A DNA stretch of 64,000 bases from sequence record PV357172.2; one strand, written 5' to 3'. Both the position numbers and the translations under genes were made by a program. The first letter of the stretch is position 1. The number at the start of each line of letters is the position of its first letter. The stretch is from a phage. The notes beneath the pieces are model-generated. The model did no database searches. It was not told the DNA's origin and was given only the letters and a program-made list of their open reading frames with translations. Below, piece after piece: positions 1-64,000 of the stretch.

Positions 1-119
1 GTATGGCTGAACGTCAATCAGGTATCCAGAAAATCTTTGATCTGTTAAATCGTGCTAATCCTAAAATTGATAACAGTAAAGATACTGTTCTGCGTACCTT
101 ACTGGCAATGGGTCTGTAA
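1..119 (+). CDS. 3' end of an upstream gene (partial)
   Basis: Open frame entering the window and ending at TAA 117-119; function unknown. Confidence 0.3.
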   Translation, partial: MAERQSGIQKIFDLLNRANPKIDNSKDTVLRTLLAMGL

Positions 120-171
120 TAGACCAACTTTAAACAAATTCAAATCTTAAACTTCATATAAGGAAGAAACA

Positions 172-810
172 ATGACTACTCGTATTTCTAAAACTCGCGA
201 TCTGGCAACTATCAAATCTCTGGAAGCTAAAATCCGTAAAGCTACTGAACAACAGCTTCTGATCGCTGTTGGTGAAGGTAAGGATAAAAATAAGGTTGTA
301 GTTGGCGCTGCAATCGAAGTAGACGATCTGTCTGCTCGTATTAAGGCAGATTTCCAATCTCTCCTAGATATGATGTCCCAGCGTGATCGTATCAAAGCTG
401 CTCTGATTAAGAGCAATGCGGAAACAGTAGTTGAGATTGGTTCTCGTAAAATGACTGTTGCAGAAGCAATTGAAGCTAAGCGTTCTATGGAGCTTAAAGC
501 TCAGTTGCTGGCTAATATGCGTAAGCAGTTCCATGCCGCTACGGTTAAGTTTAATACGCAGAAAGCACAGTTTGATGCTAAATATGAGCGTTTGCAGGAT
601 AGCATGGCTACCCGCGATAAGAAAACTTCCGAAGATGAAGTTAAAATGCAGCTCAACCTGCTGGAACTCAAGAATACTCCATTCTTGATTGATCCGCTGG
701 AGCTGGAGAAGCTGATCAAGCAGCACGACGAAGAATATCAGGACTTTGCAACTAATGTTGACTTTGTTCTGTCTGAGTCTAATGCCTCTACTTTCATTGA
801 AGTAGAGTAA
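172..810 (+). CDS. hypothetical protein (212 aa, helical)
   Basis: Track ORF with GGAAG SD-like motif upstream; no recognisable domain. Confidence 0.55.
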   Translation: MTTRISKTRDLATIKSLEAKIRKATEQQLLIAVGEGKDKNKVVVGAAIEVDDLSARIKADFQSLLDMMSQRDRIKAALIKSNAETVVEIGSRKMTVAEAIEAKRSMELKAQLLANMRKQFHAATVKFNTQKAQFDAKYERLQDSMATRDKKTSEDEVKMQLNLLELKNTPFLIDPLELEKLIKQHDEEYQDFATNVDFVLSESNASTFIEVE

Positions 811-1193
811 TAATTTAAAAGCTAGTAAATCGGTAGACGAAAGCCCAAGCATCTTACCTCGCAGCAGCGGTTGAAATACGAGGTTAAATAAGACCGCTGA
901 CCATACTATAAAGTATAATCTATTGGAGATTATGTTTATTACATCAGACATTTAATCTGACACGTAAAAACAAAGAGTCGTTGATATTACCGACACAACT
1001 TCAAAGATCAACATTTAAGTATGAAAGCTGAAAAGTTTAAAGAACTCAAACTTCTAAACTTCTAAAGCTAAAAGATGCAAAGTATTCGTTGATGATTCAA
1101 ACCCTAGATCAAAGGTACATGGCTCATAAGATATGGCCTGTGGCGCCTCTAGGCTGTTTATCGGTTTACTAGTTTCACAATTTAAAAATGTAT

Positions 1194-1222
1194 TTGCTAA
1201 TCTACTAAATTATATGTATAAT
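1194..1222 (+). promoter_or_regulatory. sigma70-like early promoter (TTGCTA, 17-bp spacer, TATAAT)
   Basis: -35 TTGCTA 1194-1199 and -10 TATAAT 1217-1222, upstream A-tract; first member of a repeated promoter family. Confidence 0.6.
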
Positions 1223-1252
1223 ATATTTTTAAATTGATGAAACGAGGCTATT

Positions 1253-2074
1253 ATGGGTAAATTACAAAAACAAATACTACCACATATAGATTATATTCGA
1301 GAAATTATAGAGTATAATCCTTATACTGGTAAATTATTTTATAAGCCTAATAAATACAAGAATAAAACTTGGCACACCCTATATGCTGGGAGAGAAATAT
1401 GTAGTAAGAACTCTGATGGGTATATCAGAGTTAGTTTGCTCTTAGATAATAAACCCACAATTATTTATGGACACCGAATAGCGTGGTTGCTCCATTATGG
1501 TGAAGAGCCTCCTTATATGATCGACCATATAAATACCATACCGTGGGATAACAGAATTGTTAATCTAAGAGAGACAAATTTTAAGTTAAATAGGATTAAT
1601 ACTAATAAAACCGTAGGTGTAGAACTCCTCCCCGAGGGTTTTGTGTATAGCATTACATTAGGTGGAAAGTTTTTCGTATCTCCTGGCTTCACCACTTTCG
1701 AACAAGCTAAAGGGGAAAGAGAAAAACTAGTAAATGGTTTATGTAATGCAGAAATTGGGAAGCAGACCAATATTCTAATAGACGATGTTAGAGATCTACC
1801 TGAAATGTCCATTATTTGTCGTACAGTTATAGGTGCGCTGGAACTATCAGATATGTTTAGTTTTACTGGTTCCTACCTATTTATGGACTCAGATCTAGGA
1901 GACCCAGAAGTACAAGGAAAAGACTTATTAGATTATATACTCTTTTTAGGTCAAAGACCTTTGAAAGTAGTTCTAGTAACATCCAACCCTGTTGACGCAG
2001 AGTACATGAGAGGTACTCTTACGTCTTATGGTTATCGAGAAAATCCCAATAGGTTAGAATATGACCTATTTTAA
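1253..2074 (+). CDS. HNH homing endonuclease
   Basis: Motif GHRIAWLLHYGE...IDHIN...DNRIVNLRETN typical of the HNH family; sits beside the tRNA cluster. Confidence 0.8.
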   Translation: MGKLQKQILPHIDYIREIIEYNPYTGKLFYKPNKYKNKTWHTLYAGREICSKNSDGYIRVSLLLDNKPTIIYGHRIAWLLHYGEEPPYMIDHINTIPWDNRIVNLRETNFKLNRINTNKTVGVELLPEGFVYSITLGGKFFVSPGFTTFEQAKGEREKLVNGLCNAEIGKQTNILIDDVRDLPEMSIICRTVIGALELSDMFSFTGSYLFMDSDLGDPEVQGKDLLDYILFLGQRPLKVVLVTSNPVDAEYMRGTLTSYGYRENPNRLEYDLF

Positions 2075-2086
2075 GGAGTAAAAAGA

Positions 2087-2536
2087 ATGAAGGCAGCTTT
2101 GCTTTTAGTAGCTGCCCTTACCTTCAGCTTTAGTAGTCAGGCATCGCACGATGCAAAAGAAATAGATTGCATTGCTAAAAATATCTATTTTGAAAGTCGT
2201 GGTGAGGGCATAAATGGAATGATGGCGATTGCACATGTTACTAAAAACCGTGTAAACTCCGGTAAATTCCCAGATTCCTACTGTAAAGTAGTATATCAGT
2301 CTACCCAGTTCTCTTGGGTATCTAAGAGACCAAAAGTTGATAAAACGGATGAGGCTTGGCAAACCGCTAAGAATTTAGCTAGAGTGATATACTACGTTGA
2401 TTTACCACAAGATCCAACACATGGAGCACTATACTTCCATAGTGGTAAAGATAAACCTTACTGGACAAAGAAGTTTAAGAAAACAACGAAGATTCAAGGC
2501 CATACGTTCTACAAGCCTGCGGTCACTAAAACTTAA
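2087..2536 (+). CDS. SleB-like cell wall hydrolase with signal peptide
   Basis: N-terminal signal peptide; pattern NIYFESRGE...AIAHVTKNR...QFSW resembles the SleB / Hydrolase_2 family. Confidence 0.6.
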   Translation: MKAALLLVAALTFSFSSQASHDAKEIDCIAKNIYFESRGEGINGMMAIAHVTKNRVNSGKFPDSYCKVVYQSTQFSWVSKRPKVDKTDEAWQTAKNLARVIYYVDLPQDPTHGALYFHSGKDKPYWTKKFKKTTKIQGHTFYKPAVTKT

Positions 2537-2544
2537 AAATTTAT

Positions 2545-2573
2545 TTGCTTAAATACTTAAACTTCTGTATAAT
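2545..2573 (+). promoter_or_regulatory. sigma70-like early promoter
   Basis: TTGCTT 2545-2550, TATAAT 2568-2573, 17-bp spacer. Confidence 0.6.
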
Positions 2574-2604
2574 ACTTTCATAAATTAATGAGAGGAAGCG
2601 AAAT

Positions 2605-2775
2605 ATGAAGAACTTGATCGTCATTGGTGTTAACACTCGCGGTATTCGTACTACGAAAACTATTAAAACTTCTAACGTTGCTGAAATCACTACGAACCCT
2701 AAAAAGTTTGATTTCGCCAAAGTCTCAGCAGTTATGACGGAGCAATCTTTTAACCAAGCGTTAGGACTGAAATAA
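2605..2775 (+). CDS. small hypothetical protein (56 aa)
   Basis: ATG 2605 after promoter and GAGAGGAAG SD; stop overlaps next start (TAATG); below the track length cutoff. Confidence 0.4.
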   Translation: MKNLIVIGVNTRGIRTTKTIKTSNVAEITTNPKKFDFAKVSAVMTEQSFNQALGLK

Positions 2776-3218
2776 TGGAAGAGAATATTTTAGATGTTTT
2801 GCGTAGAGCTTTGCAGGATTCTAAGTTTAATGGTTCTGATAAAGAAGTCGCTAAAAGCTATCAGACCATAATCGGGGATCTTCAGCGTATTGATAAAGAT
2901 TTCATCACTTCTGAACAATTTGTGTCTTATCTCAAAGCTCAACTAAAAAGCATTAACCAGATGAAAGCTAAACTTCATGGTCAAGATCTTGATAGTTATA
3001 GCTTGCAGTCCGCTCAGTATGAATACATTCTAAATAAGTGGTTGCAGGAGTATCTGCCTCCTCAGTTATCTGATACTGAGATTCGTAAATACTTTGCAGA
3101 ATTAGTTAAGCTAAACCCTGGAATTACAAAAGGTATGCTGATGAAAGCGATTAAGGAAGAATTTCCTGGGCGTTATGATGGTGGTACTGCTGCTCAGATT
3201 GCTGGCGAATTTAATTAA
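2775..3218 (+). CDS. GatB/YqeY-domain protein
   Basis: C-terminal pattern EYLPPQLS...G...GMLMKAI......DGG matches YqeY/GatB-like domain proteins. Confidence 0.6.
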   Translation: MEENILDVLRRALQDSKFNGSDKEVAKSYQTIIGDLQRIDKDFITSEQFVSYLKAQLKSINQMKAKLHGQDLDSYSLQSAQYEYILNKWLQEYLPPQLSDTEIRKYFAELVKLNPGITKGMLMKAIKEEFPGRYDGGTAAQIAGEFN

Positions 3219-3226
3219 AAATTTAC

Positions 3227-3255
3227 TTGCTAAATGCTTATAAATTCTGTATAAT
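3227..3255 (+). promoter_or_regulatory. sigma70-like early promoter
   Basis: TTGCTA 3227-3232, TATAAT 3250-3255. Confidence 0.6.
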
Positions 3256-3262
3256 ATATTCA

Positions 3263-4050
3263 TAAATTAGGGAACAGCGAGCCGATTACGCTGAGTGCAG
3301 AATCCCAACCGGAGCGCATTGAATAGAGTCGGTGGGTTAGTTGTAAAACTAGTACACAGGGGGCGGCAATCCCGGTTAGTGGCTAGAACGTGTAAAATGA
3401 GGCGTCTGAAACCTCTCCCCTAAACTCTTCTCTAATTTATAAATAGTGGGGTGTGGAAATCACTTATGTAGTAACACTGCCGTCCTAGTATAATTGGTAT
3501 TATCAAGCCGTAACTGGTGGAAGATGTAGGTTCGAATCCTACGGTCGGTAAGAACTGGATAACTGATGCTTTTAACGTAAAAGCTTCCGAGGTTAGTTGC
3601 GCACTGCCTAAACCACGCGGTAGTTGGTTCCAGACTAACCAACCAGTCTGCTGAATAGTTTTATTACGATTTAACTATGCCCAGGCTAAAGAAGAACTTT
3701 AGAAGGTATTCTAGGATAGTGAAGTTCTTTCTCCATATCGGAGTAGTTTTTCAAGCTATCCACAAAGTGGGAAATGCTGACATGAGAGATGTCACTAATG
3801 GTGCACAATAGCACAGGTAATTCGCGATAACCCCTGTTGAGTAGCAGCAAAAGGCGGGAAGTCATGACCCCAAGCCTAACCGAGTCCTCAATATACCGCA
3901 GGACATAACCACTAAGTCCCCCTGACTTAAACTGGAAAATAATAGACGTTACTGTATTTTGTCTTGAAATACTTAATGAGTGAGACTTATGACTCTCCCG
4001 GTATCGTCTGTATTTTTAAGAGTTTTTACGAGAGTTCTTAAAAATACTTA
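3263..4050 (+). ncRNA. promoter-driven untranslated region upstream of tRNA-Arg; candidate structured RNA(s)
   Basis: About 790 nt between a consensus promoter and tRNA-Arg with no plausible ORF; contains one tRNA-like T-arm. Confidence 0.3.
3479..3550 (+). tRNA. tRNA-like element (T-arm and acceptor stem only)
   Basis: GTAGG-TTCGAAT-CCTAC T-arm with 6/7 acceptor pairing; D and anticodon arms weak. Confidence 0.25.
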
Positions 4051-4052
4051 AA

Positions 4053-4124
4053 CGGGGTGTAGTCTAAGGGAGAGGCAGGAGTCTTCTAAATTCCTTTATG
4101 CAGGTTCGAATCCTGTCACCTCGG
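4053..4124 (+). tRNA. tRNA-Arg (anticodon TCT)
   Basis: Acceptor CGGGGTG/CACCTCG, anticodon loop CTTCTAA, T-arm GCAGG-TTCGAAT-CCTGT, encoded CCA. Confidence 0.8.
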
Positions 4125-4161
4125 CCAATTTTATTAACTGTAGCTAAAACAAAGGAAATAT

Positions 4162-5109
4162 ATGTTTAATACTAAAAATATGAAAGAACTGACTTCTGAG
4201 CAGAAAGTAATTCGTACTATTAAACGTTGGGGTATTGGTGCTGTAGTTGGTTTAGCAGGTTTAATCCTAGCTTTTAATTCATATACTGTTGTTCAAGACG
4301 GTACTGTTAAAACCCAGACTTTCCTGGGTAAAGTTGACCCTAGCCCAGTATTACCCGGCTTTCATATTGTAAATCCTTTTGCTTCTTTCGATACTTTTAG
4401 TACTAAAGATATTGCCCTAAAATTAGATAAACTTCAGGTTCCTAGCCAGGATAAGTTTAAATCCACTGTTGACCTGACTGTTATGTTGCAGTTTGATGGT
4501 TCTAAGGCACCAATTAACCGTATTAACGCAGGTACTCAGGATCAGGCGTTAGACAAGTATGTAACTGAAAAATTACTGTCTACTATTCGTGAGTTTGGTA
4601 AGTCTGTACCTAAAGCACAAGATTTGTTTGATGCTAAAATTCAGGCTCAATTGCAAACTGCAATTCAACAGGAAGTTGAAGAGTATGCACGCCCATATGG
4701 TTACACAGTTAAGCAGGTATTCCTTCAGGATATTACTTTGCCACCGGTAATCATGGAACAGGTACAGAATACCAAAGTTCGTGAAGAGCAAGTTAATGCT
4801 GCGAAAGCTGAACTGGCCCGCGTTGAACAAGAAGCGCAGCAAAAGGTTAAACAAGCAGAAGCAGACCGTGAAGCTCGCAACAACCAAGCTATTGCTAATG
4901 AACGTGACGCAGATGCTAAACTGTACGCAGCTAAGAAAGAAGCTGAAGCTAACGCCGCATTGCAACGTACCATTACTCCTGAGATGATTCGCTGGAAGCA
5001 ACTGGAAGTTGAAATGCTTCGTGCTGAAAAATACCAAGGTGGTGTACCGCAAACAGTAGTGGGAACTGGTTACGATGGCCAGATGATCATGGATATGCGT
5101 AATAAGTAA
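4162..5109 (+). CDS. SPFH/band-7 (prohibitin-like) membrane protein
   Basis: N-terminal TM segment then long Ala/Glu/Gln-rich coiled coil; overall SPFH-like architecture. Confidence 0.55.
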   Translation: MFNTKNMKELTSEQKVIRTIKRWGIGAVVGLAGLILAFNSYTVVQDGTVKTQTFLGKVDPSPVLPGFHIVNPFASFDTFSTKDIALKLDKLQVPSQDKFKSTVDLTVMLQFDGSKAPINRINAGTQDQALDKYVTEKLLSTIREFGKSVPKAQDLFDAKIQAQLQTAIQQEVEEYARPYGYTVKQVFLQDITLPPVIMEQVQNTKVREEQVNAAKAELARVEQEAQQKVKQAEADREARNNQAIANERDADAKLYAAKKEAEANAALQRTITPEMIRWKQLEVEMLRAEKYQGGVPQTVVGTGYDGQMIMDMRNK

Positions 5110-5133
5110 TATCCGCATGTAATCTCTGAAGTA

Positions 5134-5168
5134 AGCCCTGTGTTCCCTGGAGAGCGCAGGGCTTTTCT
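5134..5168 (+). terminator. rho-independent terminator
   Basis: GCCCTG...CAGGGC hairpin followed by TTTT. Confidence 0.6.
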
Positions 5169-5314
5169 GTATTTAAGGCAAAAGAAAAAGCCCATAAGTT
5201 ATTCAACTAAGGTCTTTAGTATTTAATTCTTTAGAATCATATAATATTATTGCAGCAACAACGTGCTAACCTTAAGTGCCCTGCAATTTTCCTCTAAAAA
5301 GTTAAAAAATTCGA

Positions 5315-5343
5315 TTGCTTGAATGCTAAATTCTCTGTATAAT
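5315..5343 (+). promoter_or_regulatory. sigma70-like early promoter
   Basis: TTGCTT 5315-5320, TATAAT 5338-5343. Confidence 0.6.
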
Positions 5344-5373
5344 ATATTTATAAATTTGAGAGAGGAATCAAAT

Positions 5374-6429
5374 ATGATTAAGACTGGTCTAGTAATTGGT
5401 AAGTTCGCACCATTAACGCGTGGTCATATTAACCTAATAAACACAGCAGCAACTATGTGTGAACGAGTTATTGTTGTAGTTAGTCATGATAATCGTTGGC
5501 TGGATAAGCAGAACACACGTGATCAGGAAGTATTACAGTTAAAGAATCGACTTCGTTGGTTAGAACAAACTTACGCGGATATTGAGCACATTTCGGTAGA
5601 GTACATTATTGAAGATGATATTCCTGAATATCCGAATGGTTGGCCGGAATATGCTAGAATCCTTAATGAAAATTACGGACATTTGCCTGAGATCACCGTT
5701 TTCTCTAGCGAACTAGACTATGATGCAGAATATAAGAAATATCTGCCGAAGTTTGGTCATTATATTGTAGATTCTGATCGGACTCGTGTTCCAATCTCAG
5801 CTACAATGATTCGTAATGATCTTATGAAGTATTGGGAGTTTCTTCCTAGCTTAGTTCGTAAAGATTACGTGCGTAAGGTTGTAATCATTGGGACTGAAAG
5901 CTCGGGAAAGACTACTTTAACAAAATACCTTGCGAAGCTATACAACACTTCGTGGGTAGAAGAATATGGCCGAACGTATTGTGAAGTTGATCTAGTTGGT
6001 AACGAAAATCTACTTACCAGTGAAGATTACAGTAAAATTGCGTTCAGACACAAAGAGCTAGAGTTTGAAGCAGAACGTACTGCAAATAAGATCATGTTTG
6101 TGGATACAAATGCTTTTATTACTGAGTTCTACCACAGACTTTATGAACATAGTAAGAACCCTGTGGTTACAGCAATTGCAAAAGTAGAACATTACGATTT
6201 AGTAATTGTTCTAGCGCCTACTGTCAAGTGGGTAGATGATGATTTACGTATTAACTCCGATCGTTCAATTACTTCTGAACTGTTCGAGCAGATGAAGAAA
6301 GAATTTCCAAATCAGTTCCCTGAAGGGCGTACTGTTTACATCGACTCTCCGGACTACAAAGTTCGTATGGACGAAGCAGTAAACGCAGTAGACTGGCTGA
6401 TTCATCACTTTAACGTTGGAGAGTTTTAA
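5374..6429 (+). CDS. nadR: NadR-like NMN adenylyltransferase / ribosylnicotinamide kinase
   Basis: N-terminal nucleotidyltransferase motif (GKFAPLTRGHINLI) plus C-terminal Walker A (GTESSGKTT); ATG 5374 after SD AGAGGAA. Confidence 0.7.
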   Translation: MIKTGLVIGKFAPLTRGHINLINTAATMCERVIVVVSHDNRWLDKQNTRDQEVLQLKNRLRWLEQTYADIEHISVEYIIEDDIPEYPNGWPEYARILNENYGHLPEITVFSSELDYDAEYKKYLPKFGHYIVDSDRTRVPISATMIRNDLMKYWEFLPSLVRKDYVRKVVIIGTESSGKTTLTKYLAKLYNTSWVEEYGRTYCEVDLVGNENLLTSEDYSKIAFRHKELEFEAERTANKIMFVDTNAFITEFYHRLYEHSKNPVVTAIAKVEHYDLVIVLAPTVKWVDDDLRINSDRSITSELFEQMKKEFPNQFPEGRTVYIDSPDYKVRMDEAVNAVDWLIHHFNVGEF

Positions 6430-6430
6430 T

Positions 6431-7108
6431 ATGACTAACTATCTCGTAAATGACTTTAAAAACTGGAAACCTCTGGAATATCTGTGGCTGCTCATAGCGG
6501 TTGTCTTCATTAGTTTAGCAAACTATAATGGTACAGCTCTAGATTGGGCTACTGCAATAACCAATGTGGTTTGTGTTATTCTGGTTGCAAAAGGACGTGT
6601 TTCCAACTATATTTGGGGCTTAGTGGGTGTTCTTACATATGGTATTACAGCTTTAAACGCAGATCTTTATGGTAACGCTGCACTAAACCTGCTATACTAC
6701 GTTCCTATGCAGTTTTATGGAATGTACTTATGGCATAAAAATAAACCAAGTAATCTGCCAGACGTTCCAACTAAGGTTCTGACTAAAGCTCAGGCTTTAT
6801 TAACTCTTGGGATTCTAGCAGTAGCTACTCTAGGCTATGGCAGCTTCCTCGCTACCACAGCAGATCCGTTCCCAATGCTCGATGCATTTACTGCGGTTGG
6901 TAGTGTAATTGCTATGTGGCTTATGGTCAAGCAGTATGCTGAACAATGGCTAATCTGGATTGCCATTAATATTGGTACTGTATACATTTGGTTTGTAACT
7001 GCTCAGTCTACAGGTGCTTCTTATGCAATCCTAGCAATGTGGCTGGTATTCTTTGGTAACTCTGTACTTGGAGCCTATAAAGGGTACTTTGTACGCGTTA
7101 ACAAATAA
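6431..7108 (+). CDS. pnuC: PnuC-like nicotinamide riboside transporter
   Basis: About 225-aa polytopic membrane protein immediately after the NadR-like gene, Trp-rich helices as in PnuC. Confidence 0.6.
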   Translation: MTNYLVNDFKNWKPLEYLWLLIAVVFISLANYNGTALDWATAITNVVCVILVAKGRVSNYIWGLVGVLTYGITALNADLYGNAALNLLYYVPMQFYGMYLWHKNKPSNLPDVPTKVLTKAQALLTLGILAVATLGYGSFLATTADPFPMLDAFTAVGSVIAMWLMVKQYAEQWLIWIAINIGTVYIWFVTAQSTGASYAILAMWLVFFGNSVLGAYKGYFVRVNK

Positions 7109-7115
7109 AATAGTT

Positions 7116-7138
7116 ATAGCCCTCAAAGCGAGGGCTAT
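7116..7138 (+). terminator. terminator-like hairpin
   Basis: ATAGCCCTC-AAAGC-GAGGGCTAT hairpin after the PnuC-like gene. Confidence 0.45.
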
Positions 7139-7155
7139 TATCCAGAAAATTTCAC

Positions 7156-7184
7156 TTGCTAAATGCCGAGATTTTCTGTATAAT
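7156..7184 (+). promoter_or_regulatory. sigma70-like early promoter
   Basis: TTGCTA 7156-7161, TATAAT 7179-7184. Confidence 0.6.
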
Positions 7185-7198
7185 ATATTTATAAATTC

Positions 7199-7290
7199 GG
7201 AAGATTAACCCTAATTGGTAAGGGAGCATCTTGCTAAGTTGCCAGTAGCTGTGGAAACACGGTGTATCGGTTCAAGTCCGATATCTTCCT
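7199..7290 (+). tRNA. tRNA-Ser (GCT), long variable arm
   Basis: Perfect acceptor GGAAGAT/ATCTTCC, anticodon loop TTGCTAA, T-loop TTCAAGT, encoded CCA. Confidence 0.75.
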
Positions 7291-7298
7291 CCAAATTT

Positions 7299-7373
7299 GG
7301 TTCTCAAGCTCATTTGGTATGAGCCGTCGCCTCATAAGCGAAAGGTAGGTAGGTTCGAATCCTCCGGGAGCCA
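7299..7373 (+). tRNA. tRNA-Met/fMet/Ile2 (CAT)
   Basis: D-stem GCTC/GAGC, anticodon loop CTCATAA, T-loop TTCGAAT, encoded CCA. Confidence 0.7.
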
Positions 7374-7393
7374 CCAGATAACTAGGAGACTTT

Positions 7394-7582
7394 ATGTCAC
7401 GCTTTCACGAAATTAAGCAAGAACTGGAAGAACTCGCCTGTCCTGAATGCTTTGGGACAGGTGAATGGAATGATGCTGAACCCGGGGATACGCGGTTTAA
7501 CACTTACGTTTGCACTCACTGTGAAGGTACTGGTGTAAACCCTCTTTACACTATTTCTCTTTTTGTAGGGGTTGCTAAATAA
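7394..7582 (+). CDS. small zinc-ribbon protein (CPEC...CTHCEG)
   Basis: 62-aa ORF with two CxxC pairs and AGGAG SD. Confidence 0.5.
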   Translation: MSRFHEIKQELEELACPECFGTGEWNDAEPGDTRFNTYVCTHCEGTGVNPLYTISLFVGVAK

Positions 7583-7588
7583 TGCACT

Positions 7589-7936
7589 TTGAAGATGATG
7601 AAAAAAGAAGCGTTCTACACTGTCCCAGCAATTAATCTGCTCGGTACTGTACTATTTCAGATTAAGTTCTACCTGCGAGACGACTACACTGAAGTGGTAA
7701 ACGCTATTGTACCTGAGTTCTTCGTAAATAATTTCCAAAAGGACTTTAAGTTCTTTATTGATGATGTTTACGATGGTGTGGTTGATCCGGCAGTAGCTCC
7801 AGCTATATACAATGTATTTAATTCTCTGCCAGATCTAGATTTTGATCTAGGACTTATTGAGTCTGGTGAGATTATCTGGGCACTTAATGTTCCAGTGACT
7901 GGATTCCCTGGTTGGCTGCAAGGTTACGAACTCTAA
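7589..7936 (+). CDS. hypothetical protein (115 aa)
   Basis: Track ORF; alternative start codon; no domain recognised. Confidence 0.45.
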   Translation: MKMMKKEAFYTVPAINLLGTVLFQIKFYLRDDYTEVVNAIVPEFFVNNFQKDFKFFIDDVYDGVVDPAVAPAIYNVFNSLPDLDFDLGLIESGEIIWALNVPVTGFPGWLQGYEL

Positions 7937-7944
7937 CAAAATTT

Positions 7945-8027
7945 GGATCTGTGGTGGAATTGGCAATACACACCATGCTTAAAACGTGGCGCTTAAATGA
8001 TTGAGGGTTCGAGCCCCTCCAGATCCA
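7945..8027 (+). tRNA. tRNA-Leu (TAA), long variable arm
   Basis: Acceptor GGATCTG/CAGATCC, anticodon loop CTTAAAA, T-arm GAGGG-TTCGAGC-CCCTC, encoded CCA. Confidence 0.7.
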
Positions 8028-8182
8028 CCAAATTAAGGAAGTAAAAATGAAATCTATTAAGAAAGCACTGCGTAAATTTATGTATTGTCGTTTTCATAGC
8101 ATCAAGGCTTCAACTAATGGTACTACTTACGATCGCTATGATCCTAAGTTTGGCTTACATTCTAAATAACTGGAGAAAACAA

Positions 8183-8389
8183 ATGGCTAATCCTGAAATT
8201 ACGGCACAACGCTTTATGCTGAAAGGAATTATTGCTGAAGCAGGCATGACAGAAGAAGTTGCAGATTTTCAAAAGCAATTCCTCAATATTCTCACTCAAG
8301 CCAAAGAGCTAGGAGAGAAAGAACATGGCGCGGCTATTATGGCAATCACATTGGTTGGGCTTGATCTGGCTGAAGAATCAGGAGTTTAA
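8183..8389 (+). CDS. hypothetical protein
   Basis: ATG 8183 preceded by GGAG; in frame with track ORF 8117-8389. Confidence 0.45.
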   Translation: MANPEITAQRFMLKGIIAEAGMTEEVADFQKQFLNILTQAKELGEKEHGAAIMAITLVGLDLAEESGV

Positions 8390-8419
8390 CTCCTCCAAGC
8401 AGAAATTTTAAAAATGTAC

Positions 8420-8449
8420 TTGCTTTTTACTTAAGATTTCTGCTATAAT
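8420..8449 (+). promoter_or_regulatory. sigma70-like early promoter
   Basis: TTGCTT 8420-8425, TATAAT 8444-8449. Confidence 0.55.
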
Positions 8450-8478
8450 AGTTATATAAGTTGATGAGAGGAATCAGA

Positions 8479-8754
8479 ATGTTAAAACGTTTTGCAGCAA
8501 CTGGTATTGAAAGCTCAGTATGTAAATCCTGGGGTGGTTGGGAAGGTGAGATCGAGTGGCTTTATTTCTACAATGTAGAACTTCTTCCAGAGATCAAAGC
8601 TCAATGTATTGAGGCTGGTATGGCTCCTGATGCTACGGCTGATGTTGAAATCAGCATGAATAAGCTAGAGGGTCGAGTAGTCACTGTTACTGATGAAGGT
8701 GAAGAGGTATTCGAACTTCCATTCACTTTGAAAGTCACTCCTTCATTTGATTAA
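8479..8754 (+). CDS. hypothetical protein
   Basis: ATG 8479 after conserved GATGAGAGG leader; in frame with track ORF. Confidence 0.5.
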   Translation: MLKRFAATGIESSVCKSWGGWEGEIEWLYFYNVELLPEIKAQCIEAGMAPDATADVEISMNKLEGRVVTVTDEGEEVFELPFTLKVTPSFD

Positions 8755-8785
8755 CTGATACAGCACTGAGCAAGTTCTTTAAAAT

Positions 8786-8819
8786 TTGACTTGCTCAGTA
8801 CCTTAAAACTTGGTATAAT
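8786..8819 (+). promoter_or_regulatory. sigma70-like early promoter
   Basis: TTGACT/TTGCTC 8786-8796, TATAAT 8814-8819. Confidence 0.55.
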
Positions 8820-8889
8820 AGTTATCTAATTTGGAAACATATTTAAAAGTATTCAAATACTAGTTTAAACACTTTTAAATGTACATCGT

Positions 8890-8963
8890 TGGCAGAATGG
8901 CTATTGTAGCGGTCTGTAAATCCGTGCCCTTCGGGATTGGTGGTTCGAATCTTACACGGCCCG
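8890..8963 (+). tRNA. tRNA-like element with Tyr-type anticodon loop (CTGTAAA); possible pseudogene
   Basis: GGTTCGAATC T-loop and CCA end are present but acceptor and T-stems do not pair canonically. Confidence 0.2.
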
Positions 8964-9068
8964 CCAAATTCTGTGTAGAGTTAAGTAAACCGGTAGCCAA
9001 CCAGCTATCATTGCTGACATCGAATTCAGCCACAGATACCATTTTCATTAATAACTGAGGAAATAGAT

Positions 9069-9254
9069 ATGACAACTCGTGCAATTGCTCGACTAGAAGC
9101 TGATCGTGATAATCTGATTAATAATATTAAGGTTCGTGGTAATATTATTAAGGCTCTGAAAGCTGAACTTCTTGAAGAACTTCAAGGTCAAGTAGAGCGT
9201 CGTGAAGCTCTAAAAGAGGTTGAGGAAGCTATCGAAAAACTCAAAGCTGAGTAA
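9069..9254 (+). CDS. small coiled-coil protein (61 aa)
   Basis: Track ORF with GAGGAAATAG SD-like sequence. Confidence 0.45.
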   Translation: MTTRAIARLEADRDNLINNIKVRGNIIKALKAELLEELQGQVERREALKEVEEAIEKLKAE

Positions 9255-9257
9255 ATT

Positions 9258-9839
9258 ATGCACGGAATATCCTTACCAATTCCAGGGTTTGAGGAGTACT
9301 TAGTAAGTTTGGATGGGTTAGTATTTAGTATCAAATCAAACAAAATACTAACCCCAATAACCAGTAATTACGGATACTTATCTATACGTCTCCATAAAAA
9401 TGGTCAACAGAGAAATACCGGTGTACATAGGATTTTAGCATGTGCATTTAAGAAATTACCAAGTCTAGACTCTGAACTAGAAGTTGACCATATTAACACA
9501 GACATTACTTATTGGGGTCTTAATAACTTACAAGTGCTCACAAAAGAGCAGCATCTAGAAAAGACTTTAAAAGATAAAGGATTTAGTAAACTAAACCATG
9601 ATAATTGTTGTAAGGATTGTGGTAAAGCTATTTCTTTAAAAGCTGAAAAATGTCAGGAGTGCTCTTCACATAAACCAAAAGATATCTCTATAACTAAAGA
9701 AATAATCGAGGTTACAGTAAGAGAGCTAGGCTGGTCAGGTGCAGGGAGAAAGTTAAGTTATTCAGATAATGGGTTGCGTAAAAGATACACTTCTTTAGGA
9801 GGCAATCCTAAAGAACTTAAAAAGTTAAAGGTACTATAG
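9258..9839 (+). CDS. HNH homing endonuclease
   Basis: LEVDHINTD...NNLQVLTKEQH HNH motif plus C-terminal Cys-rich region; stop codon overlaps the start of tRNA-Asp. Confidence 0.8.
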   Translation: MHGISLPIPGFEEYLVSLDGLVFSIKSNKILTPITSNYGYLSIRLHKNGQQRNTGVHRILACAFKKLPSLDSELEVDHINTDITYWGLNNLQVLTKEQHLEKTLKDKGFSKLNHDNCCKDCGKAISLKAEKCQECSSHKPKDISITKEIIEVTVRELGWSGAGRKLSYSDNGLRKRYTSLGGNPKELKKLKVL

Positions 9840-9901
9840 TCTAACGGTTAGGATACTCCCCTGTCACGGGAGAGGTAGGGTTTCGATTACCCTTAGTACC
9901 G
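9830..9901 (+). tRNA. tRNA-Asp (GTC)
   Basis: Perfect acceptor GGTACTA/TAGTACC, anticodon stem CTCCC/GGGAG, loop CTGTCAC, T-arm AGGGT-TTCGATT-ACCCT, CCA. Confidence 0.85.
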
Positions 9902-9910
9902 CCAAATTAT

Positions 9911-9984
9911 ACATCCATAGCTCAATTGGTTAGAGCTACCGCCTCTTAAGCGGTAGGTTCTAGGTTCAAGTCCTAGTGGGTGTA
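9911..9984 (+). tRNA. tRNA-Lys (CTT)
   Basis: D-stem GCTC/GAGC, anticodon stem ACCGC/GCGGT, loop CTCTTAA, T-arm CTAGG-TTCAAGT-CCTAG, CCA. Confidence 0.85.
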
Positions 9985-10114
9985 CCAAACATCAGAGCAG
10001 CGTGATGTACTGCAAAGACCCAAAGTCCGGGGTGGACTTCTTGATTCAAAGGAGCAGGCACTAATTATCATTCTAGCGTGGTGGAGAGGGGACACCAGCT
10101 TGCCGAGGGTAGAA

Positions 10115-10191
10115 GCTCGTTCGATTCGAGTGAAAGAATGGTTCTCGTAAATCCGCACAAGTGATAGCAGGTTCAAGTCCTGCCTAGATTG
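10115..10191 (+). other. two tRNA-like T-arm elements without canonical acceptor stems
   Basis: GCTCG-TTCGATT-CGAGT and GCAGG-TTCAAGT-CCTGC; no complementary 5' acceptor found. Confidence 0.2.
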
Positions 10192-10200
10192 ACTTATTAT

Positions 10201-10271
10201 GCGTTCGTAGTTAAAAGGTATAATTTTTGGTTGCCAACCAGAAGTTGAGGGTTCGATTCCCTCCGACCGCA
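10201..10271 (+). tRNA. tRNA-Gly (GCC)
   Basis: Anticodon loop TTGCCAA, T-arm GAGGG-TTCGATT-CCCTC, acceptor 6/7 paired, CCA. Confidence 0.75.
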
Positions 10272-10527
10272 CCAAATTTAGGTTTCTGCTTCCTAGAGAA
10301 CGGACTCCTAGATAAACAAGGCGATGAGTTTCCGGCCGGTTCTAGTCGCTGAAAATCCTCCCGACCAGGTAGGTGTAAGTAAATGAAAGTTTACTTATTG
10401 AGTAGGTTCCGATAGACCGGCGGGTCTATTCTGGCATTTAAGAGAGGTCTCGCAAACTTCTTTGTCAGCCGTGGGGTTGGTAGCCTCCAGGTGGCCTACA
10501 CAATAAGTAAATTTATTAAAAATTCAT

Positions 10528-10556
10528 TTGCTATTCTGCTTAATTCTCTGTATAAT
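10528..10556 (+). promoter_or_regulatory. sigma70-like early promoter
   Basis: TTGCTA 10528-10533, TATAAT 10551-10556. Confidence 0.6.
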
Positions 10557-10587
10557 ATATTTTATAAAGTGAGTTAACAAAAATTAA

Positions 10588-10660
10588 CAGTGCGTAGCGC
10601 AGTTGGTAGCGTGGGAGCCTTGGGTGCTTCGGGTCGCAGGTTCGAGTCCTGCCGCACTGA
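10588..10660 (+). tRNA. tRNA-Pro (TGG)
   Basis: Perfect acceptor CAGTGCG/CGCACTG, anticodon loop CTTGGGT, T-arm GCAGG-TTCGAGT-CCTGC, CCA. Confidence 0.85.
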
Positions 10661-10669
10661 CCAAACAAT

Positions 10670-10744
10670 TGCGGGTTAGATCTCTGGTAGAGATCGCTAG
10701 TCTCATAAGCTAGAAAGAGGTAGGTTCGATTCCTGCACCCGCTT
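10670..10744 (+). tRNA. tRNA with CAT anticodon (Met/fMet/Ile2)
   Basis: Anticodon stem CTAGT/GCTAG, loop CTCATAA, T-loop TTCGATT, 1:72 U-U mismatch, CCA. Confidence 0.75.
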
Positions 10745-10921
10745 CCATTTTAATAGAGGATTTCGAAATGAAAGTATTTCGATTAGTAGTAAGTGACAAA
10801 CGGTTAGGTAAGAATACATCAAAATCCTTACTTGCTCATTATGGTAAAAATTGGGATGAAGTAATGGCAGAGTTTAATACTAATCACCCTTACTTGAAAG
10901 TTCACTCTATTAAGGAAGTTT

Positions 10922-11395
10922 ATGCTTATTAACAGGGTGCTTCAAGCTCTAGATCTTCCAGAGCTCTTTACTATTACCGACCCCTTAATACATCGGTATA
11001 TGGAAAAGTATAATGAAATCTCTGGTAAAAAAGGGAAACTAAAATCCTCAGAATTTAAGTTCTGTTATAGAATGGCAGCATTAAACCTCTTAAAGTACAA
11101 GAGGGAGCATAAAATCCCTATAACAGAAGGATTTGTCTATGTAATAGGTAGTCCAGCATGGCCTGGACTATATAAGATAGGTATGACAGTAGATGTGAAT
11201 GAAAGACTGTCTAGTTATCAAACATATTCGCCTTATCGTGATTACAAGTTATACCATTTCAGATTCTCCTCGGACAAGAGAAGAACTGAAAAAGCATTAC
11301 ATAACCTTCTGAAGGACTACAAAGTATCAGGAGAATGGTTTGAAGTACCTCTGTTAGACGCCTTCAAACTATTAGTAGAAAATTTGGATTGCTAA
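10922..11395 (+). CDS. GIY-YIG-like (T5orf172-domain) homing endonuclease
   Basis: GFVYVIGS...YKIGMT...ERLSSY...EWFEV matches the T5orf172 pattern; stop overlaps tRNA-Lys start. Confidence 0.65.
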   Translation: MLINRVLQALDLPELFTITDPLIHRYMEKYNEISGKKGKLKSSEFKFCYRMAALNLLKYKREHKIPITEGFVYVIGSPAWPGLYKIGMTVDVNERLSSYQTYSPYRDYKLYHFRFSSDKRRTEKALHNLLKDYKVSGEWFEVPLLDAFKLLVENLDC

Positions 11396-11460
11396 CTCAA
11401 CTGGATAAGAGTACCGGACCTTTAATCCGTCAGTTCTGGGTTCGAATCCCAGGCAATCCA
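11386..11460 (+). tRNA. tRNA-Lys (TTT)
   Basis: Perfect acceptor GGATTGC/GCAATCC, D-stem ACTC/GAGT, loop CCTTTAA (unusual C33), T-arm CTGGG-TTCGAAT-CCCAG, CCA. Confidence 0.75.
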
Positions 11461-11481
11461 CCAATTTCAAGAAAAACTCAG

Positions 11482-11511
11482 TTGCTTGATGCTTAATTTC
11501 TTGTTATAATA
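11482..11511 (+). promoter_or_regulatory. sigma70-like early promoter
   Basis: TTGCTT 11482-11487, TATAAT 11506-11511. Confidence 0.55.
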
Positions 11512-11748
11512 TTTATATAAATTGATGAGGAGAAATCCTCATCATAGTTCACTAAGGTATTAGCTCGACCTAGGACTGGCTGCCAAAAAGCACGATCCCT
11601 ACGATTTGGGAGAAGTTCTAGATTAGTCCACTAGATTCAGCGGCAACTGAATAGTGTATCGGTTTTGCGAGATGACGCGGTTCCTTCCGCTCGAAGCGAA
11701 GGTGCTGTAGTTACGCCGAGCTAATAGCCTTAGTAAACTAAGGAATTT

Positions 11749-11819
11749 GGGGATATAGTTTAATGGTAGAACATCTGCTTTGCACGCAGAAGACGAGGGT
11801 TCAACTCCCTCTTTCTCCA
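11749..11819 (+). tRNA. tRNA-Ala (TGC)
   Basis: Anticodon stem TCTGC/GCAGA, loop TTTGCAC, T-arm GAGGG-TTCAACT-CCCTC, CCA. Confidence 0.75.
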
Positions 11820-11827
11820 CCAAATTT

Positions 11828-11909
11828 GGGGCTATGCTGGAACTGGTAGACAATACGGCCTTAGATTCCGTAGCTTAAATGCGTGGGAGTTCGAGTCTCC
11901 CTAGCCCCA
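11828..11909 (+). tRNA. tRNA-Leu (TAG), long variable arm
   Basis: Perfect acceptor GGGGCTA/TAGCCCC, anticodon TAG in the loop, T-arm GGGAG-TTCGAGT-CTCCC, CCA. Confidence 0.65.
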
Positions 11910-11928
11910 CCAACTTATAGGGTAATGT

Positions 11929-12513
11929 ATGCAGTTTGTACCAATAAAAGATGCACCAGGGTATTTAGTAAATGAAACAGGGGATGTGTTATCTACATTT
12001 ACTAATAAAATCTTATCAAGATATATAGTTGATGGGTACCCTGCTGTAAAATTACAGATAAATGGTAAGCAAACTTCGGTACTTATACACCGAATTATTT
12101 CTCATGTATTTGGGGACTTATATAATCTATTTGACCCTGAATTAGAAGTAGATCACAAGGATAGAGATAGGCTGAATCTATCTAAAGATAATCTTCAAGT
12201 TTTATCAAAAATAGAACATCAGAAGAAAACTAATAAAGATAATGGATGGTCTGATAGTAGAGTACCTTGCCCCTTATGTGGAAATCTAATGCTTCAGAGA
12301 TCAGTAACATGTACAAATTGTAAGCCAAAACCTACAGGAAAGTTAATAAAACCAGAATTGTCCTTAGAAGACATAACTGAAAAGGTTTTATTAATGGGGT
12401 GGGTTAAGGCAGCTAAAGATCTAGAAGTATCAGAGTCCACTTTACGTAGACGATATACTAAACTAACCGGATTAAGCCCGAAAGTATTAACAGAACAACG
12501 GAAAAGCAAATAG
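11929..12513 (+). CDS. HNH homing endonuclease
   Basis: HRIISHVFG...LEVDHKDRDRLNLSKDNLQVL HNH motif plus CxxC pairs; 3' end overlaps tRNA-Ser. Confidence 0.8.
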   Translation: MQFVPIKDAPGYLVNETGDVLSTFTNKILSRYIVDGYPAVKLQINGKQTSVLIHRIISHVFGDLYNLFDPELEVDHKDRDRLNLSKDNLQVLSKIEHQKKTNKDNGWSDSRVPCPLCGNLMLQRSVTCTNCKPKPTGKLIKPELSLEDITEKVLLMGWVKAAKDLEVSESTLRRRYTKLTGLSPKVLTEQRKSK

Positions 12514-12590
12514 ACTGGTGACTAAACCCGATTGGAAATCGGTTGAGTGGTAGCAATACCGCCTTATGGGTTCAACTCCCATCTTTTCCG
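12500..12590 (+). tRNA. tRNA-Ser (GGA), long variable arm
   Basis: Perfect acceptor GGAAAAG/CTTTTCC, anticodon loop TTGGAAA, T-arm ATGGG-TTCAACT-CCCAT, CCA. Confidence 0.7.
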
Positions 12591-12605
12591 CCAAACAATT
12601 TATAT

Positions 12606-12697
12606 GGTAGGTCAATCCAATGGCTGGCGCTGGACTCCGACTTGAAATCGGTTGATCGTAGTGATACGGTGTAAGGGTTCGATCCCCTTACCTACCT
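12606..12697 (+). tRNA. tRNA-Ser (TGA), long variable arm
   Basis: Perfect acceptor GGTAGGT/ACCTACC, anticodon loop CTTGAAA, T-arm AAGGG-TTCGATC-CCCTT, CCA. Confidence 0.7.
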
Positions 12698-12712
12698 CCA
12701 AATCTTGAAGTA

Positions 12713-12837
12713 TGCCGGAATCGGTAGACGGGGCTGCCTAAAAGGTTTATAGGGAACATCCACTCCCTGCAACATACCTCATAAAGCGGCTGAGATAAAT
12801 GGTCTATCTCGTGAAGGTTCAAGTCCTTCTGCTTCTT
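12713..12837 (+). other. tRNA-like element (type-II D-arm and a T-arm, no canonical acceptor stem)
   Basis: GGAATCGGTAGACGG D-arm-like segment and GAAGG-TTCAAGT-CCTTC T-arm separated by about 80 nt. Confidence 0.2.
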
Positions 12838-13066
12838 GATACATCTATGGCTCAAAGTGTAACGGTGCTATTTGATGCTCTTGGTAAGACTTCCCCGACA
12901 TGCGTTCGGGAGTAAGCTGCTAAGACTAGAGTAGAAGAGTTTCTGAGAGCCGCCACAATTGAAAATTCGTACTCGTCTTGAGCTGCGTGCAATAGGAGAT
13001 AACTTGATTAGTATTCTAGAACATGCTAATTGAGGATGGTTTCGCTAACCCTGCGAGTTTTCAATT

Positions 13067-13140
13067 GTGGCTATATCATAATTGGTTAATGATCCTGATT
13101 GTGAATCAGGCCTATGTGGATTCGAATTCCACTAGCCACC
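13067..13140 (+). tRNA. tRNA-His (GTG)
   Basis: Perfect acceptor GTGGCTA/TAGCCAC, anticodon stem CCTGA/TCAGG, loop TTGTGAA, T-arm GTGGA-TTCGAAT-TCCAC, CCA. Confidence 0.8.
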
Positions 13141-13168
13141 CCAAATTAACTTAAATAGGAAATAAAAT

Positions 13169-13369
13169 ATGGCTGATTTCTGCAAGCAATGCTCCCTTGA
13201 TATGTGGGGCAGAGATACTGGTGACTTATCTGGTCTGATTACAGAAGCCGAAGTCAAAGAAGGTTATAGTGCAGTTGTGATTTGTGAAGGCTGCGGTGTT
13301 ATCCGTGTAGACCACACCGGTAAGCGTTTGGAAGAACCAGTTCCAATTGCGCAAGTTCCTGTAGAATAA
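13169..13369 (+). CDS. small zinc-ribbon protein (66 aa)
   Basis: CKQC ... CEGCG Cys pairs. Confidence 0.5.
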   Translation: MADFCKQCSLDMWGRDTGDLSGLITEAEVKEGYSAVVICEGCGVIRVDHTGKRLEEPVPIAQVPVE

Positions 13370-13377
13370 AAAATTAT

Positions 13378-13450
13378 TGGAGTGTAGCTCAACTGGCAGA
13401 GCGACGGTTTCTGACACCGTAGGTTTCTAGTTCGATCCTAGACATTCCAG
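13378..13450 (+). tRNA. tRNA-Gln (CTG)
   Basis: D-stem GCTC/GAGC, anticodon stem ACGGT/ACCGT, loop TTCTGAC, T-arm TCTAG-TTCGATC-CTAGA, CCA. Confidence 0.85.
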
Positions 13451-13459
13451 CCAAACAAT

Positions 13460-13534
13460 TGGGGATTAGCTTAGCTTGGCCTAAAGCTTCGGCCTTTGAA
13501 GTCGAGATCATTGGTTCAAATCCAATATCCCCTG
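13460..13534 (+). tRNA. tRNA-Gln (TTG)
   Basis: Anticodon stem TCGGC/GTCGA, loop CTTTGAA, T-arm ATTGG-TTCAAAT-CCAAT, 1:72 U-U, CCA. Confidence 0.75.
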
Positions 13535-13545
13535 CCAAACAATAA

Positions 13546-13618
13546 GCGATTAAGCACACGGGTTGTGCCGCAGGCCTTCCAAGCCCCGCTGAGTAGGGTT
13601 CGATTCCCTCTAGCCGCT
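13546..13618 (+). tRNA. tRNA, anticodon uncertain (possibly Trp CCA)
   Basis: Good T-arm (TTCGATT), acceptor with one mismatch and CCA end; anticodon stem pairs poorly. Confidence 0.5.
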
Positions 13619-13638
13619 CCAACTTTAAGGAAACATTT

Positions 13639-13860
13639 ATGCACGTTTTTGAGTTTCGTGATAAAAGTAACAATAAACGAGTTATTGTTATTGGAGAAAC
13701 ATACCTAGCATACGAACAAACTGATGGCTCTGTTATCTTGAATGATGAGAAAGCAAATTTTAGCTTTTATCCAGAAGAACCTTATGAAGAGTTTCGTACT
13801 AAGTTTCTTTTACCAGACTGGCTAGCAGTAGCCGAGCAACGAGAATCCGAAGATGGCTGA
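13639..13860 (+). CDS. hypothetical protein (73 aa)
   Basis: Track ORF with AAGGAAA SD-like sequence. Confidence 0.5.
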   Translation: MHVFEFRDKSNNKRVIVIGETYLAYEQTDGSVILNDEKANFSFYPEEPYEEFRTKFLLPDWLAVAEQRESEDG

Positions 13861-14025
13861 TAACCTAAAATTAAGGGTTGACAAACAAAAGAAATACGTT
13901 GAGGTTGAATTAGGCGAAGAACGCTTAAAGCTAACTTTCGAGTTTCTTCAGCAGTTGGCTATGACAGTCATGACTGATAAGTCTCCTGTTATTGAAAAAG
14001 AAATCCCGTTGAAATAGGAAGCAAC

Positions 14026-14418
14026 ATGGAGTTTACTTGTTTAAATTGCGGAATCACAAAACCTAAAAGTAGGGGTTCCGCAGGTAAGTATTGTGGTGCT
14101 GCTTGTCAGCAGGAGTACCAGACAAAGCAAAAAGTATTAAAGTGGCTGGCAGGTGAAGAACCTGGTTATACTGGTAAAGCTGCACAATTAAAACCTTTTG
14201 TTAGGAAGTGGCTGTGGGATACTCGTGGTACTGCTTGTGAAGTATGTGGTTGGGATGGGAAACATCCAATTGACGGAGCAGTTTTAACTGAGGTAGATCA
14301 TATAGATGGAGATGCAACTAACTGTTCTCCAGAAAATCTAAAGATTCTCTGCCCTAACTGTCACTCTATGACACCTACGCATAGGGCCAGAAATAGAGTT
14401 TCAACAAGACAACGATAG
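14026..14418 (+). CDS. HNH endonuclease (zinc-binding)
   Basis: VDHIDGD...NLKILCPNCH HNH motif plus N-terminal CxxC pairs; stop TAG supplies G1 of tRNA-Thr. Confidence 0.75.
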   Translation: MEFTCLNCGITKPKSRGSAGKYCGAACQQEYQTKQKVLKWLAGEEPGYTGKAAQLKPFVRKWLWDTRGTACEVCGWDGKHPIDGAVLTEVDHIDGDATNCSPENLKILCPNCHSMTPTHRARNRVSTRQR

Positions 14419-14489
14419 CTCTTAAAGCATTGCTGGCGATGCAACGGTCTTGTAAACCGTGGAACCGGGTTCGATTCCTGGTGGGAGCA
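14418..14489 (+). tRNA. tRNA-Thr (TGT)
   Basis: Acceptor GCTCTTA/TGGGAGC, anticodon stem ACGGT/ACCGT, loop CTTGTAA, T-arm CCGGG-TTCGATT-CCTGG, CCA. Confidence 0.8.
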
Positions 14490-14507
14490 CCAAAATTAAA
14501 AAATTCA

Positions 14508-14537
14508 TTTGCCTTCTCTCTTATTTCTTGTTATAAT
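14508..14537 (+). promoter_or_regulatory. sigma70-like early promoter
   Basis: TTTGCC -35-like 14508-14513, TATAAT 14532-14537. Confidence 0.5.
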
Positions 14538-14567
14538 ATTTATATAAATTAATGAGAGGGAAACCAA

Positions 14568-14861
14568 ATGAAACGTTATCTTTCTGTCGTGTTCCAAACT
14601 GGTGGTCAACGCTACACTTATGAATTTCCTGAGTCCTGGAAAATTAAAGAAGGTGATCAAGTTGTTGTATTAACACCTCGTGAAGGCTTCAAAGTAGTAA
14701 CGGTTAAACAAGTATTTCCAAAAGATCACGAACCATCTAAGGCTATTCAGTACAAGATGATTCATGGTCTGGTACGAAAAGTACCTAGAACAGAAGTCGA
14801 AGTAGATAAAACTGGGGAAGCTAAATACCAGTATACCTCTTACTTAGATGAAATGATGTAA
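14568..14861 (+). CDS. hypothetical protein (97 aa)
   Basis: Track ORF after promoter and GAGAGGGAAACC leader. Confidence 0.5.
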   Translation: MKRYLSVVFQTGGQRYTYEFPESWKIKEGDQVVVLTPREGFKVVTVKQVFPKDHEPSKAIQYKMIHGLVRKVPRTEVEVDKTGEAKYQYTSYLDEMM

Positions 14862-14862
14862 T

Positions 14863-14935
14863 GCTCTGATAGTTCAACAGGTTAGAACAGACGACCGATA
14901 ATCGTCAAATCTTGGTTCGATCCCAAGTCGGAGTA
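14863..14935 (+). tRNA. tRNA-Ile (GAT)
   Basis: Anticodon stem GACGA/TCGTC, loop CCGATAA, T-arm CTTGG-TTCGATC-CCAAG, CCA. Confidence 0.8.
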
Positions 14936-14944
14936 CCAAATTAT

Positions 14945-15017
14945 AGTTAGTTGGCAGAGTGGTTATGCACCTCCTTCATACGGAGCGACTACAGTGGTTC
15001 AAATCCACTACTAACTA
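14945..15017 (+). tRNA. tRNA with CAT anticodon (Met/fMet/Ile2)
   Basis: Perfect acceptor AGTTAGT/ACTAACT, loop TTCATAC, T-arm AGTGG-TTCAAAT-CCACT, CCA. Confidence 0.8.
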
Positions 15018-15023
15018 CCAAAC

Positions 15024-15062
15024 AGAGGATCTGGTCATTGTACCAGATCTCTGTGTTTATTA
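15024..15062 (+). terminator. rho-independent terminator closing the tRNA cluster
   Basis: AGAGGATCTGGT...ACCAGATCTCT hairpin followed by a T-rich run. Confidence 0.6.
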
Positions 15063-15203
15063 AACTGAATGGGACTATCAATCCACAAGCCGGACTACGA
15101 GCGATTATCGGGTATTCACTTAATAAACAGCCTGCCCCCCAGTTTTTATCTTGCTTCTGGGTTAACAAAAAGCTGAGCCAAATTCTAATATCAGGGAGAT
15201 CTA

Positions 15204-15572
15204 ATGAAAGCATATCAAAATCTTAAATCCGGCGTAATTAACCTTGTTCATGAAAATCAGATCATTCAGCTATACTCTAAAGACGGTGAACTTAAACAGA
15301 AAGTTCTAGTTGAAGATCTAGAAGGTATCACACCTCACTTTGACCCTGAAGCCTTTCGCATTGTAGATGTGGAAGTGGTTCCCCAAGTCGAGGGTGGTCA
15401 GCACCTAAATGTCAATGTGTTAAGCCGTGATCAGCTTTTAGATGCACAGAAACATCCTGAAAAATATCCTCAGTTGACCATCCGTGTCTCTGGCTATGCT
15501 GTTCGATTTAACGCATTGACGCGTGAACAACAGAACGACGTTATTAGTCGTACATTTACTCAGGCGATATAA
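15204..15572 (+). CDS. grcA: GrcA-like autonomous glycyl-radical cofactor
   Basis: C-terminal [12 protein letters not shown]...[20 protein letters not shown] matches the glycyl-radical motif of E. coli GrcA/YfiD and the pyruvate formate-lyase C-terminus. Confidence 0.8.
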
Positions 15573-15653
15573 TGGGGTTTGGATACGATTTCTCCCAGCT
15601 ACGCAAGGTAGTCGAGCAAACTCCGTTTATCTCCCAAGTTTTAGGAGAAATGT

Positions 15654-15968
15654 GTGGATCGAGCATTAAGACGCCATCACCGGCAACGTGTGAAGAACAA
15701 CCGCAAGAAGTATTGGACAGTCTTTCCACATGAAGAAAGCCCTAAGCGATTAGGTATTATCACTACTACTCCTTGCATCTGTTCTTGCTGGATGTGTGGG
15801 AACCCTCGCAAATATTATAAGAATAGTAAAGCAGGTATGAAAACCTCGGAGATCAGGAAAATGGGAGCAATGATTATGGGCATCTCAAATGATGAATTTG
15901 ATGGCTTTGTAGGATTCGGAGAAGGAACTAGCTCAGGCTGTTTCGAATATGAACTCCCCGATCTGTGA
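15654..15968 (+). CDS. hypothetical Cys-rich protein (104 aa)
   Basis: Track ORF with CICSCWMC cluster. Confidence 0.45.
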   Translation: MDRALRRHHRQRVKNNRKKYWTVFPHEESPKRLGIITTTPCICSCWMCGNPRKYYKNSKAGMKTSEIRKMGAMIMGISNDEFDGFVGFGEGTSSGCFEYELPDL

Positions 15969-15976
15969 TTAACAAC

Positions 15977-16014
15977 AAACCCCAGCTATGGAATAAGTAG
16001 TCTGGGGTTTTTCT
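15977..16014 (+). terminator. rho-independent terminator
   Basis: AACCCCAG...CTGGGGTT hairpin followed by TTTT. Confidence 0.6.
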
Positions 16015-16089
16015 ATATACAGGTAAATAATTTATGTATAATAAAATTCACCCACATTAGGTTAATTCAAAAGACTTAATGGAGGTAAT

Positions 16090-16437
16090 ATGAGCCGTAC
16101 TTATCGTAGACAAACTGGTGATCAGTGGTGGAAGTCTAAAGCTAATTACACCCAGGGGTATACTTTCCTCAAAGCAAGTGGCTACTGGATTCGTGTTATT
16201 TATGCTAAATCCTGGGATGATGTAGAACAGGAAATGAAGGAAGCAACTGTTCGTAATGAGAAAAAGGATGGTTATAACTGGAATTCTATTAGTAAGAATG
16301 TTAAGTGGCATTCTAATAAAATGGTTCGTCAAGGGAATCGTCAAGAACTCCACCGCGTGATGAAAGATCCAGAAAATTATGATTATAATCGCGATCATGA
16401 CATGCGTAAGCGTGGATTATGGTGGTGCTATGACTAA
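16090..16437 (+). CDS. hypothetical protein (115 aa)
   Basis: Track ORF with GGAGG SD. Confidence 0.5.
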   Translation: MSRTYRRQTGDQWWKSKANYTQGYTFLKASGYWIRVIYAKSWDDVEQEMKEATVRNEKKDGYNWNSISKNVKWHSNKMVRQGNRQELHRVMKDPENYDYNRDHDMRKRGLWWCYD

Positions 16438-16454
16438 ATTCTGAAATAATTCAT

Positions 16455-16483
16455 TTGCTAAACCTCTCTTTTCTTGCTATAAT
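16455..16483 (+). promoter_or_regulatory. sigma70-like early promoter
   Basis: TTGCTA 16455-16460, TATAAT 16478-16483. Confidence 0.6.
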
Positions 16484-16513
16484 ATATTTATAAATTGATG
16501 AGAGAGGTTTGAA

Positions 16514-16795
16514 ATGAAAACTCGTCTAGACTGTGCTGTTCATGTTCTTGAACATGATGTTGTGGGAACCTGTATGTCTTACCACGAAGCAGGTCGTTTA
16601 ATTAAAGAACGTGTGGCAGATGTGTGCGGATTGAAGATTACTGCTGAGGAAGCTGATGATCTTTTAGGTCAAGCACTAGAGAAAACCGAAATGTTTCTCT
16701 GCGATTCTTGTTCTTGGTGGTGTGAAGCTCACGAACGTTCTTTCAACGATTATGATGTATGTCGTGATTGTAGTGGGGAGGATGAAGATGAATAA
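16514..16795 (+). CDS. hypothetical Cys-rich protein (93 aa)
   Basis: Track ORF after conserved GATGAGAGAGG leader; several CxxC motifs. Confidence 0.5.
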   Translation: MKTRLDCAVHVLEHDVVGTCMSYHEAGRLIKERVADVCGLKITAEEADDLLGQALEKTEMFLCDSCSWWCEAHERSFNDYDVCRDCSGEDEDE

Positions 16796-17087
16796 GTTTA
16801 TTATTGCACTGATGATCTCCGCAGTTAGTTTCGGTTCTCTGGCATCTACCAAAGTTTCTATGAAAAATGGTAATGTTAAAGTCCAACAGAACGGCATTAT
16901 TACTGAGTATGGTAAAGTTCGTGATGTTAAGGAACGTAACGGCAGAGTAGAAATATATACTAATAAAAACTTCTCTACTCCGGCTGTTACTGTTAGCAAA
17001 CGTGGTGAGATAACTACTCAACGTACTAATAGCTCTAGTTCTTTTACTTGTCGTTATGATTGCGACTTTGAAGGTGAAGATGAATAA
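16788..17087 (+). CDS. small secreted protein (signal peptide)
   Basis: ATG 16788 overlaps the previous stop; N-terminal MNKFIIALMISAVSFGSLA signal-like sequence. Confidence 0.5.
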   Translation: MNKFIIALMISAVSFGSLASTKVSMKNGNVKVQQNGIITEYGKVRDVKERNGRVEIYTNKNFSTPAVTVSKRGEITTQRTNSSSSFTCRYDCDFEGEDE

Positions 17088-17475
17088 TTTAGATCCTAGA
17101 ATTAAATTTGCAATTACAGAAATCCAAGATCAAATTGATGAGGATTTCACTGTTTGGTCAAGGTCTGGTAATGGAGAATATTGCCAGCTTTATAGCATGA
17201 AAATGGGTATCTCAATTGAGCTTAATATCAACTCTGAAGGTAGAGTAGAAGCCCAACCCATGTTCAGTGTTCCAGGCTTCTCTGGGTTTGTTGCGGGTAT
17301 GAAATTATGCCTACCAAATAACCATCTTCATCGAGTTATTTGTCAGCTAGAGACTATTAAGCATTTCTTGCCAGAAGATAATATTAATGACTACTATCAT
17401 GAAGTTGTAGCAGCTCATATGATGAAAGAATGCAAACGTCGGAGAGAAGAGCGTGAAAAAGCTAAACATCAATAG
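17080..17475 (+). CDS. hypothetical protein
   Basis: ATG 17080 with AAGGTGAAG SD; overlaps the previous stop. Confidence 0.45.
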   Translation: MNNLDPRIKFAITEIQDQIDEDFTVWSRSGNGEYCQLYSMKMGISIELNINSEGRVEAQPMFSVPGFSGFVAGMKLCLPNNHLHRVICQLETIKHFLPEDNINDYYHEVVAAHMMKECKRRREEREKAKHQ

Positions 17476-17749
17476 CACAGTGCAGATTCCAGCAACTAAG
17501 GACATCTTAACATTCCTGCGTAGTGAGAATGCACAATTTTGGCATGATCATGTTACAAAGAATGGTAGCACTCCAGATGTAGTTGCCTTTGCTAAAAAAC
17601 GTATCGAGGAGTATAAAGATCCAGAGATTAAAGATGGCATGATTACTATGCAGTTGTGGGTAGCTATGCAAACTTTTGGCCCCACCATGTGTTTAGGAAA
17701 TACTCCATTATTTACAAATATTTTAATTAATGAAAAGGATCTGAAATGA
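17453..17749 (+). CDS. hypothetical protein (98 aa)
   Basis: Track ORF, translationally coupled to neighbours. Confidence 0.45.
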   Translation: MKKLNINSTVQIPATKDILTFLRSENAQFWHDHVTKNGSTPDVVAFAKKRIEEYKDPEIKDGMITMQLWVAMQTFGPTMCLGNTPLFTNILINEKDLK

Positions 17750-18030
17750 TTGTTTCTCCATTTGCTCTTTGGTTCGTCATTGGATCTGTGGTTGCTATTT
17801 ACAGTCTAATAGATGATTTATTCATCTCCAAGAATAAAGATGTAATATTATACGTTATACATAAAACTCGACCGTTAGATCTGCCACCTCTTGATGACAA
17901 AACATTACTCAGATGTGCTAGATCTGTGATATTTATTGTGGATATTCTTCTAGGCCCAACATCTGTGTTTTTCTTTTATAGAAAAACTCGTAATATGAAA
18001 AAATTTAAAGCTGAAATGCAGAATACTTAA
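17746..18030 (+). CDS. small membrane protein
   Basis: Two hydrophobic segments. Confidence 0.45.
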   Translation: MIVSPFALWFVIGSVVAIYSLIDDLFISKNKDVILYVIHKTRPLDLPPLDDKTLLRCARSVIFIVDILLGPTSVFFFYRKTRNMKKFKAEMQNT

Positions 18031-18140
18031 AGAACTCGCGTAGGACCGAGTTGCGTCACCTGCAACTGTTACGGATAAGGGAGTCGTGCCCCTTAGTGCG
18101 GTAAGTGGTGAGGTGGCTGCTAGCCCTAACTGGAGATAAT

Positions 18141-18485
18141 ATGACTATATTACTAATTCTTGTTACAACTTGGTTTTTAATCGGTGCTGGATATGCAATA
18201 GCTATTATTAGACATTTGGATGAACATTCTGCTGAATGGTTTGTTAAATATCTACGCATTGATGATCAAGAACAGAAGTTTAAAGATGAAAAGCAGAAAA
18301 AAGCAGTAAATAATATGACAGCCAAAGAATGCTTGTTCTACATGCGTATTGTAGGGTTCTTTGGACTATTAGTTGCTGGCCCAATTGGTTCTACCATTGC
18401 TCCATATAAAGAAACAGTTGCTGACATCAAGTTGTGGAGAAATGCAGGGGTACTACGCAAAGCTAGAGAAACTAATATTACATAA
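18141..18485 (+). CDS. small membrane protein
   Basis: ATG 18141 after GGAG; hydrophobic helices. Confidence 0.45.
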   Translation: MTILLILVTTWFLIGAGYAIAIIRHLDEHSAEWFVKYLRIDDQEQKFKDEKQKKAVNNMTAKECLFYMRIVGFFGLLVAGPIGSTIAPYKETVADIKLWRNAGVLRKARETNIT

Positions 18486-18579
18486 GATTGACACTAAGTC
18501 AGCTTACTAGCAAAAGCAAATAATGACAAAGCCCAGCCTGCACTTTTGCGACTGGGCTATTTTTATAATAAAATTTTAG

Positions 18580-18608
18580 TTGCTTAGATGCCCAAACTTT
18601 TGTATAAT
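18580..18608 (+). promoter_or_regulatory. sigma70-like early promoter
   Basis: TTGCTT 18580-18585, TATAAT 18603-18608, preceded by a terminator hairpin. Confidence 0.6.
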
Positions 18609-18639
18609 ATGTTTATAGATTGAGGCAAGAGGATTAAAT

Positions 18640-19338
18640 ATGAGGATTATTTCTAAGTTCGCCGATGTGTATGATTTGCAGAACAGTTTGTTCGACCCAG
18701 ATCGTGTGTGGGAACGTAAAACTGAGGAGTTGCTGGTTAAAGTAACCGATGATGCAGAAAAGAATATTGTGCATACTCGCCAGGTATTTCGTGATGGTTC
18801 GCTATCTTTCCGTGGTGATTTCGAATACTTCGTAAACCCCCTATTTGTTGCAGGTGAAGTTTACTGGTTACATGAGCTGTACTGCTGGCATCCAGCATTT
18901 AGCTTCAAAACGTTCGACCTCGACACTATGTTCGATAAAATGGAAGAGATGGGATTGCATGCTCGCTCTTACTTAATGGATAAGAGTCGTGGAGATGTTC
19001 GTGAAACAATGCGTGATCTGCTCGCTGAAGCAAAACCTAAAGCAGAACGTATCTTATCCGAACTGCGTGTACCGATTGCATATGTGAAAGGTATTAAAAA
19101 GAACGATAACGATGATGTTCGTAACTTCGTAATTCAGACTAACATTCGTTTCCATCAGTCCGGTATTCCGTGGCAGGAAATTGAAAGTAACTTATACCGT
19201 TTACACCAAGTTCTCGAACAGTATATCTTCGGTGTACTAGGAACTGGTGAGCCTGATATGATTAAAGTATCAGATAAAGACAGGTTAGCAGCGCATGGAT
19301 TTGATACAAAAACTTCTTTCAGGAATATGGCACGGTAA
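18640..19338 (+). CDS. hypothetical protein (232 aa)
   Basis: Track ORF with GAGG SD. Confidence 0.55.
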   Translation: MRIISKFADVYDLQNSLFDPDRVWERKTEELLVKVTDDAEKNIVHTRQVFRDGSLSFRGDFEYFVNPLFVAGEVYWLHELYCWHPAFSFKTFDLDTMFDKMEEMGLHARSYLMDKSRGDVRETMRDLLAEAKPKAERILSELRVPIAYVKGIKKNDNDDVRNFVIQTNIRFHQSGIPWQEIESNLYRLHQVLEQYIFGVLGTGEPDMIKVSDKDRLAAHGFDTKTSFRNMAR

Positions 19339-19744
19339 GTGGTATATCCTGGGAGCAGGTCTAGCGATAGGCATCGGGTTCGGTGCTTATCACTTAGTAG
19401 ATAAAGTGGAGACTTTAGCAGGAGATCTTGCGGTAGCTACTAAAAAGATTTCTTCTCTAGAGACTTCCCTCAATAAGGTGAAAGCTGAAAGCGAACTTCG
19501 TGAGACTAGAATGAATCAGTATTTCACAATGAATAATATTTTGCAAGCAGATCTAGACAAAAAGATTAAGCAGTTAGACAAAGCTCTTAGTCGCCAAGAT
19601 ATTATAGCTGCAAAGCCTGGATTGGTAACATTAATTGCTAAAAAGCAGAGTAAAGAGTTCGAGGAAAGATTAGCGTGTTTAACTGGAAACTTGGAATACT
19701 GCTCGCAGCCGCAATCACAATCACAGGCTGTGCAGAAGAAATAA
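19295..19744 (+). CDS. membrane-anchored coiled-coil protein; i-spanin candidate
   Basis: N-terminal TM helix (WYILGAGLAIGIGFGAY) followed by a long coiled coil. Confidence 0.4.
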   Translation: MDLIQKLLSGIWHGKWYILGAGLAIGIGFGAYHLVDKVETLAGDLAVATKKISSLETSLNKVKAESELRETRMNQYFTMNNILQADLDKKIKQLDKALSRQDIIAAKPGLVTLIAKKQSKEFEERLACLTGNLEYCSQPQSQSQAVQKK

Positions 19745-20028
19745 AACCAGAGCCATCTCATGAGTTAAAGCAAGCTCATGTAGACTGGCCTAAAGGACTT
19801 CAGCCTTGTAGCTTTGATTTCAAATTCGAAAAGAAATTAGCTACAAATGGCGAAGATGGCGTAGTAGTTGTTGTACCATATAAAGATTGGAATGCAAAAG
19901 CAAAATGTGAGGAAGCAGTTTACTCTTACATTTCACGACTGACTGGTATGGTCTGCTTCTATCGTCAAGATTTACAAGAAAAACGTTGCTTAGTTTACTA
20001 TCCACCCATTACAAATAGGAAAGATTAA
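19675..20028 (+). CDS. lipoprotein; o-spanin candidate
   Basis: Signal peptide with lipobox ITGC; gene overlaps the 3' end of the preceding gene in another frame. Confidence 0.4.
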   Translation: MFNWKLGILLAAAITITGCAEEIKPEPSHELKQAHVDWPKGLQPCSFDFKFEKKLATNGEDGVVVVVPYKDWNAKAKCEEAVYSYISRLTGMVCFYRQDLQEKRCLVYYPPITNRKD

Positions 20029-20699
20029 TGTCAGTATTAGTCGGTTTACATGGTGAAGCTGGTTCGGGAAAAGATACCGTTGCAAAATTAATTATCGATT
20101 GGTGTAATGACACGTATCCAACGTGTTTACCCCGTCGTTACAGTTTTGCTAAGCCCGTTTATGAACTTGCATCCGTAATCCTCGGTGTAACTCCAGAGTT
20201 TCTAGGAGAGCGCAGGGGAAAAGAGATTGATCAATGGTTTACGGTCACACAATCTCAATTGGAGCGAGCCAGAGATGTGTGGTTTAAGTACGGTATCGAT
20301 AAGTTTGAAGACTTCTCGTACGTTTGGCCTATTTTTGAGGAAAAATATCTTAATCCCCAACAACTTATCTCAGAGAGTAAAGAAGACGGACTTTATAGTT
20401 TATTTATTTCTCCGAGAAAAATGTTACAGCTCGTAGGAACAGAGCTAGGAAGGCAGCTGGTGCATGAACGCATTTGGCTCATAATTCTGGAGCAATCCAT
20501 CGCTAAAGACGACCCAGACGTCGCCGTAATAACAGATGTTAGATTCCCCAATGAAGGAAAGCTACTCAGAGAAACAAACCATTTAGATATGGATTCTTTG
20601 ATAGTAAATGTAGTACCGCTGAGCAGAAGTTTACTATTAAATCAGATCATCCATCTGAAAGTGGTATTCCTGCAAATATATTACTCACGAATTAGTTAA
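20028..20699 (+). CDS. P-loop kinase, dNMP kinase-like
   Basis: Walker A GLHGEAGSGKDT at the N-terminus. Confidence 0.5.
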   Translation: MSVLVGLHGEAGSGKDTVAKLIIDWCNDTYPTCLPRRYSFAKPVYELASVILGVTPEFLGERRGKEIDQWFTVTQSQLERARDVWFKYGIDKFEDFSYVWPIFEEKYLNPQQLISESKEDGLYSLFISPRKMLQLVGTELGRQLVHERIWLIILEQSIAKDDPDVAVITDVRFPNEGKLLRETNHLDMDSLIVNVVPLSRSLLLNQIIHLKVVFLQIYYSRIS

Positions 20700-20790
20700 T
20701 AAATTCGATGGTATCAATAACCTTAAACTAGAAGTTTATAACTTCTGTGACTTAGAGCTAGAACCACTAGTTGGATAATCAAGGATCGCT

Positions 20791-21390
20791 ATGACTAATA
20801 AAAAAGAAGAAAAGACTAACCTGTTTCACTCCATTCGCCAATCTAACGAGTATACCTTTTTCTTTGATGAAGAGTTAGGCCCGCCGGATGAATACCGTGA
20901 TTTATCAATGGTACTTATGCAGGCACATGAGGACGACGAAATTAATCTGATGATTAATGGCCCGGGTGGTTATGTTGATACTGCTGCACAGTTATCTAAC
21001 TTAATTGCTAATTGCCGTGGAACAGTTATAGGACACCTGATTGGTCCTAGTGCTTCTGCTTACTGCACAATTTTCCTATCCTGTCATGGATGGGTAGTAC
21101 ATCCACATGCTACGCTAATGGGACACACGTTCTCTGGCGGATTCTGTGAGAAGGGTCAAGAAATCAAGAAAGCCTATGAATCTTACAACAAGTTCGTAGA
21201 AGATATGATGCTAGATGTCTACTATCCGTTCTTCTCAATAGACGAAATCGACGAGATGGTAAAAGACAACAAAAATATCTATCTAGATAGCAAAGAAATC
21301 CATAAGCGTATTGAAATCTTGGCAAAATATCGATCTGAGCAATATAATAAAGCCCAGTTACCTCAATCAGAGGAGCATAACGAAGAGTAA
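20791..21390 (+). CDS. ClpP-like serine protease
   Basis: INGPGG...AAQ...GHLIGPSASAY resembles the ClpP active-site region. Confidence 0.5.
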   Translation: MTNKKEEKTNLFHSIRQSNEYTFFFDEELGPPDEYRDLSMVLMQAHEDDEINLMINGPGGYVDTAAQLSNLIANCRGTVIGHLIGPSASAYCTIFLSCHGWVVHPHATLMGHTFSGGFCEKGQEIKKAYESYNKFVEDMMLDVYYPFFSIDEIDEMVKDNKNIYLDSKEIHKRIEILAKYRSEQYNKAQLPQSEEHNEE

Positions 21391-21400
21391 GTAATTTTAA

Positions 21401-21431
21401 GCCAGGGTTTAACGACCCTGGCTTTTCTTTT
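21401..21431 (+). terminator. rho-independent terminator
   Basis: GCCAGGGTTTAACGACCCTGGC hairpin followed by a T-run. Confidence 0.65.
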
Positions 21432-21546
21432 ATCTAAAATTCTTCTTGACAACGACAAAATTTTATGCTCCAGAAGTGATCTTTAAAAACACATTGTAAT
21501 TTTCCTCCAAAATTAGTATAATGGTACTGGTTAGAGGAGGTTACAA

Positions 21547-22203
21547 TTGGAAAAGTTCTTACAATTATTAACGGTACTGCTCCAAGAAGCGAAAGATCCA
21601 GCATCGCTTCTTAAACGTCTGCTAACTATCTTAGTTGCTGTCATTATTTTCTTATTTGTTAGTAATACTAGCGAGGTGATGTCATTCTTAAAGACTTTCT
21701 CCACGTCTGCGGTTCTACAGGATGTTCAAACTCAAAGGATAGATAACTTTCCTAATGTAGCTAGAGAAAAGAGCATGGTACTTTTTTCTCAAACGGGTGC
21801 GGATGCTGTTTTTGTCGTCAAGTATAAACCAGATGCTATTAATGATTATTCTAACATTATTGCATGGGAAAGCAATGCGCAATTAGATAGGGCTGACTTG
21901 GCCGATAAAGCGGTAAATAAAACGTCTGAGCTATATAGACGTCACTTGGAGGGCTTTAACTACGCATCGGATTTAAGTGTAAAAGTAAATAAATACATGG
22001 GGTTAAATATACCTGCGTTTAAGAACGTTACTTTTAATTACATATACACTTGTCCGTATTTCAATCTAAACAATATCTATGCTGGATATATTGGTATTGC
22101 TTGGAAAGATAACCCTGTAGATGCAGCCGATTCTGAGAAATTTAAGGAATATTTAACAAAGCTCTGTTCACCACAACAGAGATCTTTAGGTAGATCAATA
22201 TGA
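21547..22203 (+). CDS. holin (218 aa)
   Basis: TTG start 7 nt after GGAGG; N-terminal TM helix; immediately upstream of and overlapping the endolysin gene. Confidence 0.55.
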   Translation: MEKFLQLLTVLLQEAKDPASLLKRLLTILVAVIIFLFVSNTSEVMSFLKTFSTSAVLQDVQTQRIDNFPNVAREKSMVLFSQTGADAVFVVKYKPDAINDYSNIIAWESNAQLDRADLADKAVNKTSELYRRHLEGFNYASDLSVKVNKYMGLNIPAFKNVTFNYIYTCPYFNLNNIYAGYIGIAWKDNPVDAADSEKFKEYLTKLCSPQQRSLGRSI

Positions 22204-22613
22204 GTTTTAAATTTGGTAAAAATAGCGAAAAACAATTAGCTACCGTTAAGCCAGAGCTACAAAAAGTAGCTCGTAGAGCTTTAGAATTATCTCCATATGA
22301 TTTCACGATCGTACAAGGTATTCGTACAGTAGCACAAAGTGCCCAGAATATTGCTAATGGTACTTCATTTTTAAAAGATCCTAGTAAAAGTAAGCATATT
22401 ACTGGGGATGCCCTTGATTTTGCTCCATACATTAATGGCAAAATTGATTGGAATGACTTAGAAGCATTTTGGGCAGTTAAAAAGGCTTTTGAACAGGCCG
22501 GTAAAGAACTAGGCGTTAAACTTCGTTTTGGTGCTGATTGGAATGCTTCGGGAGATTATCACGATGAAATAAAACGTGGTACCTATGATGGCGGTCATGT
22601 CGAACTAGTTTAA
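22200..22613 (+). CDS. lys: endolysin, L-alanyl-D-glutamate peptidase (M15-type)
   Basis: 137 aa; sequence (MSFKFGKNSEKQ...DGGHVELV) matches the T5 endolysin as I recall it. Confidence 0.85.
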   Translation: MSFKFGKNSEKQLATVKPELQKVARRALELSPYDFTIVQGIRTVAQSAQNIANGTSFLKDPSKSKHITGDALDFAPYINGKIDWNDLEAFWAVKKAFEQAGKELGVKLRFGADWNASGDYHDEIKRGTYDGGHVELV

Positions 22614-22624
22614 TTAATAACTGA

Positions 22625-22647
22625 GGCGGGAATACTCCCGCCTTTTT
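22625..22647 (+). terminator. rho-independent terminator
   Basis: GGCGGGAATACTCCCGCC hairpin followed by TTTTT. Confidence 0.65.
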
Positions 22648-22690
22648 AGGCAAAGGGGGCTTTAATAATTTTTAAAGATAGGAGAAAGCC

Positions 22691-23107
22691 ATGTTTGCAG
22701 AACTATTCACTATGATGCTGCTAGGTATCTGGAAAATAAGTCTAGTAGTATTCGTTTTAATGATAGTCTTTACTATCCTTGCATTAACTACCCGAAATAG
22801 CTTATTAATAAAGGTTATTCACGGACTAGAGTATATAATTATGGGTTCATTCGGCGTTTGTAAATGCAATTGCCATAGAGATACGAAATATTGTTGGTTA
22901 TGGATGGAACTAGAGAATCCTATATCCATAGCTTTGGCTGTTTCATTCGGTATGATTCTTATGGCCCTTACTCTAGCATTAATACCTTTGATGTTAGCTG
23001 GGGGAGTTACAGCGTATTTCACCCTTTTCTCCCCGATACTTATGTACTCAATTTACCCAATAACTATGTATCTAGTTAGGAAAAGATTTATACATGCAGT
23101 AGATTAA
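22691..23107 (+). CDS. polytopic membrane protein (138 aa)
   Basis: Four hydrophobic segments; downstream of the lysis genes. Confidence 0.5.
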   Translation: MFAELFTMMLLGIWKISLVVFVLMIVFTILALTTRNSLLIKVIHGLEYIIMGSFGVCKCNCHRDTKYCWLWMELENPISIALAVSFGMILMALTLALIPLMLAGGVTAYFTLFSPILMYSIYPITMYLVRKRFIHAVD

Positions 23108-23120
23108 GATAAAAAAGTAG

Positions 23121-23149
23121 TTGACTTTTAGCCCTAGTTATTATATAAT
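23121..23149 (+). promoter_or_regulatory. sigma70-like early promoter
   Basis: TTGACT 23121-23126, TATAAT 23144-23149, 17-bp spacer. Confidence 0.6.
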
Positions 23150-23182
23150 ATATACATAAATTAGTTAAGAGAGGTATATATT

Positions 23183-23614
23183 ATGTCTGATCGTTTCTAT
23201 ACTCAAATGGCGGAACATTTTCGTATACCACATTACGAGCTAAACATTGCACTCCGTGATCATGACTCTCCTGAGTACAAAAAGCTCGAAAAGAAAGCGG
23301 AAAAATCTATTGATACAAAGGTAGGTGCATCTATGTCTAAGGGCAAAAAGTTAACTCGTCTTGATCTTAATAAAATTTTAACTGAACTTTTGGGTACTGA
23401 TATTGAAGGTGCTAAATTACCGCTTCTTGTACTAGAGACTATGATTAAAAAGGTCAAAAATAAAGAGTATAAAAAGGTAGAAGTCCCAGAAGGCAGATTG
23501 AAAGCTCCTTATCAGGAGGCATTAACCGAGTGTTTGGGTGTAAATCTTGATCTAAGCACCGCAACCGTAAAAACTATGAGAAACTTCTTAGAGGCCATTA
23601 ATAACTATGAGTAA
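23183..23614 (+). CDS. hypothetical protein (143 aa)
   Basis: Track ORF with GAGAGG SD. Confidence 0.5.
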   Translation: MSDRFYTQMAEHFRIPHYELNIALRDHDSPEYKKLEKKAEKSIDTKVGASMSKGKKLTRLDLNKILTELLGTDIEGAKLPLLVLETMIKKVKNKEYKKVEVPEGRLKAPYQEALTECLGVNLDLSTATVKTMRNFLEAINNYE

Positions 23615-23897
23615 ATTAGTATATCTATTAAAAGGTTCCACCTGTAACCCGTGTAAACTTTTCGAGCCAGTATTTGATAAAGTAGTCAATGAATATAATT
23701 TGGAAGTCCATAAAGAGACTGATAATACAGAATTAATGCAGAAATTTGGCGTACGCCAAGTTCCTGTAGTAGTTCTGGCGGATCGCTTACCTAATGGTCG
23801 AGTAGAAGCTAATCATATTTTGATTGGACGTCAGCTTCGTAAAGAAACTATGCACGAAGCTATTAAAAATTTCCTGGATGATAATCCAGAGGATTAA
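23607..23897 (+). CDS. thioredoxin/glutaredoxin-like protein (CxxC)
   Basis: CNPC redox-type motif near the N-terminus; 96 aa. Confidence 0.5.
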   Translation: MSKLVYLLKGSTCNPCKLFEPVFDKVVNEYNLEVHKETDNTELMQKFGVRQVPVVVLADRLPNGRVEANHILIGRQLRKETMHEAIKNFLDDNPED

Positions 23898-23902
23898 TAA
23901 AC

Positions 23903-23936
23903 CAAGCCTGATCTTAGCGGATCAGGCTTTTATTTT
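23903..23936 (+). terminator. rho-independent terminator
   Basis: AAGCCTGATC...GATCAGGCTT hairpin followed by a T-run. Confidence 0.65.
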
Positions 23937-23938
23937 AC

Positions 23939-23967
23939 TTGCTTTCAGCTAAAAATTTTGGTATAAT
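23939..23967 (+). promoter_or_regulatory. sigma70-like early promoter
   Basis: TTGCTT 23939-23944, TATAAT 23962-23967. Confidence 0.55.
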
Positions 23968-23994
23968 ACTTATATAAATTGATAGGAGGATTAA

Positions 23995-24240
23995 ATGTTA
24001 GCGGAACAAGCAAAACGTTTAGCTAGGATAAATAGAGCCGCGTCCCTCAAGAGCCGAAAGAAAACGTATAGATGGGTTAAGCGGAGGATAGTATCTTCTG
24101 TCGAGATTGGAGGTTCTTTTGTACAGCTTAATCGTGACGAAATTAGTTATGAAGCTATAAAAGCCCTCAATAAAGAGGGTTATACTCTCAAACTATCAAA
24201 TAATTATGGTACAACTATTTTAAATGTTATTTGGGAATAA
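23995..24240 (+). CDS. hypothetical protein (81 aa)
   Basis: Track ORF with GGAGG SD. Confidence 0.45.
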   Translation: MLAEQAKRLARINRAASLKSRKKTYRWVKRRIVSSVEIGGSFVQLNRDEISYEAIKALNKEGYTLKLSNNYGTTILNVIWE

Positions 24241-24242
24241 TT

Positions 24243-25106
24243 ATGAAAAAAGAATTTAATGTGCATAAAACACTAGTAGTACCTGATGATGTTAACTTAT
24301 TCTTTGTTGGTGATATTCATGGATGCAACGATTTACTAGAAGATGCACTACAATTAGCTGGCTATAACGGCAAGAAAGATTGCGTTGTATGCGTGGGAGA
24401 TTTAATTGATCGAGGCACGCAGAACCTACAAGTTTTAGCCAAATTCCTGTATAATCCACGCTTTATCAGTGTACGTGGTAATCATGACCAATTTATGATT
24501 GTGGGAGATTGGGCTAACTGGATGTATAACGGTGGTATGTGGGCCATGAATGAACTAGATGCAGATACCATTAAAAATATTGCTGAAGACATGGCTGAAA
24601 AAATGCCAGTATTTCTGACTGTATTGCATCGTGGTAAAAAGTATGGTGTTGTTCATGGTGGTGTACCTTTTACGTACAAAGAATGCGGTAACGAAGTAGA
24701 AACCCCAGTATGGGATAGCCTTATTGCACAAGTAGAAGCAGCTAAGGAAGACCCACATGACCATCCTGGATACCATGTTGAGCCATACTTATGGGATCGA
24801 GATGTAATCCAAGAAATAGGTTTTCACTTAGCTAAAAATGGTGAAGAACACTCACATTTCCAGCGTTATGCAGGGTTTAAAGAGAAATACATGGTAGAAG
24901 TACCTCCGGTTAATGGAGTAGACTTTGTATTTCATGGGCATACCGGAGTACCTTACCCGATTTTATACCAGAACCGTGTTTACCTAGATACTGGCGGTGT
25001 TTTCAACGGGCAGTTGACGGTTGCGCAGGTTAACGATGAAACTGGCAAAATCACCACATTTACCACAGACAAAAATGATAGCTGCGGTGTACAGAGGATC
25101 CTTTAA
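24243..25106 (+). CDS. serine/threonine protein phosphatase (calcineurin-like)
   Basis: GDIHGC, GDLIDRG and GNHD metallophosphatase motifs in the canonical order. Confidence 0.7.
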   Translation: MKKEFNVHKTLVVPDDVNLFFVGDIHGCNDLLEDALQLAGYNGKKDCVVCVGDLIDRGTQNLQVLAKFLYNPRFISVRGNHDQFMIVGDWANWMYNGGMWAMNELDADTIKNIAEDMAEKMPVFLTVLHRGKKYGVVHGGVPFTYKECGNEVETPVWDSLIAQVEAAKEDPHDHPGYHVEPYLWDRDVIQEIGFHLAKNGEEHSHFQRYAGFKEKYMVEVPPVNGVDFVFHGHTGVPYPILYQNRVYLDTGGVFNGQLTVAQVNDETGKITTFTTDKNDSCGVQRIL

Positions 25107-25393
25107 TGAATGATAGAATGAAAGAAGTACAAGAAGAATTACGAGCAATGCGTATTGATGCCCTTCGTTGGAGGGCATTAGTTAATGCTTTCGTCAAAGG
25201 AGATACCGGAGTAATATATTCTGGAATAGCAGTCAATTTTTGTTTTAATTCTCCTGCTGAAATAGAGATAGAAACAAGGCTTACTACCTACCTTAATGAG
25301 GTAGACCTTAAGGAAGGAGAGACTCCCGAGGAGTTTAAAACTAGAGTATTAACTACCTGGGTTGATAATTTAATACAAAAAAGGAGTAAGTGA
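25106..25393 (+). CDS. hypothetical protein (95 aa)
   Basis: Track ORF, translationally coupled. Confidence 0.45.
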   Translation: MNDRMKEVQEELRAMRIDALRWRALVNAFVKGDTGVIYSGIAVNFCFNSPAEIEIETRLTTYLNEVDLKEGETPEEFKTRVLTTWVDNLIQKRSK

Positions 25394-25983
25394 TGAAGGT
25401 TAAATTCTGGTCAGACTTGCACTTAGACCACCCTGGAGCACTACGTTTCCGTCCGTGGTTTAAGAACATGAAAGAGCACGATGAGTATATTCTAGATACT
25501 TTGTCCAAGCATATTGGTAAACGAACAAAACTTATTTTGCTAGGAGATATTGCAGTAGGTCGTGAAGGTCTGGCCAAATTAAAGTCGGTTATCCACAATG
25601 TCCCTAATCAACTCATTATGGGTAATCATGATGCGGAGCGTCAAGGACTGAGTATTAGGGACTTAGCGGAAGTTTATGATGATATTCAGGCTCTAGGTAA
25701 ACAGACTGGAGGTGGCAAAAAGTTTTGGCTATCTCACTGCCCTTTGCATCCCAATGAACTTCGTGGCAAACTAAATATTCATGGACACGTACATACTACT
25801 TCTCTACGTGATCCACGTTATATCAATGTTTCATTTGAAATGAGTAAAACTCCAATTCCTCTAGAGGATATTGTGTCTGGTAAGTTTACTAGCTATGATA
25901 AAGTAGTTAATTGTACTACCGGCGAGGTATTACAAATAGGGGAAGACGTAGCTGCTGTATTACGTGGGGATATAAATGTCTGA
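25393..25983 (+). CDS. metallophosphoesterase
   Basis: GDIAVG, MGNHD and HGHVH motifs. Confidence 0.6.
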   Translation: MKVKFWSDLHLDHPGALRFRPWFKNMKEHDEYILDTLSKHIGKRTKLILLGDIAVGREGLAKLKSVIHNVPNQLIMGNHDAERQGLSIRDLAEVYDDIQALGKQTGGGKKFWLSHCPLHPNELRGKLNIHGHVHTTSLRDPRYINVSFEMSKTPIPLEDIVSGKFTSYDKVVNCTTGEVLQIGEDVAAVLRGDINV

Positions 25984-26091
25984 GTATATAGCTGAGGCTA
26001 TTATTAAACGAATCATACAAGCGATAGCAATACTTATAATCATTTGTATTGCTATTGGTACAGGATTAGGCATTTTAATTAAAAGTTTTAT

Positions 26092-26120
26092 TTGCTAAAA
26101 TGCTTAAGTTTCTGTATAAT
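26092..26120 (+). promoter_or_regulatory. sigma70-like early promoter
   Basis: TTGCTA 26092-26097, TATAAT 26115-26120. Confidence 0.6.
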
Positions 26121-26150
26121 TACTTTATAAATTGATGAGAAGGAATCAAA

Positions 26151-26582
26151 ATGAACAAAGTTGATAAAGCTCTAGTTTTCGCAGCAGCAGATAAGTTTGA
26201 ACAAGTTAAGGCAACTTTCCGAACCTTGTTCCAGTCTTACGTTCAGGATAAGTCTAATCCTATCTCTGAACGTTTGATGGTCTGGGAATGTCATGCTTGC
26301 AATGCCCTATTAATTGCGGATTATCGTAGCGATATAGATAAAGATCTGTGCGAAATTCTTATCGCTGAGGAGGCAGAACGTTATCAGTTAATCTCTTTCC
26401 AAGATTTGGCGGAGCATATCATTCCTGATGATCTTTGGGATAAATACTACGGTGATCCTGAGGACGAAGGATTGACTCCAGAAGCCTGTATTGAGCTAAT
26501 CTGCAAAGATCATCCTGAAATTGCAGAGAAATTTGAAAAAGTTTTTGCTTCTGAGTTCTCCGGCGTTGTTAACGATTGGTAA
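26151..26582 (+). CDS. hypothetical protein (143 aa)
   Basis: Track ORF after conserved GATGAGAAGG leader. Confidence 0.5.
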   Translation: MNKVDKALVFAAADKFEQVKATFRTLFQSYVQDKSNPISERLMVWECHACNALLIADYRSDIDKDLCEILIAEEAERYQLISFQDLAEHIIPDDLWDKYYGDPEDEGLTPEACIELICKDHPEIAEKFEKVFASEFSGVVNDW

Positions 26583-26599
26583 GTAATTAAAAAATTCAG

Positions 26600-26628
26600 T
26601 TGCTTTAAGCCTTAAAATTCTGTATAAT
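26600..26628 (+). promoter_or_regulatory. sigma70-like early promoter
   Basis: TTGCTT 26600-26605, TATAAT 26623-26628. Confidence 0.6.
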
Positions 26629-26660
26629 AAGTTCATAAATTAATGAGAGAGGAAATTCTA

Positions 26661-26939
26661 ATGGAAAACATGACTAAAGACTTCGACGCCTCTAACCTTA
26701 CCAAGACTGAAATGGCCAATGTATTAGCAATTCTCCTCGACATGCAAGGATTTGAGGGGCAACTGATGAAAATGTCTATTCCGGCGATGAAGAAGATGTA
26801 TGATTCTCTTAACAAGAACGCTATGGCCTTTAACTTAGCAAAACAAGAGGCACGCTTTGCTAAGGAGCATCAAGCAGTGGCAGAACGCCGAGCAGCTAGC
26901 TTTGAGCGTGAAGTCAAGCAATTAAAGAAAAAATGCTAA
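26661..26939 (+). CDS. hypothetical protein
   Basis: ATG 26661 after AATGAGAGAGG leader. Confidence 0.45.
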   Translation: MENMTKDFDASNLTKTEMANVLAILLDMQGFEGQLMKMSIPAMKKMYDSLNKNAMAFNLAKQEARFAKEHQAVAERRAASFEREVKQLKKKC

Positions 26940-27346
26940 CACAAGAAAGATTAAAAGAGTTATTTGAATACCGCCCGGAAACGGGCGAGTTTATAAGGAA
27001 AGTCAGTAGAGGACGAGGTAAAGCAGGTAGTATTGCTGGTAGTCCTGATAGGGATGGTTATATATTTATTGGGATAAATAGAAAAAGATATGCAGCCCAT
27101 AGGTTAGCCTTTTTGTACATGGAGGGGTATATTCCAAATCTAGTACACCACTTAAATAATATAAGAAAAGATAATAGATGGTGTAATTTAAAAGATTGTA
27201 CGTCCCAAGAAAATAATCGTAGCAAAATCGCTCAATCTAATTCGGGGTACTTAGGAGTTACCTGGAAAAAGATCGACAACAATGGAGAGTCCAGGCCAGA
27301 AGCGCCGAAAGCATTACAGTACACGGAGGCTATTTTAGGTATCTAG
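26933..27346 (+). CDS. HNH homing endonuclease
   Basis: YAAHRLAFLYMEG...HHLNNIRKDNRWCNL HNH motif. Confidence 0.75.
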   Translation: MLTQERLKELFEYRPETGEFIRKVSRGRGKAGSIAGSPDRDGYIFIGINRKRYAAHRLAFLYMEGYIPNLVHHLNNIRKDNRWCNLKDCTSQENNRSKIAQSNSGYLGVTWKKIDNNGESRPEAPKALQYTEAILGI

Positions 27347-27464
27347 ATTTAGAGTTGGCAGTTCAAAGAGCTAATGAACTACGTTTAGAACTACATGGGC
27401 CTAATGCTGTTATAGAAACTTTTGATCATACAAAACCCTTACCTACTTTAGAGGACTTAAATAA

Positions 27465-27746
27465 ATGATTACAGAAATTCTCATTGGATTGCTAGTTCTT
27501 ACTACACTAGTAGCGATTGGCGGAGTTATTGGGATTGTGAATGCACGAAAAAGCATGGAAAATATGCTTATTACTAATGATGGACTACACCACCGTTTGC
27601 TAGAGCAAGAGCAGGATATTGAATTAGCACAAAGACGCTCGGATATTCTTAAGGAAAAATTAAATAATATAGAAGCAATAGTTGGGAATAATAAATTACC
27701 TGCTAAAGTAATGCGTACCCAGATAATCACGGAGATTAAAAAATGA
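27465..27746 (+). CDS. membrane-anchored coiled-coil protein (93 aa)
   Basis: N-terminal TM helix. Confidence 0.45.
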   Translation: MITEILIGLLVLTTLVAIGGVIGIVNARKSMENMLITNDGLHHRLLEQEQDIELAQRRSDILKEKLNNIEAIVGNNKLPAKVMRTQIITEIKK

Positions 27747-27988
27747 TGATGTTTATTCTAGCACTTTACCTAATCGTGGTGGGAGTTCTAGTTACTAAGT
27801 ATCACACATGGACACCAAAGAATATAGCTAAGGTAGCATTATTTGTTATTCCAGTACCACTTATTATCTTTTCTATGTTACTGGTGATGTTAATTGGTAG
27901 AGTAACAAAGACCGATGTTAAGCGCATTGCTGACGAATTGCAACAGTCCTGTGATATGATTGAGGATATTATTAAAGATGAAACTTAA
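27743..27988 (+). CDS. small membrane protein (81 aa)
   Basis: Two TM helices; overlaps the neighbouring gene. Confidence 0.45.
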   Translation: MMMFILALYLIVVGVLVTKYHTWTPKNIAKVALFVIPVPLIIFSMLLVMLIGRVTKTDVKRIADELQQSCDMIEDIIKDET

Positions 27989-28304
27989 TTTCAATGAGTT
28001 AAATACTTTGCATGAGCTGTTACAGTTTGTAAATAATAATATTAGTATTCCAGATGATACACTAGAAGTTCTCATGTTAATCGAGAAAAAGGTAGGGGTT
28101 GAAATTGAGGATTCTTGGAAACCACTTTCTACATTAACACCTCTTAATATGAAAGTGATTGTTAAAAATATTCATACTGGTGAAGAGTATGAAATGACTC
28201 GTAAAGAATTAGCTAACAGCTATTCACCAGAGTCTGTAGTGATGCACCATAGTGATACCCCTACGGTTCTACAGACAGCTAATTACGTATGGCGTCTCCC
28301 ATGA
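27978..28304 (+). CDS. hypothetical protein
   Basis: Internal ATG of track ORF 27960-28304. Confidence 0.4.
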   Translation: MKLNFNELNTLHELLQFVNNNISIPDDTLEVLMLIEKKVGVEIEDSWKPLSTLTPLNMKVIVKNIHTGEEYEMTRKELANSYSPESVVMHHSDTPTVLQTANYVWRLP

Positions 28305-28403
28305 TTGATTTAGTACCAATTACTGCGGGGCTAATAGCACTATTAGTGCTCACAGTTTTCATTATTGTGGAGCAGGCCAAAGTAATAAGGAGACTTAAAA
28401 ACA

Positions 28404-28604
28404 ATGATAAAACGTCTTGTTTATCAGGCACCAAAGATTGTAACTGAGTATTTTGTATTACTGCCTCAGATTGTATTTCTAACAGCGTTATTTAACATAC
28501 TTTTTCGACATCTAGGAATAACGGAAAATATATTCTATACTTCTGGGTTACTTCCTTTTATGTATGAAGGCATTATCATGGCAATTAACGGGGTTCGTAA
28601 ATGA
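28404..28604 (+). CDS. small membrane protein (66 aa)
   Basis: Hydrophobic core; GGAG SD. Confidence 0.4.
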   Translation: MIKRLVYQAPKIVTEYFVLLPQIVFLTALFNILFRHLGITENIFYTSGLLPFMYEGIIMAINGVRK

Positions 28605-29062
28605 CAGCACTACAACAACTACAGAATTACTGGTTTGATAACCAATTTAACGATCTTTTCATCCAGTTGTTTGTCGAAACGAACGGACGCTTCAACTACC
28701 GATTCTTTAATAAGTTTCATGAAACAAAATTCTCACATACGGAAATTAACGCAGCGATCCAAGACCTAACTGGTTCTAAAGTAGTTCAATATCGCGAAGT
28801 AGACTTTACTCCAGATTGTTTTGGATTTGAATTGTTTAAGAAAGCATATAAATTTGGTAAGTTTGAAGATGCTCGTCAATGGGTTCACGATTTTTGGTAT
28901 AACACCGATATTGTTCCTAGTCGCGTGCTGATTCTTAACTGGATTGCTAAGCAACATCCACCTAAAACGCAATCATCCTTCTTACCGACTGACACAGGAA
29001 ACCTCTACCATGACAGAAAAGAAAAATCCATTATTGGAGCAGATGAAGGAGTGGGAGAGTAA
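28601..29062 (+). CDS. hypothetical protein (153 aa)
   Basis: Track ORF. Confidence 0.5.
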   Translation: MTALQQLQNYWFDNQFNDLFIQLFVETNGRFNYRFFNKFHETKFSHTEINAAIQDLTGSKVVQYREVDFTPDCFGFELFKKAYKFGKFEDARQWVHDFWYNTDIVPSRVLILNWIAKQHPPKTQSSFLPTDTGNLYHDRKEKSIIGADEGVGE

Positions 29063-29381
29063 TATTGAAACTGGTCTAATAGACGGTGAAGATATTGTCA
29101 ACTCCATGCTAGAAGTAACAGTAGATAATATTAATCCTATTTTGGCCGGAGAAACCTCAGATCTTATAGGACTCTCTAGCACATTTGATTCTTTGGCTAA
29201 ATTAGCTTTAGACGATGAAGAGATAACCAAAGAAGATCTCGCTACAGCTATGAATATGGCTATTAATGCTTACATCAGTAAACGTACTGATGAACTTGGT
29301 AAACAGATCAATAAGCGTGATGCTACGCTAGGTCTTATGGAAACGGCCACTATGTTAAGAAGTGGTAAACAACTTCATTAA
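29010..29381 (+). CDS. hypothetical acidic protein
   Basis: Internal ATG of track ORF 28944-29381; start uncertain. Confidence 0.4.
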   Translation: MTEKKNPLLEQMKEWESNIETGLIDGEDIVNSMLEVTVDNINPILAGETSDLIGLSSTFDSLAKLALDDEEITKEDLATAMNMAINAYISKRTDELGKQINKRDATLGLMETATMLRSGKQLH

Positions 29382-29437
29382 TTTTAGGAGGCCAGGACTT
29401 ATTTGTTCTGGCCTTTTATGTTTTCAAGGAACTTCAA

Positions 29438-29641
29438 ATGCAAGTATATGTCCTTACCAGAGATATAAATGAGTATAATCAGGATGGTGAGTATTTTGTA
29501 AAAGTATTCGCTGAAAAGCCAAGTAAACAACAGTTATTAGATGCTGGAGTACCGGAAGACCAAGCTAAGTGTTTACTACAAGATAAAGAGTTTACTGGAG
29601 ATGCTTACGAATGCTTCTACCTTAACTGTGAGACTATTTAA
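29438..29641 (+). CDS. hypothetical protein (67 aa)
   Basis: Track ORF after a terminator-like hairpin. Confidence 0.45.
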   Translation: MQVYVLTRDINEYNQDGEYFVKVFAEKPSKQQLLDAGVPEDQAKCLLQDKEFTGDAYECFYLNCETI

Positions 29642-29642
29642 T

Positions 29643-30089
29643 ATGAGAGAGAAAGTAAATGAATTATTAATCGAGGAAGCTAACAACTTTCCAATAAATA
29701 GGTTCATTAAATCGGATGGTTCTATTAATAGAACTAAGATTAAGCAGCTACATCCCGACTTTCAACAAGAAGCGCTAAACCTTATATTTATCAAGAAAGC
29801 TGTTGCAGCTCATGGGGCTTTCTTCGGGTATGAGCGTGTAAATTATAAGACAATGCAACAGCAAGTCGAGATCTATTGTCCAGACCATGATGGCTATTAC
29901 TGGCAAACTGCTAGATCTCATTTAGAAGGGCATGGTTGTCGACTGTGTGCACACAAGGTTGTGCAGCGTGTCACGGATTATGGAACTTATACCGTACCAG
30001 CATGTTACCATAAATTTGTAATTGACGATAATCACATAGTTTGGTATAATAAGTTTTCAAAGCTAAGAATGGAGATAAGTAGTGAGTAG
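29643..30089 (+). CDS. hypothetical protein with C-terminal Cys/His cluster
   Basis: ATG 29643 overlaps the previous stop; CPDHDG...HGCRLCAHK motif. Confidence 0.45.
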   Translation: MREKVNELLIEEANNFPINRFIKSDGSINRTKIKQLHPDFQQEALNLIFIKKAVAAHGAFFGYERVNYKTMQQQVEIYCPDHDGYYWQTARSHLEGHGCRLCAHKVVQRVTDYGTYTVPACYHKFVIDDNHIVWYNKFSKLRMEISSE

Positions 30090-30372
30090 CTATATTATAT
30101 GGTCAAATCCATTAGCAGCACTTAGTAACAAACTATTTAAAACAACGTGGGGGTATAATGAAATAGACTTAGGTAGTCGCCCAATACCAAACAAACACCC
30201 CTTAGTTCCAGAGCTGTATAGGGTAGTAATAAATGACACAGAGTATTTGGTTGATAAATTTGACAGAAAACGTTTACTAGAGGGTATCTACGATAATTCT
30301 ATATCGATAAATGAATTAGTAGAACATGCCCAAATATACGATAAGAGCTGGATGTTAATATGGAGATCATAG
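30082..30372 (+). CDS. hypothetical protein (96 aa)
   Basis: Track ORF. Confidence 0.45.
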   Translation: MSSYIIWSNPLAALSNKLFKTTWGYNEIDLGSRPIPNKHPLVPELYRVVINDTEYLVDKFDRKRLLEGIYDNSISINELVEHAQIYDKSWMLIWRS

Positions 30373-30593
30373 TAATTATTTTAGCAGTTATGTTATTTAT
30401 TGTAACATTAGTATCGTTTGCTATTATGCGCAGAGCTAAAGAACTAGCGGAAGATCTAACAAAATTACGCGGTGAGTTAGCTGCTCTTAAATTACAGCGT
30501 GAGGCTTTAAAGTTGTTTGTGGTTCAGGGTAGCGTAGAACATACAACGGAAGACTTCATCACGTATCTCAAACGTTACATGGGAATTAAATAA
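30360..30593 (+). CDS. membrane-anchored coiled-coil protein (77 aa)
   Basis: N-terminal TM helix. Confidence 0.45.
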   Translation: MEIIVIILAVMLFIVTLVSFAIMRRAKELAEDLTKLRGELAALKLQREALKLFVVQGSVEHTTEDFITYLKRYMGIK

Positions 30594-30778
30594 TGGAAAC
30601 TCTTTTTCTTTTAATGCTAGTAGGTTCCTTGCTAGTTATATTAGCACTTCTACTGATCTGCAATATTCTTAATAATAAGAATCTAGAGCTAAAGTGTGAA
30701 AACCAAATCCTTAATCGTGAACTTAAACAATATAACATAGCAGCGCACAAGCTACTAGACAAATTGGAGAATAAGTAA
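30593..30778 (+). CDS. membrane-anchored coiled-coil protein (61 aa)
   Basis: N-terminal TM helix; same architecture as the upstream ORF. Confidence 0.45.
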   Translation: METLFLLMLVGSLLVILALLLICNILNNKNLELKCENQILNRELKQYNIAAHKLLDKLENK

Positions 30779-31383
30779 TGACTTTATATGCACAACAACC
30801 TGTTCAAGTAGTACCAGACCATGAATTAAATACATGGGATTATGATTTTAAAGACTTAACTGCCACTGTACAGTTCAAATCTATGAAATTAACCTTTGCG
30901 CACACTGATATTAAAGCCTGTAAAGATCTTGAGCATAAATTAAAAGAAGCTCGTAAGATCTTTGGCAAGGCTCGGATTCCAGCTGATAACCTTATTAACG
31001 CATTAATAGATGCTGGTTATAAACTCGTAAAGACTGAGGTGAACCGCCCTAGTACTCCTGTGACTGTTGGAGGTTCCTGGACCAAAAGTGGTATCGCATT
31101 TAATCCTAAAATAACGTCGGATTTGCACAATGTTCCATGTGGTGGCGTTATAGAAAATAATTCCTCATATCGAGTTGGTGAAGATTACGGCCCTTCTGTA
31201 CAGTTGCAACATACTCAAGAAGCTTTTGAATCTGATATGCGAAGCGTAGCACCTGTGGATACTGAAGGTTTTAGAAGTCCCAGCTATGTTACTCACTTTA
31301 ATAATCTTAGGCCTGGGAGTATAAATGATACTATCCTTGAGGCGTTGGGAGCTGCTCTTAACGAAGATAAGAGAGGTAGTTAA
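30778..31383 (+). CDS. hypothetical protein (201 aa)
   Basis: Track ORF. Confidence 0.5.
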   Translation: MTLYAQQPVQVVPDHELNTWDYDFKDLTATVQFKSMKLTFAHTDIKACKDLEHKLKEARKIFGKARIPADNLINALIDAGYKLVKTEVNRPSTPVTVGGSWTKSGIAFNPKITSDLHNVPCGGVIENNSSYRVGEDYGPSVQLQHTQEAFESDMRSVAPVDTEGFRSPSYVTHFNNLRPGSINDTILEALGAALNEDKRGS

Positions 31384-31460
31384 TCCTCTAATACATGAGC
31401 CTCTACAGAGGCTCTAAAATAAAAAGAAGGTCGTCCAGACCTTAAAAACGGGAGATAATA

Positions 31461-32345
31461 ATGTATAACTTTAAAGATAAACTAAGACAAAATGCTGGTA
31501 AAACAAAACCTAAAGAGAACAATAATGTTCCTAATGCCAAAGTATTACCATTTCCAGAACTATCCCAAGAAGAAAAAGATAAGTTAGCATTTATGTTTGA
31601 TGCACTTATAGGGCTAAATGGACGTTTATATTCCTCTCTCAATATTAATGAGAAACGTTTAGTAGAGATGTTTTGTAAACGTTACCAAGTTACTTCAAAG
31701 GGCAATTCTTATAAAGAAGGTGAGAAAGCATTTACAGTCTTAAAGATTAGCGCATATGCACATCGTTTCTTAGTTTATGGGTTGCAAATGGAATACTTTA
31801 CTATCCCATCATTTAGCTCTTTCCATATCTTTGAAGATGAACGAATGAATATTGATGATCTCTACGGGGATACATACAAATACTCAGGAAGTCCATTCCA
31901 CGATGCATTAAGGAGTTACCCATCTAACTATTTACCCATTAGAGCATCTCAAGGTAAAGCTAGCATCTTTGCTGTATACTCAGGATCTAAAGCATCGGAT
32001 CTAGAAACTTATATATTTAAAGAGCGTAAATCTGTGCTTCCAGATGAAGCATTGTATAACAATCCATTGCTTCCAGAAAAAGAACCAGAAAAAATTGATG
32101 TAACCCCACCAATACCGTCTGACTCTCAGTATTTAATTTATGAGAAACAAGTTAAGTTATCCCTAGAAATTGGATTAGTTACACCGCTTGCTGCAGCATT
32201 CATAAATAGATATCTAGAAATTCCTGATGAGTTCCACACACGTTATAATACGAATATTCAGATAACGGATGAACTAATTGCGTTAGCAAAAGATACACCT
32301 ACAGATACTGAGGCGTATCAAAAAGCATACCAAGAGTTACTATAA
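31461..32345 (+). CDS. hypothetical protein (294 aa)
   Basis: Track ORF with GGGAG SD; followed by a hairpin at about 32355-32385. Confidence 0.55.
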   Translation: MYNFKDKLRQNAGKTKPKENNNVPNAKVLPFPELSQEEKDKLAFMFDALIGLNGRLYSSLNINEKRLVEMFCKRYQVTSKGNSYKEGEKAFTVLKISAYAHRFLVYGLQMEYFTIPSFSSFHIFEDERMNIDDLYGDTYKYSGSPFHDALRSYPSNYLPIRASQGKASIFAVYSGSKASDLETYIFKERKSVLPDEALYNNPLLPEKEPEKIDVTPPIPSDSQYLIYEKQVKLSLEIGLVTPLAAAFINRYLEIPDEFHTRYNTNIQITDELIALAKDTPTDTEAYQKAYQELL

Positions 32346-32792
32346 TACTCTGCATGTCTCGGTGCACAATACCTGTACCGAGACTCAAATACAAACTCTC
32401 GTTGACAGATAGCTAAATGTATGTTATCATAACTCTATGAGTTAATAGAATTAACCATTTAGAGTTGCCACACAGAAGGTGTGGTGGTTCAGTAATTTAA
32501 AATTACTAACTTGTAGCGGAGGATACGGAGCGACAGGACAAGTTAATAAGTAATTTAATATAAATTACTAGAAACATCACGAGACCTTCTGGCGGGGGGC
32601 AAAGCTCTATATGAGAACCCTGGGGGATCTTATATTTAAAATAAAAGTAAAACTTTTGACCACATAATTTACATTCAAGATGATACACCTGTTGCCGCTC
32701 ATCTGCTAGGATGGCACAACACTTTCTTCTAGACTCCTAAGTTTCTAGGAAATTGATAAGCACAAATTCTAGAGATCACACAAAAATATTCA

Positions 32793-33529
32793 TCGGATTT
32801 GCACATATTCTAGGGCAGTTTTCACTGTTCCTAGAAACTCCAGCAATAGGCGGTTAATACAGGGCGGTTATAGGGAGGGCGGTTATTTCTAGGAGACATT
32901 TTTTGAAAACACATTTCCAGAAATTACTGTCGGATTTGCACATTGTGTTTCTAGAAATTTATGGTCGGATTTGCACAAACGCCTAAGTTTTTAGGAACTC
33001 TTACTCTCCTGAAAATAGCAGCATTATTTCGGGCCGAAGGCCCATGATTGCCTGAGTTTTTAGAGCCACAAGAATTTTCACTTGTCAAGCTATTTTGCCC
33101 CATTTTGCTAATAAAATTTTACTTTTTCTGCACCTATCTCAAATTTCCCCAAATTATCTCAACTCTTCCCCAAAATCCCCGCAAATCAGGTGCTCCGCAC
33201 CAATCCTGCGCCTACTTCCTTCTAGTCCCAAAATTTCTCTCACTCTCTCATCCTCTCCTCAAACCTATACAATCACACACCCTCTCATCGAAGTCATAAA
33301 AATCTTGTCGGATTCGCACATCTCAACACATGTCGGATTTGCACATACTCTAGCTAATCCCACAGGATTCGAACGCAGTTCGTGATTGCTGGAGTTTTTG
33401 GGAAAATTCATTGTCGGATTTGCACACTATAAAAATTTTTCGGGTCGGATTTGCACACTACCAAAAATTGTCGGATTCGCACATACACGCCCACGCGTAA
33501 TCCATGGGGGCAAATGTCGGTTTTGCACA
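32793..33529. repeat. dispersed array of 10 copies of GTCGGATTTGCACA in non-coding DNA
   Basis: Copies near 32793, 32928, 32964, 33307, 33332, 33413, 33444, 33470, 33516 (two as GTCGGATTCGCACA, one GTCGGTTTTGCACA); irregular spacing. Confidence 0.8.
33100..33300 (+). repeat. about 200-nt pyrimidine-rich (C/T) tract with strand asymmetry
   Basis: Plus strand almost lacks G across this interval. Confidence 0.7.
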
Positions 33530-33559
33530 AAAGCGCAGGGCAATTGCCCTGCTCGCCTG

Positions 33560-33735
33560 AATGCGAATAAAAATAAGAATCATTCTCATTTAAAAAGTGG
33601 AATGCGAATGAGAATCATTATCATTTAGAAAACGGAATGAGAACTATTCAAGAAGTGAAATGATTCTCATTTAAAAAGTGGAGTGATTATCGATTAGCTA
33701 GTGAAATGCGAATGATAATGATTCGCATTTAAAAA
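33560..33735. repeat. tandem about 35-bp repeats with Fur-box-like palindromes
   Basis: Four to five units such as AATGCGAATGAGAATCATTATCATTTAGAAAACGG; GAGAATCATTATC matches 12 of 13 positions of the Fur consensus. Confidence 0.6.
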
Positions 33736-33762
33736 CGGAAGTGAGAAACACTGCTATTTAAG

Positions 33763-33872
33763 TTATCCACAGACTTATTAACAGCACGATTTGACTTGAC
33801 AGAATCCTAGCCATTTTGAGGCGTTATCCACAGACTTATCCCCAGGTTATTCTACTGTATAAATATACAGTA
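33763..33872. repeat. left arm of inverted repeat carrying DnaA boxes
   Basis: TTATCCACAGACTTAT twice (33763, 33824) followed by CTGTATAAATATACAG palindrome. Confidence 0.7.
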
Positions 33873-33987
33873 TTCCTATGCAGTGAATAATTCTAATATA
33901 GGCTTAAAACGTCCTGAGTGGTGGTACTAAAACAAAGGGGTATTTATCTGAAGGACTGAAAAACTGGGATCTGCTCCCCGCTTGTTA

Positions 33988-34182
33988 TCAGTCCGGTAAT
34001 TGATGCGTGATCTTCTCCTCCTCCCCGTAGGAATCCACCAAATGCTGATAATACCCATCGTTATCATAAATCACTTTATCATAATCGCCACGCTCGACCG
34101 CTTGCCGATTTTCCAGCGTATCAGGCACAAAGAAAGTATCAACGGTAACAGTAGTTTTAGTTACAACAATTTTATCACTCAT
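33988..34182 (-). CDS. hypothetical protein (64 aa)
   Basis: Minus-strand ORF in the IR-flanked cassette; Fur-like motif in its upstream region (34196-34216). Confidence 0.45.
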   Translation of the reverse strand: MSDKIVVTKTTVTVDTFFVPDTLENRQAVERGDYDKVIYDNDGYYQHLVDSYGEEEKITHQLPD

Positions 34183-34308
34183 AACGCCATCGCCCCTAGA
34201 ATGAGAATGATTATTATTACCATTACAAGCCCGTTACTAAATCGTAAACGCTGGGAATGTTTACCAGCGGTATTATTAGATTTATGGGATTGCGTTTTAC
34301 GCCACCAG

Positions 34309-34509
34309 CTATTCACGGTAGACACGCCAGCCGTCTAGCTTCCATTCTTCCCCCTTGCGAATATTGAAAAACCAATCATTAAAATTGTAACCATCTTCTG
34401 ACATGATCACGCCGTTTTCTTTCATGTACAAAAATTCATTGCTAGTAAAATATTGATTACTAACTTTAAAACCTTGTTTCATTTTTTCTAGTGCTTCATC
34501 TTTAGTCAT
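34309..34509 (-). CDS. small protein with DUF2829-like pattern (possible Tad2-like sponge)
   Basis: EALEKMKQGFKV...DW...EEW...GW pattern resembles DUF2829 proteins as I recall them; AGGTGG SD. Confidence 0.4.
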   Translation of the reverse strand: MTKDEALEKMKQGFKVSNQYFTSNEFLYMKENGVIMSEDGYNFNDWFFNIRKGEEWKLDGWRVYRE

Positions 34510-34850
34510 TGCGCCACCTTTCGAAACGCTGTTTCAATACTATCCGCAGTGGATTGAATATACGCGCCTTTCATTATCAGGCGCTCGGTACATACCTTGC
34601 GGAAAATATTAATAAAATCATCTTCGTTTTCTGCAATTAATGCTTCACCCATAACCTGAACGTCACAAGATGCAAAGGTCAAAAATTGAAACGCTAGTTC
34701 ACGGGCAACGACCGCATTAATTTTATAGTGCGCCTTGCCCTCATAAATATTAATAACGCCCTTATATTCAGGGGAAAGCTGATTTAAATAGTTTGCTAAT
34801 AATGCCGGACGGCAATTAGCAACAAAACGATTGCCCTCATAAATTACCAT
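34506..34850 (-). CDS. hypothetical protein (114 aa)
   Basis: ATG at 34850 with GGAG SD. Confidence 0.5.
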   Translation of the reverse strand: MVIYEGNRFVANCRPALLANYLNQLSPEYKGVINIYEGKAHYKINAVVARELAFQFLTFASCDVQVMGEALIAENEDDFINIFRKVCTERLIMKGAYIQSTADSIETAFRKVAQ

Positions 34851-34851
34851 T

Positions 34852-35064
34852 TTATAACACTCCACGAAAGGCCGCGTAAAAGGTGGCAAAATGTTTAACC
34901 GTCTCAGCGATCACGTTGCCCCGTTTATCGAATTTCTTTTCTGTAACACGAAAGGCGTTTTTGTTGCGTGCTACATATTCGATTTTACAATCTGGACGCT
35001 CGAACGTGTTAACGTCCACCAGCTTAAAGCCTTTCGAACGTGTAAGGGAAACGTTACGGATCAT
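34852..35064 (-). CDS. hypothetical basic protein (70 aa)
   Basis: AGGAG SD; translationally coupled. Confidence 0.5.
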   Translation of the reverse strand: MIRNVSLTRSKGFKLVDVNTFERPDCKIEYVARNKNAFRVTEKKFDKRGNVIAETVKHFATFYAAFRGVL

Positions 35065-35066
35065 TT

Positions 35067-35255
35067 TTATTCTCCTTTACTAGTCATGCAGCCCAGCAGA
35101 TAAGAAAAAACGGCGATACCCGCGCCAATAATAACCATTGGTTTTGTATTTACTAAACCACAATAGGAATCCTGAATACCATAAGCGGTGGCGAAAAGAG
35201 TCAGAATAGCGCCCAAGATACCTGCTAGAATAGCTCGAAAAATAACCATTTTCAT
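35067..35255 (-). CDS. small membrane protein (63 aa)
   Basis: ATG 35255 after TTTCTAGGAGAATGAAA; two hydrophobic helices. Confidence 0.45.
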   Translation of the reverse strand: MKMVIFRAILAGILGAILTLFATAYGIQDSYCGLVNTKPMVIIGAGIAVFSYLLGCMTSKGE

Positions 35256-35296
35256 TCTCCTAGAAATTAGAGGCGAAAGTAACGCCCAGTTATTGG

Positions 35297-35524
35297 TTAC
35301 ATTAAAACGATTTTGGCGGCTTGTTTTTTGGTGCAATGTTCCGCTTTCAATTCATCCAGCAAAAATCCAGCTGTTTGCTGATCAATCTTGTCATTATTGT
35401 AAAGCTCCTGAATGGTAACATAAGTTTTAGCAATCCCAAATTCAGAAACCATAACGCTTACAATAGCGGGAACGGATACCCATTCCATACCATTAAAAAT
35501 TGCAGAAGATGATGAATGTACCAT
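35297..35524 (-). CDS. hypothetical protein (75 aa)
   Basis: AGGAGG SD after TTTCTAGG motif; first gene of the minus-strand cassette. Confidence 0.5.
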   Translation of the reverse strand: MVHSSSSAIFNGMEWVSVPAIVSVMVSEFGIAKTYVTIQELYNNDKIDQQTAGFLLDELKAEHCTKKQAAKIVLM

Positions 35525-35646
35525 TTTAACGCCTCCTAGAAATCAGGGAAAATTTTCAATCCACCGTTTTGGTGTAAAGGCATTATAACAAAAAAGGCCA
35601 CCATAAAAGGCGACCTTTACAAAACTTTACATTAGGTTAATTATTA

Positions 35647-35760
35647 CTCGCTTTCGGTGCTAACGGTAAAAGTAGAAATATCAATACCTTTCACCATTTC
35701 CAGCATTGCCGCCACCTGGCCGCCGCGTTGGGTCTTTACTTTAATATTACCCCACAGCGT
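35647..35760 (-). pseudogene. 38-codon gene remnant (3' end only)
   Basis: Open frame between stops encoding ...TLWGNIKVKTQRGGQVAAMLEMVKGIDISTFTVSTESE with no start or RBS; a hairpin and T-run follow on the minus strand. Confidence 0.3.
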
Positions 35761-35825
35761 TTAGCTCGTTAGAAAGCGATTTAGGCCGCTTATTTTGGGC
35801 ATCATTATAGTATGCTTCCCATTTA

Positions 35826-35935
35826 CCCTGTATATTTATACAGTGGAATAACCTGTGGATAAGTCTGTGTAAAAGTGCTGTAAAGCCTTCCTATTGTGTC
35901 AATCAAATTTACAAAATGTATAAACCTGTGGATAA
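35826..35935. repeat. right arm of inverted repeat carrying DnaA boxes
   Basis: Reverse complement of the left arm: CTGTATATTTATACAG palindrome and TGTGGATAA twice (35854, 35927). Confidence 0.7.
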
Positions 35936-36126
35936 CTTAAATGATAGTGGTTCTCACTAACTAATTTATACAGTTATTATATAACAAAATATAGTTAGTT
36001 GGCTAATAGGATTTTAAAGTGATTATGAGTCTGCTAAGTAAACCTGAAAAACTCATTAGGTAGTCTGCTAATGATTTTGATATAATATAATAGAGATTAA
36101 ACTAATAACATAAGGAAACAATAACA

Positions 36127-36645
36127 ATGGGTCTATTTAAAGATATAGATTATTCGCTTGCTAATGATAACTTTTATTATGATGAAACATCCCCATCATT
36201 TCTAAGATGGAAAGTACAGAAAGGTAATAGTAAGGTGGGGGATATTGCAGGGCATTATAGTAACACAGGTTACTATCGAGTAAAGTTAGCAGGCGAACAA
36301 TACGCAGTGCATAGAATAATATGGGTATTATTTAATGGTGAGATTGATAGCAATCTAACAATCGATCATAATGATCGTAACCGTGCTAATAATAACATTA
36401 ATAATCTTCGCTTAGTAGATCATAAGCAGAATACGAATAACAAGAAAGATTATAAGCGTGCTAATAAGTTGCCTAAGCATATCTATTATAATGGTTCTAG
36501 AGTTGATAATAACGGAAGAAACTATTTGCGCGCTATAGTTAAAGATCCTACTAGTAACAAAAGTGTTAGTAAATCAGGTTATGATTTACAAGAGTTATTA
36601 TTATGGGTAGAAACTAAAAAAGCTGAATTTGGGATTGTCAATTAA
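36127..36645 (+). CDS. HNH homing endonuclease
   Basis: HRIIWVLFNGEIDSNLTIDHNDRN...NNLRLVDHKQN HNH motif. Confidence 0.8.
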   Translation: MGLFKDIDYSLANDNFYYDETSPSFLRWKVQKGNSKVGDIAGHYSNTGYYRVKLAGEQYAVHRIIWVLFNGEIDSNLTIDHNDRNRANNNINNLRLVDHKQNTNNKKDYKRANKLPKHIYYNGSRVDNNGRNYLRAIVKDPTSNKSVSKSGYDLQELLLWVETKKAEFGIVN

Positions 36646-37033
36646 TTTATTTTATAAATTAACGCAATGCCACTTGATTTTAAAAAGTCAATACCTTTTC
36701 CAACTATTTTTCAATTTTGCTTTTGTTAAATATTTGTTAAATCGAAAATGGGCCGCCTAAAACGCCCTAGAAAGCGGTAAAATTTTCAGGTATGCCATTG
36801 CATTGCCTACCCTCGTTTATCGCTACCACGAGCTTTCTAGATTTTGTCAATATCCCCAAAGCAAATATAAATGAAAAAATTACTTGCCTATCTGCTTGGT
36901 TTTATGGTATTCACGCGCCCGTTCCTTTTAATTTAGGTGAGCGCCGCACGCCGTCCGGTGAAACTGTATTAGCCATATTGCTAATAATTTTGGTATAATA
37001 TAATAACCAAATGAAACTAATAGGAGAATATTA

Positions 37034-37375
37034 ATGATTGAGCTAACAAAAGATATTGATTTAGAAACTGTGCTAGATAATCTTTACTATGATGAAACTA
37101 GTCCCAGTTGCCTACGGTGGAAAGTATCCCGCCCCGGTTGCGCCCTTCATGGGGTAGCAGGTACTAAAAGAAAGGATGGTTACTGGTCTGTACAGCTCAA
37201 TAAAGAGCGTTACCTAGCGCATCGTATCGTGTGGTTATTATTTAATTATAAAATAGATAGCAAACTAGTAATTGATCATATTGATCGTAACCCTAGTAAT
37301 AATTTTATTGATAACTTACGGTTAGTAACTCAAGCCGAAAACAACCAAAATAAGGGAGGCTATAGAAAGGCGTAA
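37034..37375 (+). CDS. HNH homing endonuclease (short paralog)
   Basis: HRIVWLLFNYKIDSKLVIDHIDRN...DNLRLVTQAEN; upstream leader similar to that of 36127. Confidence 0.75.
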   Translation: MIELTKDIDLETVLDNLYYDETSPSCLRWKVSRPGCALHGVAGTKRKDGYWSVQLNKERYLAHRIVWLLFNYKIDSKLVIDHIDRNPSNNFIDNLRLVTQAENNQNKGGYRKA

Positions 37376-37616
37376 AACTTACGTTTCTTTACAAAAATAA
37401 GGTTGCGCCCTTTTCGGGAATCTCCTATTATTTATCACGTAGGGCGGCAATGACGAACTACACGGCGGGAAGTTTACCGCCGCGCTCTTTAAAAATTGGG
37501 TACATCTTAAAGCCTATCGGCGGTAAACTTATTCATTATAAGGAATCGACGATATGAAACAAACTTTATTGATCACTGGCAAGCCTAGCAAGGCACTAGA
37601 TAGCAAAACAAAAAAT

Positions 37617-37650
37617 TTGTTGACAGTAGCGCAAAATTCTGTAAAATGGC
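37617..37650 (+). promoter_or_regulatory. near-consensus sigma70 promoter (TTGACA, about 17 bp, TAAAAT)
   Basis: Lies inside track ORF 37554-37757, which I regard as non-coding; a second TTGACA-type promoter sits at about 37745-37775. Confidence 0.5.
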
Positions 37651-37986
37651 GATTCAAGCAATATTTGCAAGGTCGCCAGCAAGGTTTAGAAATGATCTGG
37701 CGAAACATTATGATTGACCTGAAGGAAAATCATAAAAAATCTCAAAAAATTGTTTGACAGCCTAGCCGATAGGTTTTAAGATGTACCCAGTTCGAAAAGA
37801 GCGATAACTTGATAAAATTTGACGGTCGGCACTTACCATAATGTGCCCCGCCCCCTAACGGGATATAGCGGCCTACGTGGAGTTCTTTAAATTGATTATA
37901 TTGGCGAGCGGATTGTTACTTATTACCTGCTGTTACTTTCTAGCAGGTAATGCGGAACAATCCCCAAATAACTAGGAGTTTATATT

Positions 37987-38238
37987 ATGAAAAACGTTAT
38001 TACCGCGCCTAAAATTGGTCAATCCGTTTTCATCCCTTTCGTTACTAAAACGGATGAATTAACCGGAAAAGCCGAGCGCATCAAAGGCGCAGCGCTTATG
38101 CCATTTGATACAATCGACGCGGTATACGCTGAAACGGAACGAAGTAACAACGGAAAAACTATTTACAGCGTTCGGGTTAAATCCGGCGACGTTGTAAAGG
38201 TTGTTCAACGCAACGAAAAATGGGAAGCTGTATTGTAA
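37987..38238 (+). CDS. hypothetical pre-early-region protein (83 aa)
   Basis: AGGAG SD; followed by hairpin ATCCCCC...GGGGGAT. Confidence 0.5.
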   Translation: MKNVITAPKIGQSVFIPFVTKTDELTGKAERIKGAALMPFDTIDAVYAETERSNNGKTIYSVRVKSGDVVKVVQRNEKWEAVL

Positions 38239-38336
38239 TTTAGTGTTAACTTTATATCCCCCAGTAGTTCGGGGGATATAACGATTAACATTATGTTAAT
38301 CTAATCCCTTAAATTAAACTAATAGGAGTTTTTACC

Positions 38337-38744
38337 ATGACTAACGCAAAAACCGCAAAATTCGCATGGAATGAAGAAAACACTCAGAAAGCTGTTACCA
38401 TGTACCAGCAGTTAATCAACGAAAACGGTTTAGATTTTGCAAATAGCGACGGCCTGAAAGAGATTGCAAAAGCAGTAGGCGCGGCTTCTCCTGTGTCTGT
38501 TCGCTCAAAATTGACCAGTGCAAAAGCCTATCAAAAAAGCGATAAGCCGCGTAAAGTTGGCGGCGGTAGTTCAATCCGTAAAGCGCATTATGTGCGAGTA
38601 ATTGCAAAACACGCTATCGATTCCGGCATTATCAAAGACGCCGATGATCTGGCAAGCCTTGAAAGTGCTAAACTGGAAACGCTGGACGCAGTAGCGCAAC
38701 TGTTAGGCGTTGCCGATGAAGTAAAACAGGCCGCAGGTGAATAA
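38337..38744 (+). CDS. hypothetical pre-early-region protein (135 aa)
   Basis: AGGAG SD; followed by hairpin GCCCCCT...AGGGGGC. Confidence 0.5.
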   Translation: MTNAKTAKFAWNEENTQKAVTMYQQLINENGLDFANSDGLKEIAKAVGAASPVSVRSKLTSAKAYQKSDKPRKVGGGSSIRKAHYVRVIAKHAIDSGIIKDADDLASLESAKLETLDAVAQLLGVADEVKQAAGE

Positions 38745-38832
38745 TTATATACCTTGCCCCCTTTAGTGAGGGGGCAATAATATAACTGTTTAGCGATAGT
38801 TGTTATCTTCCCTTAAATCAGGAGTTTTAAAA

Positions 38833-39030
38833 ATGATTTTCTTTCCTACTGAGTCATTAATTTTAGGCTTGTTTATTATGGCGGCCTCGTTATTGTTCGC
38901 TTATTTTCAAAATGATTTAGATTCATATTATTTTAAACGTAAATCTAAATTAGCAAAACGTTTAGGTCTGCTTTGTTTTATCGCTGCCGTTGCTTGTGGT
39001 GTTAGTTCTAGCCTAGTGCCTTTAAATTAA
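38833..39030 (+). CDS. small membrane protein
   Basis: ATG 38833 after AGGAG; hydrophobic. Confidence 0.45.
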   Translation: MIFFPTESLILGLFIMAASLLFAYFQNDLDSYYFKRKSKLAKRLGLLCFIAAVACGVSSSLVPLN

Positions 39031-39120
39031 TGTTGCAAATTATAACGCCTATTGTTCGAGGCGTTATATTTGGCAATATTGCCGTTATTAACCTAATCCC
39101 TTTAATGGAGCTTTATTACT

Positions 39121-40791
39121 ATGATTATTTCCGCAGAAAAACAAACCGTTATCCTGAAAATGGCCGCTGACTTTAATTTCTATGGTAAACGTCTGCGCGC
39201 TACTAAACTGGAGGTCTGCGACGATATATCAAAAGCAGTCTACGATACAACGAAACATTCCACCGCCATTTGTGATTGGCTGGAAGCAAACAAACCAGCG
39301 AAACCAAAAGCGGCAAAAGTAGCAAAAGCCATTAAAAACGATGAGCGCCCCGAAGCGGCGGGGATTGTTTCTAGCACGGTTGAACAGTGGGAAGTAAAAC
39401 AGGGTAAACGCTTTATTATTACGTCGATTCAGAATAATACTTTCCCGCATAAAAACTTTTTAGCCTCGCTTGAACAATTTGCTAAATATATCGGCGCTGA
39501 TTTGCTTGTTTCTAAGTATATTTATAATAAAAACGGTTTTCAAAATGGCGAGGGCGCGGATGGAATAAAGTATGATTCCGCGTTCGATAAATATATTTGC
39601 AGCAAAAACGTGTTTTTACATAACCGCCGTTTTGCTTTCATGGCTGAAATTAATGTTTTGCCAACCGCAGATTATCCGCTTTCTGGATTCGCAGAAACTG
39701 CTACCGCGCTCAATATTGAAGGGCTGGCAATTGGTCACGCTAAAATTACCGCCGAAAGCGTGCCAGCTTTAAAAGGTGAAGTAGTGCGCCGTATGTATTC
39801 AACCGGAACGGCAACGCTCAAAAACTACATTCAGCAGAAAGCAGGACAAAAGGCCGAGGCGCTGCATAACTTCGGTGCGCTTATTGTTGAGTTCGATGAT
39901 GATGGGGAATTTTTTGTTCGCCAGCTTGAAACAATGGACGAAAGCGGGGTGTTTTATGATCTGAATGTTTGCGCTACTCCTGCCGGATGCTATGAAACAT
40001 CGGGGCATGTTTTAGGCTTGCAGTATGGCGATATTCACGCCGAAAAATTAGATGAGGAGTGCGCCGCCGCATCTTGGGGGCATGGTGATACCTATGGGCT
40101 AGTAGATATTCTTAAACCAAAATATCAGTTTGTGCATGACGTGCATGATTTTACATCGCGCAATCATCATAACCGCGCATCCGGTGTATTCCTAGCGAAA
40201 CAGTATGCCGCCGGACGTGATAAAGTTCTGGATGATCTTATCGATACCGGTCGCGTGCTGGAATCAATGGAACGTGATTTTAGTCAAACAATCATTGTTG
40301 AATCGAATCACGATTTGGCGCTATCCCGTTGGCTTGATGATCGTAATGCTAACATTAAGGACGATCCCGCCAACGCCGAACTATATCACCGCCTGAATGC
40401 TGCGATTTACGGAGCTATTGCAGAAAAAGACGACACCTTCAACGTGCTAGATTATGCGCTGCGCAAGGTTGCAGGTTGTGAATTTAACGCCATTTTCCTA
40501 ACGACTGACCAATCTTTCAAGATTGCAGGTATTGAATGCGGCGTACACGGTCACAATGGCATTAACGGGAGCCGTGGCAATCCGAAACAATTTAAGAAAT
40601 TGGGCAAATTAAACACCGGACACACTCATACCGCCAGCATTTACGGCGGCGTTTATACCGCTGGCGTGGCTGGTAGTCTGGATATGGGTTACAACGTTGG
40701 CGCGTCAAGCTGGACACAAACGCATTTAATTACCTATGCAAACGGTCAACGCACTTTGATTGACTTTAAAAACGGTAAATTCTTTGCGTAA
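39121..40791 (+). CDS. A1: A1-like pre-early protein, Mre11/SbcD-type metallophosphatase nuclease (556 aa)
   Basis: Metallophosphatase motifs GDIHA, ESNHD, GHNG and GHTHT; length equals T5 A1 as I recall it. Confidence 0.65.
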   Translation: MIISAEKQTVILKMAADFNFYGKRLRATKLEVCDDISKAVYDTTKHSTAICDWLEANKPAKPKAAKVAKAIKNDERPEAAGIVSSTVEQWEVKQGKRFIITSIQNNTFPHKNFLASLEQFAKYIGADLLVSKYIYNKNGFQNGEGADGIKYDSAFDKYICSKNVFLHNRRFAFMAEINVLPTADYPLSGFAETATALNIEGLAIGHAKITAESVPALKGEVVRRMYSTGTATLKNYIQQKAGQKAEALHNFGALIVEFDDDGEFFVRQLETMDESGVFYDLNVCATPAGCYETSGHVLGLQYGDIHAEKLDEECAAASWGHGDTYGLVDILKPKYQFVHDVHDFTSRNHHNRASGVFLAKQYAAGRDKVLDDLIDTGRVLESMERDFSQTIIVESNHDLALSRWLDDRNANIKDDPANAELYHRLNAAIYGAIAEKDDTFNVLDYALRKVAGCEFNAIFLTTDQSFKIAGIECGVHGHNGINGSRGNPKQFKKLGKLNTGHTHTASIYGGVYTAGVAGSLDMGYNVGASSWTQTHLITYANGQRTLIDFKNGKFFA

Positions 40792-40847
40792 TTAAATTAT
40801 TCCCCTAGCGGCTTGAAATATAGCCGCTATTATAGGAGCTAAATTAA

Positions 40848-41105
40848 ATGAAAGTTACATTACCCAAAACATTGGACGAAAAAGTATTTATTTCACCGGA
40901 TGAAATGGAATCTGATAAAGTTTACAGCTTCGGGCCTATCCTAGCCGCCAAAACTAATACGGATGGTATTATTTCCGTCGATTCCCGTGATAACGATATT
41001 GTTCCTTTTGATGATGATGGCGCTTTTTATGAGTGGCTAAGCGATAATAATTTACCCGTAAACGGTGAATTAACGCCATACCAGATGCAGATTATTATCA
41101 AATAA
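40848..41105 (+). CDS. hypothetical protein (85 aa)
   Basis: Track ORF with AGGAG SD. Confidence 0.5.
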   Translation: MKVTLPKTLDEKVFISPDEMESDKVYSFGPILAAKTNTDGIISVDSRDNDIVPFDDDGAFYEWLSDNNLPVNGELTPYQMQIIIK

Positions 41106-41143
41106 ATTAAATCCATTATTAAACTAATTGGAGTTTTATAAAT

Positions 41144-41536
41144 ATGAAAAAGCAAAATATTCCCTTCGATCGCGCTCAGTCCTCAATTGTTCTGGTTTAT
41201 TCCAACGGCGAACGTTACCACGTCGAGGCTGGACACGTTATTGATGACCTATTAGATTTCAATGACGCTTTGCAGGTTACTACCTTTGCATATACGCAGG
41301 GCAAACTAACCAGCCATATTAAAGCAAAAGGCGTTTATGTTGACACGGTGAAACAAGAAACGATTATCATCGACGCCGTAAAATCCGGCCTAGCCTTTGC
41401 AGTTGTCGCGCCTTGCCTCGCTTGCCTTGATGATCAATTGATTAGTGCAAAGGTCTACACATGTGCGGGGATTCGTTCTAGCGTATCCGGTGAGGATGTT
41501 AGTTTTATCGCTGATGCGTTGGCTTATGGTCTTTAA
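41144..41536 (+). CDS. A2 candidate (130 aa)
   Basis: Size and position next to the A1-like gene only. Confidence 0.35.
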   Translation: MKKQNIPFDRAQSSIVLVYSNGERYHVEAGHVIDDLLDFNDALQVTTFAYTQGKLTSHIKAKGVYVDTVKQETIIIDAVKSGLAFAVVAPCLACLDDQLISAKVYTCAGIRSSVSGEDVSFIADALAYGL

Positions 41537-41616
41537 TAGTTGATTTATTATTGCCCGCTTATAAATAGCGGGTAATGCTGAATTAATCTAATCCCTTAAA
41601 TGGAGAACGTAACAAA

Positions 41617-42351
41617 ATGAATCAAGTTAAAACGAATATTACCCGTAATTTCCCGCATATTTCCCGCGTCATGATTTGGGATCTTGATGGCACTATCGTT
41701 AATTCATTCCATCGTGTCGCGCCTTGCTTTGATAGCGACGGGAATTTAAATTTAAATAAGTATAAAAATGAGGCTTGCAAACATGATTTAATAATGCAAG
41801 ATACTTTATTGCCTTTGGTGGAATATATGCGCCAATGCATGAATGACGCAAATACTTTAAACATTATTTGCACCGCTCGACTGATGAGCAAATCAGACTA
41901 TTATTATTTGCGTAAACAAGGATTGCGCGGGCGTGGTGATAGTAATATCCGTGTATTTTCCCGCGATACACTGCATAAATATTTTGAGGCTGATAAGGTT
42001 AGCGAAATATACCACAGCAAAGACGCAGTTTATAAATCGTATTATTTTGAGCTATTCAAACAACTATATCCGAACGCTGATTTTACAATGATTGATGATC
42101 ATAAAGGTGTATTATCAGCGGCAGCGTCATACGGATTTAAAACGCTGGACGCGCAAGCCGTTAATGATATTCTATCAATCGGCGTGGCATTGATAGGCGG
42201 AACCTTTATTGATGAATCTCTCGATGATGATAATGATTATCAGTTCCTAGCGGACCGATTGAAATTATGTTGGGAAAGTATGACCGAGGAAGAACGCGCA
42301 GAATATAGTTGCAGCCCGCAACAATATATTGAGAAATTAAAAGTTGCGTAA
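41617..42351 (+). CDS. dmp: HAD-superfamily phosphatase, Dmp-like 5'-deoxyribonucleotidase (244 aa)
   Basis: HAD motif I DLDGT and motif IV IDDH; same length as T5 Dmp as I recall it. Confidence 0.6.
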   Translation: MNQVKTNITRNFPHISRVMIWDLDGTIVNSFHRVAPCFDSDGNLNLNKYKNEACKHDLIMQDTLLPLVEYMRQCMNDANTLNIICTARLMSKSDYYYLRKQGLRGRGDSNIRVFSRDTLHKYFEADKVSEIYHSKDAVYKSYYFELFKQLYPNADFTMIDDHKGVLSAAASYGFKTLDAQAVNDILSIGVALIGGTFIDESLDDDNDYQFLADRLKLCWESMTEEERAEYSCSPQQYIEKLKVA

Positions 42352-42513
42352 TAATTAAAGTTGAAATAGTCACGGTGTGTAATGATAACATGCCGTGACT
42401 ATTAGCTTGCTAAGTACCGGGCGGTAATGAGACTCATTCTCATCTGGGGGGCCACTGCACCCACCCACGCGTACGTAATCCAAAGAATTTGGCAAAAGTC
42501 ATTTTAGTGCTAA

Positions 42514-43053
42514 TTAACTGTTTAATTGGGCAACGTCTGGTATACTTCCTTTGAACATCTCCTGTATTGCAAAGTCACCATGAAATGTCCTTCTTAGTAA
42601 ATTTGCATAATTTACGGCATCTTCTAATCCGCTATAGGGAAAGTACTTAGTAGTACCCCTTATCAGCCCCTGTTTATCATGTAATCTTACCATCCACTTC
42701 TGAAGTTCTTTATGCCATGTAACATTTAGATAGCCTGATGATGCTCTTGAGATTCTGCCATTATGATTATTCTCTGTAATTGAAGCCTCTCTTAAATTTG
42801 ACCATCTATTATTTAGTTTATTCCTATCTATGTGGTCTACACATTCCTCTGGCCATCTATTCTCCATAATAACAAAAGCTACTTGATGTGCATAAGCTTT
42901 AAACCCTCGATACTTAAGCTGCCTATATCCCCTATTTAAAGTACCTGCTTCTTTACCCTTACGATTGCCTCTTTTCCAGGTAAAAACTCCGGTTTCGGGA
43001 TCATAAGCAAATACTTCTTGTATTTCCTGTATGTTTAAATTATTCTTCATCAC
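42514..43053 (-). CDS. HNH homing endonuclease
   Basis: HQVAFVIMENRWPEECVDHIDRNKLNNRWSNLRE HNH motif. Confidence 0.75.
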   Translation of the reverse strand: MMKNNLNIQEIQEVFAYDPETGVFTWKRGNRKGKEAGTLNRGYRQLKYRGFKAYAHQVAFVIMENRWPEECVDHIDRNKLNNRWSNLREASITENNHNGRISRASSGYLNVTWHKELQKWMVRLHDKQGLIRGTTKYFPYSGLEDAVNYANLLRRTFHGDFAIQEMFKGSIPDVAQLNS

Positions 43054-43285
43054 TCACCTTTGCCCGAAATCTCTTCCGCGACGCCCGAGATCCATCCGAC
43101 CACTCCCGCTCAAACTCCGCACGTTTCTCGTCAAACTTCCGCTCCCTTTCCGCAATCTTCCGCTCCCTTTCCGCAATCTCCCGCGATACTTCCGCAGTAT
43201 ACTTACGATGCTTGTTAATAGCCGCAGTCATTCCGAAAACTCCCGCAAGTACCCCGATAATAAAAGCAATTATAATACTAAACAT
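43040..43285 (-). CDS. small membrane protein with charged repeat tail (81 aa)
   Basis: N-terminal TM helix then IAERERK repeated, encoded by a 21-bp tandem DNA repeat (about 43140-43185). Confidence 0.5.
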   Translation of the reverse strand: MFSIIIAFIIGVLAGVFGMTAAINKHRKYTAEVSREIAERERKIAERERKFDEKRAEFEREWSDGSRASRKRFRAKVSDEE

Positions 43286-43472
43286 CTAATTCCCTCTCAA
43301 TTTGCAGAATACGGGTACTATCACAACGTTGGAGTTCTACTAATTTTTCTAGAGCAAATTGTTGTTGTTTTACCTGAGCTTCTAGAGTTTTTAGGCGAAC
43401 ATACGCGTTATAAGAAACAATGAAAGTTGCCCAGACTAGTATTACTATTAGTGTAGCTACTACTTCCATCAT
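43278..43472 (-). CDS. TM plus coiled-coil small protein (64 aa), paralog family
   Basis: ATGATG start overlaps the upstream stop. Confidence 0.5.
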   Translation of the reverse strand: MMEVVATLIVILVWATFIVSYNAYVRLKTLEAQVKQQQFALEKLVELQRCDSTRILQIERELDV

Positions 43473-43576
43473 TTACGTTTCTCCGTTAGTAAAGTTTCAA
43501 TTCTAGCTAAGTGATTATCTAAAATACATTGCCCAATAATCATAATTCCCAGTAATGAAATAATTACCCATTCCAT
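43469..43576 (-). CDS. TM plus coiled-coil mini-protein (35 aa), paralog
   Basis: MEWVII...ARIETLLTEKRK, same N- and C-terminal signatures as the 61-aa neighbour; below track cutoff. Confidence 0.4.
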   Translation of the reverse strand: MEWVIISLLGIMIIGQCILDNHLARIETLLTEKRK

Positions 43577-43761
43577 TATTTACGCTCCTCTAATAAAGTT
43601 TCAATTCTAGATAACCTATTACTCAACTGCATTAATTTAACCTCTACTTGGGTTACAGAGGTATCTATTACACGTAAGCCTACAAAGAGAAGTATCAGTA
43701 GGATGAATATGCCAATAATTACCCATTCCATTAAATCCACCCCGCCATAGCTGCTAACCAA
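43576..43761 (-). CDS. TM plus coiled-coil small protein (61 aa), paralog
   Basis: ...MEWVIIGIFILLILL...RIETLLEERK. Confidence 0.5.
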   Translation of the reverse strand: MVSSYGGVDLMEWVIIGIFILLILLFVGLRVIDTSVTQVEVKLMQLSNRLSRIETLLEERK

Positions 43762-43922
43762 AAACCTACGAAGATTAGGAATAATACAAAACCAAATCCG
43801 TAAATATTAATCCACGCTTCGTACACTTCTCCGCGTCTGTTCTTTCTTTTGTTTGACATATCTTTCCTGCTCCTATAAATATAGTATTTGGAATATTTTA
43901 TAATTTGCGCATAGCCAACCAT
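43731..43922 (-). CDS. small protein with C-terminal TM helix (63 aa)
   Basis: Basic N-terminus, hydrophobic C-terminus; first gene of the minus-strand array. Confidence 0.45.
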   Translation of the reverse strand: MVGYAQIIKYSKYYIYRSRKDMSNKRKNRRGEVYEAWINIYGFGFVLFLIFVGFWLAAMAGWI

Positions 43923-44035
43923 GCTCGTGATTTCCTAGAAGGGCTTTTCACTTTCTTGCATAGTGTTTTCTGCTAGTACACCATCCAAGAAATAAAAAAT
44001 TTAGTTTACTTGGATGTCTTTTTGCTTTATACTAA

Positions 44036-44302
44036 TTACAAGTAATTAGATTGCTCTAGTTTAAATTTACAATCACCATATTTAAGGTCAAACTGACTGA
44101 GATCCCACCATCCAAACTTAGTACGGAGCTGTACTACTGGAAAGCGATCTCCCTTAATACGAACTTTTTGAACCTTGAGACCGTAATGTTCTTCTCCCTC
44201 ACCACCAAAAGATTTTACAAATCCAGTACAAAATGGTTTGGGAGCAGGTGCACAACCAGATAACATAACTGCGGCAACTAGTGTAATCACAAACTTTTTC
44301 AT
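44036..44302 (-). CDS. llp: Llp-like lipoprotein (receptor-blocking candidate)
   Basis: Signal peptide with lipobox LSGC; divergent from the RBP gene as llp is from oad in T5. Confidence 0.6.
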   Translation of the reverse strand: MKKFVITLVAAVMLSGCAPAPKPFCTGFVKSFGGEGEEHYGLKVQKVRIKGDRFPVVQLRTKFGWWDLSQFDLKYGDCKFKLEQSNYL

Positions 44303-44387
44303 ATTTATCTCTCCATTTCTAATTTATGAATATATTATAGCAAAATAGAGAGATGAAAGCAAATACATTTTTATAATAGGAGATTAT

Positions 44388-46145
44388 ATGGGTTTTTTCG
44401 CTGGAAAATATAGCGATGGTAAGACCGTACTATCTTTAAATACTGAATCTGGTGGTGACATTAATCGTCACTATAGTCCAAATACCAATAGTATTTTTCA
44501 TAGTGATATGCCATTTGTCCTAGTTGATGGTACTTATGAGTCTGGGTTAGGTGATGCCGGTAATGGGTTTTTTGTATGTCAGATGCCCTCTGACATAATA
44601 AATATTAAATCCAATGACCCCGGTAGAGTTATATTAACTGCTATTGAGATTAATGGTACTCACAGAGCTTTTCTTAATGGTACTCAGAGTAAGGTGGGTC
44701 AAACTATAGTTGCCACTCAAGCAGATCCTTTTAGATCTTTTGCTAGTGTTTCCCAGACTAGTGGATTTGCATTTGGTAATAGCCTGGCATCTGGTACATA
44801 TAACTATAATCCATCTATAGGGCATGAAGAATCTATTTCTAGGAATGGTACAGGGGGTACTACCTTACATAGTACGTATCATGGTATAGTTAGGCCGGGT
44901 GCAGGAGCTCCAGTAGGTATTACTGTTGCAGAAGCTTTTGCACAGTTAGGATTCCCTACTAATAGTAGTACAGTACCTATAGATGGTAATAACCAATATT
45001 ACTGGGACCCAGGATGGATGTCTCCTTTAGGATCAGCACACAGAGGGCACGATTGGTTTTATGTTTGTAACTCTAACATACGTGGGTATGGTGGGGTAAG
45101 ACAAGGTCTTCCTGGTAATGTAAATACTATGTATCATGATGGAGGTAACAGATTTGTTTGTAGGGGGTCTACAACTAATTTAGCTAACCAATCTGGTAAC
45201 GCTACAATATTACAGGATTGGTATAACATAACCCCTACTAAAGTTATTTGGTATGTTCTGAATTTAAGATACTCAAATGGTGGTATGAGTATCTCTGGTA
45301 ATCCTTTTACTGGTTCAGATATTCTTATATCTCCTTCTAATTTCATAATTAAAGGGGTTAGTCTTCCCAATACTGGATACAAGTTTATTAACCAGAACGC
45401 TTTTGGTAACTTAGGTTATAGACCAGATATGGAGTATATAGGAAATAACGCAGCGTATACCGGGGTTTTTGGGGATACCACGGCAAGGTGTGAACTTGTA
45501 GGATCTAGTAATGGGGGTTTGTGGTCTCCTGTAGATTATGGAGGGGCTAAATCTCAAATTAGTATTTATAAATTCGGAGCTGGTAAGCAATGGTATGTAA
45601 ACTCTAGGGATAATACTATCGGTAATGAACACGGGGTTGTTTGGGGACCATCAGCAGTTCCATTACGACTTTTTGGTGGAAATGTAGGTAGCTCTTACAT
45701 GGGGGATGATATTACTCCCAGCTACCCGGGAACAGGGGATAGATACGTTGGTTTATCAACTATTGGGCTAGGTATACCGGGTGGCAATGCTACAGTAATT
45801 CTTACCACTGAAGTTATATCAGGTAACCTTAACTGTGCAGGTGTTCCTGCTAATACATGGAATAACGGTGTGTTTCAAGTGCAAGGAAGAAGAGCATATA
45901 GCTATAGTAATGGAGATGCAATATTCCACCAGATTTTAACATTACCAGTAGGGTATTTAGTACCTTTTCATACTACATCTGCTTTTAGATACACACCTAA
46001 CAATGCCCTAAGTAGAAATAGTTTTATATACACTGCTAAAAATCTGGGGAATGGAAATGTAGAGTTAGGGGTAGTTATGCACGTAAGTTTAGGTAGTGCA
46101 GTTTTCCTACCGAGATTAAGAGTAACAGTTCAACGCCTTACCTAA
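44388..46145 (+). CDS. receptor-binding protein, pb5-like (585 aa)
   Basis: N-terminus [17 protein letters not shown]...SGGDINRH...IFHSDM resembles T5 pb5 as I recall it; position upstream of terminase. Confidence 0.6.
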
Positions 46146-46155
46146 AGGAGGAAAT

Positions 46156-46638
46156 ATGGCAAATGATGTATTAGTACCAGATCTTATGTCCCCTGAAGGG
46201 ATGGATGTAATTGAAGCATATTTACAGTGTGGGAGTGATGTGCCTTCTGCCGCACGTAGTCTTGGAATGTCCGAAATTGCTTTTAGAGATATTATGAATC
46301 GTAGTGAAGTTAAGAACTACTTAAATGATATTTTTATGGAGAGTGGTTTCCGTAACAGAGATCGTTTATTTGGTGTTCTGGATGAAGTTATCAAGCGTAA
46401 ACTAGAGGAACTAGAAGAAACTGGCATGGGTTCTGACCAAGATATTATGGATATTCTCTGGAAAGCACATAAAATGAAAATGGAAGAAATGAAAATGATG
46501 GTAGAACTGGAGAAAGTTAAGGCAGCAGCCCGTACTCCAGCTAACCAGACCAACATCCAGAATAATATTATTGCTGGAGCTGGGGATCAAAACTACATGG
46601 ACTTAATTACTTCCCTAGCTACTGGAGGTAAGAAGTAA
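46156..46638 (+). CDS. terminase small subunit (160 aa)
   Basis: Directly upstream of and overlapping the large terminase gene. Confidence 0.55.
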
Positions 46639-47954
46639 TGGAAGTATCAAGACCTTACGTTAATACAGTAGATGTTATTGATTTCGGAATAGATAAACGT
46701 TTCTTTCGTCTACCTGTTTCGGGAATACTAGCACAAGAAGGTATTACACCTAATGGTCCTCAAATAGCGATTATTAATGCTCTAGAGGATCCTAGACATC
46801 GTTTTGTAACGGCGTGTGTATCACGCCGTGTAGGTAAATCCTTCATCGCATATACTCTTGGGTTCCTAAAATTGCTGGAACCTAATGTGAAGGTGTTAGT
46901 AGTTGCTCCTAACTATTCACTGGCCAACATCGGATGGTCTCAGATTCGTGGTCTTATTAAAAAATATGGCCTACAAACTGAACGTGAGAACGCTAAAGAT
47001 AAGGAAATTGAGTTAGCTAATGGTTCTCTGTTTAAACTAGCTTCCGCTGCTCAGGCTGACTCCGCAGTTGGACGTTCATATGATTTTATCATCTTTGACG
47101 AGGCGGCAATTTCCGATGTGGGTGGTGATGCCTTCAGGGTTCAGCTGCGTCCTACCCTAGATAAACCTAATTCTAAGGCTCTATTTATTTCCACCCCTCG
47201 TGGAGGTAACTGGTTTAAAGAGTTTTACGCCTACGGATTTGATGATACGTTGCCTAACTGGGTATCTATTCATGGTACATATCGTGATAACCCTCGTGCT
47301 GACCTGAATGATATAGAAGAAGCACGTCGTACGGTTAGTAAAAACTACTTCCGCCAGGAATATGAAGCTGACTTCTCTGTATTTGAAGGTCAGATTTTTG
47401 ATACTTTCAATGCTATTGACCATGTTAAAGACCTTAAGGGTATGCGTCATTTCTTTAAAGATGATGAAGCATTCGAAACGTTGCTTGGTATCGACGTTGG
47501 TTATCGTGATCCTACAGCAGTTCTTACTATTAAGTATCATTACGATACGGATACTTACTATGTATTAGAAGAGTACCAGCAGGCGGAGAAAACTACAGCT
47601 CAGCATGCTGCTTACATTCAGCACTGTATAGATCGTTATAAAGTTGATCGTATTTTTGTTGACTCCGCGGCAGCTCAGTTCCGTCAAGACTTAGCTTATG
47701 AGCATGAAATTGCATCAGCTCCAGCTAAAAAATCTGTCCTAGATGGCCTAGCATGCCTGCAAGCACTGTTCCAACAGGGTAAGATTATTGTAGATGCCTC
47801 ATGCTCCTCCTTAATTCATGCACTGCAGAACTATAAGTGGGATTTCCAAGAAGGTGAAGAAAAATTATCCCGTGAAAAACCACGTCATGATGCTAACTCT
47901 CACCTTTGTGATGCGCTGCGCTACGGAATTTACTCTATTTCCCGTGGTAAATAA
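46638..47954 (+). CDS. terminase large subunit (438 aa)
   Basis: Walker A-like VSRRVGKS and Walker B FIIFDEAA, with a C-terminal nuclease-type domain. Confidence 0.8.
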   Translation: MEVSRPYVNTVDVIDFGIDKRFFRLPVSGILAQEGITPNGPQIAIINALEDPRHRFVTACVSRRVGKSFIAYTLGFLKLLEPNVKVLVVAPNYSLANIGWSQIRGLIKKYGLQTERENAKDKEIELANGSLFKLASAAQADSAVGRSYDFIIFDEAAISDVGGDAFRVQLRPTLDKPNSKALFISTPRGGNWFKEFYAYGFDDTLPNWVSIHGTYRDNPRADLNDIEEARRTVSKNYFRQEYEADFSVFEGQIFDTFNAIDHVKDLKGMRHFFKDDEAFETLLGIDVGYRDPTAVLTIKYHYDTDTYYVLEEYQQAEKTTAQHAAYIQHCIDRYKVDRIFVDSAAAQFRQDLAYEHEIASAPAKKSVLDGLACLQALFQQGKIIVDASCSSLIHALQNYKWDFQEGEEKLSREKPRHDANSHLCDALRYGIYSISRGK

Positions 47955-48125
47955 ATAAGTATAGGATGGGATACTACTCAGTTGGTATCCCATTCCTGCA
48001 TTTTAAAATCCCCTTTACAAATTCGATATGATTATGTATACTATATTCATTGATCGGGAGAACTTCTCCCATAATAGAACGTAAACAAGAAAAATTAATG
48101 CTCTACATGAGGTGTAGGAGATTCT

Positions 48126-48764
48126 ATGGGTCGACAAAAGCTAACAATAAAAGATATAAATACTAGATTAGCTGATCGTGGAATCCAAATTGTCGGTGAA
48201 TATGTAAACCAGCGTACAAAAACAGTATTTAGATGCCAGAGAGCACACGTTTGGGAAGCAACACCACATTCTGTACTTCATATGAGGAGAGGTTGTCCAC
48301 ACTGCTCCAATAATACAATATCGTTAGATGAAGTTAGTAACAGAATATCTAATATAGGGTATACTCTGTTAAGCAGCTATACTAATGCTAAAACAAAACT
48401 ACATCTACGTTGCAATAATGGGCATGACTGTTTCATTACCCTAGATGGATTGACTCAAGGTAAAAGATGTCCTTATTGTTCTCTTAAATGGGAAAATGGC
48501 GGATTCCTCTATATCATGTCCTCCTGCAGAGGTACTAAAGTAGGCATAAGCTTATACCCTGAGAAGCGGCTGAACGAGGTTAAAAGAGAATCTGGATTTT
48601 CTGACATATACTTGTTCACCGTGTATTATCTGCCGGATAGAGAGACTGCTTTAGATTTAGAGAAGGAAGTTCACAGAAAATATTATAATAAAAACTGTGG
48701 GTTTTCTAATTTTACAGGAAGTACGGAATTTTTTAATGTTGCTCCTGAAGATGCTTTCAAATAG
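48126..48764 (+). CDS. T5orf172/GIY-YIG-like homing endonuclease with zinc-ribbon N-terminus
   Basis: CPHC and CPYC pairs then GGFLYIMSS...KVGIS...KRLNEV...TEFFNV. Confidence 0.6.
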   Translation: MGRQKLTIKDINTRLADRGIQIVGEYVNQRTKTVFRCQRAHVWEATPHSVLHMRRGCPHCSNNTISLDEVSNRISNIGYTLLSSYTNAKTKLHLRCNNGHDCFITLDGLTQGKRCPYCSLKWENGGFLYIMSSCRGTKVGISLYPEKRLNEVKRESGFSDIYLFTVYYLPDRETALDLEKEVHRKYYNKNCGFSNFTGSTEFFNVAPEDAFK

Positions 48765-48990
48765 GGAAGCATTCTACAAGAAATATGAGCATGAGTTAGT
48801 TAGGGACGTGGTAACATTGTGCCAGCACCATCACCAATTATTACATAAGGTTTACACAAAAGAACCTCCTTTATTTTCTGCTAATAAGCAAAAAGTGTGG
48901 GTTCAAAAGCAGAAAGACAAATTACAGAATCCTCAAGAAAAGACACAAGTCAAGACTGAAACAAAATCAGGATTCGCAAGGTTCTTATAA
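48697..48990 (+). CDS. hypothetical small ORF; possible frame-shifted C-terminal remnant of the endonuclease
   Basis: Overlaps the endonuclease 3' end in another frame; contains LCQHHHQLLH. Confidence 0.3.
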   Translation: MGFLILQEVRNFLMLLLKMLSNREAFYKKYEHELVRDVVTLCQHHHQLLHKVYTKEPPLFSANKQKVWVQKQKDKLQNPQEKTQVKTETKSGFARFL

Positions 48991-50090
48991 TGGGTTTTAA
49001 AAGCTGGATTACTGAAAAGCTAAATCCGGGTCAACGTATTATAAGAGACATGGAACCAGTTAGTCATCGCACTAACCGTAAGCCTTTTACCACTGGACAA
49101 GCCTACAGTAAAATTGAGATTCTCAATAGAACTGCTAATATGGTTATAGATAGTGCGGCGGAGTGTTCTTATACTACTCTCTTAAATGTACGACCTAATC
49201 CATTCATGGATATAAGCACATTCCGTAGACTTGTAGTCACTGACCTACTTTTTGAAGGTTGTGCATACATCTATTGGGATGGCACATCGCTTTACCATGT
49301 CCCTGCTGCACTGATGCAAGTAGAGGCAGATGCCAATAAGTTTATCAAAAAATTTATATTTAATAACCAGATAGACTATCGCGTAGATGAGATTATCTTT
49401 ATAAAAGATAACAGTTACGTGTGTGGCACAAATTCTCAAATTTCTGGACAATCTCGCGTTGCTACTGTTATTGACTCTCTTGAGAAGCGTTCTAAGATGC
49501 TTAACTTTAAAGAGAAATTCCTCGATAACGGAACTGTGATTGGTCTTATTCTTGAGACGGATGAAATCCTGAACAAGAAATTGCGTGAGCGTAAACAAGA
49601 AGAATTACAACTAGATTATAATCCTAGTACTGGTCAGTCCTCTGTCCTGATAGACTTTAAGGAAGACATCGAAGGATTTAATAAATCCATCTGTCTAGCC
49701 TTTGGTGTTCCGCAAGTGCTACTTGATGGCGGTAATAATGCGAACATTCGACCAAACATCGAATTGTTCTACTATATGACTATCATTCCTATGCTGAACA
49801 AGCTGACTAGTTCTCTTACTTTCTTTTTTGGTTATAAGATTACTCCTAATACTAAGGAAGTAGCTGCATTAACACCAGATAAAGAAGCTGAGGCTAAACA
49901 TTTAACCTCATTGGTTAATAATGGTATTATGACTGGTAACGAGGCTCGTTTAGAGCTGAACCTTGAACCTTTAGATGATGAGCAGATGAATAAGATTCGT
50001 ATTCCTGCTAACGTTGCTGGTTCTGCAACAGGTGTATCTGGTCAAGAAGGTGGTAGACCTCAAGGTTCCACCGAGGGAGATAAAGAATGA
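48990..50090 (+). CDS. portal protein (366 aa)
   Basis: Position between terminase and prohead protease. Confidence 0.65.
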   Translation: MGFKSWITEKLNPGQRIIRDMEPVSHRTNRKPFTTGQAYSKIEILNRTANMVIDSAAECSYTTLLNVRPNPFMDISTFRRLVVTDLLFEGCAYIYWDGTSLYHVPAALMQVEADANKFIKKFIFNNQIDYRVDEIIFIKDNSYVCGTNSQISGQSRVATVIDSLEKRSKMLNFKEKFLDNGTVIGLILETDEILNKKLRERKQEELQLDYNPSTGQSSVLIDFKEDIEGFNKSICLAFGVPQVLLDGGNNANIRPNIELFYYMTIIPMLNKLTSSLTFFFGYKITPNTKEVAALTPDKEAEAKHLTSLVNNGIMTGNEARLELNLEPLDDEQMNKIRIPANVAGSATGVSGQEGGRPQGSTEGDKE

Positions 50091-50581
50091 TTGATTATAA
50101 TGGTCTAAAGACCATTTTTGGTGAAAAACTGCCAGAATCTCATATCTTCTTTGCTACGGTTGCTGCGCATAAATATGTTCCTAGCTATGCTTTTCTGCGT
50201 AGAGAACTAGGGCTTTCATCTGCGCATACTAACCGTAAAGTATGGAAGAAATTTGTAGAGGCTTATGGTGAAGCAGTTCCTCCGGCCCCACCGGCCCCAC
50301 CATTAACTCTTTCTAAAGATTTAACTGCTAGCATGTCAGTTGAAGAGGGAGCAGCATTAACACTTTCTGTTACTGCAACTGGTGGTACTGGTCCATATAC
50401 TTATGCATGGACTAAAGATGGTTCTCCTATTCCGGATGCTTCAGGAGCTACCTATACTAAACCTACAGCAGCAGCTGAGGATGCCGGCTCTTATAAAGTA
50501 ACTGTAACAGATAGTAAGCAAGTAAGTAAGGATTCTACTGCATGTGCTGTGACAGTTAATCCTACTGTTCCTGGAGGCTAA
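50087..50581 (+). CDS. capsid decoration protein with C-terminal Ig-like domain (164 aa)
   Basis: PPAPPAPP linker then Ig-like beta-rich domain; same length as T5 pb10 as I recall it. Confidence 0.55.
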   Translation: MIDYNGLKTIFGEKLPESHIFFATVAAHKYVPSYAFLRRELGLSSAHTNRKVWKKFVEAYGEAVPPAPPAPPLTLSKDLTASMSVEEGAALTLSVTATGGTGPYTYAWTKDGSPIPDASGATYTKPTAAAEDAGSYKVTVTDSKQVSKDSTACAVTVNPTVPGG

Positions 50582-50584
50582 TAA

Positions 50585-51217
50585 ATGACACAAGCTGCTA
50601 TTGACTATAACAAGTTAAAATCAGCACCCGTTCATTTAGATGCTTATATTAAATCTATTGATAGCGAATCCAAAGAGGGCGTTGTAAAAATCCGTGGATT
50701 CGCTAATACAATTAGTAAAGATCGCGCTGGTGATGTAATTCCTGCTTCTGCGTGGAAAACATCTAATGCACTTGCTAACTATATGAAAAACCCGATTATT
50801 CTTTTCGGACACGATCATCGTCGTCCAATCGGCAAGTGTATTGATCTTAACCCTACTGAAATGGGTCTCGAAATCGAATGCGAGATCTATGAAAGTTCTG
50901 ACCCGGCTATCTTTTCTCTAATTAAAAACGGTGTACTGAAAACTTTTAGTATCGGATTCCGCTGCCTAGATGCAGAGTGGGATGAAGCTACTGATATATT
51001 TATTATTAAAGATTTAGAACTATACGAAGTTTCGGTAGTTTCTGTACCTTGTAATCAGGACTCAACGTTCAATCTCGCTAAGAGTATGAATGGTCATGAT
51101 TATACTGAATGGCGTAAATCTTTTACTGCAATAAGTTCTAAAGCTGTCCCAGCTCAAGAACGTAATCTTTCTGAACTAGAAAAACTTGCGATAGCTTTAG
51201 GCTACGTTAAAGAATAA
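50585..51217 (+). CDS. prohead protease (210 aa)
   Basis: Immediately upstream of the capsid gene; length matches T5 pb11 as I recall it. Confidence 0.6.
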   Translation: MTQAAIDYNKLKSAPVHLDAYIKSIDSESKEGVVKIRGFANTISKDRAGDVIPASAWKTSNALANYMKNPIILFGHDHRRPIGKCIDLNPTEMGLEIECEIYESSDPAIFSLIKNGVLKTFSIGFRCLDAEWDEATDIFIIKDLELYEVSVVSVPCNQDSTFNLAKSMNGHDYTEWRKSFTAISSKAVPAQERNLSELEKLAIALGYVKE

Positions 51218-51234
51218 CGGAGAATTATTTAAAA

Positions 51235-52468
51235 ATGACTATTGATATTAATAAGCTGAAAGAAGAACTTGGTCTGGGTGATCTGGCTAAATCTCTGGAA
51301 GGTCTGACCGCTGCTCAGAAAGCTCAGGAAGCTGAACGTATGCGTAAAGAGCAGGAAGAAAAAGAACTGGCTCGTATGAATGACTTGGTTTCTAAAGCAG
51401 TTGGCGAAGATCGTCAGAAACTGGAACAAGCTCTGGAACTGGTTAAGTCCCTGGATGAAAAATCTAAGAAGAGCGCAGAACTGTTTGCACAGACTGTAGA
51501 AAAGCAGCAGGAAACTATTGTTGGTCTCCAGGACGAAATCAAATCTCTGCTGGCAGCTCGTGAAGGGCGTTCCTTCGTCGGTGATAGTGTGGCTAAAGCA
51601 CTGTACGGTACTCAAGAAAACTTTGAAGACGAAGTGGAGAAACTGGTTCTTCTGTCCTACGTGATGGAAAAAGGTGTATTTGATACCGAACATGGTCAGA
51701 GACACTTGAAAGCTGTAAACCAGTCTTCTTCTGTAGAAGTTTCTAGTGAAAGCTATGAAACTATTTTCTCCCAGCGTATCATCCGTGACTGAGGTTAAAG
51801 GTGCTCTGACTGAAATCCACTTCAGTACTTACAAACTGGCTGCTAAGTCCTTCATTACTGATGAAACTGAAGAAGATGCAATCTTCTCCCTGCTGCCGCT
51901 GCTGCGTAAACGTCTGATTGAAGCACACGCTGTTTCTATCGAAGAAGCGTTTATGACTGGTGATGGTACTGGTAAACCTAAAGGTCTATTGACTCTTGCT
52001 AGCGAAGATGGTGCTAAAGTTACTACTGAAGCTAAAGCTGATGGTTCTGTTCTGGTAACTGCTAAGACTATCTCTAAACTGCGTCGTAAACTGGGCCGTC
52101 ATGGTTTGAAACTGTCCAAACTGGTACTGATTGTATCTATGGATGCTTACTACGATCTGCTGGAAGATGAAGAATGGCAGGATGTTGCTCAAGTTGGTAA
52201 TGATGCTGTTAAACTGCAGGGTCAGGTTGGTCGTATTTATGGTCTGCCGGTTGTAGTTTCTGAATACTTCCCAGCTAAAGCGGTTGATAAAGAGTTCGCA
52301 GTTATTGTTTATAAAGATAACTTCGTAATGCCACGTCAGCGTGCTGTTACTGTTGAACGTGAGCGTCAAGCTGGTAAACAGCGTGATGCATACTACGTTA
52401 CTCAGCGTGTTAACCTGCAACGTTACTTTAGTAATGGCGTTGTATCTGGTGCTTACGCTGCATCTTAA
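51235..52468 (+). CDS. major capsid protein precursor, reading frame interrupted by an apparent +1 frameshift
   Basis: Frame 1 (51235-51792) encodes a coiled-coil scaffold-like domain; frame 2 (from 51737) encodes the HK97-fold body with GDGTGKPKGLL; the frames overlap only at 51737-51789. Confidence 0.7.
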
Positions 52469-52489
52469 TACAGGCTTTTCAGCCGATAA

Positions 52490-52512
52490 GGAGAGCTTCG
52501 GCTCTCCTTTTT
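52490..52512 (+). terminator. rho-independent terminator
   Basis: GGAGAGCTTCGGCTCTCC hairpin followed by TTTTTT. Confidence 0.7.
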
Positions 52513-52527
52513 TATTGGGAAAAATAA

Positions 52528-53040
52528 ATGCAAATAATCACAGCTGAAGACTATAGATTATATGGCGGGTTAAAACGACCTGAACTAGAATCTGGAGTAG
52601 AGATGATGATTACTGCTGCCAATGCGCTGATTACTAGCCTTTTAGGTATGGATGATGCTGATGCGGTAGACCAGTTAATCAATACAAAACCTACTCGTAA
52701 AAAATACTTTTTAAGTTCTCCCTCGGCTACTTCAGTAACCAAAATGACTATTAACGACAAGGAGATAGATCCTGAACAGTATAAGTTGTATTCTGATGGG
52801 GTTATACTTCTTAAATTTAACCCTCCAGAAGGTTATATGGACGTAGAATATACACAAGGTGGATTTAATCCAATTCCTGAAGATCTCAAACTTGCAGCAT
52901 GTATGTTAGTAGATCATTGGCACAAACAGGATTATCGCCAAGCTAAAACAATTGGCGGAGAAACAGTTACTTTTAATAATACTAAGTCTGGTATTCCAGA
53001 GCATATTCGTACTATTATTGAAGTTTACAGGAGAGTATAA
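52528..53040 (+). CDS. head completion / head-tail adaptor candidate (170 aa)
   Basis: Position after the capsid gene. Confidence 0.45.
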   Translation: MQIITAEDYRLYGGLKRPELESGVEMMITAANALITSLLGMDDADAVDQLINTKPTRKKYFLSSPSATSVTKMTINDKEIDPEQYKLYSDGVILLKFNPPEGYMDVEYTQGGFNPIPEDLKLAACMLVDHWHKQDYRQAKTIGGETVTFNNTKSGIPEHIRTIIEVYRRV

Positions 53041-53807
53041 TGTCTCTTTCTGATTTAGCTACACAAATTATTAAGGAGCAGCTAGATAATGTTGGGCGTT
53101 CCGAGAACAATAAGAATACTGTTGTATATTCTGTTGAAACAGGACTGAAAGATCCTACTAGAGATGGTACTGTTGCTCAGGTATCTTTTAAATTCTCAAA
53201 ACCTGTATCCCAAGACCTCCTTAATGTTAGGACCGCTTCTATTCTAAAAGCAGTTTCTTCTAGCTTAGATCTAACAGGAGACTTAGGTGCTTTAGAAAGT
53301 CTTATTCAAGCAACCGCCGGTAAAAAATCCTCTGTAGGTAAAAAACGTTCTACTGGTAGAGTTCAAGTAAACTTTGGGGATCCTAGAGATGTAGAAGATG
53401 GATATTCTGGTGCAGTAACAGGTGCTTCTGGTCGTTTTGTATCTAATAGCAATATGAAGGTTATTCTGGAGTTGGTTGCTAAAGAATACTTAATAAAGGA
53501 TATGAAAAAAGCAGGAGCTCCACTTAAATTTAGAACAGGTCGTTTTGCAAATTCTCTGAAAATTAAGGATGTTATGCTTAGAGATGCAGAGACTAGTAAA
53601 GGTGCTCCTGAACTAAACGTGACATATAAGTATATGGTACGTCCATATTCTGTATTTAATCCAGCAGTATCTACATATCGAAGATTATCTCTACGACCTT
53701 ACCCAGGCGCTAGAAACCCCCAAAAACTTATTGGTGAGGCTATAGCAAAAGCTGCAAGAGACCTGATTCACTCTAGATATAAAATCAAGGTTAATCAAGG
53801 AACCTAA
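53040..53807 (+). CDS. head-tail connector / structural protein candidate (255 aa)
   Basis: Position; translationally coupled. Confidence 0.45.
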   Translation: MSLSDLATQIIKEQLDNVGRSENNKNTVVYSVETGLKDPTRDGTVAQVSFKFSKPVSQDLLNVRTASILKAVSSSLDLTGDLGALESLIQATAGKKSSVGKKRSTGRVQVNFGDPRDVEDGYSGAVTGASGRFVSNSNMKVILELVAKEYLIKDMKKAGAPLKFRTGRFANSLKIKDVMLRDAETSKGAPELNVTYKYMVRPYSVFNPAVSTYRRLSLRPYPGARNPQKLIGEAIAKAARDLIHSRYKIKVNQGT

Positions 53808-53810
53808 TAA

Positions 53811-54296
53811 ATGGATCATAGAACAAGTATTGCACAAGCTCTGGTTGACCGTATATCTAAACAGTTGGACGGTTCTCAACCCGACGAATATTTTAATAAC
53901 CTATATGGAAACGTTTCTCGTCAAACTTATAAATTTGAGGAAATACGAGAGTTTCCTTATGTGGCAGTTCATATCGGAACTGAAACTGGGCAGTATCTTC
54001 CTTCGGGCCAACAGTGGATGTTTTTAGAACTTCCAATCCTGGTGTACGATAAAGAGAAAACAGACATTCAAGAGCAACTTGAAAAACTCGTAGCGGATAT
54101 AAAAACCGTTATTGACACAGGTGGAAATTTAGAATATACTGTTAGTAAACCTAATGGATCGACCTTCCCATGTGAGGCAACTGATATGATCATTACATCA
54201 GTTAGTACAGATGAGGGTCTACTGGCCCCATATGGTTTAGCAGAAATAAATGTAACAGTGAGGTATCAGCCTCCACGTAGGTCACTTCGCAGATAA
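53811..54296 (+). CDS. tail completion / tail terminator candidate (161 aa)
   Basis: Immediately upstream of the tail tube gene. Confidence 0.45.
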   Translation: MDHRTSIAQALVDRISKQLDGSQPDEYFNNLYGNVSRQTYKFEEIREFPYVAVHIGTETGQYLPSGQQWMFLELPILVYDKEKTDIQEQLEKLVADIKTVIDTGGNLEYTVSKPNGSTFPCEATDMIITSVSTDEGLLAPYGLAEINVTVRYQPPRRSLRR

Positions 54297-54322
54297 GTTA
54301 CAGATTAGGAGAAAATAATTAA

Positions 54323-55720
54323 ATGTCTTTACAACTATTACGTAATACTCGAATCTTCGTGTCTACGGTTAAGACTGGTCATAATAAGACCAACACGCAA
54401 GAGATTCTAGTTCAGGATGATATTTCTTGGGGTCAGGACAGTAACTCAACAGATATTACTGTTAATGAAGCTGGTCCGCGTCCAACTCGTGGTTCTAAAC
54501 GTTTTAACGACTCTTTAAACGCGGCTGAGTGGAGTTTCTCTACTTATATCCTGCCATATAAAGATAAAACTACTAACAAACAGATTGTCCCTGACTATAT
54601 GTTATGGCATGCTCTTTCTAGTGGTAAAGCTCTTAACCTAGAAGGTGCTACAGGAGCACATAATAACGAAACCAATTTTATGGTTAACTTTAAAGATAAC
54701 GCGTACCACGAACTGGCAATGCTGCATATCTACATCCTGACTGACAAAGCATGGAGTTACATCGACTCTTGCCAGATCAACCAGGCAGAAGTTAACGTTG
54801 ATATTGAGGATATTGGTCGTGTAACTTGGTCAGGTAATGGTAACCAGCTTATTCCTTTGGATGAGCAACCATTTGACCCTGATACTGTAGGTATTGATGA
54901 TGAAACTTATATGACTATTCAGAGTTCTTATATCAAGAACAAGTTGACTATCCTGAAAATTAAGGATATGGATTCTGATAAGGCATATGATATCCCTATT
55001 ACTGGGGGTACTTTCACCATTAATAACAATATTACGTACCTAACCCCGAATATTATGTCTCGTGTTAATATTCCAATTGGTTCTTTTACTGGTGCTTTTG
55101 AATTAACGGGTTCATTAACTGCTTATCTGAATGATAAATCTCTTGGTTCTATGGAGCTGTACAAAGATCTTATCAAGACTCTGAAGGTAGTTAACCGCTT
55201 CGAAATTGCTCTAGTACTTGGTGGTGAATACGATGAAGAACGTCCTGCTGCTATTCTGGTAGCTAAACAAGCACACGTTAATATTCCTACTATTGAAACT
55301 GATGATGTACTTGGTACTTCAGTAGAGTTTAAAGCTATTCCATCTGATCTGGATGCTGGTGATGAAGGTTACTTAGGCTTCTCTAGTAAATATACCAAAA
55401 CAACTATTAATAACTTGATTGTTAATGGTGATGGTGCTACTAATGCTGTAACCGCAATTACTGTTAAATCTGCTGGTGATGCTACTACAGTAAACAACTC
55501 GGCTACTCTTCAAATGAGTGTTGAAGTTACTCCTCCTTCCGCAAAGAATAAGGAAGTTACTTGGGCTATCACCGCCGGTGATGCAGCCACAATTGATCCA
55601 GAATCTGGCCTATTAACTGCGGACACCACTAAAACTGGTGAAGTAACTGTAGAAGCTACTGCTAAAGATGGTTCTGGAGTTAAAGGTACTAAACAGATTA
55701 CTGTAGCAGCAGGTGGCTAA
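54323..55720 (+). CDS. tail tube protein pb6-like with C-terminal Ig-like (Big_2-type) domain (465 aa)
   Basis: Length close to T5 pb6 as I recall it; C-terminal 110 aa show an Ig-like pattern (TVKSAGDATTV...TWAITAGDAATID). Confidence 0.7.
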   Translation: MSLQLLRNTRIFVSTVKTGHNKTNTQEILVQDDISWGQDSNSTDITVNEAGPRPTRGSKRFNDSLNAAEWSFSTYILPYKDKTTNKQIVPDYMLWHALSSGKALNLEGATGAHNNETNFMVNFKDNAYHELAMLHIYILTDKAWSYIDSCQINQAEVNVDIEDIGRVTWSGNGNQLIPLDEQPFDPDTVGIDDETYMTIQSSYIKNKLTILKIKDMDSDKAYDIPITGGTFTINNNITYLTPNIMSRVNIPIGSFTGAFELTGSLTAYLNDKSLGSMELYKDLIKTLKVVNRFEIALVLGGEYDEERPAAILVAKQAHVNIPTIETDDVLGTSVEFKAIPSDLDAGDEGYLGFSSKYTKTTINNLIVNGDGATNAVTAITVKSAGDATTVNNSATLQMSVEVTPPSAKNKEVTWAITAGDAATIDPESGLLTADTTKTGEVTVEATAKDGSGVKGTKQITVAAGG

Positions 55721-55724
55721 TTAA

Positions 55725-56624
55725 ATGTACTACTCTCTAATGAGAGAGTCAAAAGTTATAGTTGAGTATGATGGTAGGGCATTTCATTTTGATGCCCTAT
55801 CAAACTATGATATACAGACTTCCTACGAGGAATTCAAGACTCTTCGTAGGACTGTTCATCGTAGAACTAACTATGCAGACTCTATTATAAATGCTCAAAC
55901 CCCCTCTTCTATCTCTCTAGCAGTAAATTTCAGTAATACTCTTACTGAGGCTAACTTCTTTGAATGGTTAGGTTTTGATAGAAAAGGTAATACTTTCTTA
56001 CTCCCGCTATATAGTAGTAATATTGAACCTATTATGTTCAATATCTATATAGTAAATAAAGATAATAACTGTGTATATTTTGAAAACTGTTATGTATCTA
56101 CAGTAGATTTTTCTTTAGATAAGAACATACCAATTCTTAATGTTGGTATTGAGTCTGGGAAATTCTCAGAAGTATCTACGTATAGAGAAGCAGCTTCTAT
56201 TATACAGGGTGAAGTAATGTCTTACAGCCCAGTAATAGCTTCTACTAATGGCAGCATCTTACCCGGTCTTATTTCTGCCTCTTTATCTTTCCAGCAGCAG
56301 TGCTCCTGGAGAGAGGATAAGAGTGTTTTTGATATAAATAAAATTTATAATAATAAAAGAGCCTATGTAACTGAAATGAATGCTTCGGCAACCATTTCTC
56401 TGTACTACTTAAAACGTTTTGCAGGAGATATGGTTTATAATATAGAACCGGAGACAGATGTACCTTTAATGATAAGAAATAATAATATTTCTATAGATTT
56501 TCCTTCAGCACGTATTACAAAACGCCTAGAGTTCTCAGATGTGTATAGAGTTGAGTGGGATATTATACCTATTGCTTCTTCAGACCCAGTGAGAATAGAT
56601 TTCTTTGGAGAAATTAAAAAATGA
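55725..56624 (+). CDS. tail structural protein (collar p140-like candidate, 299 aa)
   Basis: Position between the tube gene and the chaperones. Confidence 0.4.
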   Translation: MYYSLMRESKVIVEYDGRAFHFDALSNYDIQTSYEEFKTLRRTVHRRTNYADSIINAQTPSSISLAVNFSNTLTEANFFEWLGFDRKGNTFLLPLYSSNIEPIMFNIYIVNKDNNCVYFENCYVSTVDFSLDKNIPILNVGIESGKFSEVSTYREAASIIQGEVMSYSPVIASTNGSILPGLISASLSFQQQCSWREDKSVFDINKIYNNKRAYVTEMNASATISLYYLKRFAGDMVYNIEPETDVPLMIRNNNISIDFPSARITKRLEFSDVYRVEWDIIPIASSDPVRIDFFGEIKK

Positions 56625-57025
56625 TTAATTTAAAAGATATTACTCTTGATACTCGTACTATTACTCTTTCCTACCCAGGTATGCCGAACTTTAAACTAGA
56701 ACTTAACTATATGTCTCGTGCTACCTCTAAACGTGTTATTTCTTCTGCTAAACGCGATGAATGGGTTAATGGTACTTTGGTTCAGGTACAGGATGATGAT
56801 AAGTTCATTGAAGCCTTTGTTGACGCAGCTATTAAAGGTTGGACTGGTTTGACTGTAGGTGACGTTGAAAAACTGATGCTGATTGAAACAGACGCTGATC
56901 CTGCTACTGAAGTTCCATTTAGTCGTGATAATGCTGTAATGCTTATGCAGAACTCTGCTGCGTTTGATTCTTGGATCAACCAGACAGTGTTCCATTTAGA
57001 CACTTTTCGTAGCTCAAAAGCGTAA
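56621..57025 (+). CDS. tail assembly chaperone candidate (134 aa)
   Basis: Position upstream of the tape measure gene. Confidence 0.5.
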   Translation: MINLKDITLDTRTITLSYPGMPNFKLELNYMSRATSKRVISSAKRDEWVNGTLVQVQDDDKFIEAFVDAAIKGWTGLTVGDVEKLMLIETDADPATEVPFSRDNAVMLMQNSAAFDSWINQTVFHLDTFRSSKA

Positions 57026-57035
57026 AGAATTACTA

Positions 57036-57455
57036 GATGCTGTTGCTGACTTTGCTGATAAATGTATTAAAAGCTCAGCATCTAAAATGACTAAACAACA
57101 ATATTTAATACTTTGTGAATCAATGGGTATAGAACCTGATCCTAAGGCTATGCCTGTTGAACTTGAAGACTTTCCACCTATTGTAGCTATTAGTATGAAT
57201 ATTTATAATAGTCTAGTTGACTGTTTCATACCTGGCGACTTTCCTATATTTATAGGTAAAGACAAGGCTGCTTTAGGTGTTTTATTCGATATTTATGGGA
57301 TTACTGATCCCATAGAAAAAGAATTTGTTCTACACATTATCAATATATTTGATTCTAAAGCTGTAGACGCTGCACGTAAACGTGCTGAGAAGCATAAGCC
57401 GCAAAACGGTAGAATACCTAACGTTAAGCCACATGCTAAATCTCGAGCACGGTAA
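57036..57455 (+). CDS. second tail assembly chaperone candidate
   Basis: Frame is open from ATG 57036 (track start 57087); directly upstream of the tape measure gene. Confidence 0.45.
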   Translation, partial: DAVADFADKCIKSSASKMTKQQYLILCESMGIEPDPKAMPVELEDFPPIVAISMNIYNSLVDCFIPGDFPIFIGKDKAALGVLFDIYGITDPIEKEFVLHIINIFDSKAVDAARKRAEKHKPQNGRIPNVKPHAKSRAR

Positions 57456-57490
57456 AAGTTTCCTCCAATGGGCGTTCCACGATGAGGCTT

Positions 57491-57521
57491 GGCTCTGGGT
57501 GATTTGCCCAGAGCCTTTTTT
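57491..57521 (+). terminator. rho-independent terminator
   Basis: GGCTCTGGG...CCCAGAGCC hairpin followed by TTTTTT. Confidence 0.7.
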
Positions 57522-57538
57522 ATTGGGAAAAATAAAAT

Positions 57539-60500
57539 ATGACTGATAAGCTAATACGAGAATTACTAATAGACGTTAAACAGAAGGGGGCAACCCGTAC
57601 TGCAAAGTCTATTGAAAACGTATCTGATGCATTAGAGAACGCTGCTGCTGCTTCTGAACTAACAAATGAACAGTTAGGTAAAATGCCCAAAACTCTATAC
57701 TCCATTGAGAGGGCAGCAGATAGAGCAGCGAAAAGTCTTACTAAAATGCAAGCTAGCAGAGGTATGCTTAGTATTACTAAATCTATTAATGATATAGGAG
57801 CTAAGTTAGATGATCTCGCTATTACAATGATTGAAGTAGCAGATAAATTAGAAATCGGATTTGATGGAGTTTCTAGATCTGTTAAAACAATGGGCAATGA
57901 TGTTGCAGCTGCAACAGAGAAAGTTCAAGATAGGCTGTATGATACTAATAGAGCCTTAGGTGGTACAGCTAGAGGTTTTAATGATACTACTGGTGCCGCT
58001 GGTAGAGCTTCTAGAGCTATCGGTAATACCTCTGGCTCAGCACGCGGTGCAACTCGTGATTTCGCGGCAATGGCTAAGATAGGGGGTGGTTTACCTATCC
58101 TGTATGCTGCAATTGCATCTAATATATTTGTTCTTCAGTCCGCTTTTGAGGGCCTAAAAGTAGGTGATCAATTAAACAGACTGGAACATTTTGGCACTAT
58201 CGTTGGGACTATAACGGGTACACCAGTACAGACGTTAGCTCTGGCACTACAAAACGCTACTAACGGTGCTGTATCCTTTGAAGAAGCTATGAGACAAGCG
58301 TCTTCTGCTTCAGCTTATGGATTTGATAGTAAACAATTAGAACAGTTCGGACTAGTAGCCCGTCGTGCTGCTGCTGTTCTTGGTGTTGACATGACCGACG
58401 CACTTAACCGTGTAATTAAAGGCGTATCTAAGCAAGAAATAGAACTTCTAGACGAACTTGGTGTTACTATTCGCCTTAACGATGCGTATGCAAATTATGT
58501 TAAACAGCTAAATGCTACCAGTACAGGCATTAAATATACTGTAGATAGCCTGACTACCTACCAGAGACAACAAGCATATGCAAATGAAGTTATAGCAGAA
58601 TCTACTAGACGTTTCGGATACCTAGATGATGCTCTTAAGTCAACTTCTTGGGAGCTATTTGCTGCTAATGCTAACTCTGCCCTAAGAAGCCTACAACAAA
58701 GCGCAGCAACATACTTAACCCCTGTTGTAGACACCATCAATGCTTTCTTATATCAAACTAAATCTTCTCAGATGAGGATTTCCGCAATGGCACGCAGTGC
58801 CTCTGCTAAAACCACTCCTACTGAAAATGTTACGGCTCTCATAGAAAACGCTGTAGGTGCACAAGAAGATCTAGATACTTACCTTAAAGAAAGTGATGCT
58901 CGTGTTAAGAAAGCTCAAGAGATTAAACAGCAGTTAGATGATCTCAAGGCAAAACAAGCTGTTACTGCTCCAGTAGCTAACGCACTTACTGCTGTGGGCA
59001 TTGGAGGCGATGAAAGTAATAAATTAGTAGTACAACTTACTAATGAACTGGCTCGTCAAAACCAAGAAATAGCAGAACGCGCTAAAACCGAAAAAGTTCT
59101 CAAACAAGCAGTGGAAGATACTGGGCAAGCCTTACTGCGTAATAGTAATCTAGCTAAGCAATTAGGAGCCAATATGCAGTATGCTGCCACTGCTATTCCT
59201 GGAGAGACCGGGGTATTTAAGATTGATCCTAATAATCTTAAAGCGGCTGCAGAGGTACAGAAGAACTATGACCAGCTAAAGAAAAGCTCTAGTGATACTG
59301 CAAATAATATAAAAATGGCAGCTACTAACATTACCACTGCCAAAAAAGCATCAGGTGACTTAGTTAGCATTATAAAAGCAGTAGGAGATACTGCTAAGGT
59401 AACAGGGCAAAATACAGATACTCTAGTTAAAAATCTGAATCTAGGCTTTGAAAATCTAGATCAAATGAAGGCTGCGCAGAAAGGTCTATCAGAATATGTA
59501 ACTGCTATGGATAAGAATGAGCAGAATGCACTGGAAGTAGCTAAACGTAAAGACGAGGTTTATAACCAGACTAAAGACAAAGCTAAAGCGGAGGCAGCAG
59601 CTAGAGAGGTGCTACTACGTCAGCAACAGGAACAGCTCACAGCAGCAAAAGCACTACTGGCTGTTAATCCAAACGATCCAGAGGCTCTAAAGCAGGTAGC
59701 TAAGATAGAAACAGAGATTCTTAATACTAAAGCTCAGGGATTTGAGAACGCTAAGAAAACTAAAGATCTGACAGATAAAATTCTTGGTGTAGATCGTGAG
59801 ATAGCTCTCCTGAATGACCGCACTATGACGAGTACTCAGTATCGTCTAGCACAATTAAGGCTAGAGCTACAATTAGAGCAGGAAAAAACGGAATTATATT
59901 CTAAACAAGCGGATGGCCAAGCTAAAGCAGAACAGTCTAGACGTGCCCAAGCACAAATAAGTAGAGAACTGTGGGAAGCAGAGAAACAAGCTACTGCCTC
60001 GCATGTGTCAGCTCTCATGGATGCCTTAGAAGTTAACCAAACTCAGAGAAATGTCACTGGTCAATCCCAGATTCTTACTGAAAGGTTATCCATTCTGCAA
60101 CAACAGCTGGAGTTGTCTAAAGGTAATACTGAAGAAGAAATTAAATATCGTAATGAGATTTATAAAACTTCAGCAGCCTTAGAACAGCTTAAAAAGCAAA
60201 GAGAGAGTCAGATGCAGCAACAGGTAGGATCTTCATTAGGTGCTGTGTACACTCCTACAACTGGTCTATCTGGGGCAGATAAAGATTTTGCTGATATGCA
60301 GAATAAGATGGCTTCTTATGACCAGGCTATTTCTAAGCTGTCTGAGTTAAATTCCGAAGCAACAGCTGTAGGTCAAAGCCTTGGTAATTTAACTAATGCT
60401 ATGATTCATTTCTCACGGGGATCTCTAGATACTACGTCTATGATTGCGGCAGGTATGCAAGCTGTATCTTCCGTAATTCAGTATAGTACTAGCCAGCAGG

Positions 60501-61198
60501 TAAGTGCTATTGATGCAGCTATTGCAGCAGAGCAAAAACGTGATGGTAAATCCGAGGAGTCTAAAGCTAAACTCAAGAAACTGGAAGCGGAAAAGGTTAA
60601 GATCCAGCAGGATGCAGCTAAGAAGCAAATCATTATTCAGACGGCAGTAGCAGTAATGCAAGCGGCAACAGCTGTACCATACCCGTTCTCTATTCCTTTG
60701 ATGGTGGCGGCAGGTTTGGCAGGTGCGTTGTCTCTTGCTCAAGCATCTTCTGCATCGAGTATGTCAAGTATTGCTGATTCTGGAGCGGATACAACAAGTT
60801 ATTTAACCTTAGGAGAGCGTCAAAAGAATATAGATGTGTCCATGTCTGCTAATGCAGGTGAACTATCTTATATCCGAGGCGATAAAGGAATAGGCGGTGC
60901 TAACTCTTTCGTTCCTCGTGCTGAGGGTGGTAATATGTACCCAGGGGTTAGTTACCAAATGGGTGAACATGGTACAGAAGTAGTTACCCCTATGGTTCCT
61001 ATGAAAGCTACACCTAATGATGAGCTAAAAACCTCATCTAACTCAACTTCAGGAAGACCTATCATCTTGAATATTAGTGCTATGGATGCTGCAAGTTTCA
61101 GAGAGTTTGCTTCTAGTAATAGTAGTGCTCTAAGAGACGCAGTAGAATTAGCTCTGAATGAGAACGGTGCTAGTCTGAAAACATTAGGAAATTCTTAA
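57539..61198 (+). CDS. tail tape measure protein pb2-like (1219 aa)
   Basis: Very long helical ORF with a hydrophobic segment and C-terminal metallopeptidase-like region; length equals T5 pb2 as I recall it. Confidence 0.8.
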   Translation: MTDKLIRELLIDVKQKGATRTAKSIENVSDALENAAAASELTNEQLGKMPKTLYSIERAADRAAKSLTKMQASRGMLSITKSINDIGAKLDDLAITMIEVADKLEIGFDGVSRSVKTMGNDVAAATEKVQDRLYDTNRALGGTARGFNDTTGAAGRASRAIGNTSGSARGATRDFAAMAKIGGGLPILYAAIASNIFVLQSAFEGLKVGDQLNRLEHFGTIVGTITGTPVQTLALALQNATNGAVSFEEAMRQASSASAYGFDSKQLEQFGLVARRAAAVLGVDMTDALNRVIKGVSKQEIELLDELGVTIRLNDAYANYVKQLNATSTGIKYTVDSLTTYQRQQAYANEVIAESTRRFGYLDDALKSTSWELFAANANSALRSLQQSAATYLTPVVDTINAFLYQTKSSQMRISAMARSASAKTTPTENVTALIENAVGAQEDLDTYLKESDARVKKAQEIKQQLDDLKAKQAVTAPVANALTAVGIGGDESNKLVVQLTNELARQNQEIAERAKTEKVLKQAVEDTGQALLRNSNLAKQLGANMQYAATAIPGETGVFKIDPNNLKAAAEVQKNYDQLKKSSSDTANNIKMAATNITTAKKASGDLVSIIKAVGDTAKVTGQNTDTLVKNLNLGFENLDQMKAAQKGLSEYVTAMDKNEQNALEVAKRKDEVYNQTKDKAKAEAAAREVLLRQQQEQLTAAKALLAVNPNDPEALKQVAKIETEILNTKAQGFENAKKTKDLTDKILGVDREIALLNDRTMTSTQYRLAQLRLELQLEQEKTELYSKQADGQAKAEQSRRAQAQISRELWEAEKQATASHVSALMDALEVNQTQRNVTGQSQILTERLSILQQQLELSKGNTEEEIKYRNEIYKTSAALEQLKKQRESQMQQQVGSSLGAVYTPTTGLSGADKDFADMQNKMASYDQAISKLSELNSEATAVGQSLGNLTNAMIHFSRGSLDTTSMIAAGMQAVSSVIQYSTSQQVSAIDAAIAAEQKRDGKSEESKAKLKKLEAEKVKIQQDAAKKQIIIQTAVAVMQAATAVPYPFSIPLMVAAGLAGALSLAQASSASSMSSIADSGADTTSYLTLGERQKNIDVSMSANAGELSYIRGDKGIGGANSFVPRAEGGNMYPGVSYQMGEHGTEVVTPMVPMKATPNDELKTSSNSTSGRPIILNISAMDAASFREFASSNSSALRDAVELALNENGASLKTLGNS

Positions 61199-61205
61199 AA
61201 CTGGA

Positions 61206-61232
61206 GGAGGACTTTGAGTCCTCCTTTTCTTT
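61206..61232 (+). terminator. rho-independent terminator
   Basis: GGAGGAC-TTTGA-GTCCTCC hairpin followed by a T-run. Confidence 0.7.
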
Positions 61233-61307
61233 ATGGAAAAATAAAAATTTCTTGATAAAATTTTCTAATACTATTATAATATTGTTATTAAAGAGGAGAA
61301 ATTAACT

Positions 61308-61922
61308 ATGAGATTACCAGACCCATACACGAATCCAGAACTTTCAGGCTTAGGATTCGAAAGTGTTAACCTGATTGATAATGACCCAGTAATTCGTGAT
61401 GAGTTACCAAATGGTAAAGTTAACGAAGTTAAGGTATCTGCTCAATACTGGGGTATAAATATTTCTTATCCAGAATTATTTCCAGATGAATATAGTGTTC
61501 TAGATGCTTTTATTCTAGAATACAAAAGGACTGGTGGTTATATAGATGTTATATTACCCCAATACGAAGCTTTTAGAGTTAGAGGTAATACTAGTCTAGT
61601 AAATATACCTGCTGGACAGAAGGGTTCTAATATAACTATGGATACAAAAGGGCTTCTTACAGGTACTCCAAAACCGGGGGATCTATTTAAGCTGTCTAGC
61701 CACCCAAAAGTATATAAAATAACATCATTTAACAAATCAGGTAATACATGGTCTATAAACTTATACCCTGATTTATTTATAACTACTACTGGAGCGGAGA
61801 AGCCAGTATTCAATGGAATACTATTTAGAACAAAACTCATGAATGGTGATGCTTTTGGATCTACACTAAATAATAACGGAACATACTCCAACATCTCATT
61901 AAATTTACGGGAAAGTCTATGA
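61308..61922 (+). CDS. distal tail protein pb9-like (204 aa)
   Basis: Position after the tape measure gene; same length as T5 pb9 as I recall it. Confidence 0.65.
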   Translation: MRLPDPYTNPELSGLGFESVNLIDNDPVIRDELPNGKVNEVKVSAQYWGINISYPELFPDEYSVLDAFILEYKRTGGYIDVILPQYEAFRVRGNTSLVNIPAGQKGSNITMDTKGLLTGTPKPGDLFKLSSHPKVYKITSFNKSGNTWSINLYPDLFITTTGAEKPVFNGILFRTKLMNGDAFGSTLNNNGTYSNISLNLRESL

Positions 61923-64000
61923 AAAAAATATTAGATAGTGCTAGAAACTACTTAAAAAATAATAGCAGAATAAAAACTGCTAGTCTAATTTCTCTAGAAT
62001 TACCCGGCTCTACTGGTACTAGTACTGCTTTTATTTACTTAACTGACTATTTTAGAGATGTACTATATAATGGTATTTTGTACCAGGCCGGTAAAGTTAA
62101 GTCTATTAGCACACATAAACAAAATAGAGATTTATCTATTGGCAGCCTATCTTTTACTATTACAGGTACAGCGCAGGATGAAGTACTGAAATTAGTGCAG
62201 AATGGTGTGTCTTTTTTAGATAGATTAGTATCAATTCACCAAGCAATTATTACAGAAGATGGTTCTATTTTACCTGTAGACCCAGACACAAATGGGCCTT
62301 TATTATACTTTAGAGGTAGAATTACTGGTGGAGGTATTAAGGATAATATTAGCACTTCGGGAGTTGGAACCTCCACAATTACTTGGAATTGTTCTAACCA
62401 ATTCTATGATTTTGATAGGGTTAATGGTAGATTTACTGATGATGCTTCTCATAGAGGGCTTGAAGTTGTAGCAGGGCAATTAGTTCCATCTAACGGGGCT
62501 AAAAGACTTGAGTATCAAGAAGATTATGGGTTCTTTCATGCCAATAAAAGTATCTCTATTCTAGCAAAATATCAGGTACAGGAAGAAAGATACAAGCTAA
62601 AGTCTAAGAAAAAGCTATTTGGCCTATCTAGAAGTTATAGTCTTAAAAAGTATTATGAGACTGTTACTAAAGAAGTAGATATAGATTTTAACCTTGCTGC
62701 TAAGTATCTACCAGTAGTTTATGGTGTACAGAAAATACCGGGAATACCTATTTTTGCGGATACGGAATTACACAATCCTAATATAGTTTACGTAGTATAT
62801 GCTTTTGCTGAAGGAGAGATAGACGGTTTTCTTGACTTTTCCTTTGGGGATAACCCTATGATTTGTATGGACTCTAATGATAGCTCTGCTAGAACCTGTT
62901 TCGGTGTTAAAAAAGTAGCCGGAGACACCATGCAAAGAATAGCATCAGGAACACCTTCTAGTAGTCCTTCCGTGCATGGGCAGGAGTATAAGTATAATGA
63001 TGGGAATGGTGACATAAGAATTTGGACGTATCATGGAAAACCTGACCAAACGGCTTCTGAAGTACTAGTAGATATAGCTAAAGAACGTGGGTTCTACCTT
63101 CAGAATATGAATGGCAATGGACCGGAGTACTGGGATGCTAGGTATAAACTACTAGATACTGCATACGCAGTGGTGCGCTTCACTATTAATGAAAATAGGA
63201 CTGAGATTCCTGAAGTTAGTGCTGAAATTCAAGGTAAAAAAGTAAAAGTCTATCATTCTGATGGTAGAGTAACTGCTAATAGTACTAGTTTAAATGGTAT
63301 TTGGCAAACACTTGATTACTTAACCTCTGATAGATATGGCGCTAATATTACCATTGATCAGTTCCCCCTTCAGCAATTAATACAGGAAGCAGATATTTTA
63401 GATATTATAGATGAATCCTATCAGGTATCTTGGCAGCCATATTGGAGATACGTTGGGTGGACTGATCCACTAGCAGAAAATAGACAAATAGTACAAATGA
63501 ATACTATTCTGGATACATCTGAATCAGTATTTAAAAATGTGCAAGGTTTGTTAGAGTCCTATGGTGGGGCTATTAACAATTTATCTGGCCAGTATAGGGT
63601 TACTGTAGAAAAATACTCTAATACTCCATTAGAGATTAATTTTCTAGACACTTACGGTGATTTGGAGCTATCTGATACTACCGGTAGAAATAAATTCAAC
63701 TCAGTTCAAGCATCTATTGTGGATCCCGCCCTTAGCTGGAAAACTAATTCCATTACCTTCTATAATTCCAAGTATAAGGAACAGGACAAAAACCTGGATA
63801 AAAAACTACAATTATCTTTTGCAAATATAACTAACTACTATACTGCTAGAAGTTTTGCAGACAGAGAACTTAAGAAATCTAGGTATTCTAGAACCCTCTC
63901 ATTCTCTTTACCATATCAATTCATTGGTATTGAGCCTAACGATGCTATTGCATTTACATACGACCGTTACGGATGGGATAAGAAGTACTTTTTAGTAGAT
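61919..64000 (+). CDS. baseplate hub protein pb3-like (5' part, runs off the window)
   Basis: ATG 61919 overlaps the upstream stop; frame appears open to the window end on manual reading. Confidence 0.6.
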   Translation, partial: MKKILDSARNYLKNNSRIKTASLISLELPGSTGTSTAFIYLTDYFRDVLYNGILYQAGKVKSISTHKQNRDLSIGSLSFTITGTAQDEVLKLVQNGVSFLDRLVSIHQAIITEDGSILPVDPDTNGPLLYFRGRITGGGIKDNISTSGVGTSTITWNCSNQFYDFDRVNGRFTDDASHRGLEVVAGQLVPSNGAKRLEYQEDYGFFHANKSISILAKYQVQEERYKLKSKKKLFGLSRSYSLKKYYETVTKEVDIDFNLAAKYLPVVYGVQKIPGIPIFADTELHNPNIVYVVYAFAEGEIDGFLDFSFGDNPMICMDSNDSSARTCFGVKKVAGDTMQRIASGTPSSSPSVHGQEYKYNDGNGDIRIWTYHGKPDQTASEVLVDIAKERGFYLQNMNGNGPEYWDARYKLLDTAYAVVRFTINENRTEIPEVSAEIQGKKVKVYHSDGRVTANSTSLNGIWQTLDYLTSDRYGANITIDQFPLQQLIQEADILDIIDESYQVSWQPYWRYVGWTDPLAENRQIVQMNTILDTSESVFKNVQGLLESYGGAINNLSGQYRVTVEKYSNTPLEINFLDTYGDLELSDTTGRNKFNSVQASIVDPALSWKTNSITFYNSKYKEQDKNLDKKLQLSFANITNYYTARSFADRELKKSRYSRTLSFSLPYQFIGIEPNDAIAFTYDRYGWDKKYFLVD

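What the first reader, a model, noticed from the sequence alone, without database searches (positions are those of the whole stretch)
5374..7108. Phage-encoded NadR-like enzyme plus PnuC-like transporter (NAD salvage pair)
A bifunctional NMN adenylyltransferase/ribosylnicotinamide kinase-like gene is immediately followed by a PnuC-like transporter, under their own early promoter. Together they could import nicotinamide riboside and rebuild NAD+. This could support replication, or counter NAD+-depleting defence systems.
Basis: partly seen in the sequence, partly recalled or inferred. Interest (0 to 1): 0.6.

Follow-up and report, generated by a model that had tools for sequence, protein, structure and literature searches.

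The report
Known phage NAD-rebuilding gene pair (NARP3)
This T5-like phage carries a two-gene unit (a nicotinamide riboside importer plus an enzyme that turns the riboside into NAD+) that is almost identical to the "NARP3" pair shown in August 2026 to rebuild NAD+ and defeat NAD-destroying bacterial defences, so the finding is real and correctly read but already known.

Summary
A 351-aa NadR-like enzyme (5374-6429) has an NMN adenylyltransferase domain and a ribosylnicotinamide kinase domain but no HTH domain. One base after its stop codon begins a 225-aa PnuC-type transporter (6431-7108). Upstream lie a strong terminator and a promoter about 97% identical to the annotated T5 promoter P15a.

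The window is a T5-like phage (Demerecviridae). The two proteins are 98.9% and 97.8% identical to Bas30_86 and Bas30_87 of Escherichia phage TrudiRoth. Those proteins are the published NARP3 system (Sci Adv, 12 Aug 2026, PMC13464706; PDB 9X6H/9X6F). All 23 residues named in that paper's structural, docking and mutational analysis are conserved here.

In that work, Bas30_87 binds nicotinamide riboside and is needed for NR-dependent rescue. Bas30_86 converts NR to NMN and then to NAD+. Together they restore NAD+ and phage plating against Sir2-HerA and DSR1.

The pair had been predicted earlier (Iyer 2022; Osterman 2024). It is annotated in many phage records, and 203 records hold the complete 1735-nt cassette.

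Verdict: interpretation supported, already known, low interest. Two things remain open. No deletion has been tested in a native T5-like phage. It is also unknown whether the pair mainly feeds the phage's own NAD+ consumers.

The parts
5133..5164 (+). Intrinsic terminator ending the upstream SPFH/Band-7 'lipoprotein' gene (4162-5109); upstream boundary of the unit
   Evidence: 13-bp stem followed by a U-rich tail. RNA fold -22.9 kcal/mol, z -5.2, 0 of 200 shuffles as stable. The stem keeps pairing through compensatory changes relative to Bas30.
5299..5373 (+). Promoter plus 5'UTR plus RBS of the operon. A-tract 5302-5309, -35 TTGCTT 5315-5320, 17-nt spacer, -10 TATAAT 5338-5343, RBS GAGAGG 5360-5365. 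Homologue of T5 promoter P15a.
   Evidence: Sequence read. One mismatch to the 75-nt annotated T5 'promoter P15a' (NC_005859 37802-37876). Identical to Bas30 from column 197 to the ATG, while the coding DNA differs by 3.8%. The 21-mer TGTATAATATATTTATAAATT occurs 11 times in the window against 0.03 expected. Not shown experimentally in this phage.
5374..6429 (+). NadR-like bifunctional enzyme, 351 aa. NMN adenylyltransferase domain (about residues 1-166; T15-R-G-H18, I141-SATMIR147) and ribosylnicotinamide kinase domain (about 167-351; Walker A G173-TESSGKT180, IMFVDT 240-245). No HTH domain. Orthologue of Bas30_86.
   Evidence: Pfam and NCBIfam hits. PHROG 3462, E 9e-152. 347/351 identical to PDB 9X6F/9X6H, E 6e-239. 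All 20 residues named in the paper are conserved. Motif positions. 15 synonymous against 4 non-synonymous codon differences from Bas30.
6418..6433 (+). Gene junction: RBS GGAG 6418-6421 inside the end of nadR, stop TAA 6427-6429, one base, then ATG 6431-6433. This layout suggests translational coupling.
   Evidence: Sequence read. Same geometry in Bas30 (70858/70860). The 1735-nt cassette aligns as one piece of the same length in every full-length record listed.
6431..7108 (+). PnuC-type nicotinamide riboside transporter, 225 aa, multi-pass membrane protein. Orthologue of Bas30_87.
   Evidence: Pfam NMN_transporter 148 bits and TIGR01528 118 bits. PHROG 1880, E 1e-73. Neisseria mucosa PnuC 4QTN, E 2.6e-32. 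220/225 identical to Bas30_87 with N45, Q94 and N180 conserved; 36 synonymous against 5 non-synonymous codon differences. Several hydrophobic stretches long enough to span a membrane.
7116..7138 (+). Hairpin just after pnuC. It has a weak U-tail on the + strand, so it may be a partial terminator or a 3'-end stabiliser. Downstream boundary of the unit.
   Evidence: 9-bp stem in the RNA fold, -14.8 kcal/mol, z -4.8; the pattern scan counts 10 pairs. The stem is conserved and the loop differs in Bas30.
7156..7197 (+). Next promoter (TTGCTA-17-TATAAT; resembles T5 P15b). It drives tRNA-Ser(GCT) at 7199-7293 and downstream genes, and is not part of the NAD unit.

Best explanation
This is a copy of the NARP3 NAD+ reconstitution operon of T5-like phages. 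A strong sigma-70 promoter of the T5 early type (P15a homologue) transcribes a bicistronic mRNA. The second gene product, a PnuC-type membrane protein, lets external nicotinamide riboside (NR) into the cell. The first gene product, an HTH-less NadR-like enzyme, phosphorylates NR to NMN with ATP in its C-terminal kinase domain, and this step also traps the NR in the cell. Its N-terminal domain then adenylylates NMN to NAD+. The result is an NAD+ supply that depends on external NR rather than on the host's regulated pathways. It can refill the pool when NADase defences (Sir2-HerA, DSR1) empty it, so phage replication can proceed. Shown here: the genes, domains, motifs, operon layout and near-identity to the characterised proteins. 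Shown elsewhere, for the Bas30 orthologues: NR binding, both enzyme steps, NAD+ restoration, rescue of phage plating and dependence on NR. Inferred: that the proteins of this phage behave the same way, that the promoter is active early, and that the unit matters during native infection.
For: Domain and family hits are above curated cutoffs. NadR is 347/351 identical to the crystallised Bas30_86 (PDB 9X6F/9X6H). PnuC is 220/225 identical to Bas30_87. All 20 NadR residues and 3 PnuC residues cited in the paper are conserved, and synonymous changes predominate (15:4 and 36:5). Catalytic motifs TRGH, ISATMIR and Walker A GTESSGKT are present. The paper reports the following. Bas30_87 binds NR with Kd about 0.66 uM, and N45A, Q94A and N180A each abolish binding and rescue. 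Bas30_86 converts NR to NMN to NAD+ in vitro. Mutations in either domain impair NAD+ restoration and phage rescue. Only co-expression of both genes raises plating 10^3- to 10^4-fold against Sir2-HerA and restores NAD+/NADH, and the pair also counters DSR1. Rescue depends on NR with EC50 3.6-5.6 uM. The operon layout is identical to Bas30. The promoter is homologous to annotated T5 P15a. The cassette is complete in 203 phage records.
Against: Nothing in the sequence argues against it. The limits are these. All functional data come from plasmid expression with unrelated phages, and no T5-like phage lacking the pair has been tested. NARP3 does not recycle the NADase products (ADPR and nicotinamide), so it needs external NR, and NR availability in natural habitats is unknown. 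The 4 and 5 substitutions relative to Bas30 are untested, though none falls on a cited residue. Phage T5 itself has no nadR or pnuC in this slot, so the pair is not part of the conserved T5 core.
Confidence: 0.88

Rival explanations
1. The pair is mainly a metabolic booster and only incidentally an anti-defence device. It would top up NAD+ for the phage's own NAD+-consuming enzymes and for a host whose metabolism is being shut down, whether or not a defence system is present. This reading can coexist with the main one.
For: The near-identical phage Bas30 is annotated as carrying a split NAD-dependent DNA ligase (bas30_0038/0039) and a Sir2-like protein (bas30_0054). PHROGs files both families under 'moron, auxiliary metabolic gene and host takeover'. 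The native role is untested. From general knowledge, each NAD+-dependent ligation consumes one NAD+.
Against: The T5 stretch examined (26-48 kb) has no nadR or pnuC in this slot, so the pair looks accessory rather than part of the conserved core. Whether T5 carries the same ligase was not checked here. The ligase and Sir2 genes are not in this window, so their presence in this phage is unverified. A strong anti-defence phenotype was demonstrated.
Confidence: 0.3
2. The transporter carries something other than NR (other Pnu-family members carry thiamine, riboflavin or deoxynucleosides), or the enzyme works only as an NMN adenylyltransferase, so the pair is not an NR-to-NAD+ route.
For: From general knowledge, the Pnu family includes non-NR transporters. 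Identity to Neisseria PnuC is modest.
Against: The TIGR01528 PnuC equivalog scores 118 bits against a cutoff of 42. The 97.8%-identical Bas30_87 binds NR, and its three binding residues are conserved here. Both activities were measured for the 98.9%-identical enzyme. The kinase-domain Walker A motif and residues E230 and D275 are conserved.
Confidence: 0.03
3. The genes are decaying passengers picked up from a host and have no role in this phage.
For: The E. coli host already has nadR and pnuC at separate loci. The cassette is absent from this slot in T5.
Against: Both frames are intact. Synonymous changes predominate. The 1735-nt cassette is complete in 203 records. It has a dedicated strong promoter and coupled start/stop signals.
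Confidence: 0.01

Closest known systems
NARP3 (Bas30_86 / Bas30_87 of Escherichia phage TrudiRoth; Yan et al., Sci Adv 2026, PMC13464706; PDB 9X6H, 9X6F)
   Same: Same two genes in the same order with the same 1-nt junction, the same lengths (351 and 225 aa) and an identical promoter/5'UTR. Identity is 98.9% and 97.8% at protein level and 96.2% at DNA level. All cited functional residues are conserved. Same genomic slot in a collinear T5-like genome.
   Different: There are 4 and 5 amino-acid substitutions (NadR V109I, L160V, V271E, D290G; PnuC L21F, F188L, F208L, V212I, L213M; window residue first). The surrounding genome is only 73-99% identical, so this is a different phage. Bas30 has an extra 98-aa ORF (bas30_0088) between pnuC and tRNA-Ser that this window lacks.
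Bacterial NadR (E. coli/Salmonella trifunctional NadR, PDB 8X7F; Haemophilus influenzae NadR, PDB 1LW7)
   Same: Same NMNAT plus RNK two-domain core and motifs. E 6e-53 to 1LW7 and 9e-49 to 8X7F. NCBIfam NadR PRK08099 is above cutoff.
   Different: The N-terminal HTH repressor domain is missing: the match covers profile positions 65-407 of 411. The stricter TIGR01526 equivalog_domain model scores 266 bits, below its 341-bit cutoff. In E. coli, nadR and pnuC lie at separate loci, whereas here they form one operon.
PnuC nicotinamide riboside transporter (Neisseria mucosa PnuC, PDB 4QTN)
   Same: Pfam and TIGRFAM membership. The alignment covers residues 9-215 with the conserved YVPxQF and WIxxNI motifs.
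   Different: Shorter (225 against 244 aa). According to the paper, three rather than four NR-coordinating residues are used.
NARP1 (Adps + Namat) and NARP2 (Nampt + Nmnat) phage NAD+ reconstitution pathways (Osterman et al. 2024, bioRxiv 10.1101/2024.02.11.579819); KVP40 NadV/NatV salvage
   Same: Same outcome: a phage-encoded two-gene route that rebuilds NAD+ and defeats NAD+-depleting defences.
   Different: Different chemistry and substrates. NARP1 reuses ADPR and nicotinamide. NARP2 starts from nicotinamide and PRPP. This pair needs imported NR and includes a transporter.

Membership tests
NARP3 (phage NadR-like + PnuC-like NAD+ reconstitution operon) | NadR-like enzyme with NMNAT and RNK domains and no HTH domain | tested here: met
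   Pfam CTP_transf_like and AAA_28. The NCBIfam NadR profile is matched from position 65 onward only. 98.9% identical to Bas30_86.
NARP3 (phage NadR-like + PnuC-like NAD+ reconstitution operon) | PnuC-type transporter gene immediately downstream in the same operon | tested here: met
   1-nt gap, same strand, no promoter or terminator between the genes. 97.8% identical to Bas30_87.
NARP3 (phage NadR-like + PnuC-like NAD+ reconstitution operon) | Residues named in the paper's structural, docking and mutational analysis (NadR K10, F11, S37, E80, P84, G89, F110, S112, D115, V139, I141, E230, D275 and others; PnuC N45, Q94, N180) | tested here: met
   All 20 and 3 listed positions are identical.
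NARP3 (phage NadR-like + PnuC-like NAD+ reconstitution operon) | Carried by a phage of enterobacteria | tested here: met
   The window is collinear with Epseptimavirus TrudiRoth. Best matches are Citrobacter, Escherichia and Salmonella T5-like phages.
NARP3 (phage NadR-like + PnuC-like NAD+ reconstitution operon) | NR import, NR to NMN to NAD+ conversion, and restoration of NAD+ and phage plating against NADase defences | not testable with these tools
   Shown for the Bas30 orthologues only.
Canonical trifunctional NadR (enterobacterial) | N-terminal HTH DNA-binding (repressor) domain | tested here: not met
   The profile match starts at position 65 of 411 and the protein starts directly with the NMNAT motif GKFAPLTRGH. 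Records that call this gene 'NadR transcriptional regulator' are therefore misnaming it.
Canonical trifunctional NadR (enterobacterial) | NMNAT (H/T)xGH and ISxTxxR motifs; RNK Walker A | tested here: met
   TRGH 15-18, ISATMIR 141-147, GTESSGKT 173-180.
PnuC / NMN_transporter family (PF04973, TIGR01528) | Profile score above the curated cutoff and a multi-pass membrane topology | tested here: met
   148 bits against 27.3 and 118 bits against 42.45. Hydrophobic stretches along the whole protein. Homology to 4QTN.
T5 early promoter family | -35 TTGCTT/A, 17-nt spacer, -10 TATAAT, upstream A-tract and the conserved downstream ATAAATT box | tested here: met
   One mismatch to the annotated T5 promoter P15a, and the same pattern as 11 other annotated T5 promoters. 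Activity and timing were not tested.

The most novel reading that the evidence does not exclude
In native T5-like infection the pair may not serve mainly as an anti-defence device. It could be one of several interchangeable cargoes plugged in behind a conserved promoter/5'UTR cassette (P15a), whose homology with T5 ends at the start codon. Its main selective value could be to feed the phage's own NAD+ consumers (split NAD-dependent ligase, Sir2-like protein) when external nicotinamide riboside is available. On this reading, NR availability in the habitat, rather than host defence content alone, would decide which T5-like phages keep it.
Probability: 0.2. Interest if true: 0.4.

Novelty: already known. 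Interest (0 to 1): 0.15.

Why it matters
NAD+ depletion is a common bacterial anti-phage strategy, and phage routes that rebuild NAD+ shape which defences work against which phages. This window adds one more near-identical copy of a pathway that was predicted in 2022-2024 and characterised biochemically, structurally and genetically in 2026. It does not change what is known. What remains useful is narrower. Any T5-like phage carrying the pair could supply the native-context deletion experiment that the published study could not do. The sharp promoter/cargo boundary relative to T5 also marks this position as a variable slot that may be worth surveying for other accessory genes.

Tried and rejected
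1. The longer ORF starting at ATG 5323 was rejected. That ATG lies inside the promoter spacer, has no RBS, and the crystallised orthologue starts at the 5374 equivalent.

2. TTG 6416 as the pnuC start was judged less likely than ATG 6431. GGAG lies 9 nt upstream of the ATG, the Bas30 annotation uses the ATG, and the paper's residue numbering (N45, Q94, N180) fits only the ATG start.

3. A riboswitch or other known RNA in the leader or flanks was looked for. Rfam at E<=0.1 over 3500-9500 found only the four tRNAs, and the inferred 5'UTR is only roughly 25 nt long.

4. I asked whether the phage's NAD+ consumers (ligase A/B, Sir2-like) lie in this window. tblastn found no hits, so they lie outside it, if this phage has them at all.

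5. I asked whether the upstream SPFH/Band-7 'lipoprotein' gene belongs to the unit. It is separated by a strong terminator and is also present in T5, which has no nadR or pnuC in this slot, so it is not part of the unit.

6. Heavy searches (structure prediction, large protein-database searches, metagenome scans) were deliberately not run. A crystal structure of a 98.9%-identical protein and a full functional study already exist, so these searches could not have changed the verdict.

7. One literature query failed on a term-length rule and was repeated in other forms. No NARP3 paper other than PMC13464706 is in the library.

Full report
**What is in the sequence**

The first ORF, read from ATG 5374 to the stop at 6429, encodes 351 aa.
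- It hits Pfam CTP_transf_like (residues 7-147, 31 bits, cutoff 21) and AAA_28 (residues 168-314, 108.5 bits, cutoff 27).
- It hits the NCBIfam NadR model PRK08099 at 244 bits against a cutoff of 201.
- That match covers profile positions 65-407 only, so the N-terminal HTH repressor domain of enterobacterial NadR is absent.
- The mechanical ORF list starts this frame at ATG 5323. That ATG lies between the -35 and -10 hexamers of the promoter and has no ribosome-binding site.
- ATG 5374 is preceded by GAGAGG at 5360-5365.

The second ORF ends at 7108.
- Its mechanical start is TTG 6416. ATG 6431 is the better start: GGAG lies at 6418-6421, and the nadR stop TAA (6427-6429) sits one base before the ATG.
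- From ATG 6431 it encodes 225 aa.
- It hits Pfam NMN_transporter (148 bits, cutoff 27.3) and the PnuC equivalog TIGR01528 (118 bits, cutoff 42.45).
- It has hydrophobic stretches along its whole length.
- It aligns over residues 9-215 with the solved Neisseria mucosa PnuC, 4QTN (E 2.6e-32).
- PHROGs assigns the two proteins to 'nicotinamide-nucleotide adenylyltransferase' (E 9e-152) and 'PnuC-like nicotinamide mononucleotide transport' (E 1e-73).

**Operon anatomy**

Upstream:
- The preceding gene (4162-5109) encodes an SPFH/Band-7 protein with an N-terminal membrane segment.
- It ends in a strong intrinsic terminator at 5133-5164: 13-bp stem, U-rich tail, -22.9 kcal/mol, z -5.2.

Promoter:
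- It consists of an A-tract, TTGCTT (5315-5320), a 17-nt spacer and TATAAT (5338-5343).
- The simple promoter scan picked a slightly offset, weaker pairing. The assignment made here rests on homology.
- The 75 nt up to the RBS differ at one base from the feature annotated 'promoter P15a' in the T5 reference genome. They follow the same pattern as a dozen other annotated T5 promoters.
- The 21-mer covering the -10 and its downstream box occurs 11 times in the window, against 0.03 expected by chance.

Downstream:
- A 9-bp hairpin (7116-7138, -14.8 kcal/mol, z -4.8) follows pnuC. It has a poor U-tail, so it may terminate only partly.
- A second promoter of the same family follows (7156-7184; resembles T5 P15b) and drives tRNA-Ser(GCT) and the tRNA cluster.

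No Rfam family other than tRNA is detected in 3500-9500, so there is no sign of a riboswitch.

'Early' itself is an inference from position in the T5-type tRNA region.

**What the window is**

The first 31 kb are collinear with positions 64.1-98.3 kb of Escherichia phage TrudiRoth (BASEL Bas30, Epseptimavirus, Demerecviridae), at 73-99% identity by segment. The best overall matches are Citrobacter, Escherichia and Salmonella T5-like phages, and none is identical. The window also holds 19 tRNA genes interspersed with small ORFs and HNH endonuclease genes, as in T5.

**Comparison with what is known**

[quoted passage not shown] NARP3 is defined there as exactly this pair in phage TrudiRoth: Bas30_86 (HTH-less NadR-like) and Bas30_87 (PnuC-like).

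The paper reports:
- Neither gene alone rescues infection, but the operon raises T7 and lambda plating 10^3- to 10^4-fold on Sir2-HerA hosts. It restores NAD+ and NADH, and it also counters DSR1.
- Bas30_87 is a trimer that binds NR with Kd about 0.66 uM. N45A, Q94A and N180A each abolish binding and rescue.
- Bas30_86 converts NR to NMN and NMN to NAD+ with ATP in vitro.
- Crystal structures 9X6H (apo) and 9X6F (with NAD+) were solved.
- Mutations in either domain impair NAD+ regeneration.
- Rescue needs external NR, with EC50 3.6-5.6 uM.

The window's NadR-like protein matches the 9X6F/9X6H chain at E 6e-239. A direct comparison with the Bas30 record gives:
- 347/351 identical residues for the enzyme and 220/225 for the transporter.
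- Identical gene lengths and the same 1-nt junction.
- 96.2% DNA identity.
- All 20 enzyme residues and all 3 transporter residues named in the paper conserved.
- Mostly synonymous codon differences: 15:4 for nadR and 36:5 for pnuC.

The classical motifs are present: TRGH, ISATMIR and Walker A GTESSGKT.

The pair had been predicted earlier. The discussion and Fig. S3 of Osterman et al. 2024 describe phage NadR genes in an operon with PnuC as a likely further NAD+ reconstitution pathway, and list the BASEL phages that carry it. They cite the survey of Iyer et al. 2022. Many GenBank and RefSeq phage records already name both genes. Some call the enzyme 'NadR transcriptional regulator', which is wrong because the HTH domain is missing. 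The coding cassette is present in full in 203 phage records, and every full-length hit listed aligns as a single 1735-nt piece.

**How it most likely works**

The P15a-type promoter gives a bicistronic transcript. PnuC admits NR, and the kinase domain of the enzyme traps it as NMN. The adenylyltransferase domain then makes NAD+. The pathway is independent of the host's NadR-repressor control and of the NADase products. The pathway steps are shown for the Bas30 proteins and inferred here from near-identity.

The role in natural infection is not shown. The published authors state that they could not test the native phage.

A non-exclusive rival is that the pair mainly supplies the phage's own NAD+ consumers. 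Bas30 is annotated with a split NAD-dependent DNA ligase and a Sir2-like protein. These genes are not in this window, and T5 has no nadR or pnuC in this slot.

**Side observation: a variable slot**

Homology between this window and T5 runs from about 40 nt upstream of the -35 hexamer through the 5'UTR and RBS, and ends at the ATG. In T5 the same promoter drives T5.076, a Toprim-domain protein. Three ORFs with no Pfam match (T5.077-079) lie next to it on the other strand. The position between the SPFH gene and tRNA-Ser(GCU) is therefore a variable slot behind a conserved expression cassette.

Bas30 carries one more small ORF (bas30_0088), bracketed by two copies of the promoter, and this window lacks it. 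This pattern is consistent with gain and loss by recombination between promoter repeats. I did not pursue it further.

**Verdict**

- The unit is a member of NARP3 by every feature testable here.
- It is already known, so interest is low.

Noticed in passing
window 5270-5376 compared with L005 (T5 NC_005859 37802-37876 and flanks): Promoter, 5'UTR, RBS and ATG are almost identical to T5 promoter P15a, but homology stops at the start codon. T5 has T5.076 (Toprim domain) there, T5.077-079 (no Pfam hit) on the other strand, and no nadR or pnuC. The slot between the SPFH gene and tRNA-Ser(GCU) looks like a swappable cargo position behind a conserved expression cassette.
   Followed up: partly
window 7109-7200 compared with L003 13539-13995 (Bas30): Bas30 has an extra 98-aa ORF (bas30_0088, hydrophobic signal-peptide-like N-terminus, no Pfam hit) bracketed by two copies of the promoter. 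The window has one promoter and no such ORF, which is consistent with gain or loss by recombination between promoter repeats.
   Followed up: partly
window 1215, 2566, 3248, 5336, 7177, 16476, 18601, 23142, 26113, 26621 (+) and 44321 (-): The 21-mer TGTATAATATATTTATAAATT (up to 3 mismatches) occurs 11 times against 0.03 expected. It is the -10 plus downstream box of the T5 early-type promoter family. Ten of the 11 copies are on the + strand.
   Followed up: partly
GenBank OR847496.1 and MG065642.1 (hits H26/H98 and H110): A 2.7-kb record labelled 'Listeria phage LM 4-11-1' is the closest match to this cassette (99.2%). A 113-kb record labelled 'Campylobacter phage A148' also carries it. Both are T5-like enterobacterial phage sequences, so the host labels are probably errors or contamination.
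   Followed up: no
window 4162-5109 (+): A 315-aa SPFH/Band-7 protein with an N-terminal membrane segment (PHROG 200 'lipoprotein'; homologue of T5.080) lies just upstream and is separated from the pair by a terminator. It is conserved in T5, which lacks the NAD pair in this slot, so it is probably unrelated to it. Its function is unknown.
   Followed up: partly
window 9258-9839 (+) and tRNA-Asp 9830-9904: An HNH homing-endonuclease-like ORF overlaps the start of tRNA-Asp by 10 nt, the same arrangement as bas30_0109/0110. The tRNA cluster (19 tRNAs, 4053-15020) is interspersed with such endonuclease genes.
   Followed up: no
window 7394-7582 (+): A 62-aa ORF with two CxxC pairs gives weak sub-threshold hits to DnaJ_CXXCXGXG and Anti-TRAP zinc-finger models. 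It follows tRNA-Met directly and has a good RBS (AGGAG).
   Followed up: no
window 7299-7376 (+): The tRNA called tRNA-Met(CAT) next to tRNA-Ser(GCT) occupies the position of T5 tRNA-Ile2(CAU), so it is probably an isoleucine tRNA read after lysidine modification, not a methionine tRNA.
   Followed up: no
window 5133-5164 compared with L003 (Bas30) equivalent: The terminator stem upstream of the operon differs between the two phages by changes on both arms that keep the pairing (AAGCCCTGTG...CGCAGGGCTT against AAGCCCGCG...CGCGGGCTT). This supports a functional hairpin.
   Followed up: partly

What the first reader, a model, noticed from the sequence alone, without database searches (positions are those of the whole stretch)
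9830..14489. tRNA genes start inside or directly at the stop codons of homing endonuclease genes
Four times the 5' end of a tRNA overlaps the 3' end of an upstream HNH or GIY-YIG-like ORF: tRNA-Asp at 9830 versus stop 9837-9839; tRNA-Lys at 11386 versus stop 11393-11395; tRNA-Ser at 12500 versus stop 12511-12513; tRNA-Thr at 14418, where the G of TAG is tRNA position 1. Endonuclease mRNAs must therefore be processed out of tRNA precursors, coupling endonuclease expression to tRNA maturation.
Basis: seen in the sequence. Interest (0 to 1): 0.5.

Follow-up and report, generated by a model that had tools for sequence, protein, structure and literature searches.

The report
Homing endonuclease genes fused onto tRNAs
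In this T5-like phage, four selfish homing-endonuclease genes each sit directly against a tRNA gene and borrow their stop codon from it; the layout is real and non-random, but it is already annotated in phage T5, and its likely effect on endonuclease expression was proposed in 2008.

Summary
ARAGORN and Rfam both place the tRNA 5' ends at 9830, 11386, 12500 and 14418. The four upstream ORFs stop at 9837-9839, 11393-11395, 12511-12513 and 14416-14418, giving overlaps of 10, 10, 14 and 1 nt. Three ORFs are HNH endonucleases and one is T5orf172/GIY-YIG-like. All four have dN/dS of 0.05-0.09, so they are expressed proteins.

The window is the tRNA cluster of a T5-like phage. In HEG-less relatives each insert fills the whole few-nucleotide spacer, and its right edge is tRNA position +1. 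The overlapped tRNA is a HEG-specific allele that travels with the HEG as one high-identity block. Across 28 T5-like loci plus the window, 31 of 32 HEGs with a downstream tRNA overlap it. Neighbouring non-HEG ORFs usually stop 1-13 nt short (Fisher p = 9e-5).

The best reading is that these are mobile HEG-tRNA modules. If each pair is co-transcribed, RNase P cleavage at +1 removes the stop codon. That effect is inferred, not shown.

T5 itself carries the same junctions (F-TflI/tRNA-Ser2, F-TflII/tRNA-Gln2). Brok-Volchanskaya et al. 2008 proposed the processing-based down-regulation for T4 SegB and the T5 F-Tfl enzymes. Verdict: real, ordinary for this phage group, already known.

The parts
9258..9839 (+). 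HEG1: 193-aa HNH_3/NUMOD4 free-standing homing endonuclease, a paralogue of T5 F-TflII (42.6% aa). Its stop TAG 9837-9839 is tRNA-Asp positions 8-10.
   Evidence: dN/dS is 0.06. At least 95% identical copies occur in 56 phage records.
9830..9904 (+). tRNA-Asp(GUC), HEG-linked allele. It is 68% identical to the allele at HEG-less sites and 100% identical among HEG1 carriers.
   Evidence: (63.1 bits)
10922..11395 (+). HEG2: 157-aa T5orf172/MUG113 (GIY-YIG-like) endonuclease. Its ATG overlaps the end of upstream ORF 10768-10932 by 11 nt. Its stop TAA 11393-11395 is tRNA-Lys positions 8-10.
   Evidence: dN/dS 0.05
11386..11463 (+). tRNA-Lys(UUU), HEG-linked allele (79-82% identical to HEG-free alleles).
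   Evidence: (57.5 bits)
11929..12513 (+). HEG3: 194-aa HNH_3 endonuclease, the orthologue of T5 hegC/F-TflI (95.9% aa). It starts 17 nt after tRNA-Leu(UAG) and its stop TAG 12511-12513 is tRNA-Ser positions 12-14.
12500..12593 (+). tRNA-Ser(GGA), HEG-linked allele (74-76% identical to HEG-free alleles). This is the same junction as T5 tRNA-Ser2.
14026..14418 (+). HEG4: 130-aa HNH (PF01844) endonuclease. Its stop is TAG 14416-14418, and that G is tRNA-Thr position +1. It is rare, present in about 7 of 443 T5-like records.
14418..14492 (+). tRNA-Thr(UGU), HEG-linked allele (87% identical to the HEG-free allele).
   Evidence: (49.5 bits)
9069..9254 (+). Conserved small ORF that forms the left boundary of the HEG1 insert. 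In HEG-less phages it stops 9 nt before tRNA-Asp.
10768..10932 (+). Conserved small ORF (T5.065 homologue) that forms the left boundary of the HEG2 insert. In HEG-less phages it ends 0-2 nt before tRNA-Lys.
13853..14017 (+). Conserved small ORF (T5.059 homologue) that forms the left boundary of the HEG4 insert. In HEG-less phages it ends 8-10 nt before tRNA-Thr.
10528..10556 (+). Promoter-like site homologous to T5 early promoter P13a. It would drive tRNA-Pro, tRNA-fMet, ORF 10768, HEG2 and tRNA-Lys.
   Evidence: mapped by homology; not shown experimentally here
11483..11511 (+). Homologue of T5 promoter P13b (TTGCTT-17-TATAAT). It would drive RNA2H, tRNA-Ala, tRNA-Leu, HEG3, tRNA-Ser and onward, probably through HEG4 and tRNA-Thr.
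14509..14537 (+). Homologue of T5 promoter P11, immediately after tRNA-Thr. It starts the next transcription unit.

Best explanation
The four overlaps mark four mobile HEG-tRNA modules in the tRNA cluster of a T5-like phage. Shown here: each free-standing homing endonuclease gene fills the whole few-nucleotide spacer 5' of a tRNA gene. It has no stop codon of its own and ends at the first in-frame stop inside the tRNA, which in two cases is U8-A9-R10. It is welded to a HEG-specific allele of that tRNA, and HEG plus tRNA are inherited as one high-identity block between otherwise diverged phage backbones. Inferred from established homing-endonuclease biology and the T4 SegB precedent: the enzyme cuts or nicks the HEG-less tRNA allele of a co-infecting relative. 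Repair then copies the HEG together with its own, presumably cleavage-resistant, tRNA allele. The physical overlap guarantees that the endonuclease and its resistant allele cannot be separated by recombination. Inferred consequence: each HEG is co-transcribed with its tRNA from T5-type early promoters, so RNase P cleavage at tRNA +1 cuts the mRNA upstream of its stop codon, or inside it for HEG4. That leaves a non-stop message. A normally terminated endonuclease can then be made only from transcripts that have not yet been processed, which probably keeps the nuclease level low.
For: The tRNA 5' ends and stop codons are exact and the nuclease domains are present. Purifying selection acts on all four ORFs (dN/dS 0.05-0.09). 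Insert boundaries against HEG-less relatives show that homology stops at the upstream ORF's end. It resumes at 14415 (tRNA-Thr +1 is 14418), 11387 (tRNA-Lys +1 is 11386), exactly 12500 (tRNA-Ser +1), and 9846, inside tRNA-Asp. The HEG-linked tRNAs are private alleles: Asp 68%, Lys 79-82%, Ser 74-76% and Thr 87% identical to HEG-free alleles. They remain good tRNAs at 63, 57.5 and 49.5 bits for Asp, Lys and Thr. Block inheritance is visible in identity tracts. HEG1 is 97.4% and tRNA-Asp 100% identical against 80% upstream and 61-67% immediately downstream. Upstream ORF, HEG4 and tRNA-Thr are 97.6-99% identical against flanks of 79-85%. HEG presence is sporadic; HEG4 occurs in about 7 of 443 records. 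The pattern is general: 31 of 32 HEGs with a downstream tRNA overlap it, across 12 HEG/tRNA combinations and four HEG clusters (two large families plus two small HNH-type ones). A T5orf172 homologue in Vibrio phage Pylo also overlaps a tRNA. T5's own records show F-TflI/tRNA-Ser2 (14 nt), F-TflII/tRNA-Gln2 (23 nt) and T5.069/tRNA-Asn (24 nt). Promoter homologues flank the HEG-tRNA pairs and never separate them. PMC2330249 shows that T4 SegB recognises a conserved tRNA-gene element and homes with its tRNA flank. The same paper proposes processing-based down-regulation for SegB and the T5 F-Tfl enzymes.
Against: No cleavage, RNA-end or protein data were available, so the target site, the resistance of the linked allele, co-transcription and any effect of RNase P are all inferred. 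Three of 12 junction types (Pro, Ala, Glu) use a tRNA allele also found at HEG-less sites, so a private allele is not obligatory. Some non-HEG ORFs also run into tRNAs (clusters C7 and C11). One HEG abuts its tRNA with its own stop and another leaves a 4-nt spacer, so the overlap is not strictly required. Translation may outrun RNase P, which would make the non-stop effect negligible.
Confidence: 0.72

Rival explanations
1. The overlap is a passive by-product of compaction. T5-type tRNA clusters have spacers of only 0-13 nt and phage genomes lose non-essential DNA. Any inserted gene would be trimmed until it hits the essential tRNA, and the overlap would have no regulatory or linkage function.
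For: Non-HEG ORFs also end 0-13 nt from tRNAs, and a few overlap them (clusters C7, C11 and C26). Overlap length simply follows the reading frame (1, 6, 8, 10, 14, 15, 23, 24 nt). Of 350 tRNA sequences, 56% carry a stop at positions 8-10, so termination comes at no cost. Outside tRNA clusters the same HEG families have no adjacent tRNA (75 of 93 loci).
Against: Compaction does not explain why HEGs overlap far more often than neighbouring ORFs (11 of 12 against 3 of 19 junction types, p = 8.8e-5). It also does not explain the private tRNA alleles and block inheritance. All overlaps are 24 nt or shorter, whereas only 55% of random-frame read-ins would stop that early. This rival is compatible with the module model and competes only with the claim that the overlap is selected.
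Confidence: 0.3
2. The tRNA stabilises the message or couples the two products positively. The folded tRNA at the 3' end would protect the HEG mRNA from 3' exonucleases, or HEG translation would modulate tRNA maturation, so the overlap would raise or time expression rather than throttle it.
For: The contiguity itself is the main support. HEG3 is flanked on both sides by tRNAs (tRNA-Leu ends at 11912 and tRNA-Ser starts at 12500), much like a punctuated transcript.
Against: RNase P cleavage is normally fast and would remove the protective structure. There is no specific evidence for this reading, and homing endonucleases are generally kept at low levels (PMC2330249).
Confidence: 0.08
3. The overlap is a prediction artefact: the ORFs are not real genes or the tRNA 5' ends are mis-called.
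For: None was found. Some short ORFs that overlap other tRNAs in the survey are spurious read-throughs of tRNA genes (for example clusters C5 and C12).
Against: Two independent tRNA predictors agree, and perfect 7-bp acceptor stems fix +1. Pfam nuclease domains are present and dN/dS is 0.05-0.09. HEG3 is 95.9% identical to T5 hegC, which the T5 record names endonuclease F-TflI.
Confidence: 0.01

Closest known systems
Phage T5 hegC/F-TflI with tRNA-Ser2(GGA), hegD/F-TflII with tRNA-Gln2(CUG), and T5.069 with tRNA-Asn(GUU) (GenBank AY543070 / NC_005859 / AY692264; Akulenko et al. 2004, PMID 15456135, not readable here)
   Same: Window HEG3 is the F-TflI orthologue (95.9% aa) and has the identical 14-nt overlap with tRNA-Ser(GGA). 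HEG1 is an F-TflII paralogue (42.6% aa). HEG2 belongs to the same T5orf172-like cluster as T5.069. All of these run 14-24 nt into the downstream tRNA.
   Different: T5 has empty sites where the window carries HEG2 (tRNA-Lys) and HEG4 (tRNA-Thr). T5 also carries the HEG-free tRNA-Asp allele, with a different small ORF upstream. The window has an empty site at tRNA-Gln(CUG), where T5 carries F-TflII.
Phage T4 SegB (GIY-YIG) in the T4 tRNA cluster (PMC2330249)
   Same: It is a free-standing HEG inside a phage tRNA cluster and is co-transcribed with the tRNAs. It recognises a conserved tRNA-gene element and homes together with the flanking tRNA genes. The authors proposed that tRNA maturation cleaves the mRNA at its stop codon and lowers expression.
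   Different: In the T4 record the segB stop codon lies 5 nt upstream of tRNA-Arg, so there is no overlap. It belongs to a different nuclease family from three of the four genes here. The overlaps in T5-like phages are deeper, up to 24 nt.
Intronless homing and marker exclusion by free-standing phage HEGs (T4 SegF, SegG and SegE, as discussed in PMC2330249)
   Same: The HEG sits in an intergenic spacer next to its target gene. The HEG-bearing genome carries a variant of the target, and HEG plus flanking markers are co-converted. This matches the identity tracts.
   Different: In those cases the target neighbour is a protein-coding gene. Here the neighbour is a tRNA and the HEG reading frame physically ends inside it.
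tRNA punctuation model of animal mitochondrial transcripts (Ojala, Montoya and Attardi 1981; cited from my own knowledge)
   Same: The mRNAs abut tRNAs with no spacer and tRNA processing defines the mRNA ends. Some stop codons are incomplete; HEG4's UA|G is formally analogous.
   Different: Mitochondrial stops are completed by polyadenylation and the system is productive. Here three of four stops lie wholly inside the tRNA and would be lost, and nothing shows that poly(A) addition completes HEG4's stop.

Membership tests
Free-standing homing endonuclease genes of phages | Encodes a nuclease domain of a homing-endonuclease family (HNH / GIY-YIG superfamily) | tested here: met
   Pfam: HEG2 T5orf172/MUG113 (E 3e-14 / 3e-19); HEG3 HNH_3 at 26.0 bits (cut-off 24.8); HEG4 HNH at 23.5 bits (cut-off 21.4). 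For HEG1, NUMOD4 is above its cut-off but HNH_3 scores only 18.5 bits, below cut-off. HEG1 nevertheless shares the invariant ELEVDH...N...H motif with F-TflI and F-TflII.
Free-standing homing endonuclease genes of phages | Sporadic presence or absence at a fixed locus among close relatives, with precise empty sites | tested here: met
   Empty sites retain the upstream ORF, a 0-13 nt spacer and the tRNA. HEG4 is present in about 7 of 443 matching records.
Free-standing homing endonuclease genes of phages | HEG and adjacent markers are transferred together (co-conversion tract) | tested here: met
   HEG1 plus tRNA-Asp are 97-100% identical against 80% upstream and 61-67% immediately downstream. 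Upstream ORF, HEG4 and tRNA-Thr are 97.6-99% identical against flanks of 79-85%.
Free-standing homing endonuclease genes of phages | Site-specific cleavage or nicking of the HEG-less allele, with the HEG-bearing allele resistant | not testable with these tools
   This needs enzyme assays. Only the allele differences between HEG-linked and HEG-free tRNAs were seen.
T5 F-Tfl endonucleases (F-TflI, II, IV) | Orthology to a named F-Tfl enzyme at the same locus | tested here: met
   HEG3 is 95.9% aa identical to T5 hegC/F-TflI and has the same tRNA-Leu / tRNA-Ser(GGA) flanks. HEG1 is only a paralogue of F-TflII (42.6%). HEG4 shows only a 43% local match to F-TflIV. HEG2 is not an F-Tfl enzyme.
Processing-coupled control of HEG expression (proposed for T4 SegB and T5 F-Tfl) | The ORF's 3' end is contiguous with or overlaps a same-strand tRNA 5' end | tested here: met
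   overlaps of 10, 10, 14 and 1 nt.
Processing-coupled control of HEG expression (proposed for T4 SegB and T5 F-Tfl) | HEG and tRNA lie on one primary transcript | tested here: inconclusive
   There is no space for a promoter between them. Homologues of T5 P13a, P13b and P11 flank the units, and no credible + strand terminator lies within them. No RNA data were available, and a literature search found none.
Processing-coupled control of HEG expression (proposed for T4 SegB and T5 F-Tfl) | RNase P cleavage truncates the mRNA and changes endonuclease output | not testable with these tools
   This needs 3'-end mapping and protein measurements in RNase P and tmRNA mutant hosts.

The most novel reading that the evidence does not exclude
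The overlap may be a selected, general design of HEG-tRNA drive cassettes in T5-like phages. In this reading the endonuclease is welded to a private, cleavage-resistant tRNA allele. RNase P removal of the shared stop codon turns every processed transcript into a non-stop mRNA, which is then subject to tmRNA tagging. Active nuclease would be made only in the short interval before tRNA maturation. For HEG4, the UA-3' end left by RNase P could even be restored to UAA by poly(A) addition, as in animal mitochondria. HEGs would then also be the main engine that reshuffles the phage's anti-defence tRNA repertoire.
Probability: 0.2. Interest if true: 0.55.

Novelty: already known. Interest (0 to 1): 0.27.

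Why it matters
This explains much of the mosaic structure of tRNA clusters in T5-like phages. tRNA alleles are swapped as passengers of selfish endonuclease genes. That matters now that phage tRNAs are recognised as counter-defence cargo and SegB has been shown to amplify tRNA loci (PMC13096335). The stop-codon-in-tRNA layout also offers a clean natural test of whether RNase P processing and non-stop mRNA rescue throttle a toxic gene. I found no report testing this idea since it was published in 2008. For annotation, it warns that HEG/tRNA overlaps in these phages are genuine and should not be 'corrected'.

Tried and rejected
(1) Are the HEG-linked tRNAs decayed pseudogenes? No. Rfam scores for the Asp, Lys and Thr alleles equal or exceed those of the HEG-free alleles. 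Only T5's tRNA-Gln2(CUG) is weak (39 bits against 56-60), and the T5 record flags it as a pseudogene.

(2) Do the tRNAs linked to one HEG family derive from a common tRNA by anticodon switching? No. The nearest relatives are isoacceptors or unrelated tRNAs at 68-87% identity.

(3) Is the overlap a property of the HEG protein families themselves? No. In 75 of 93 IMG/VR loci encoding homologues there is no tRNA within 1.5 kb. The overlap appears only inside tRNA clusters.

(4) Does T4 segB overlap tRNA-Arg? No. Its stop codon lies 5 nt upstream.

(5) Akulenko et al. 2004 (PMID 15456135) could not be read, so the published F-Tfl cleavage sites could not be compared with the junctions.

(6) A search for T5 RNA-seq or end-mapping data on the tRNA region found nothing usable. 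A search for homing endonuclease + stop codon + RNase P returned only mitochondrial papers.

(7) The consensus promoter scan is not informative on its own (25 sites found against 21.9 expected). Promoters were therefore assigned only by homology to annotated T5 promoters.

Full report
**Observation**

ARAGORN finds 19 tRNA genes in the window. They include tRNA-Asp(GUC) 9830-9904, tRNA-Lys(UUU) 11386-11463, tRNA-Ser(GGA) 12500-12593 and tRNA-Thr(UGU) 14418-14492. The Rfam covariance models give the same 5' ends. In the sequence each of the four has a 7-bp acceptor stem closing on an encoded discriminator plus CCA, which fixes position +1.

The ORF list gives 9258..9839, 10922..11395, 11929..12513 and 14026..14418. 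In the first two cases the stop codon is tRNA positions 8-10.

Pfam identifies the ORFs as follows:
- HEG1: NUMOD4 + HNH_3
- HEG2: T5orf172/MUG113, a GIY-YIG-like domain
- HEG3: HNH_3
- HEG4: HNH

All four have a plausible Shine-Dalgarno sequence or translational coupling just upstream. Against their orthologues they show dN/dS of 0.05-0.09.

**Context**

The region is the tRNA cluster of a T5-like phage (Demerecviridae). Megablast finds 609 phage records, the best at about 91% identity.

The T5 records annotate the same architecture:
- hegC/F-TflI overlaps tRNA-Ser2(GGA) by 14 nt.
- hegD/F-TflII overlaps tRNA-Gln2(CUG) by 23 nt.
- T5.069 (T5orf172-like) overlaps tRNA-Asn by 24 nt.

Window HEG3 is the F-TflI orthologue at 95.9% aa identity. 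HEG1 is an F-TflII paralogue at 42.6%. T5 has empty sites at the positions of HEG2 and HEG4.

The structured spacers between the tRNAs are homologues of the T5 stable RNAs.

**Is it more than chance?**

I fetched 27 T5-like loci from IMG/VR, anchored on the small ORF 13853-14017, and scanned them with ARAGORN and an ORF finder together with a T5 record (L001) and the window.

Of 39 HEG-like ORFs, 31 end inside a tRNA (1-24 nt), one abuts it, and seven have no tRNA within 200 nt. None has a spacer of 1-200 nt. The 12 distinct HEG/tRNA combinations involve four HEG clusters and eleven different tRNA genes (tRNA-Leu(UAG) is used by two clusters).

Conserved non-HEG ORFs almost always stop 1-13 nt before their tRNA. 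By junction type the counts are 11 of 12 overlapping for HEGs against 3 of 19 for other ORFs (Fisher p = 8.8e-5).

A T5orf172 homologue in the distant Vibrio phage Pylo overlaps tRNA-Glu by 22 nt. Outside tRNA clusters, homologues of both HEG families have no tRNA nearby (75 of 93 loci). Inside clusters, 17 overlap and one leaves a 4-nt spacer.

**What it is**

Comparison with HEG-less relatives shows that each insert is essentially the ORF alone. Homology ends at the stop of the upstream small ORF, or in its last codons for HEG2. For HEG3, which follows a tRNA rather than an ORF, it ends at or shortly before the 3' end of tRNA-Leu(UAG).

Homology resumes at these positions:

| HEG | Homology resumes | tRNA +1 |
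|---|---|---|
| HEG4 | 14415 | 14418 (tRNA-Thr) |
| HEG2 | 11387 | 11386 (tRNA-Lys) |
| HEG3 | 12500 | 12500 (tRNA-Ser) |
| HEG1 | 9846, inside tRNA-Asp | 9830 (tRNA-Asp) |

The overlapped tRNAs are not the alleles found at empty sites:
- Asp is 68% identical, sharing only the anticodon arm.
- Lys is 79-82% identical.
- Ser(GGA) is 74-76% identical.
- Thr is 87% identical.

These alleles are still good tRNAs. Asp scores 63 bits against 47 for the HEG-free allele, Lys 57.5 and Thr 49.5.

Identity tracts show that HEG and tRNA move as a block. Against L023, HEG1 is 97.4% and tRNA-Asp 100% identical, whereas the sequence is 80% identical upstream and 61-67% immediately downstream. Against L003 (phage HdH2), the upstream ORF, HEG4 and tRNA-Thr are 97.6-99% identical, whereas the flanks are 79-85%.

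HEG4 is rare, present in about 7 of 443 records.

Decay is also visible. In L012 and L018 hegD has been deleted. In L018 the upstream ORF is fused to the last hegD codons. In both loci it still ends inside the HEG-type tRNA-Gln allele.

Within the F-TflI/II family, the conserved C-terminal motif LR(K/R)RY..L.G..PK runs to within 1-4 codons of tRNA +1 in all four paralogues. There is no spare 3' sequence.

**Mechanism**

The shown part is the anatomy and population pattern of mobile HEG-tRNA modules.

The first inferred part rests on established homing-endonuclease biology and on T4 SegB, which recognises a conserved tRNA-gene element and converts the neighbouring tRNA genes (PMC2330249). On that basis the enzymes attack the HEG-less tRNA allele of a co-infecting phage. 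Repair then copies the HEG and its private allele, and the overlap makes the two inseparable.

The second inferred part concerns expression. Homologues of T5 promoters P13a, P13b and P11 lie at ~10528, ~11483 and ~14509 and flank the HEG-tRNA pairs. Each HEG should therefore be transcribed with its tRNA. RNase P cleavage at +1 would remove the last 2-4 codons and the stop codon of HEG1-3. It would leave ...UA-3' for HEG4. The cleaved messages would be non-stop mRNAs.

The likely effect is to limit endonuclease synthesis, but nothing here measures it. tRNA 5' halves are rich in stop codons: 56% of 350 tRNA sequences have one at positions 8-10. Running into the tRNA therefore costs the protein only a few residues. 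All observed overlaps are 24 nt or shorter, whereas only 55% of random-frame read-ins would stop that early.

**Comparison with what is known**

The overlaps are annotated in the T5 genome records. Brok-Volchanskaya et al. 2008 (PMC2330249) wrote that tRNA-Arg maturation cleaves segB mRNA between its last codon and its stop codon. [quoted passage not shown] 2004 and a personal communication.

In the T4 record the segB stop lies 5 nt upstream of tRNA-Arg, so the true overlap is a T5-group feature.

Other GenBank records already list the window's Asp, Lys and Thr junctions as overlapping features.

A 2026 paper shows that SegB amplifies tRNA loci to evade Septu (PMC13096335). It gives context on HEG activity at phage tRNA loci but does not treat the overlap.

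**Verdict**

Co-transcription and processing follow from the anatomy, but the coupling is probably antagonistic. It is untested and secondary to the mobile-module explanation.

The phenomenon and the hypothesis are already in the literature and in the reference annotation. What my survey may add, since I found it in none of the papers I could read, is the strict HEG/tRNA-allele linkage and the near-universal overlap across 12 junction types. Interest is low to moderate.

Noticed in passing
window 12606-12696 (+): A tRNA-Ser(UGA)-like gene directly after tRNA-Ser(GGA). ARAGORN misses it, and Rfam detects it only through the tRNA-Sec model (37.6 bits, E 1.5e-4). It is the homologue of T5 tRNAS1(UGA).
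   Followed up: partly
window 13547-13622 (+): The orthologue of T5 tRNA-Gly1(UCC), here with an A4.C69 mismatch in the acceptor stem. Neither ARAGORN nor Rfam calls it in the window or in T5. The T5 record nevertheless says this tRNA can be converted into an effective amber suppressor.
   Followed up: partly
window 9988-10200, 10275-10527, 11512-11748, 12700-13066 (+): The structured spacers between tRNAs are homologous to the annotated T5 stable RNAs of unknown function: RNA2, RNAIV, RNA2H, RNA1, RNAI and RNAIII.
   Followed up: partly
L030/L031 (T5 records NC_005859 and AY543070): According to the T5 record notes, the tRNAs overlapped by HEGs behave poorly. tRNA-Ser2(GGA) and tRNA-Asn(GUU) could not be converted into amber suppressors, and tRNA-Gln2(CUG) is flagged as a pseudogene. 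The other two serine tRNAs work. This may mean that some HEG-linked alleles are weak tRNAs.
   Followed up: partly
L012 and L018 (upstream of tRNA-Gln(CUG)): These are HEG-loss remnants. hegD/F-TflII has been deleted. In L018 the upstream small ORF is fused to the last hegD codons, apparently through a GATCC microhomology that I saw by eye in the sequence. In both loci the ORF still ends 10 or 23 nt inside the HEG-type tRNA-Gln allele.
   Followed up: partly
L032 2252-2829 (Vibrio phage Pylo): A T5orf172-like ORF (gp94) overlaps tRNA-Glu by 22 nt in a distant 128-kb vibriophage. Two other ORFs there (gp101 and gp106) end exactly at the nucleotide before a tRNA.
   Followed up: no
window 36127-36645 (+): A further HNH_3-like ORF (172 aa, 38% identical to the F-TflI-like cluster) lies outside the tRNA cluster, with no tRNA downstream.
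   Followed up: no
window 10915-10932 (+): The HEG2 insertion rewrote the C-terminus of the upstream conserved ORF (KEVYAY* here against KEVYNGY* at most empty sites). The HEG2 ATG lies 11 nt inside that ORF, which suggests translational coupling.
   Followed up: no
window 15027-15050 (+): A terminator-like hairpin (9 bp, then a T-rich tail) lies immediately after the last tRNA of the cluster. It is the only credible + strand terminator candidate in 7000-16500.
   Followed up: no

What the first reader, a model, noticed from the sequence alone, without database searches (positions are those of the whole stretch)
9988..13066. Additional tRNA-like fragments and non-coding islands within the tRNA cluster
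The intervals 9988-10200, 10275-10505, 11521-11748 and 12700-13066 lack ORFs yet contain T-arm motifs without matching acceptor stems, a type-II D-arm-like segment, strong hairpins, and a perfect 14-bp inverted repeat (GCCACAATTGAAAA at 12953 and TTTTCAATTGTGGC at 13058) that ends in the acceptor stem of tRNA-His. These may be decayed tRNAs, processing signals or novel small RNAs.
Basis: seen in the sequence. Interest (0 to 1): 0.45.

Follow-up and report, generated by a model that had tools for sequence, protein, structure and literature searches.

The report
Known T5-family stable small RNAs
The four gene-free gaps in this phage's tRNA cluster hold the small stable RNAs long annotated in phages T5 and BF23: real, conserved, folded RNAs, several derived from tRNAs, whose function is still unknown.

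Summary
The window is a T5-like phage, 100% identical to Escherichia phage HildyBeyeler across 12701-13066. The four intervals map onto misc_RNA features of the BF23 and T5 GenBank records:
- RNA2: 10069-10194
- RNAIV: 10400-10502
- RNA2H: 11558-11729
- RNA1: 12704-12848
- RNAI: 12849-12955
- RNAIII: 12960-13065

Those records call them 'tRNA-like' or 'stable RNA with unknown functions'.

They are not decaying pseudogenes. RNA1, RNA2, RNA2H and RNAIV each have folds that stay 98-100% paired, with 9-18 compensatory pairs. RNA1 and RNA2H persist across two phage subfamilies.

RNA1 (tRNA-Leu-derived) and RNA2 keep the acceptor, D and T arms, but a long arm replaces the anticodon arm. RNAIV, RNA2H and RNAIII each sit inside a 20-29 bp helix. 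The annotated ends of RNA2H and RNAIII leave 2-nt 3' overhangs in those helices, which is RNase III geometry. This is an inference.

Two points are not annotated in any record examined here. The RNAIII position is a slot that carries at least five alternative cassettes in different phages. Separately, 9988-10068 is an 81-nt element that is 95-100% identical in 131 of 134 phage genomes. The function of all these RNAs is untested.

The parts
9988..10068 (+). 81-nt non-coding element between tRNA-Lys(CUU) and RNA2. It is absent from T5 and BF23, and no RNA feature is annotated over it in the records listed.
   Evidence: Found in 134 phage records, one copy each, with 131 at 95% identity or more. 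78 of these are Klebsiella phages, where the flanks are unrelated. The fold is weak (z -0.5). There is too little variation to test a structure.
10069..10194 (+). RNA2 homologue: a class-I tRNA-like RNA with acceptor stem, D arm, 4-nt variable loop and T arm. A roughly 65-nt arm containing a second T-arm-like hairpin (10115-10131) replaces the anticodon arm.
   Evidence: 91% identical to BF23 'RNA2, tRNA-like RNA with unknown functions'. The fold is 98.4-98.5% paired with 14-15 compensatory pairs, against 0-4 in slid controls.
10275..10399 (+). Conserved array of four hairpins between tRNA-Gly(GCC) and RNAIV. Part of it is present in BF23, where it is not annotated. It is absent from T5.
   Evidence: Eight distinct homologues, with 5 of 38 pairs compensatory. 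The 3' arm of its last hairpin (10387-10398) is also the 5' strand of the RNAIV helix.
10387..10514 (+). RNAIV together with its enclosing helix. The arms are 10387-10406 and 10495-10514, and pairing continues inward.
   Evidence: 20-nt inverted repeat at 90% complementarity. The helix is kept in T5, BF23 and Epseptimavirus variants even where the inner stem differs.
10400..10502 (+). RNAIV homologue: a closing stem plus three hairpins, with the conserved loop GUCUCGCAAAC.
   Evidence: 95-97% identical to BF23 and T5 'RNAIV, stable RNA with unknown functions'. The fold is 98.4% paired with 9 compensatory pairs, against 0-6 in slid controls.
10509..10583 (+). Early promoter P13a. It ends the upstream transcription unit and starts the unit containing tRNA-Pro.
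   Evidence: 97% identical to the BF23 'promoter P13a' feature. A sigma-70-type match of 10 of 12 lies at 10528-10556.
11463..11536 (+). Early promoter P13b, which drives RNA2H and the downstream tRNAs and RNAs.
   Evidence: 92% identical to the BF23 'promoter P13b' feature.
11545..11740 (+). RNA2H with its roughly 22-bp closing helix (11545-11567 pairs with 11717-11740).
   Evidence: 22 pairs at 98.9% paired, 5 of them compensatory. Inverted repeat I3.
11558..11729 (+). RNA2H homologue: a 172-nt multi-branch RNA. One hairpin is replaced wholesale between clades, with pairing kept.
   Evidence: 97-98% identical to BF23 and T5 'RNA 2H'. 60 pairs at 98.3% paired, 18 compensatory. Found in 427 phage records and in Pectobacterium phage DU_PP_V. 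The annotated ends leave a 2-nt 3' overhang in the helix (derived).
12704..12848 (+). RNA1 homologue: a class-II tRNA-Leu-like cloverleaf. A 59-nt arm replaces the anticodon arm and is capped by the nearly invariant GGAACAUCCACUCC (12753-12766). No CCA end is encoded.
   Evidence: 85.5% identical to BF23 and T5 'RNA1, tRNA-like'. 38 pairs at 99.8% paired, 14 compensatory against 1-4 in slid controls. Rfam tRNA model 25.2 bits, below 29. The RNA1 model's next-best hit is tRNA-Leu(UAG) at 35.8 bits.
12849..12955 (+). RNAI homologue: a rod-like RNA with terminal stem GGCUC/GAGCC followed by GCCA, resembling a tRNA 3' end.
   Evidence: 91.6% identical to BF23 and T5 'RNAI, stable RNA'. Both ends are conserved, the centre is replaced between clades, and 5 pairs are compensatory. 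The DU_PP_V homologue changes the terminal stem with pairing kept.
12952..13071 (+). 20-bp helix (12952-12971 pairs with 13052-13071) formed by the RNAI 3' tail and the tRNA-His 5' end.
   Evidence: A helix of 14-21 bp (two segments of 12 and 7 bp in the 134-nt variant) is kept around every alternative cassette. In DU_PP_V it is kept with a compensatory change, CAAUUG to CAAGUG/CACUUG.
12960..13065 (+). RNAIII homologue: one allele of a variable cassette, with a cloverleaf-like plan of helix plus three hairpins.
   Evidence: 100% identical to BF23 and T5 'RNAIII'. 96-100% identical in every locus that carries it, so there is no covariation information. MFE z-score -2.85. The annotated ends leave a 2-nt 3' overhang in the helix (derived).
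13066..13143 (+). tRNA-His. Its 5' strand forms part of the RNAIII helix.

Best explanation
**Identity.** The four intervals encode the T5-family small stable RNAs RNA2, RNAIV, RNA2H, RNA1, RNAI and RNAIII. They also hold two further conserved non-coding modules, at 9988-10068 and 10275-10399.

**Shown here.**
- Homology and shared gene order with the annotated BF23 and T5 RNAs.
- Folds maintained by compensatory substitutions.
- No conserved reading frame.

**Inferred: how they are made.**
- They are transcribed with the tRNAs from the early sigma-70 promoters, P13a and P13b among others.
- Host RNA-processing enzymes then cut them out, by two routes.
  - The tRNA-shaped RNAs (RNA1, RNA2, and RNAI with its GCCA end) would be handled like tRNAs, by RNase P and 3' trimming.
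  - RNAIV, RNA2H and RNAIII each sit at the tip of a 20-29 bp double-stranded helix. RNase III would cut that helix with its usual 2-nt stagger.
- Because this helix uses the 5' strand of the tRNA-His acceptor stem, cutting it should also free tRNA-His to fold.

**Inferred more weakly: what they do.** The released RNAs are stable accessory RNAs that act in trans. The tRNA-shaped ones keep the parts of a tRNA that proteins recognise without reading the anticodon (acceptor, elbow, T arm). This makes them plausible decoys or adaptors for host tRNA-binding factors. The region has been described as an anti-defence island.

**My estimates.**
- Identity: 0.97
- Selected structured RNAs: 0.9
- RNase P and RNase III maturation: 0.6
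- Trans-acting decoy or anti-defence role: 0.3
For: **Identity.**
- BLAST of the BF23 and T5 misc_RNA features onto the window gives 85-100% identity in the same order.
- The whole region matches about 600 T5-like phage records.

**Selection for structure.**

| RNA | Cells paired | Compensatory pairs | Slid controls |
|---|---|---|---|
| RNA1 | 99.8% | 14 | 1-4 |
| RNA2H | 98.3% | 18 | 1-7 |
| RNA2 | 98.4% | 15 | 0-4 |
| RNAIV | 98.4% | 9 | 0-6 |

- RNAI has conserved ends and a replaced centre with 5 compensatory pairs.
- RNA1 and RNA2H are kept in Pectobacterium phage DU_PP_V (subfamily Mccorquodalevirinae). RNA1 is also kept in Klebsiella phage Sugarland.

**tRNA ancestry.**

**Helices.**
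- The only three long inverted repeats found in 9900-13200 bracket RNAIV, RNAIII and RNA2H.
- The annotated ends of RNA2H (11558 and 11729) and RNAIII (12960 and 13065) each give a 2-nt 3' overhang. RNAIV gives 1 nt.
- The helix persists around five unrelated cassettes, and in DU_PP_V with a compensatory change.

**Not coding.** No frame is open in all homologues, and indels are not multiples of three.

**Context.**
- The T5 tRNA region is called an anti-defence island, and tRNA-Tyr from the T5-like phage SP15 counters a retron (bioRxiv 10.1101/2023.03.15.532788).
- T4 carries analogous RNAs, RNAC and RNAD, at the end of its tRNA cluster. Their roles are unknown.
Against: **Processing model.**
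- No expression or end-mapping data were available here. The RNA ends come from GenBank annotation, and I could not read the primary papers behind them.
- The RNAIV overhang is 1 nt, not 2.
- The 3' end of RNAIII coincides with the expected RNase P site of tRNA-His, so RNase P alone could explain that end.

**Function.**
- Nothing tested here speaks to function.
- No complementarity to E. coli 16S, 23S, 5S, tmRNA, M1, 6S or 4.5S RNA exceeds shuffled controls.
- There is no E. coli homologue.
- Anticodon nucleases recognise anticodon loops, which these RNAs lack.
- Cassettes and inner hairpins are freely swapped between clades. This fits an undemanding, purely cis role as well as it fits an arms race.
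Confidence: 0.7

Rival explanations
1. They are purely cis-acting processing scaffolds. The folds exist only to space, order and protect the maturation of neighbouring tRNAs and small mRNAs in long precursors. The excised pieces are inert by-products that persist because they are tightly folded.
For: - Every element abuts a tRNA, a promoter or another element.
- The ends coincide with the predicted RNase P and RNase III sites.
- Cassette content and inner hairpins are replaced wholesale between clades while the helices are kept.
- T5 lacks tRNA-Gly(GCC) and 10275-10399 without any obvious replacement.
Against: - The sequence constraint goes well beyond what a helix needs. The RNA1 apical loop is nearly invariant across two subfamilies (31 of 32 sequences).
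- RNAIII is 96-100% identical where neighbouring RNA1 is 83-99%.
- Each alternative cassette family is at least 95% identical across 15-65 genomes.
- The 81-nt element is 95-100% identical across genera and in a different flanking context.
Confidence: 0.3
2. They are decaying tRNA pseudogenes and junk spacers.
For: - T-arm and D-arm remnants are present.
- ARAGORN at a relaxed threshold calls 10067-10139 a weak tRNA-Ala.
- Two similar 3' acceptor-like segments in RNA2 suggest it arose by partial duplication.
Against: - Compensatory substitutions maintain all the main helices.
- The elements are conserved across subfamilies.
- They are annotated as stable RNAs in T5 and BF23.
- The local tRNA-like fold of the RNA2 5' half is not kept in L029 or L017, whereas the global fold is.
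Confidence: 0.04
3. The inverted repeat marks a miniature transposable element (MITE), with RNAIII as a mobile DNA insertion bounded by terminal inverted repeats.
For: - 18-20 bp terminal inverted repeats flank a roughly 106-bp segment.
- The segment is present or absent, or replaced, at one site.
- RNAIII is nearly identical wherever it occurs.
Against: - There is one copy per genome in 500 records (503 places).
- The outer 10 bp of the 'repeat' belong to RNAI and tRNA-His, and they remain when other cassettes occupy the site.
- There is no target-site duplication.
- No copies occur in E. coli genomes.
Confidence: 0.03
4. RNA1 is a functional tRNA carrying a short intron, or the islands encode small peptides.
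For:
- Several phage records annotate 'hypothetical protein' over these stretches.
Against: - The bases at the would-be anticodon differ among relatives: CUAAAA, CUAAAG, CGAAUA and CUAACG.
- The conserved part is the tip of the 'intron', not the anticodon.
- No CCA end is encoded, and the would-be discriminator base is U.
- No reading frame is open in all homologues. Lengths differ by 1, 7 and 23-26 nt.
- Pfam finds nothing for the local ORFs.
Confidence: 0.03

Closest known systems
Phage T5 and BF23 stable RNAs RNA1, RNA2, RNA2H, RNAI, RNAIII and RNAIV (misc_RNA features of GenBank AJ604530 and AY692264)
   Same: Same genes. They are 85-100% identical, in the same order, next to the same tRNAs and the same promoters P13a and P13b.
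   Different: - This phage carries tRNA-Lys(CUU) plus the 81-nt element upstream of RNA2.
- It has tRNA-Gly(GCC) and 10275-10399, as BF23 partly does and T5 does not.
- It lacks the small ORF (trn 2.14 / T5p061) found between tRNA-Ser and RNA1 in T5 and BF23.
Phage T4 RNAC (species 1) and RNAD (species 2)
   Same: - They are small stable RNAs of 139 and 119 nt at the end of a phage tRNA cluster.
- Species 1 has a T arm (CCGGGUUCGAAUCCCGG) and terminal pairing.
- Their roles are unknown after decades.
   Different: - No sequence similarity to the T5-family RNAs beyond the T-loop.
- Different phage family.
- No enclosing long helices were examined for T4.
Non-tRNA tRNA mimics: the tmRNA tRNA-like domain, bacterial YrlA (Y RNA-like), viral 3' tRNA-like structures, mascRNA
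   Same: The logic is the same: keep the acceptor, T arm and elbow, and replace the anticodon arm with another module. I compare these from general knowledge.
   Different: No Rfam family of these kinds matches. ARAGORN's tmRNA mode finds nothing. RNA1 and RNA2 have no encoded CCA end.
RNase III processing stalks of rRNA operons and T7 early RNAs
   Same: A long, roughly 20 bp or more helix is formed by sequences flanking the mature RNA. The ends are offset by 2 nt.
   Different: The enclosed RNAs here are only 100-170 nt. Cleavage by RNase III has not been shown for them.

Membership tests
T5/BF23 stable RNA set (GenBank misc_RNA RNA1, RNA2, RNA2H, RNAI, RNAIII, RNAIV) | Sequence homology to the annotated RNAs over their full length | tested here: met
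   85.5-100% identity over the full length (RNAIV from its third base) for all six.
T5/BF23 stable RNA set (GenBank misc_RNA RNA1, RNA2, RNA2H, RNAI, RNAIII, RNAIV) | Same position relative to the tRNA genes and promoters P13a and P13b | tested here: met
   The order is RNA2, tRNA-Gly, RNAIV, P13a ... P13b, RNA2H, tRNA-Ala ... tRNA-Ser, RNA1, RNAI, RNAIII, tRNA-His, as in BF23.
T5/BF23 stable RNA set (GenBank misc_RNA RNA1, RNA2, RNA2H, RNAI, RNAIII, RNAIV) | Accumulation as discrete stable RNAs in infected cells | not testable with these tools
   Rests on the depositors' annotation ('stable RNA with unknown functions').
Canonical tRNA (Rfam RF00005) | Score at or above the gathering threshold of 29 bits, or detection by ARAGORN in default mode | tested here: not met
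   No default ARAGORN call in the intervals. RNA1 scores 25.2 bits only in a permissive rescan. RNA2, RNAI, RNAIII, RNAIV and RNA2H get nothing.
Canonical tRNA (Rfam RF00005) | Seven-base anticodon loop with a conserved anticodon | tested here: not met
   RNA1 and RNA2 carry arms of 59 and about 65 nt there. The bases at the would-be anticodon vary among relatives.
Canonical tRNA (Rfam RF00005) | Acceptor stem, D arm with GG, and T arm with a UUCRANY loop | tested here: met
   Present in RNA1 and RNA2 and kept by covariation.
Intron-containing tRNA | A conserved anticodon and exon junctions, with the insert less conserved than the exons | tested here: not met
   The tip of the insert (GGAACAUCCACUCC) is the most conserved part, and the junction bases vary.
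RNase III substrate | A roughly 20 bp or longer, nearly continuous double helix | tested here: met
   RNAIII helix 20 bp, RNA2H about 22 bp, RNAIV 20 bp plus an inner stem.
RNase III substrate | Product ends offset by a 2-nt 3' overhang | tested here: inconclusive
   Met for RNA2H and RNAIII using the annotated ends. RNAIV gives 1 nt. The ends were not measured here.
RNase III substrate | Cleavage that depends on the rnc gene | not testable with these tools
   Needs an rnc mutant host.
RNase P substrate of the non-tRNA type (such as the 4.5S RNA precursor) | Stacked terminal helix with a 3' RCCA tail, and U at position -1 | tested here: inconclusive
   RNAI has GGCUC/GAGCC followed by GCCA, with U at 12848 just before its 5' end. 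No cleavage data.
MITE or other small mobile element | Multiple dispersed copies and target-site duplications | tested here: not met
   503 places in 500 records. None in E. coli genomes. The outer repeat belongs to the flanking genes.
Phage T4 RNAC and RNAD | Sequence homology | tested here: not met
   Only T-loop-sized matches of 13 nt or so (15 nt at most). They are the same kind of element by position only.

The most novel reading that the evidence does not exclude
The helix just upstream of tRNA-His may be a dedicated expression-and-excision socket. T5-like phages would swap alternative structured RNA cassettes into it.

At least five discrete families occupy it, of 29, 64, 107 (RNAIII), 122 and 134 nt. 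The four surveyed are at least 95% identical within themselves. The 29-nt cassette was seen in one genome only. Pectobacterium phage DU_PP_V carries a diverged relative.

Together with the 81-nt element, which is nearly identical across genera and sits in different flanks, these cassettes would form an exchangeable repertoire of trans-acting RNAs. Such RNAs could, for example, counter host defences or retarget host tRNA-binding factors. On this reading they are not inert spacers.
Probability: 0.15. Interest if true: 0.7.

Novelty: already known. Interest (0 to 1): 0.33.

Why it matters
What phage tRNA clusters do is being actively studied again. T5 tRNAs have been reported to counter tRNA-cleaving defences. 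The small stable RNAs in the same clusters remain unexplained, as T4 RNAC and RNAD still are.

This analysis does not solve their function. It does provide four things:
- Covariation-supported structures for RNAs that have no Rfam family.
- A concrete, testable maturation model based on RNase P-type and RNase III-type routes.
- A swappable cassette site.
- An unannotated element that is nearly identical in 131 of 134 phage genomes and would repay experiments.

There is also a practical benefit. Many phage records annotate 'hypothetical proteins' over these RNAs, and those annotations should be removed.

Tried and rejected
1. **Rfam.** I scanned the whole cluster at E-values up to 10 and then ran three permissive rescans. 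Nothing appeared beyond tRNAs and chance hits.
2. **tmRNA.** ARAGORN's tmRNA mode found none.
3. **RNA1 outside T5-like phages.** A pattern scan of 185,579 genomes gave one hit, in a Chlorobium MAG. It has no tRNA-like fold and is chance. IMG/VR returned only T5-like genomes.
4. **Host homologue.** BLAST of 12701-13066 against 5,426 E. coli genomes found no match.
5. **Antisense targets.** I compared the eight RNAs with E. coli 16S, 23S, 5S, tmRNA, M1, 6S and 4.5S RNA. Nothing exceeded shuffled controls. An 11-nt RNAI match to the end of the tmRNA tag lies in a non-conserved part of RNAI, and 17 of 300 shuffles did as well. A first version of this script timed out.
6. **Homology to T4 RNAC and RNAD.** None.
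7. **The RNAalifold inner helix of RNA2** (alignment columns 44-60 with 65-78). I rejected it in favour of a T-arm-like hairpin. That hairpin has one counted compensatory pair (L070) and is also intact in L029 with a different stem sequence, though one column out of register in the alignment.
8. **Alignment of the cassette families.** MAFFT was not decisive. Only shared helix and loop motifs link them: UUCGCUA in RNAIII and the 134-nt cassette, CUGAUCA in the 122-nt and DU_PP_V cassettes, and the AUAA linker.
9. **Literature.** Searches found no functional study of the T5 RNAs.

Full report
**What the window is.**
The region is the tRNA cluster of a T5-like phage (family Demerecviridae).
- Megablast of 9800-13200 matches about 600 T5-like records.
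- 12701-13066 is 100% identical to Escherichia phage HildyBeyeler.
- ARAGORN finds 19 tRNAs in the window, all on the + strand and none inside the four intervals.
- Rfam finds only tRNAs.

**Checking the observation.**
- T-arm motifs at 10115-10131, 10167-10183 and 12813-12829.
- A class-II D arm near 12713-12732.
- The inverted repeat at 12952-12965 and 13058-13071, which ends in tRNA-His.

The repeat scan reports it as 18 nt at 94% complementarity. It reaches 20 bp once G-U pairs are counted. Mechanical ORFs do exist in the intervals, but none is conserved.

**What the intervals are.** The BF23 tRNA-region record (AJ604530) and the T5 st0 record (AY692264) annotate six misc_RNAs here. RNA1 and RNA2 are labelled 'tRNA-like RNA with unknown functions'. 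RNAI, RNAIII, RNAIV and RNA 2H are labelled 'stable RNA with unknown functions'. BLAST places them in the window as follows:

| RNA | Window coordinates | Identity |
|---|---|---|
| RNA2 | 10069-10194 | 90-91% |
| RNAIV | 10400-10502 | 95-97% |
| RNA2H | 11558-11729 | 97-98% |
| RNA1 | 12704-12848 | 85.5% |
| RNAI | 12849-12955 | 91.6% |
| RNAIII | 12960-13065 | 100% |

Promoters P13a (10509-10583) and P13b (11463-11536) lie in their BF23 positions. The core of the finding is therefore already known. Two stretches are not covered by those annotations: 9988-10068 and 10275-10399.

**Are they selected structures or decay?**
I collected homologues from 28 IMG/VR loci and eight GenBank phages. These span Tequintavirus, Epseptimavirus, Klebsiella phage Sugarland and Pectobacterium phage DU_PP_V of the subfamily Mccorquodalevirinae. 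I then folded alignments of the distinct sequences. Against slid-partner controls the results were:

| RNA | Cells paired | Compensatory pairs | Slid controls |
|---|---|---|---|
| RNA1 | 99.8% | 14 of 38 | 1-4 |
| RNA2H | 98.3% | 18 of 60 | 1-7 |
| RNA2 | 98.4% | 15 of 39 | 0-4 |
| RNAIV | 98.4% | 9 of 36 | 0-6 |

- RNAI keeps both ends while its centre is replaced between clades, with 5 compensatory pairs.
- RNAIII is 96-100% identical wherever it occurs, so covariation cannot be assessed. Its MFE z-score is -2.85.
- No reading frame is open across the homologues, and indels are not multiples of three.

These are maintained RNAs, not pseudogenes.

**Anatomy of the tRNA-like RNAs.**
*RNA1* is a class-II cloverleaf with these parts:
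- A 6-bp acceptor stem.
- A tRNA-Leu-type D arm (GCCGGAAUCGGUAGACGG).
- A 6-bp variable arm.
- A T arm (GAAGG-UUCAAGU-CCUUC).
- In place of the anticodon arm, a 59-nt arm of 6, 3 and 5 bp. It ends in GGAACAUCCACUCC, which is the same in 31 of the 32 distinct sequences, with one base different in the other.

Three tools support the tRNA ancestry of RNA1:
- ARAGORN with introns allowed reads it as a tRNA with a 41-nt insert.
- The Rfam tRNA model aligns end to end at 25.2 bits, below the 29-bit threshold.
- A covariance model built from RNA1 picks the phage's tRNA-Leu(UAG) as its next-best hit, at 35.8 bits.

RNA1 is not an intron-containing tRNA. The bases at the would-be anticodon vary among relatives, and no CCA end is encoded.

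*RNA2* is a class-I scaffold. It has an acceptor stem, D arm, 4-nt variable loop and T arm (GCAGG-UUCAAGU-CCUGC). A roughly 65-nt arm holding a second T-arm-like hairpin stands in for the anticodon arm.

*RNAI* ends in GGCUC/GAGCC followed by GCCA, like a tRNA 3' end.

**Anatomy of the 'stable' RNAs: three helices.**
The only three long inverted repeats found in 9900-13200 bracket RNAIV (10387-10406 with 10495-10514), RNAIII (12952-12969 with 13054-13071) and RNA2H (11558-11572 with 11712-11726). Including wobble pairs, the helices are 20-29 bp long.
- Placing the annotated ends on them gives a 2-nt 3' overhang for RNA2H. Position 11558 pairs with 11726/11727, and the RNA ends at 11729.
- RNAIII also gives 2 nt. 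Position 12960 pairs with 13063, and the RNA ends at 13065.
- RNAIV gives 1 nt.

This is RNase III geometry. It is an inference from annotated ends, not a measurement. The RNAIII helix is built from the RNAI 3' tail (GCCACAAUUG) and the tRNA-His 5' end (CAAUUGUGGC). In the precursor it therefore competes with the tRNA-His acceptor stem.

**A cassette slot.**
Between the conserved flanks ...GCCGCCACAAUUG and CAAUUGUGGCUA..., different phages carry unrelated inserts of 29, 64, 107 (RNAIII), 122 and 134 nt.
- Each insert is closed by a 14-21 bp helix, or by two segments of 12 and 7 bp in the 134-nt variant.
- DU_PP_V has a roughly 115-nt insert, and its helix carries a compensatory change (CAAGUG/CACUUG).
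- Each family occurs once per genome.
- The three alternative families surveyed are at least 95% identical within themselves.

In the phage collection the families are distributed as follows:

| Cassette | Records |
|---|---|
| RNAIII (107 nt) | about 267 |
| 64 nt | 65 |
| 122 nt | 55 |
| 134 nt | 15 |

The larger cassettes (RNAIII, DU_PP_V, and apparently the 122- and 134-nt ones) share a cloverleaf-like plan and short motifs. The single copy per genome, and the fact that the outer repeat belongs to the flanking genes, argue against a MITE.

**The two unannotated stretches.**
*10275-10399* is a conserved array of four hairpins.

*9988-10068* is more striking:
- It occurs in 134 phage records, one copy each, and 131 of them are 95-100% identical.
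- 78 are Klebsiella phages, where both flanks are unrelated.
- It is absent from T5 and BF23.
- Its predicted fold is weak (z -0.5).
- The short ORF across it is not preserved in Sugarland.

I cannot explain its near-invariance. Recent horizontal spread, or constraint on the sequence itself rather than on a fold, are the options.

**Mechanism.**
- *Shown:* identity, selection for structure, tRNA ancestry of RNA1 and RNA2, and the enclosing helices.
- *Inferred:* co-transcription with the tRNAs from early promoters, release by RNase P-type and RNase III-type cuts, and accumulation as stable RNAs.
- *Function:* not known, either here or in the literature I could search.

My preferred reading is that these are trans-acting accessory RNAs, with the tRNA-shaped ones acting as decoys or adaptors for host tRNA-binding factors. 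Two things favour it. The sequence constraint exceeds what a helix needs. The region is also described as an anti-defence island. I put this at only about 0.3.

The main rival is a purely cis-acting processing scaffold, also at about 0.3. Tests for antisense targets in host stable RNAs and for host homologues were negative.

**Comparison and verdict.**
The closest known entities are the T5 and BF23 RNAs themselves, and membership is met. Phage T4 RNAC and RNAD are the same kind of element by position but are not homologous, and their roles are equally unknown.

The finding is real and not an artefact, but it is already known. The modest added value is:
- The covariation-supported structures.
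- The maturation model.
- The cassette slot.
- The 81-nt element.

Noticed in passing
window 12606-12700 and 13546-13621: ARAGORN in default mode misses two real tRNAs, tRNA-Ser(UGA) and tRNA-Gly(UCC). Both are annotated in BF23 and T5. They are recovered at a relaxed ARAGORN threshold, and Rfam matches them only weakly through the tRNA-Sec model (37.6 and 23.3 bits).
   Followed up: partly
window 8969-9041: Homologue (98.6% identical) of BF23 'RNA3', a third 'tRNA-like RNA with unknown functions'. It is 73 nt, ends in ACCA, and has an MFE z-score of -3.0. It lies outside the finding.
   Followed up: partly
window 13066-13067: The base before G1 of tRNA-His is U, not the usual G at position -1. 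The BF23 record nevertheless starts the tRNA at that U, giving 78 nt. The predicted staggered cut in the RNAIII helix falls exactly there, so RNase III rather than RNase P might set this 5' end.
   Followed up: partly
window 9258-9839, 10922-11395, 11929-12513: Three ORFs of homing-endonuclease type are interleaved with the tRNAs and RNAs: NUMOD4 with weak HNH, T5orf172/MUG113, and HNH. They may drive the mosaic presence and absence of neighbouring modules.
   Followed up: partly
window 10375-10398 versus 10503-10514: GUAAGUAAA at 10375 and AUAAGUAAAUUU at 10503 are both complementary to 10387-10398. A local hairpin and the long RNAIV helix are therefore mutually exclusive alternatives.
   Followed up: no
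window 11523-11544: A 9-bp hairpin (GAUGAGGAGAAAUCCUCAUC) sits just after the P13b promoter, ahead of the RNA2H helix. The scan flags it as terminator-like on the - strand.
   Followed up: no
L036:3215-3335 (IMG/VR contig 3300033149_000793): An unrelated metagenomic phage contig carries a tRNA-Leu-like scaffold that ARAGORN does not call. It scores 24.2 bits with the RNA1 model, has a Leu-type D arm, and has an odd anticodon region.
   Followed up: no
window 9911-9987 and 11386-11463: The phage carries two tRNA-Lys genes, CUU and UUU. The CUU copy is absent from the T5 and BF23 stretches examined, and in this window the 81-nt element follows it directly. A T5-encoded tRNA has been reported to neutralise the PARIS defence (PMC11464382, listed; not read).
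   Followed up: no
GenBank records of many T5-like phages (for example MZ501072 bas26_0126, MT074463 gmork_122): 'Hypothetical protein' CDS features are annotated over RNA1, RNAI and the 81-nt element. These are probably false gene calls.
   Followed up: partly
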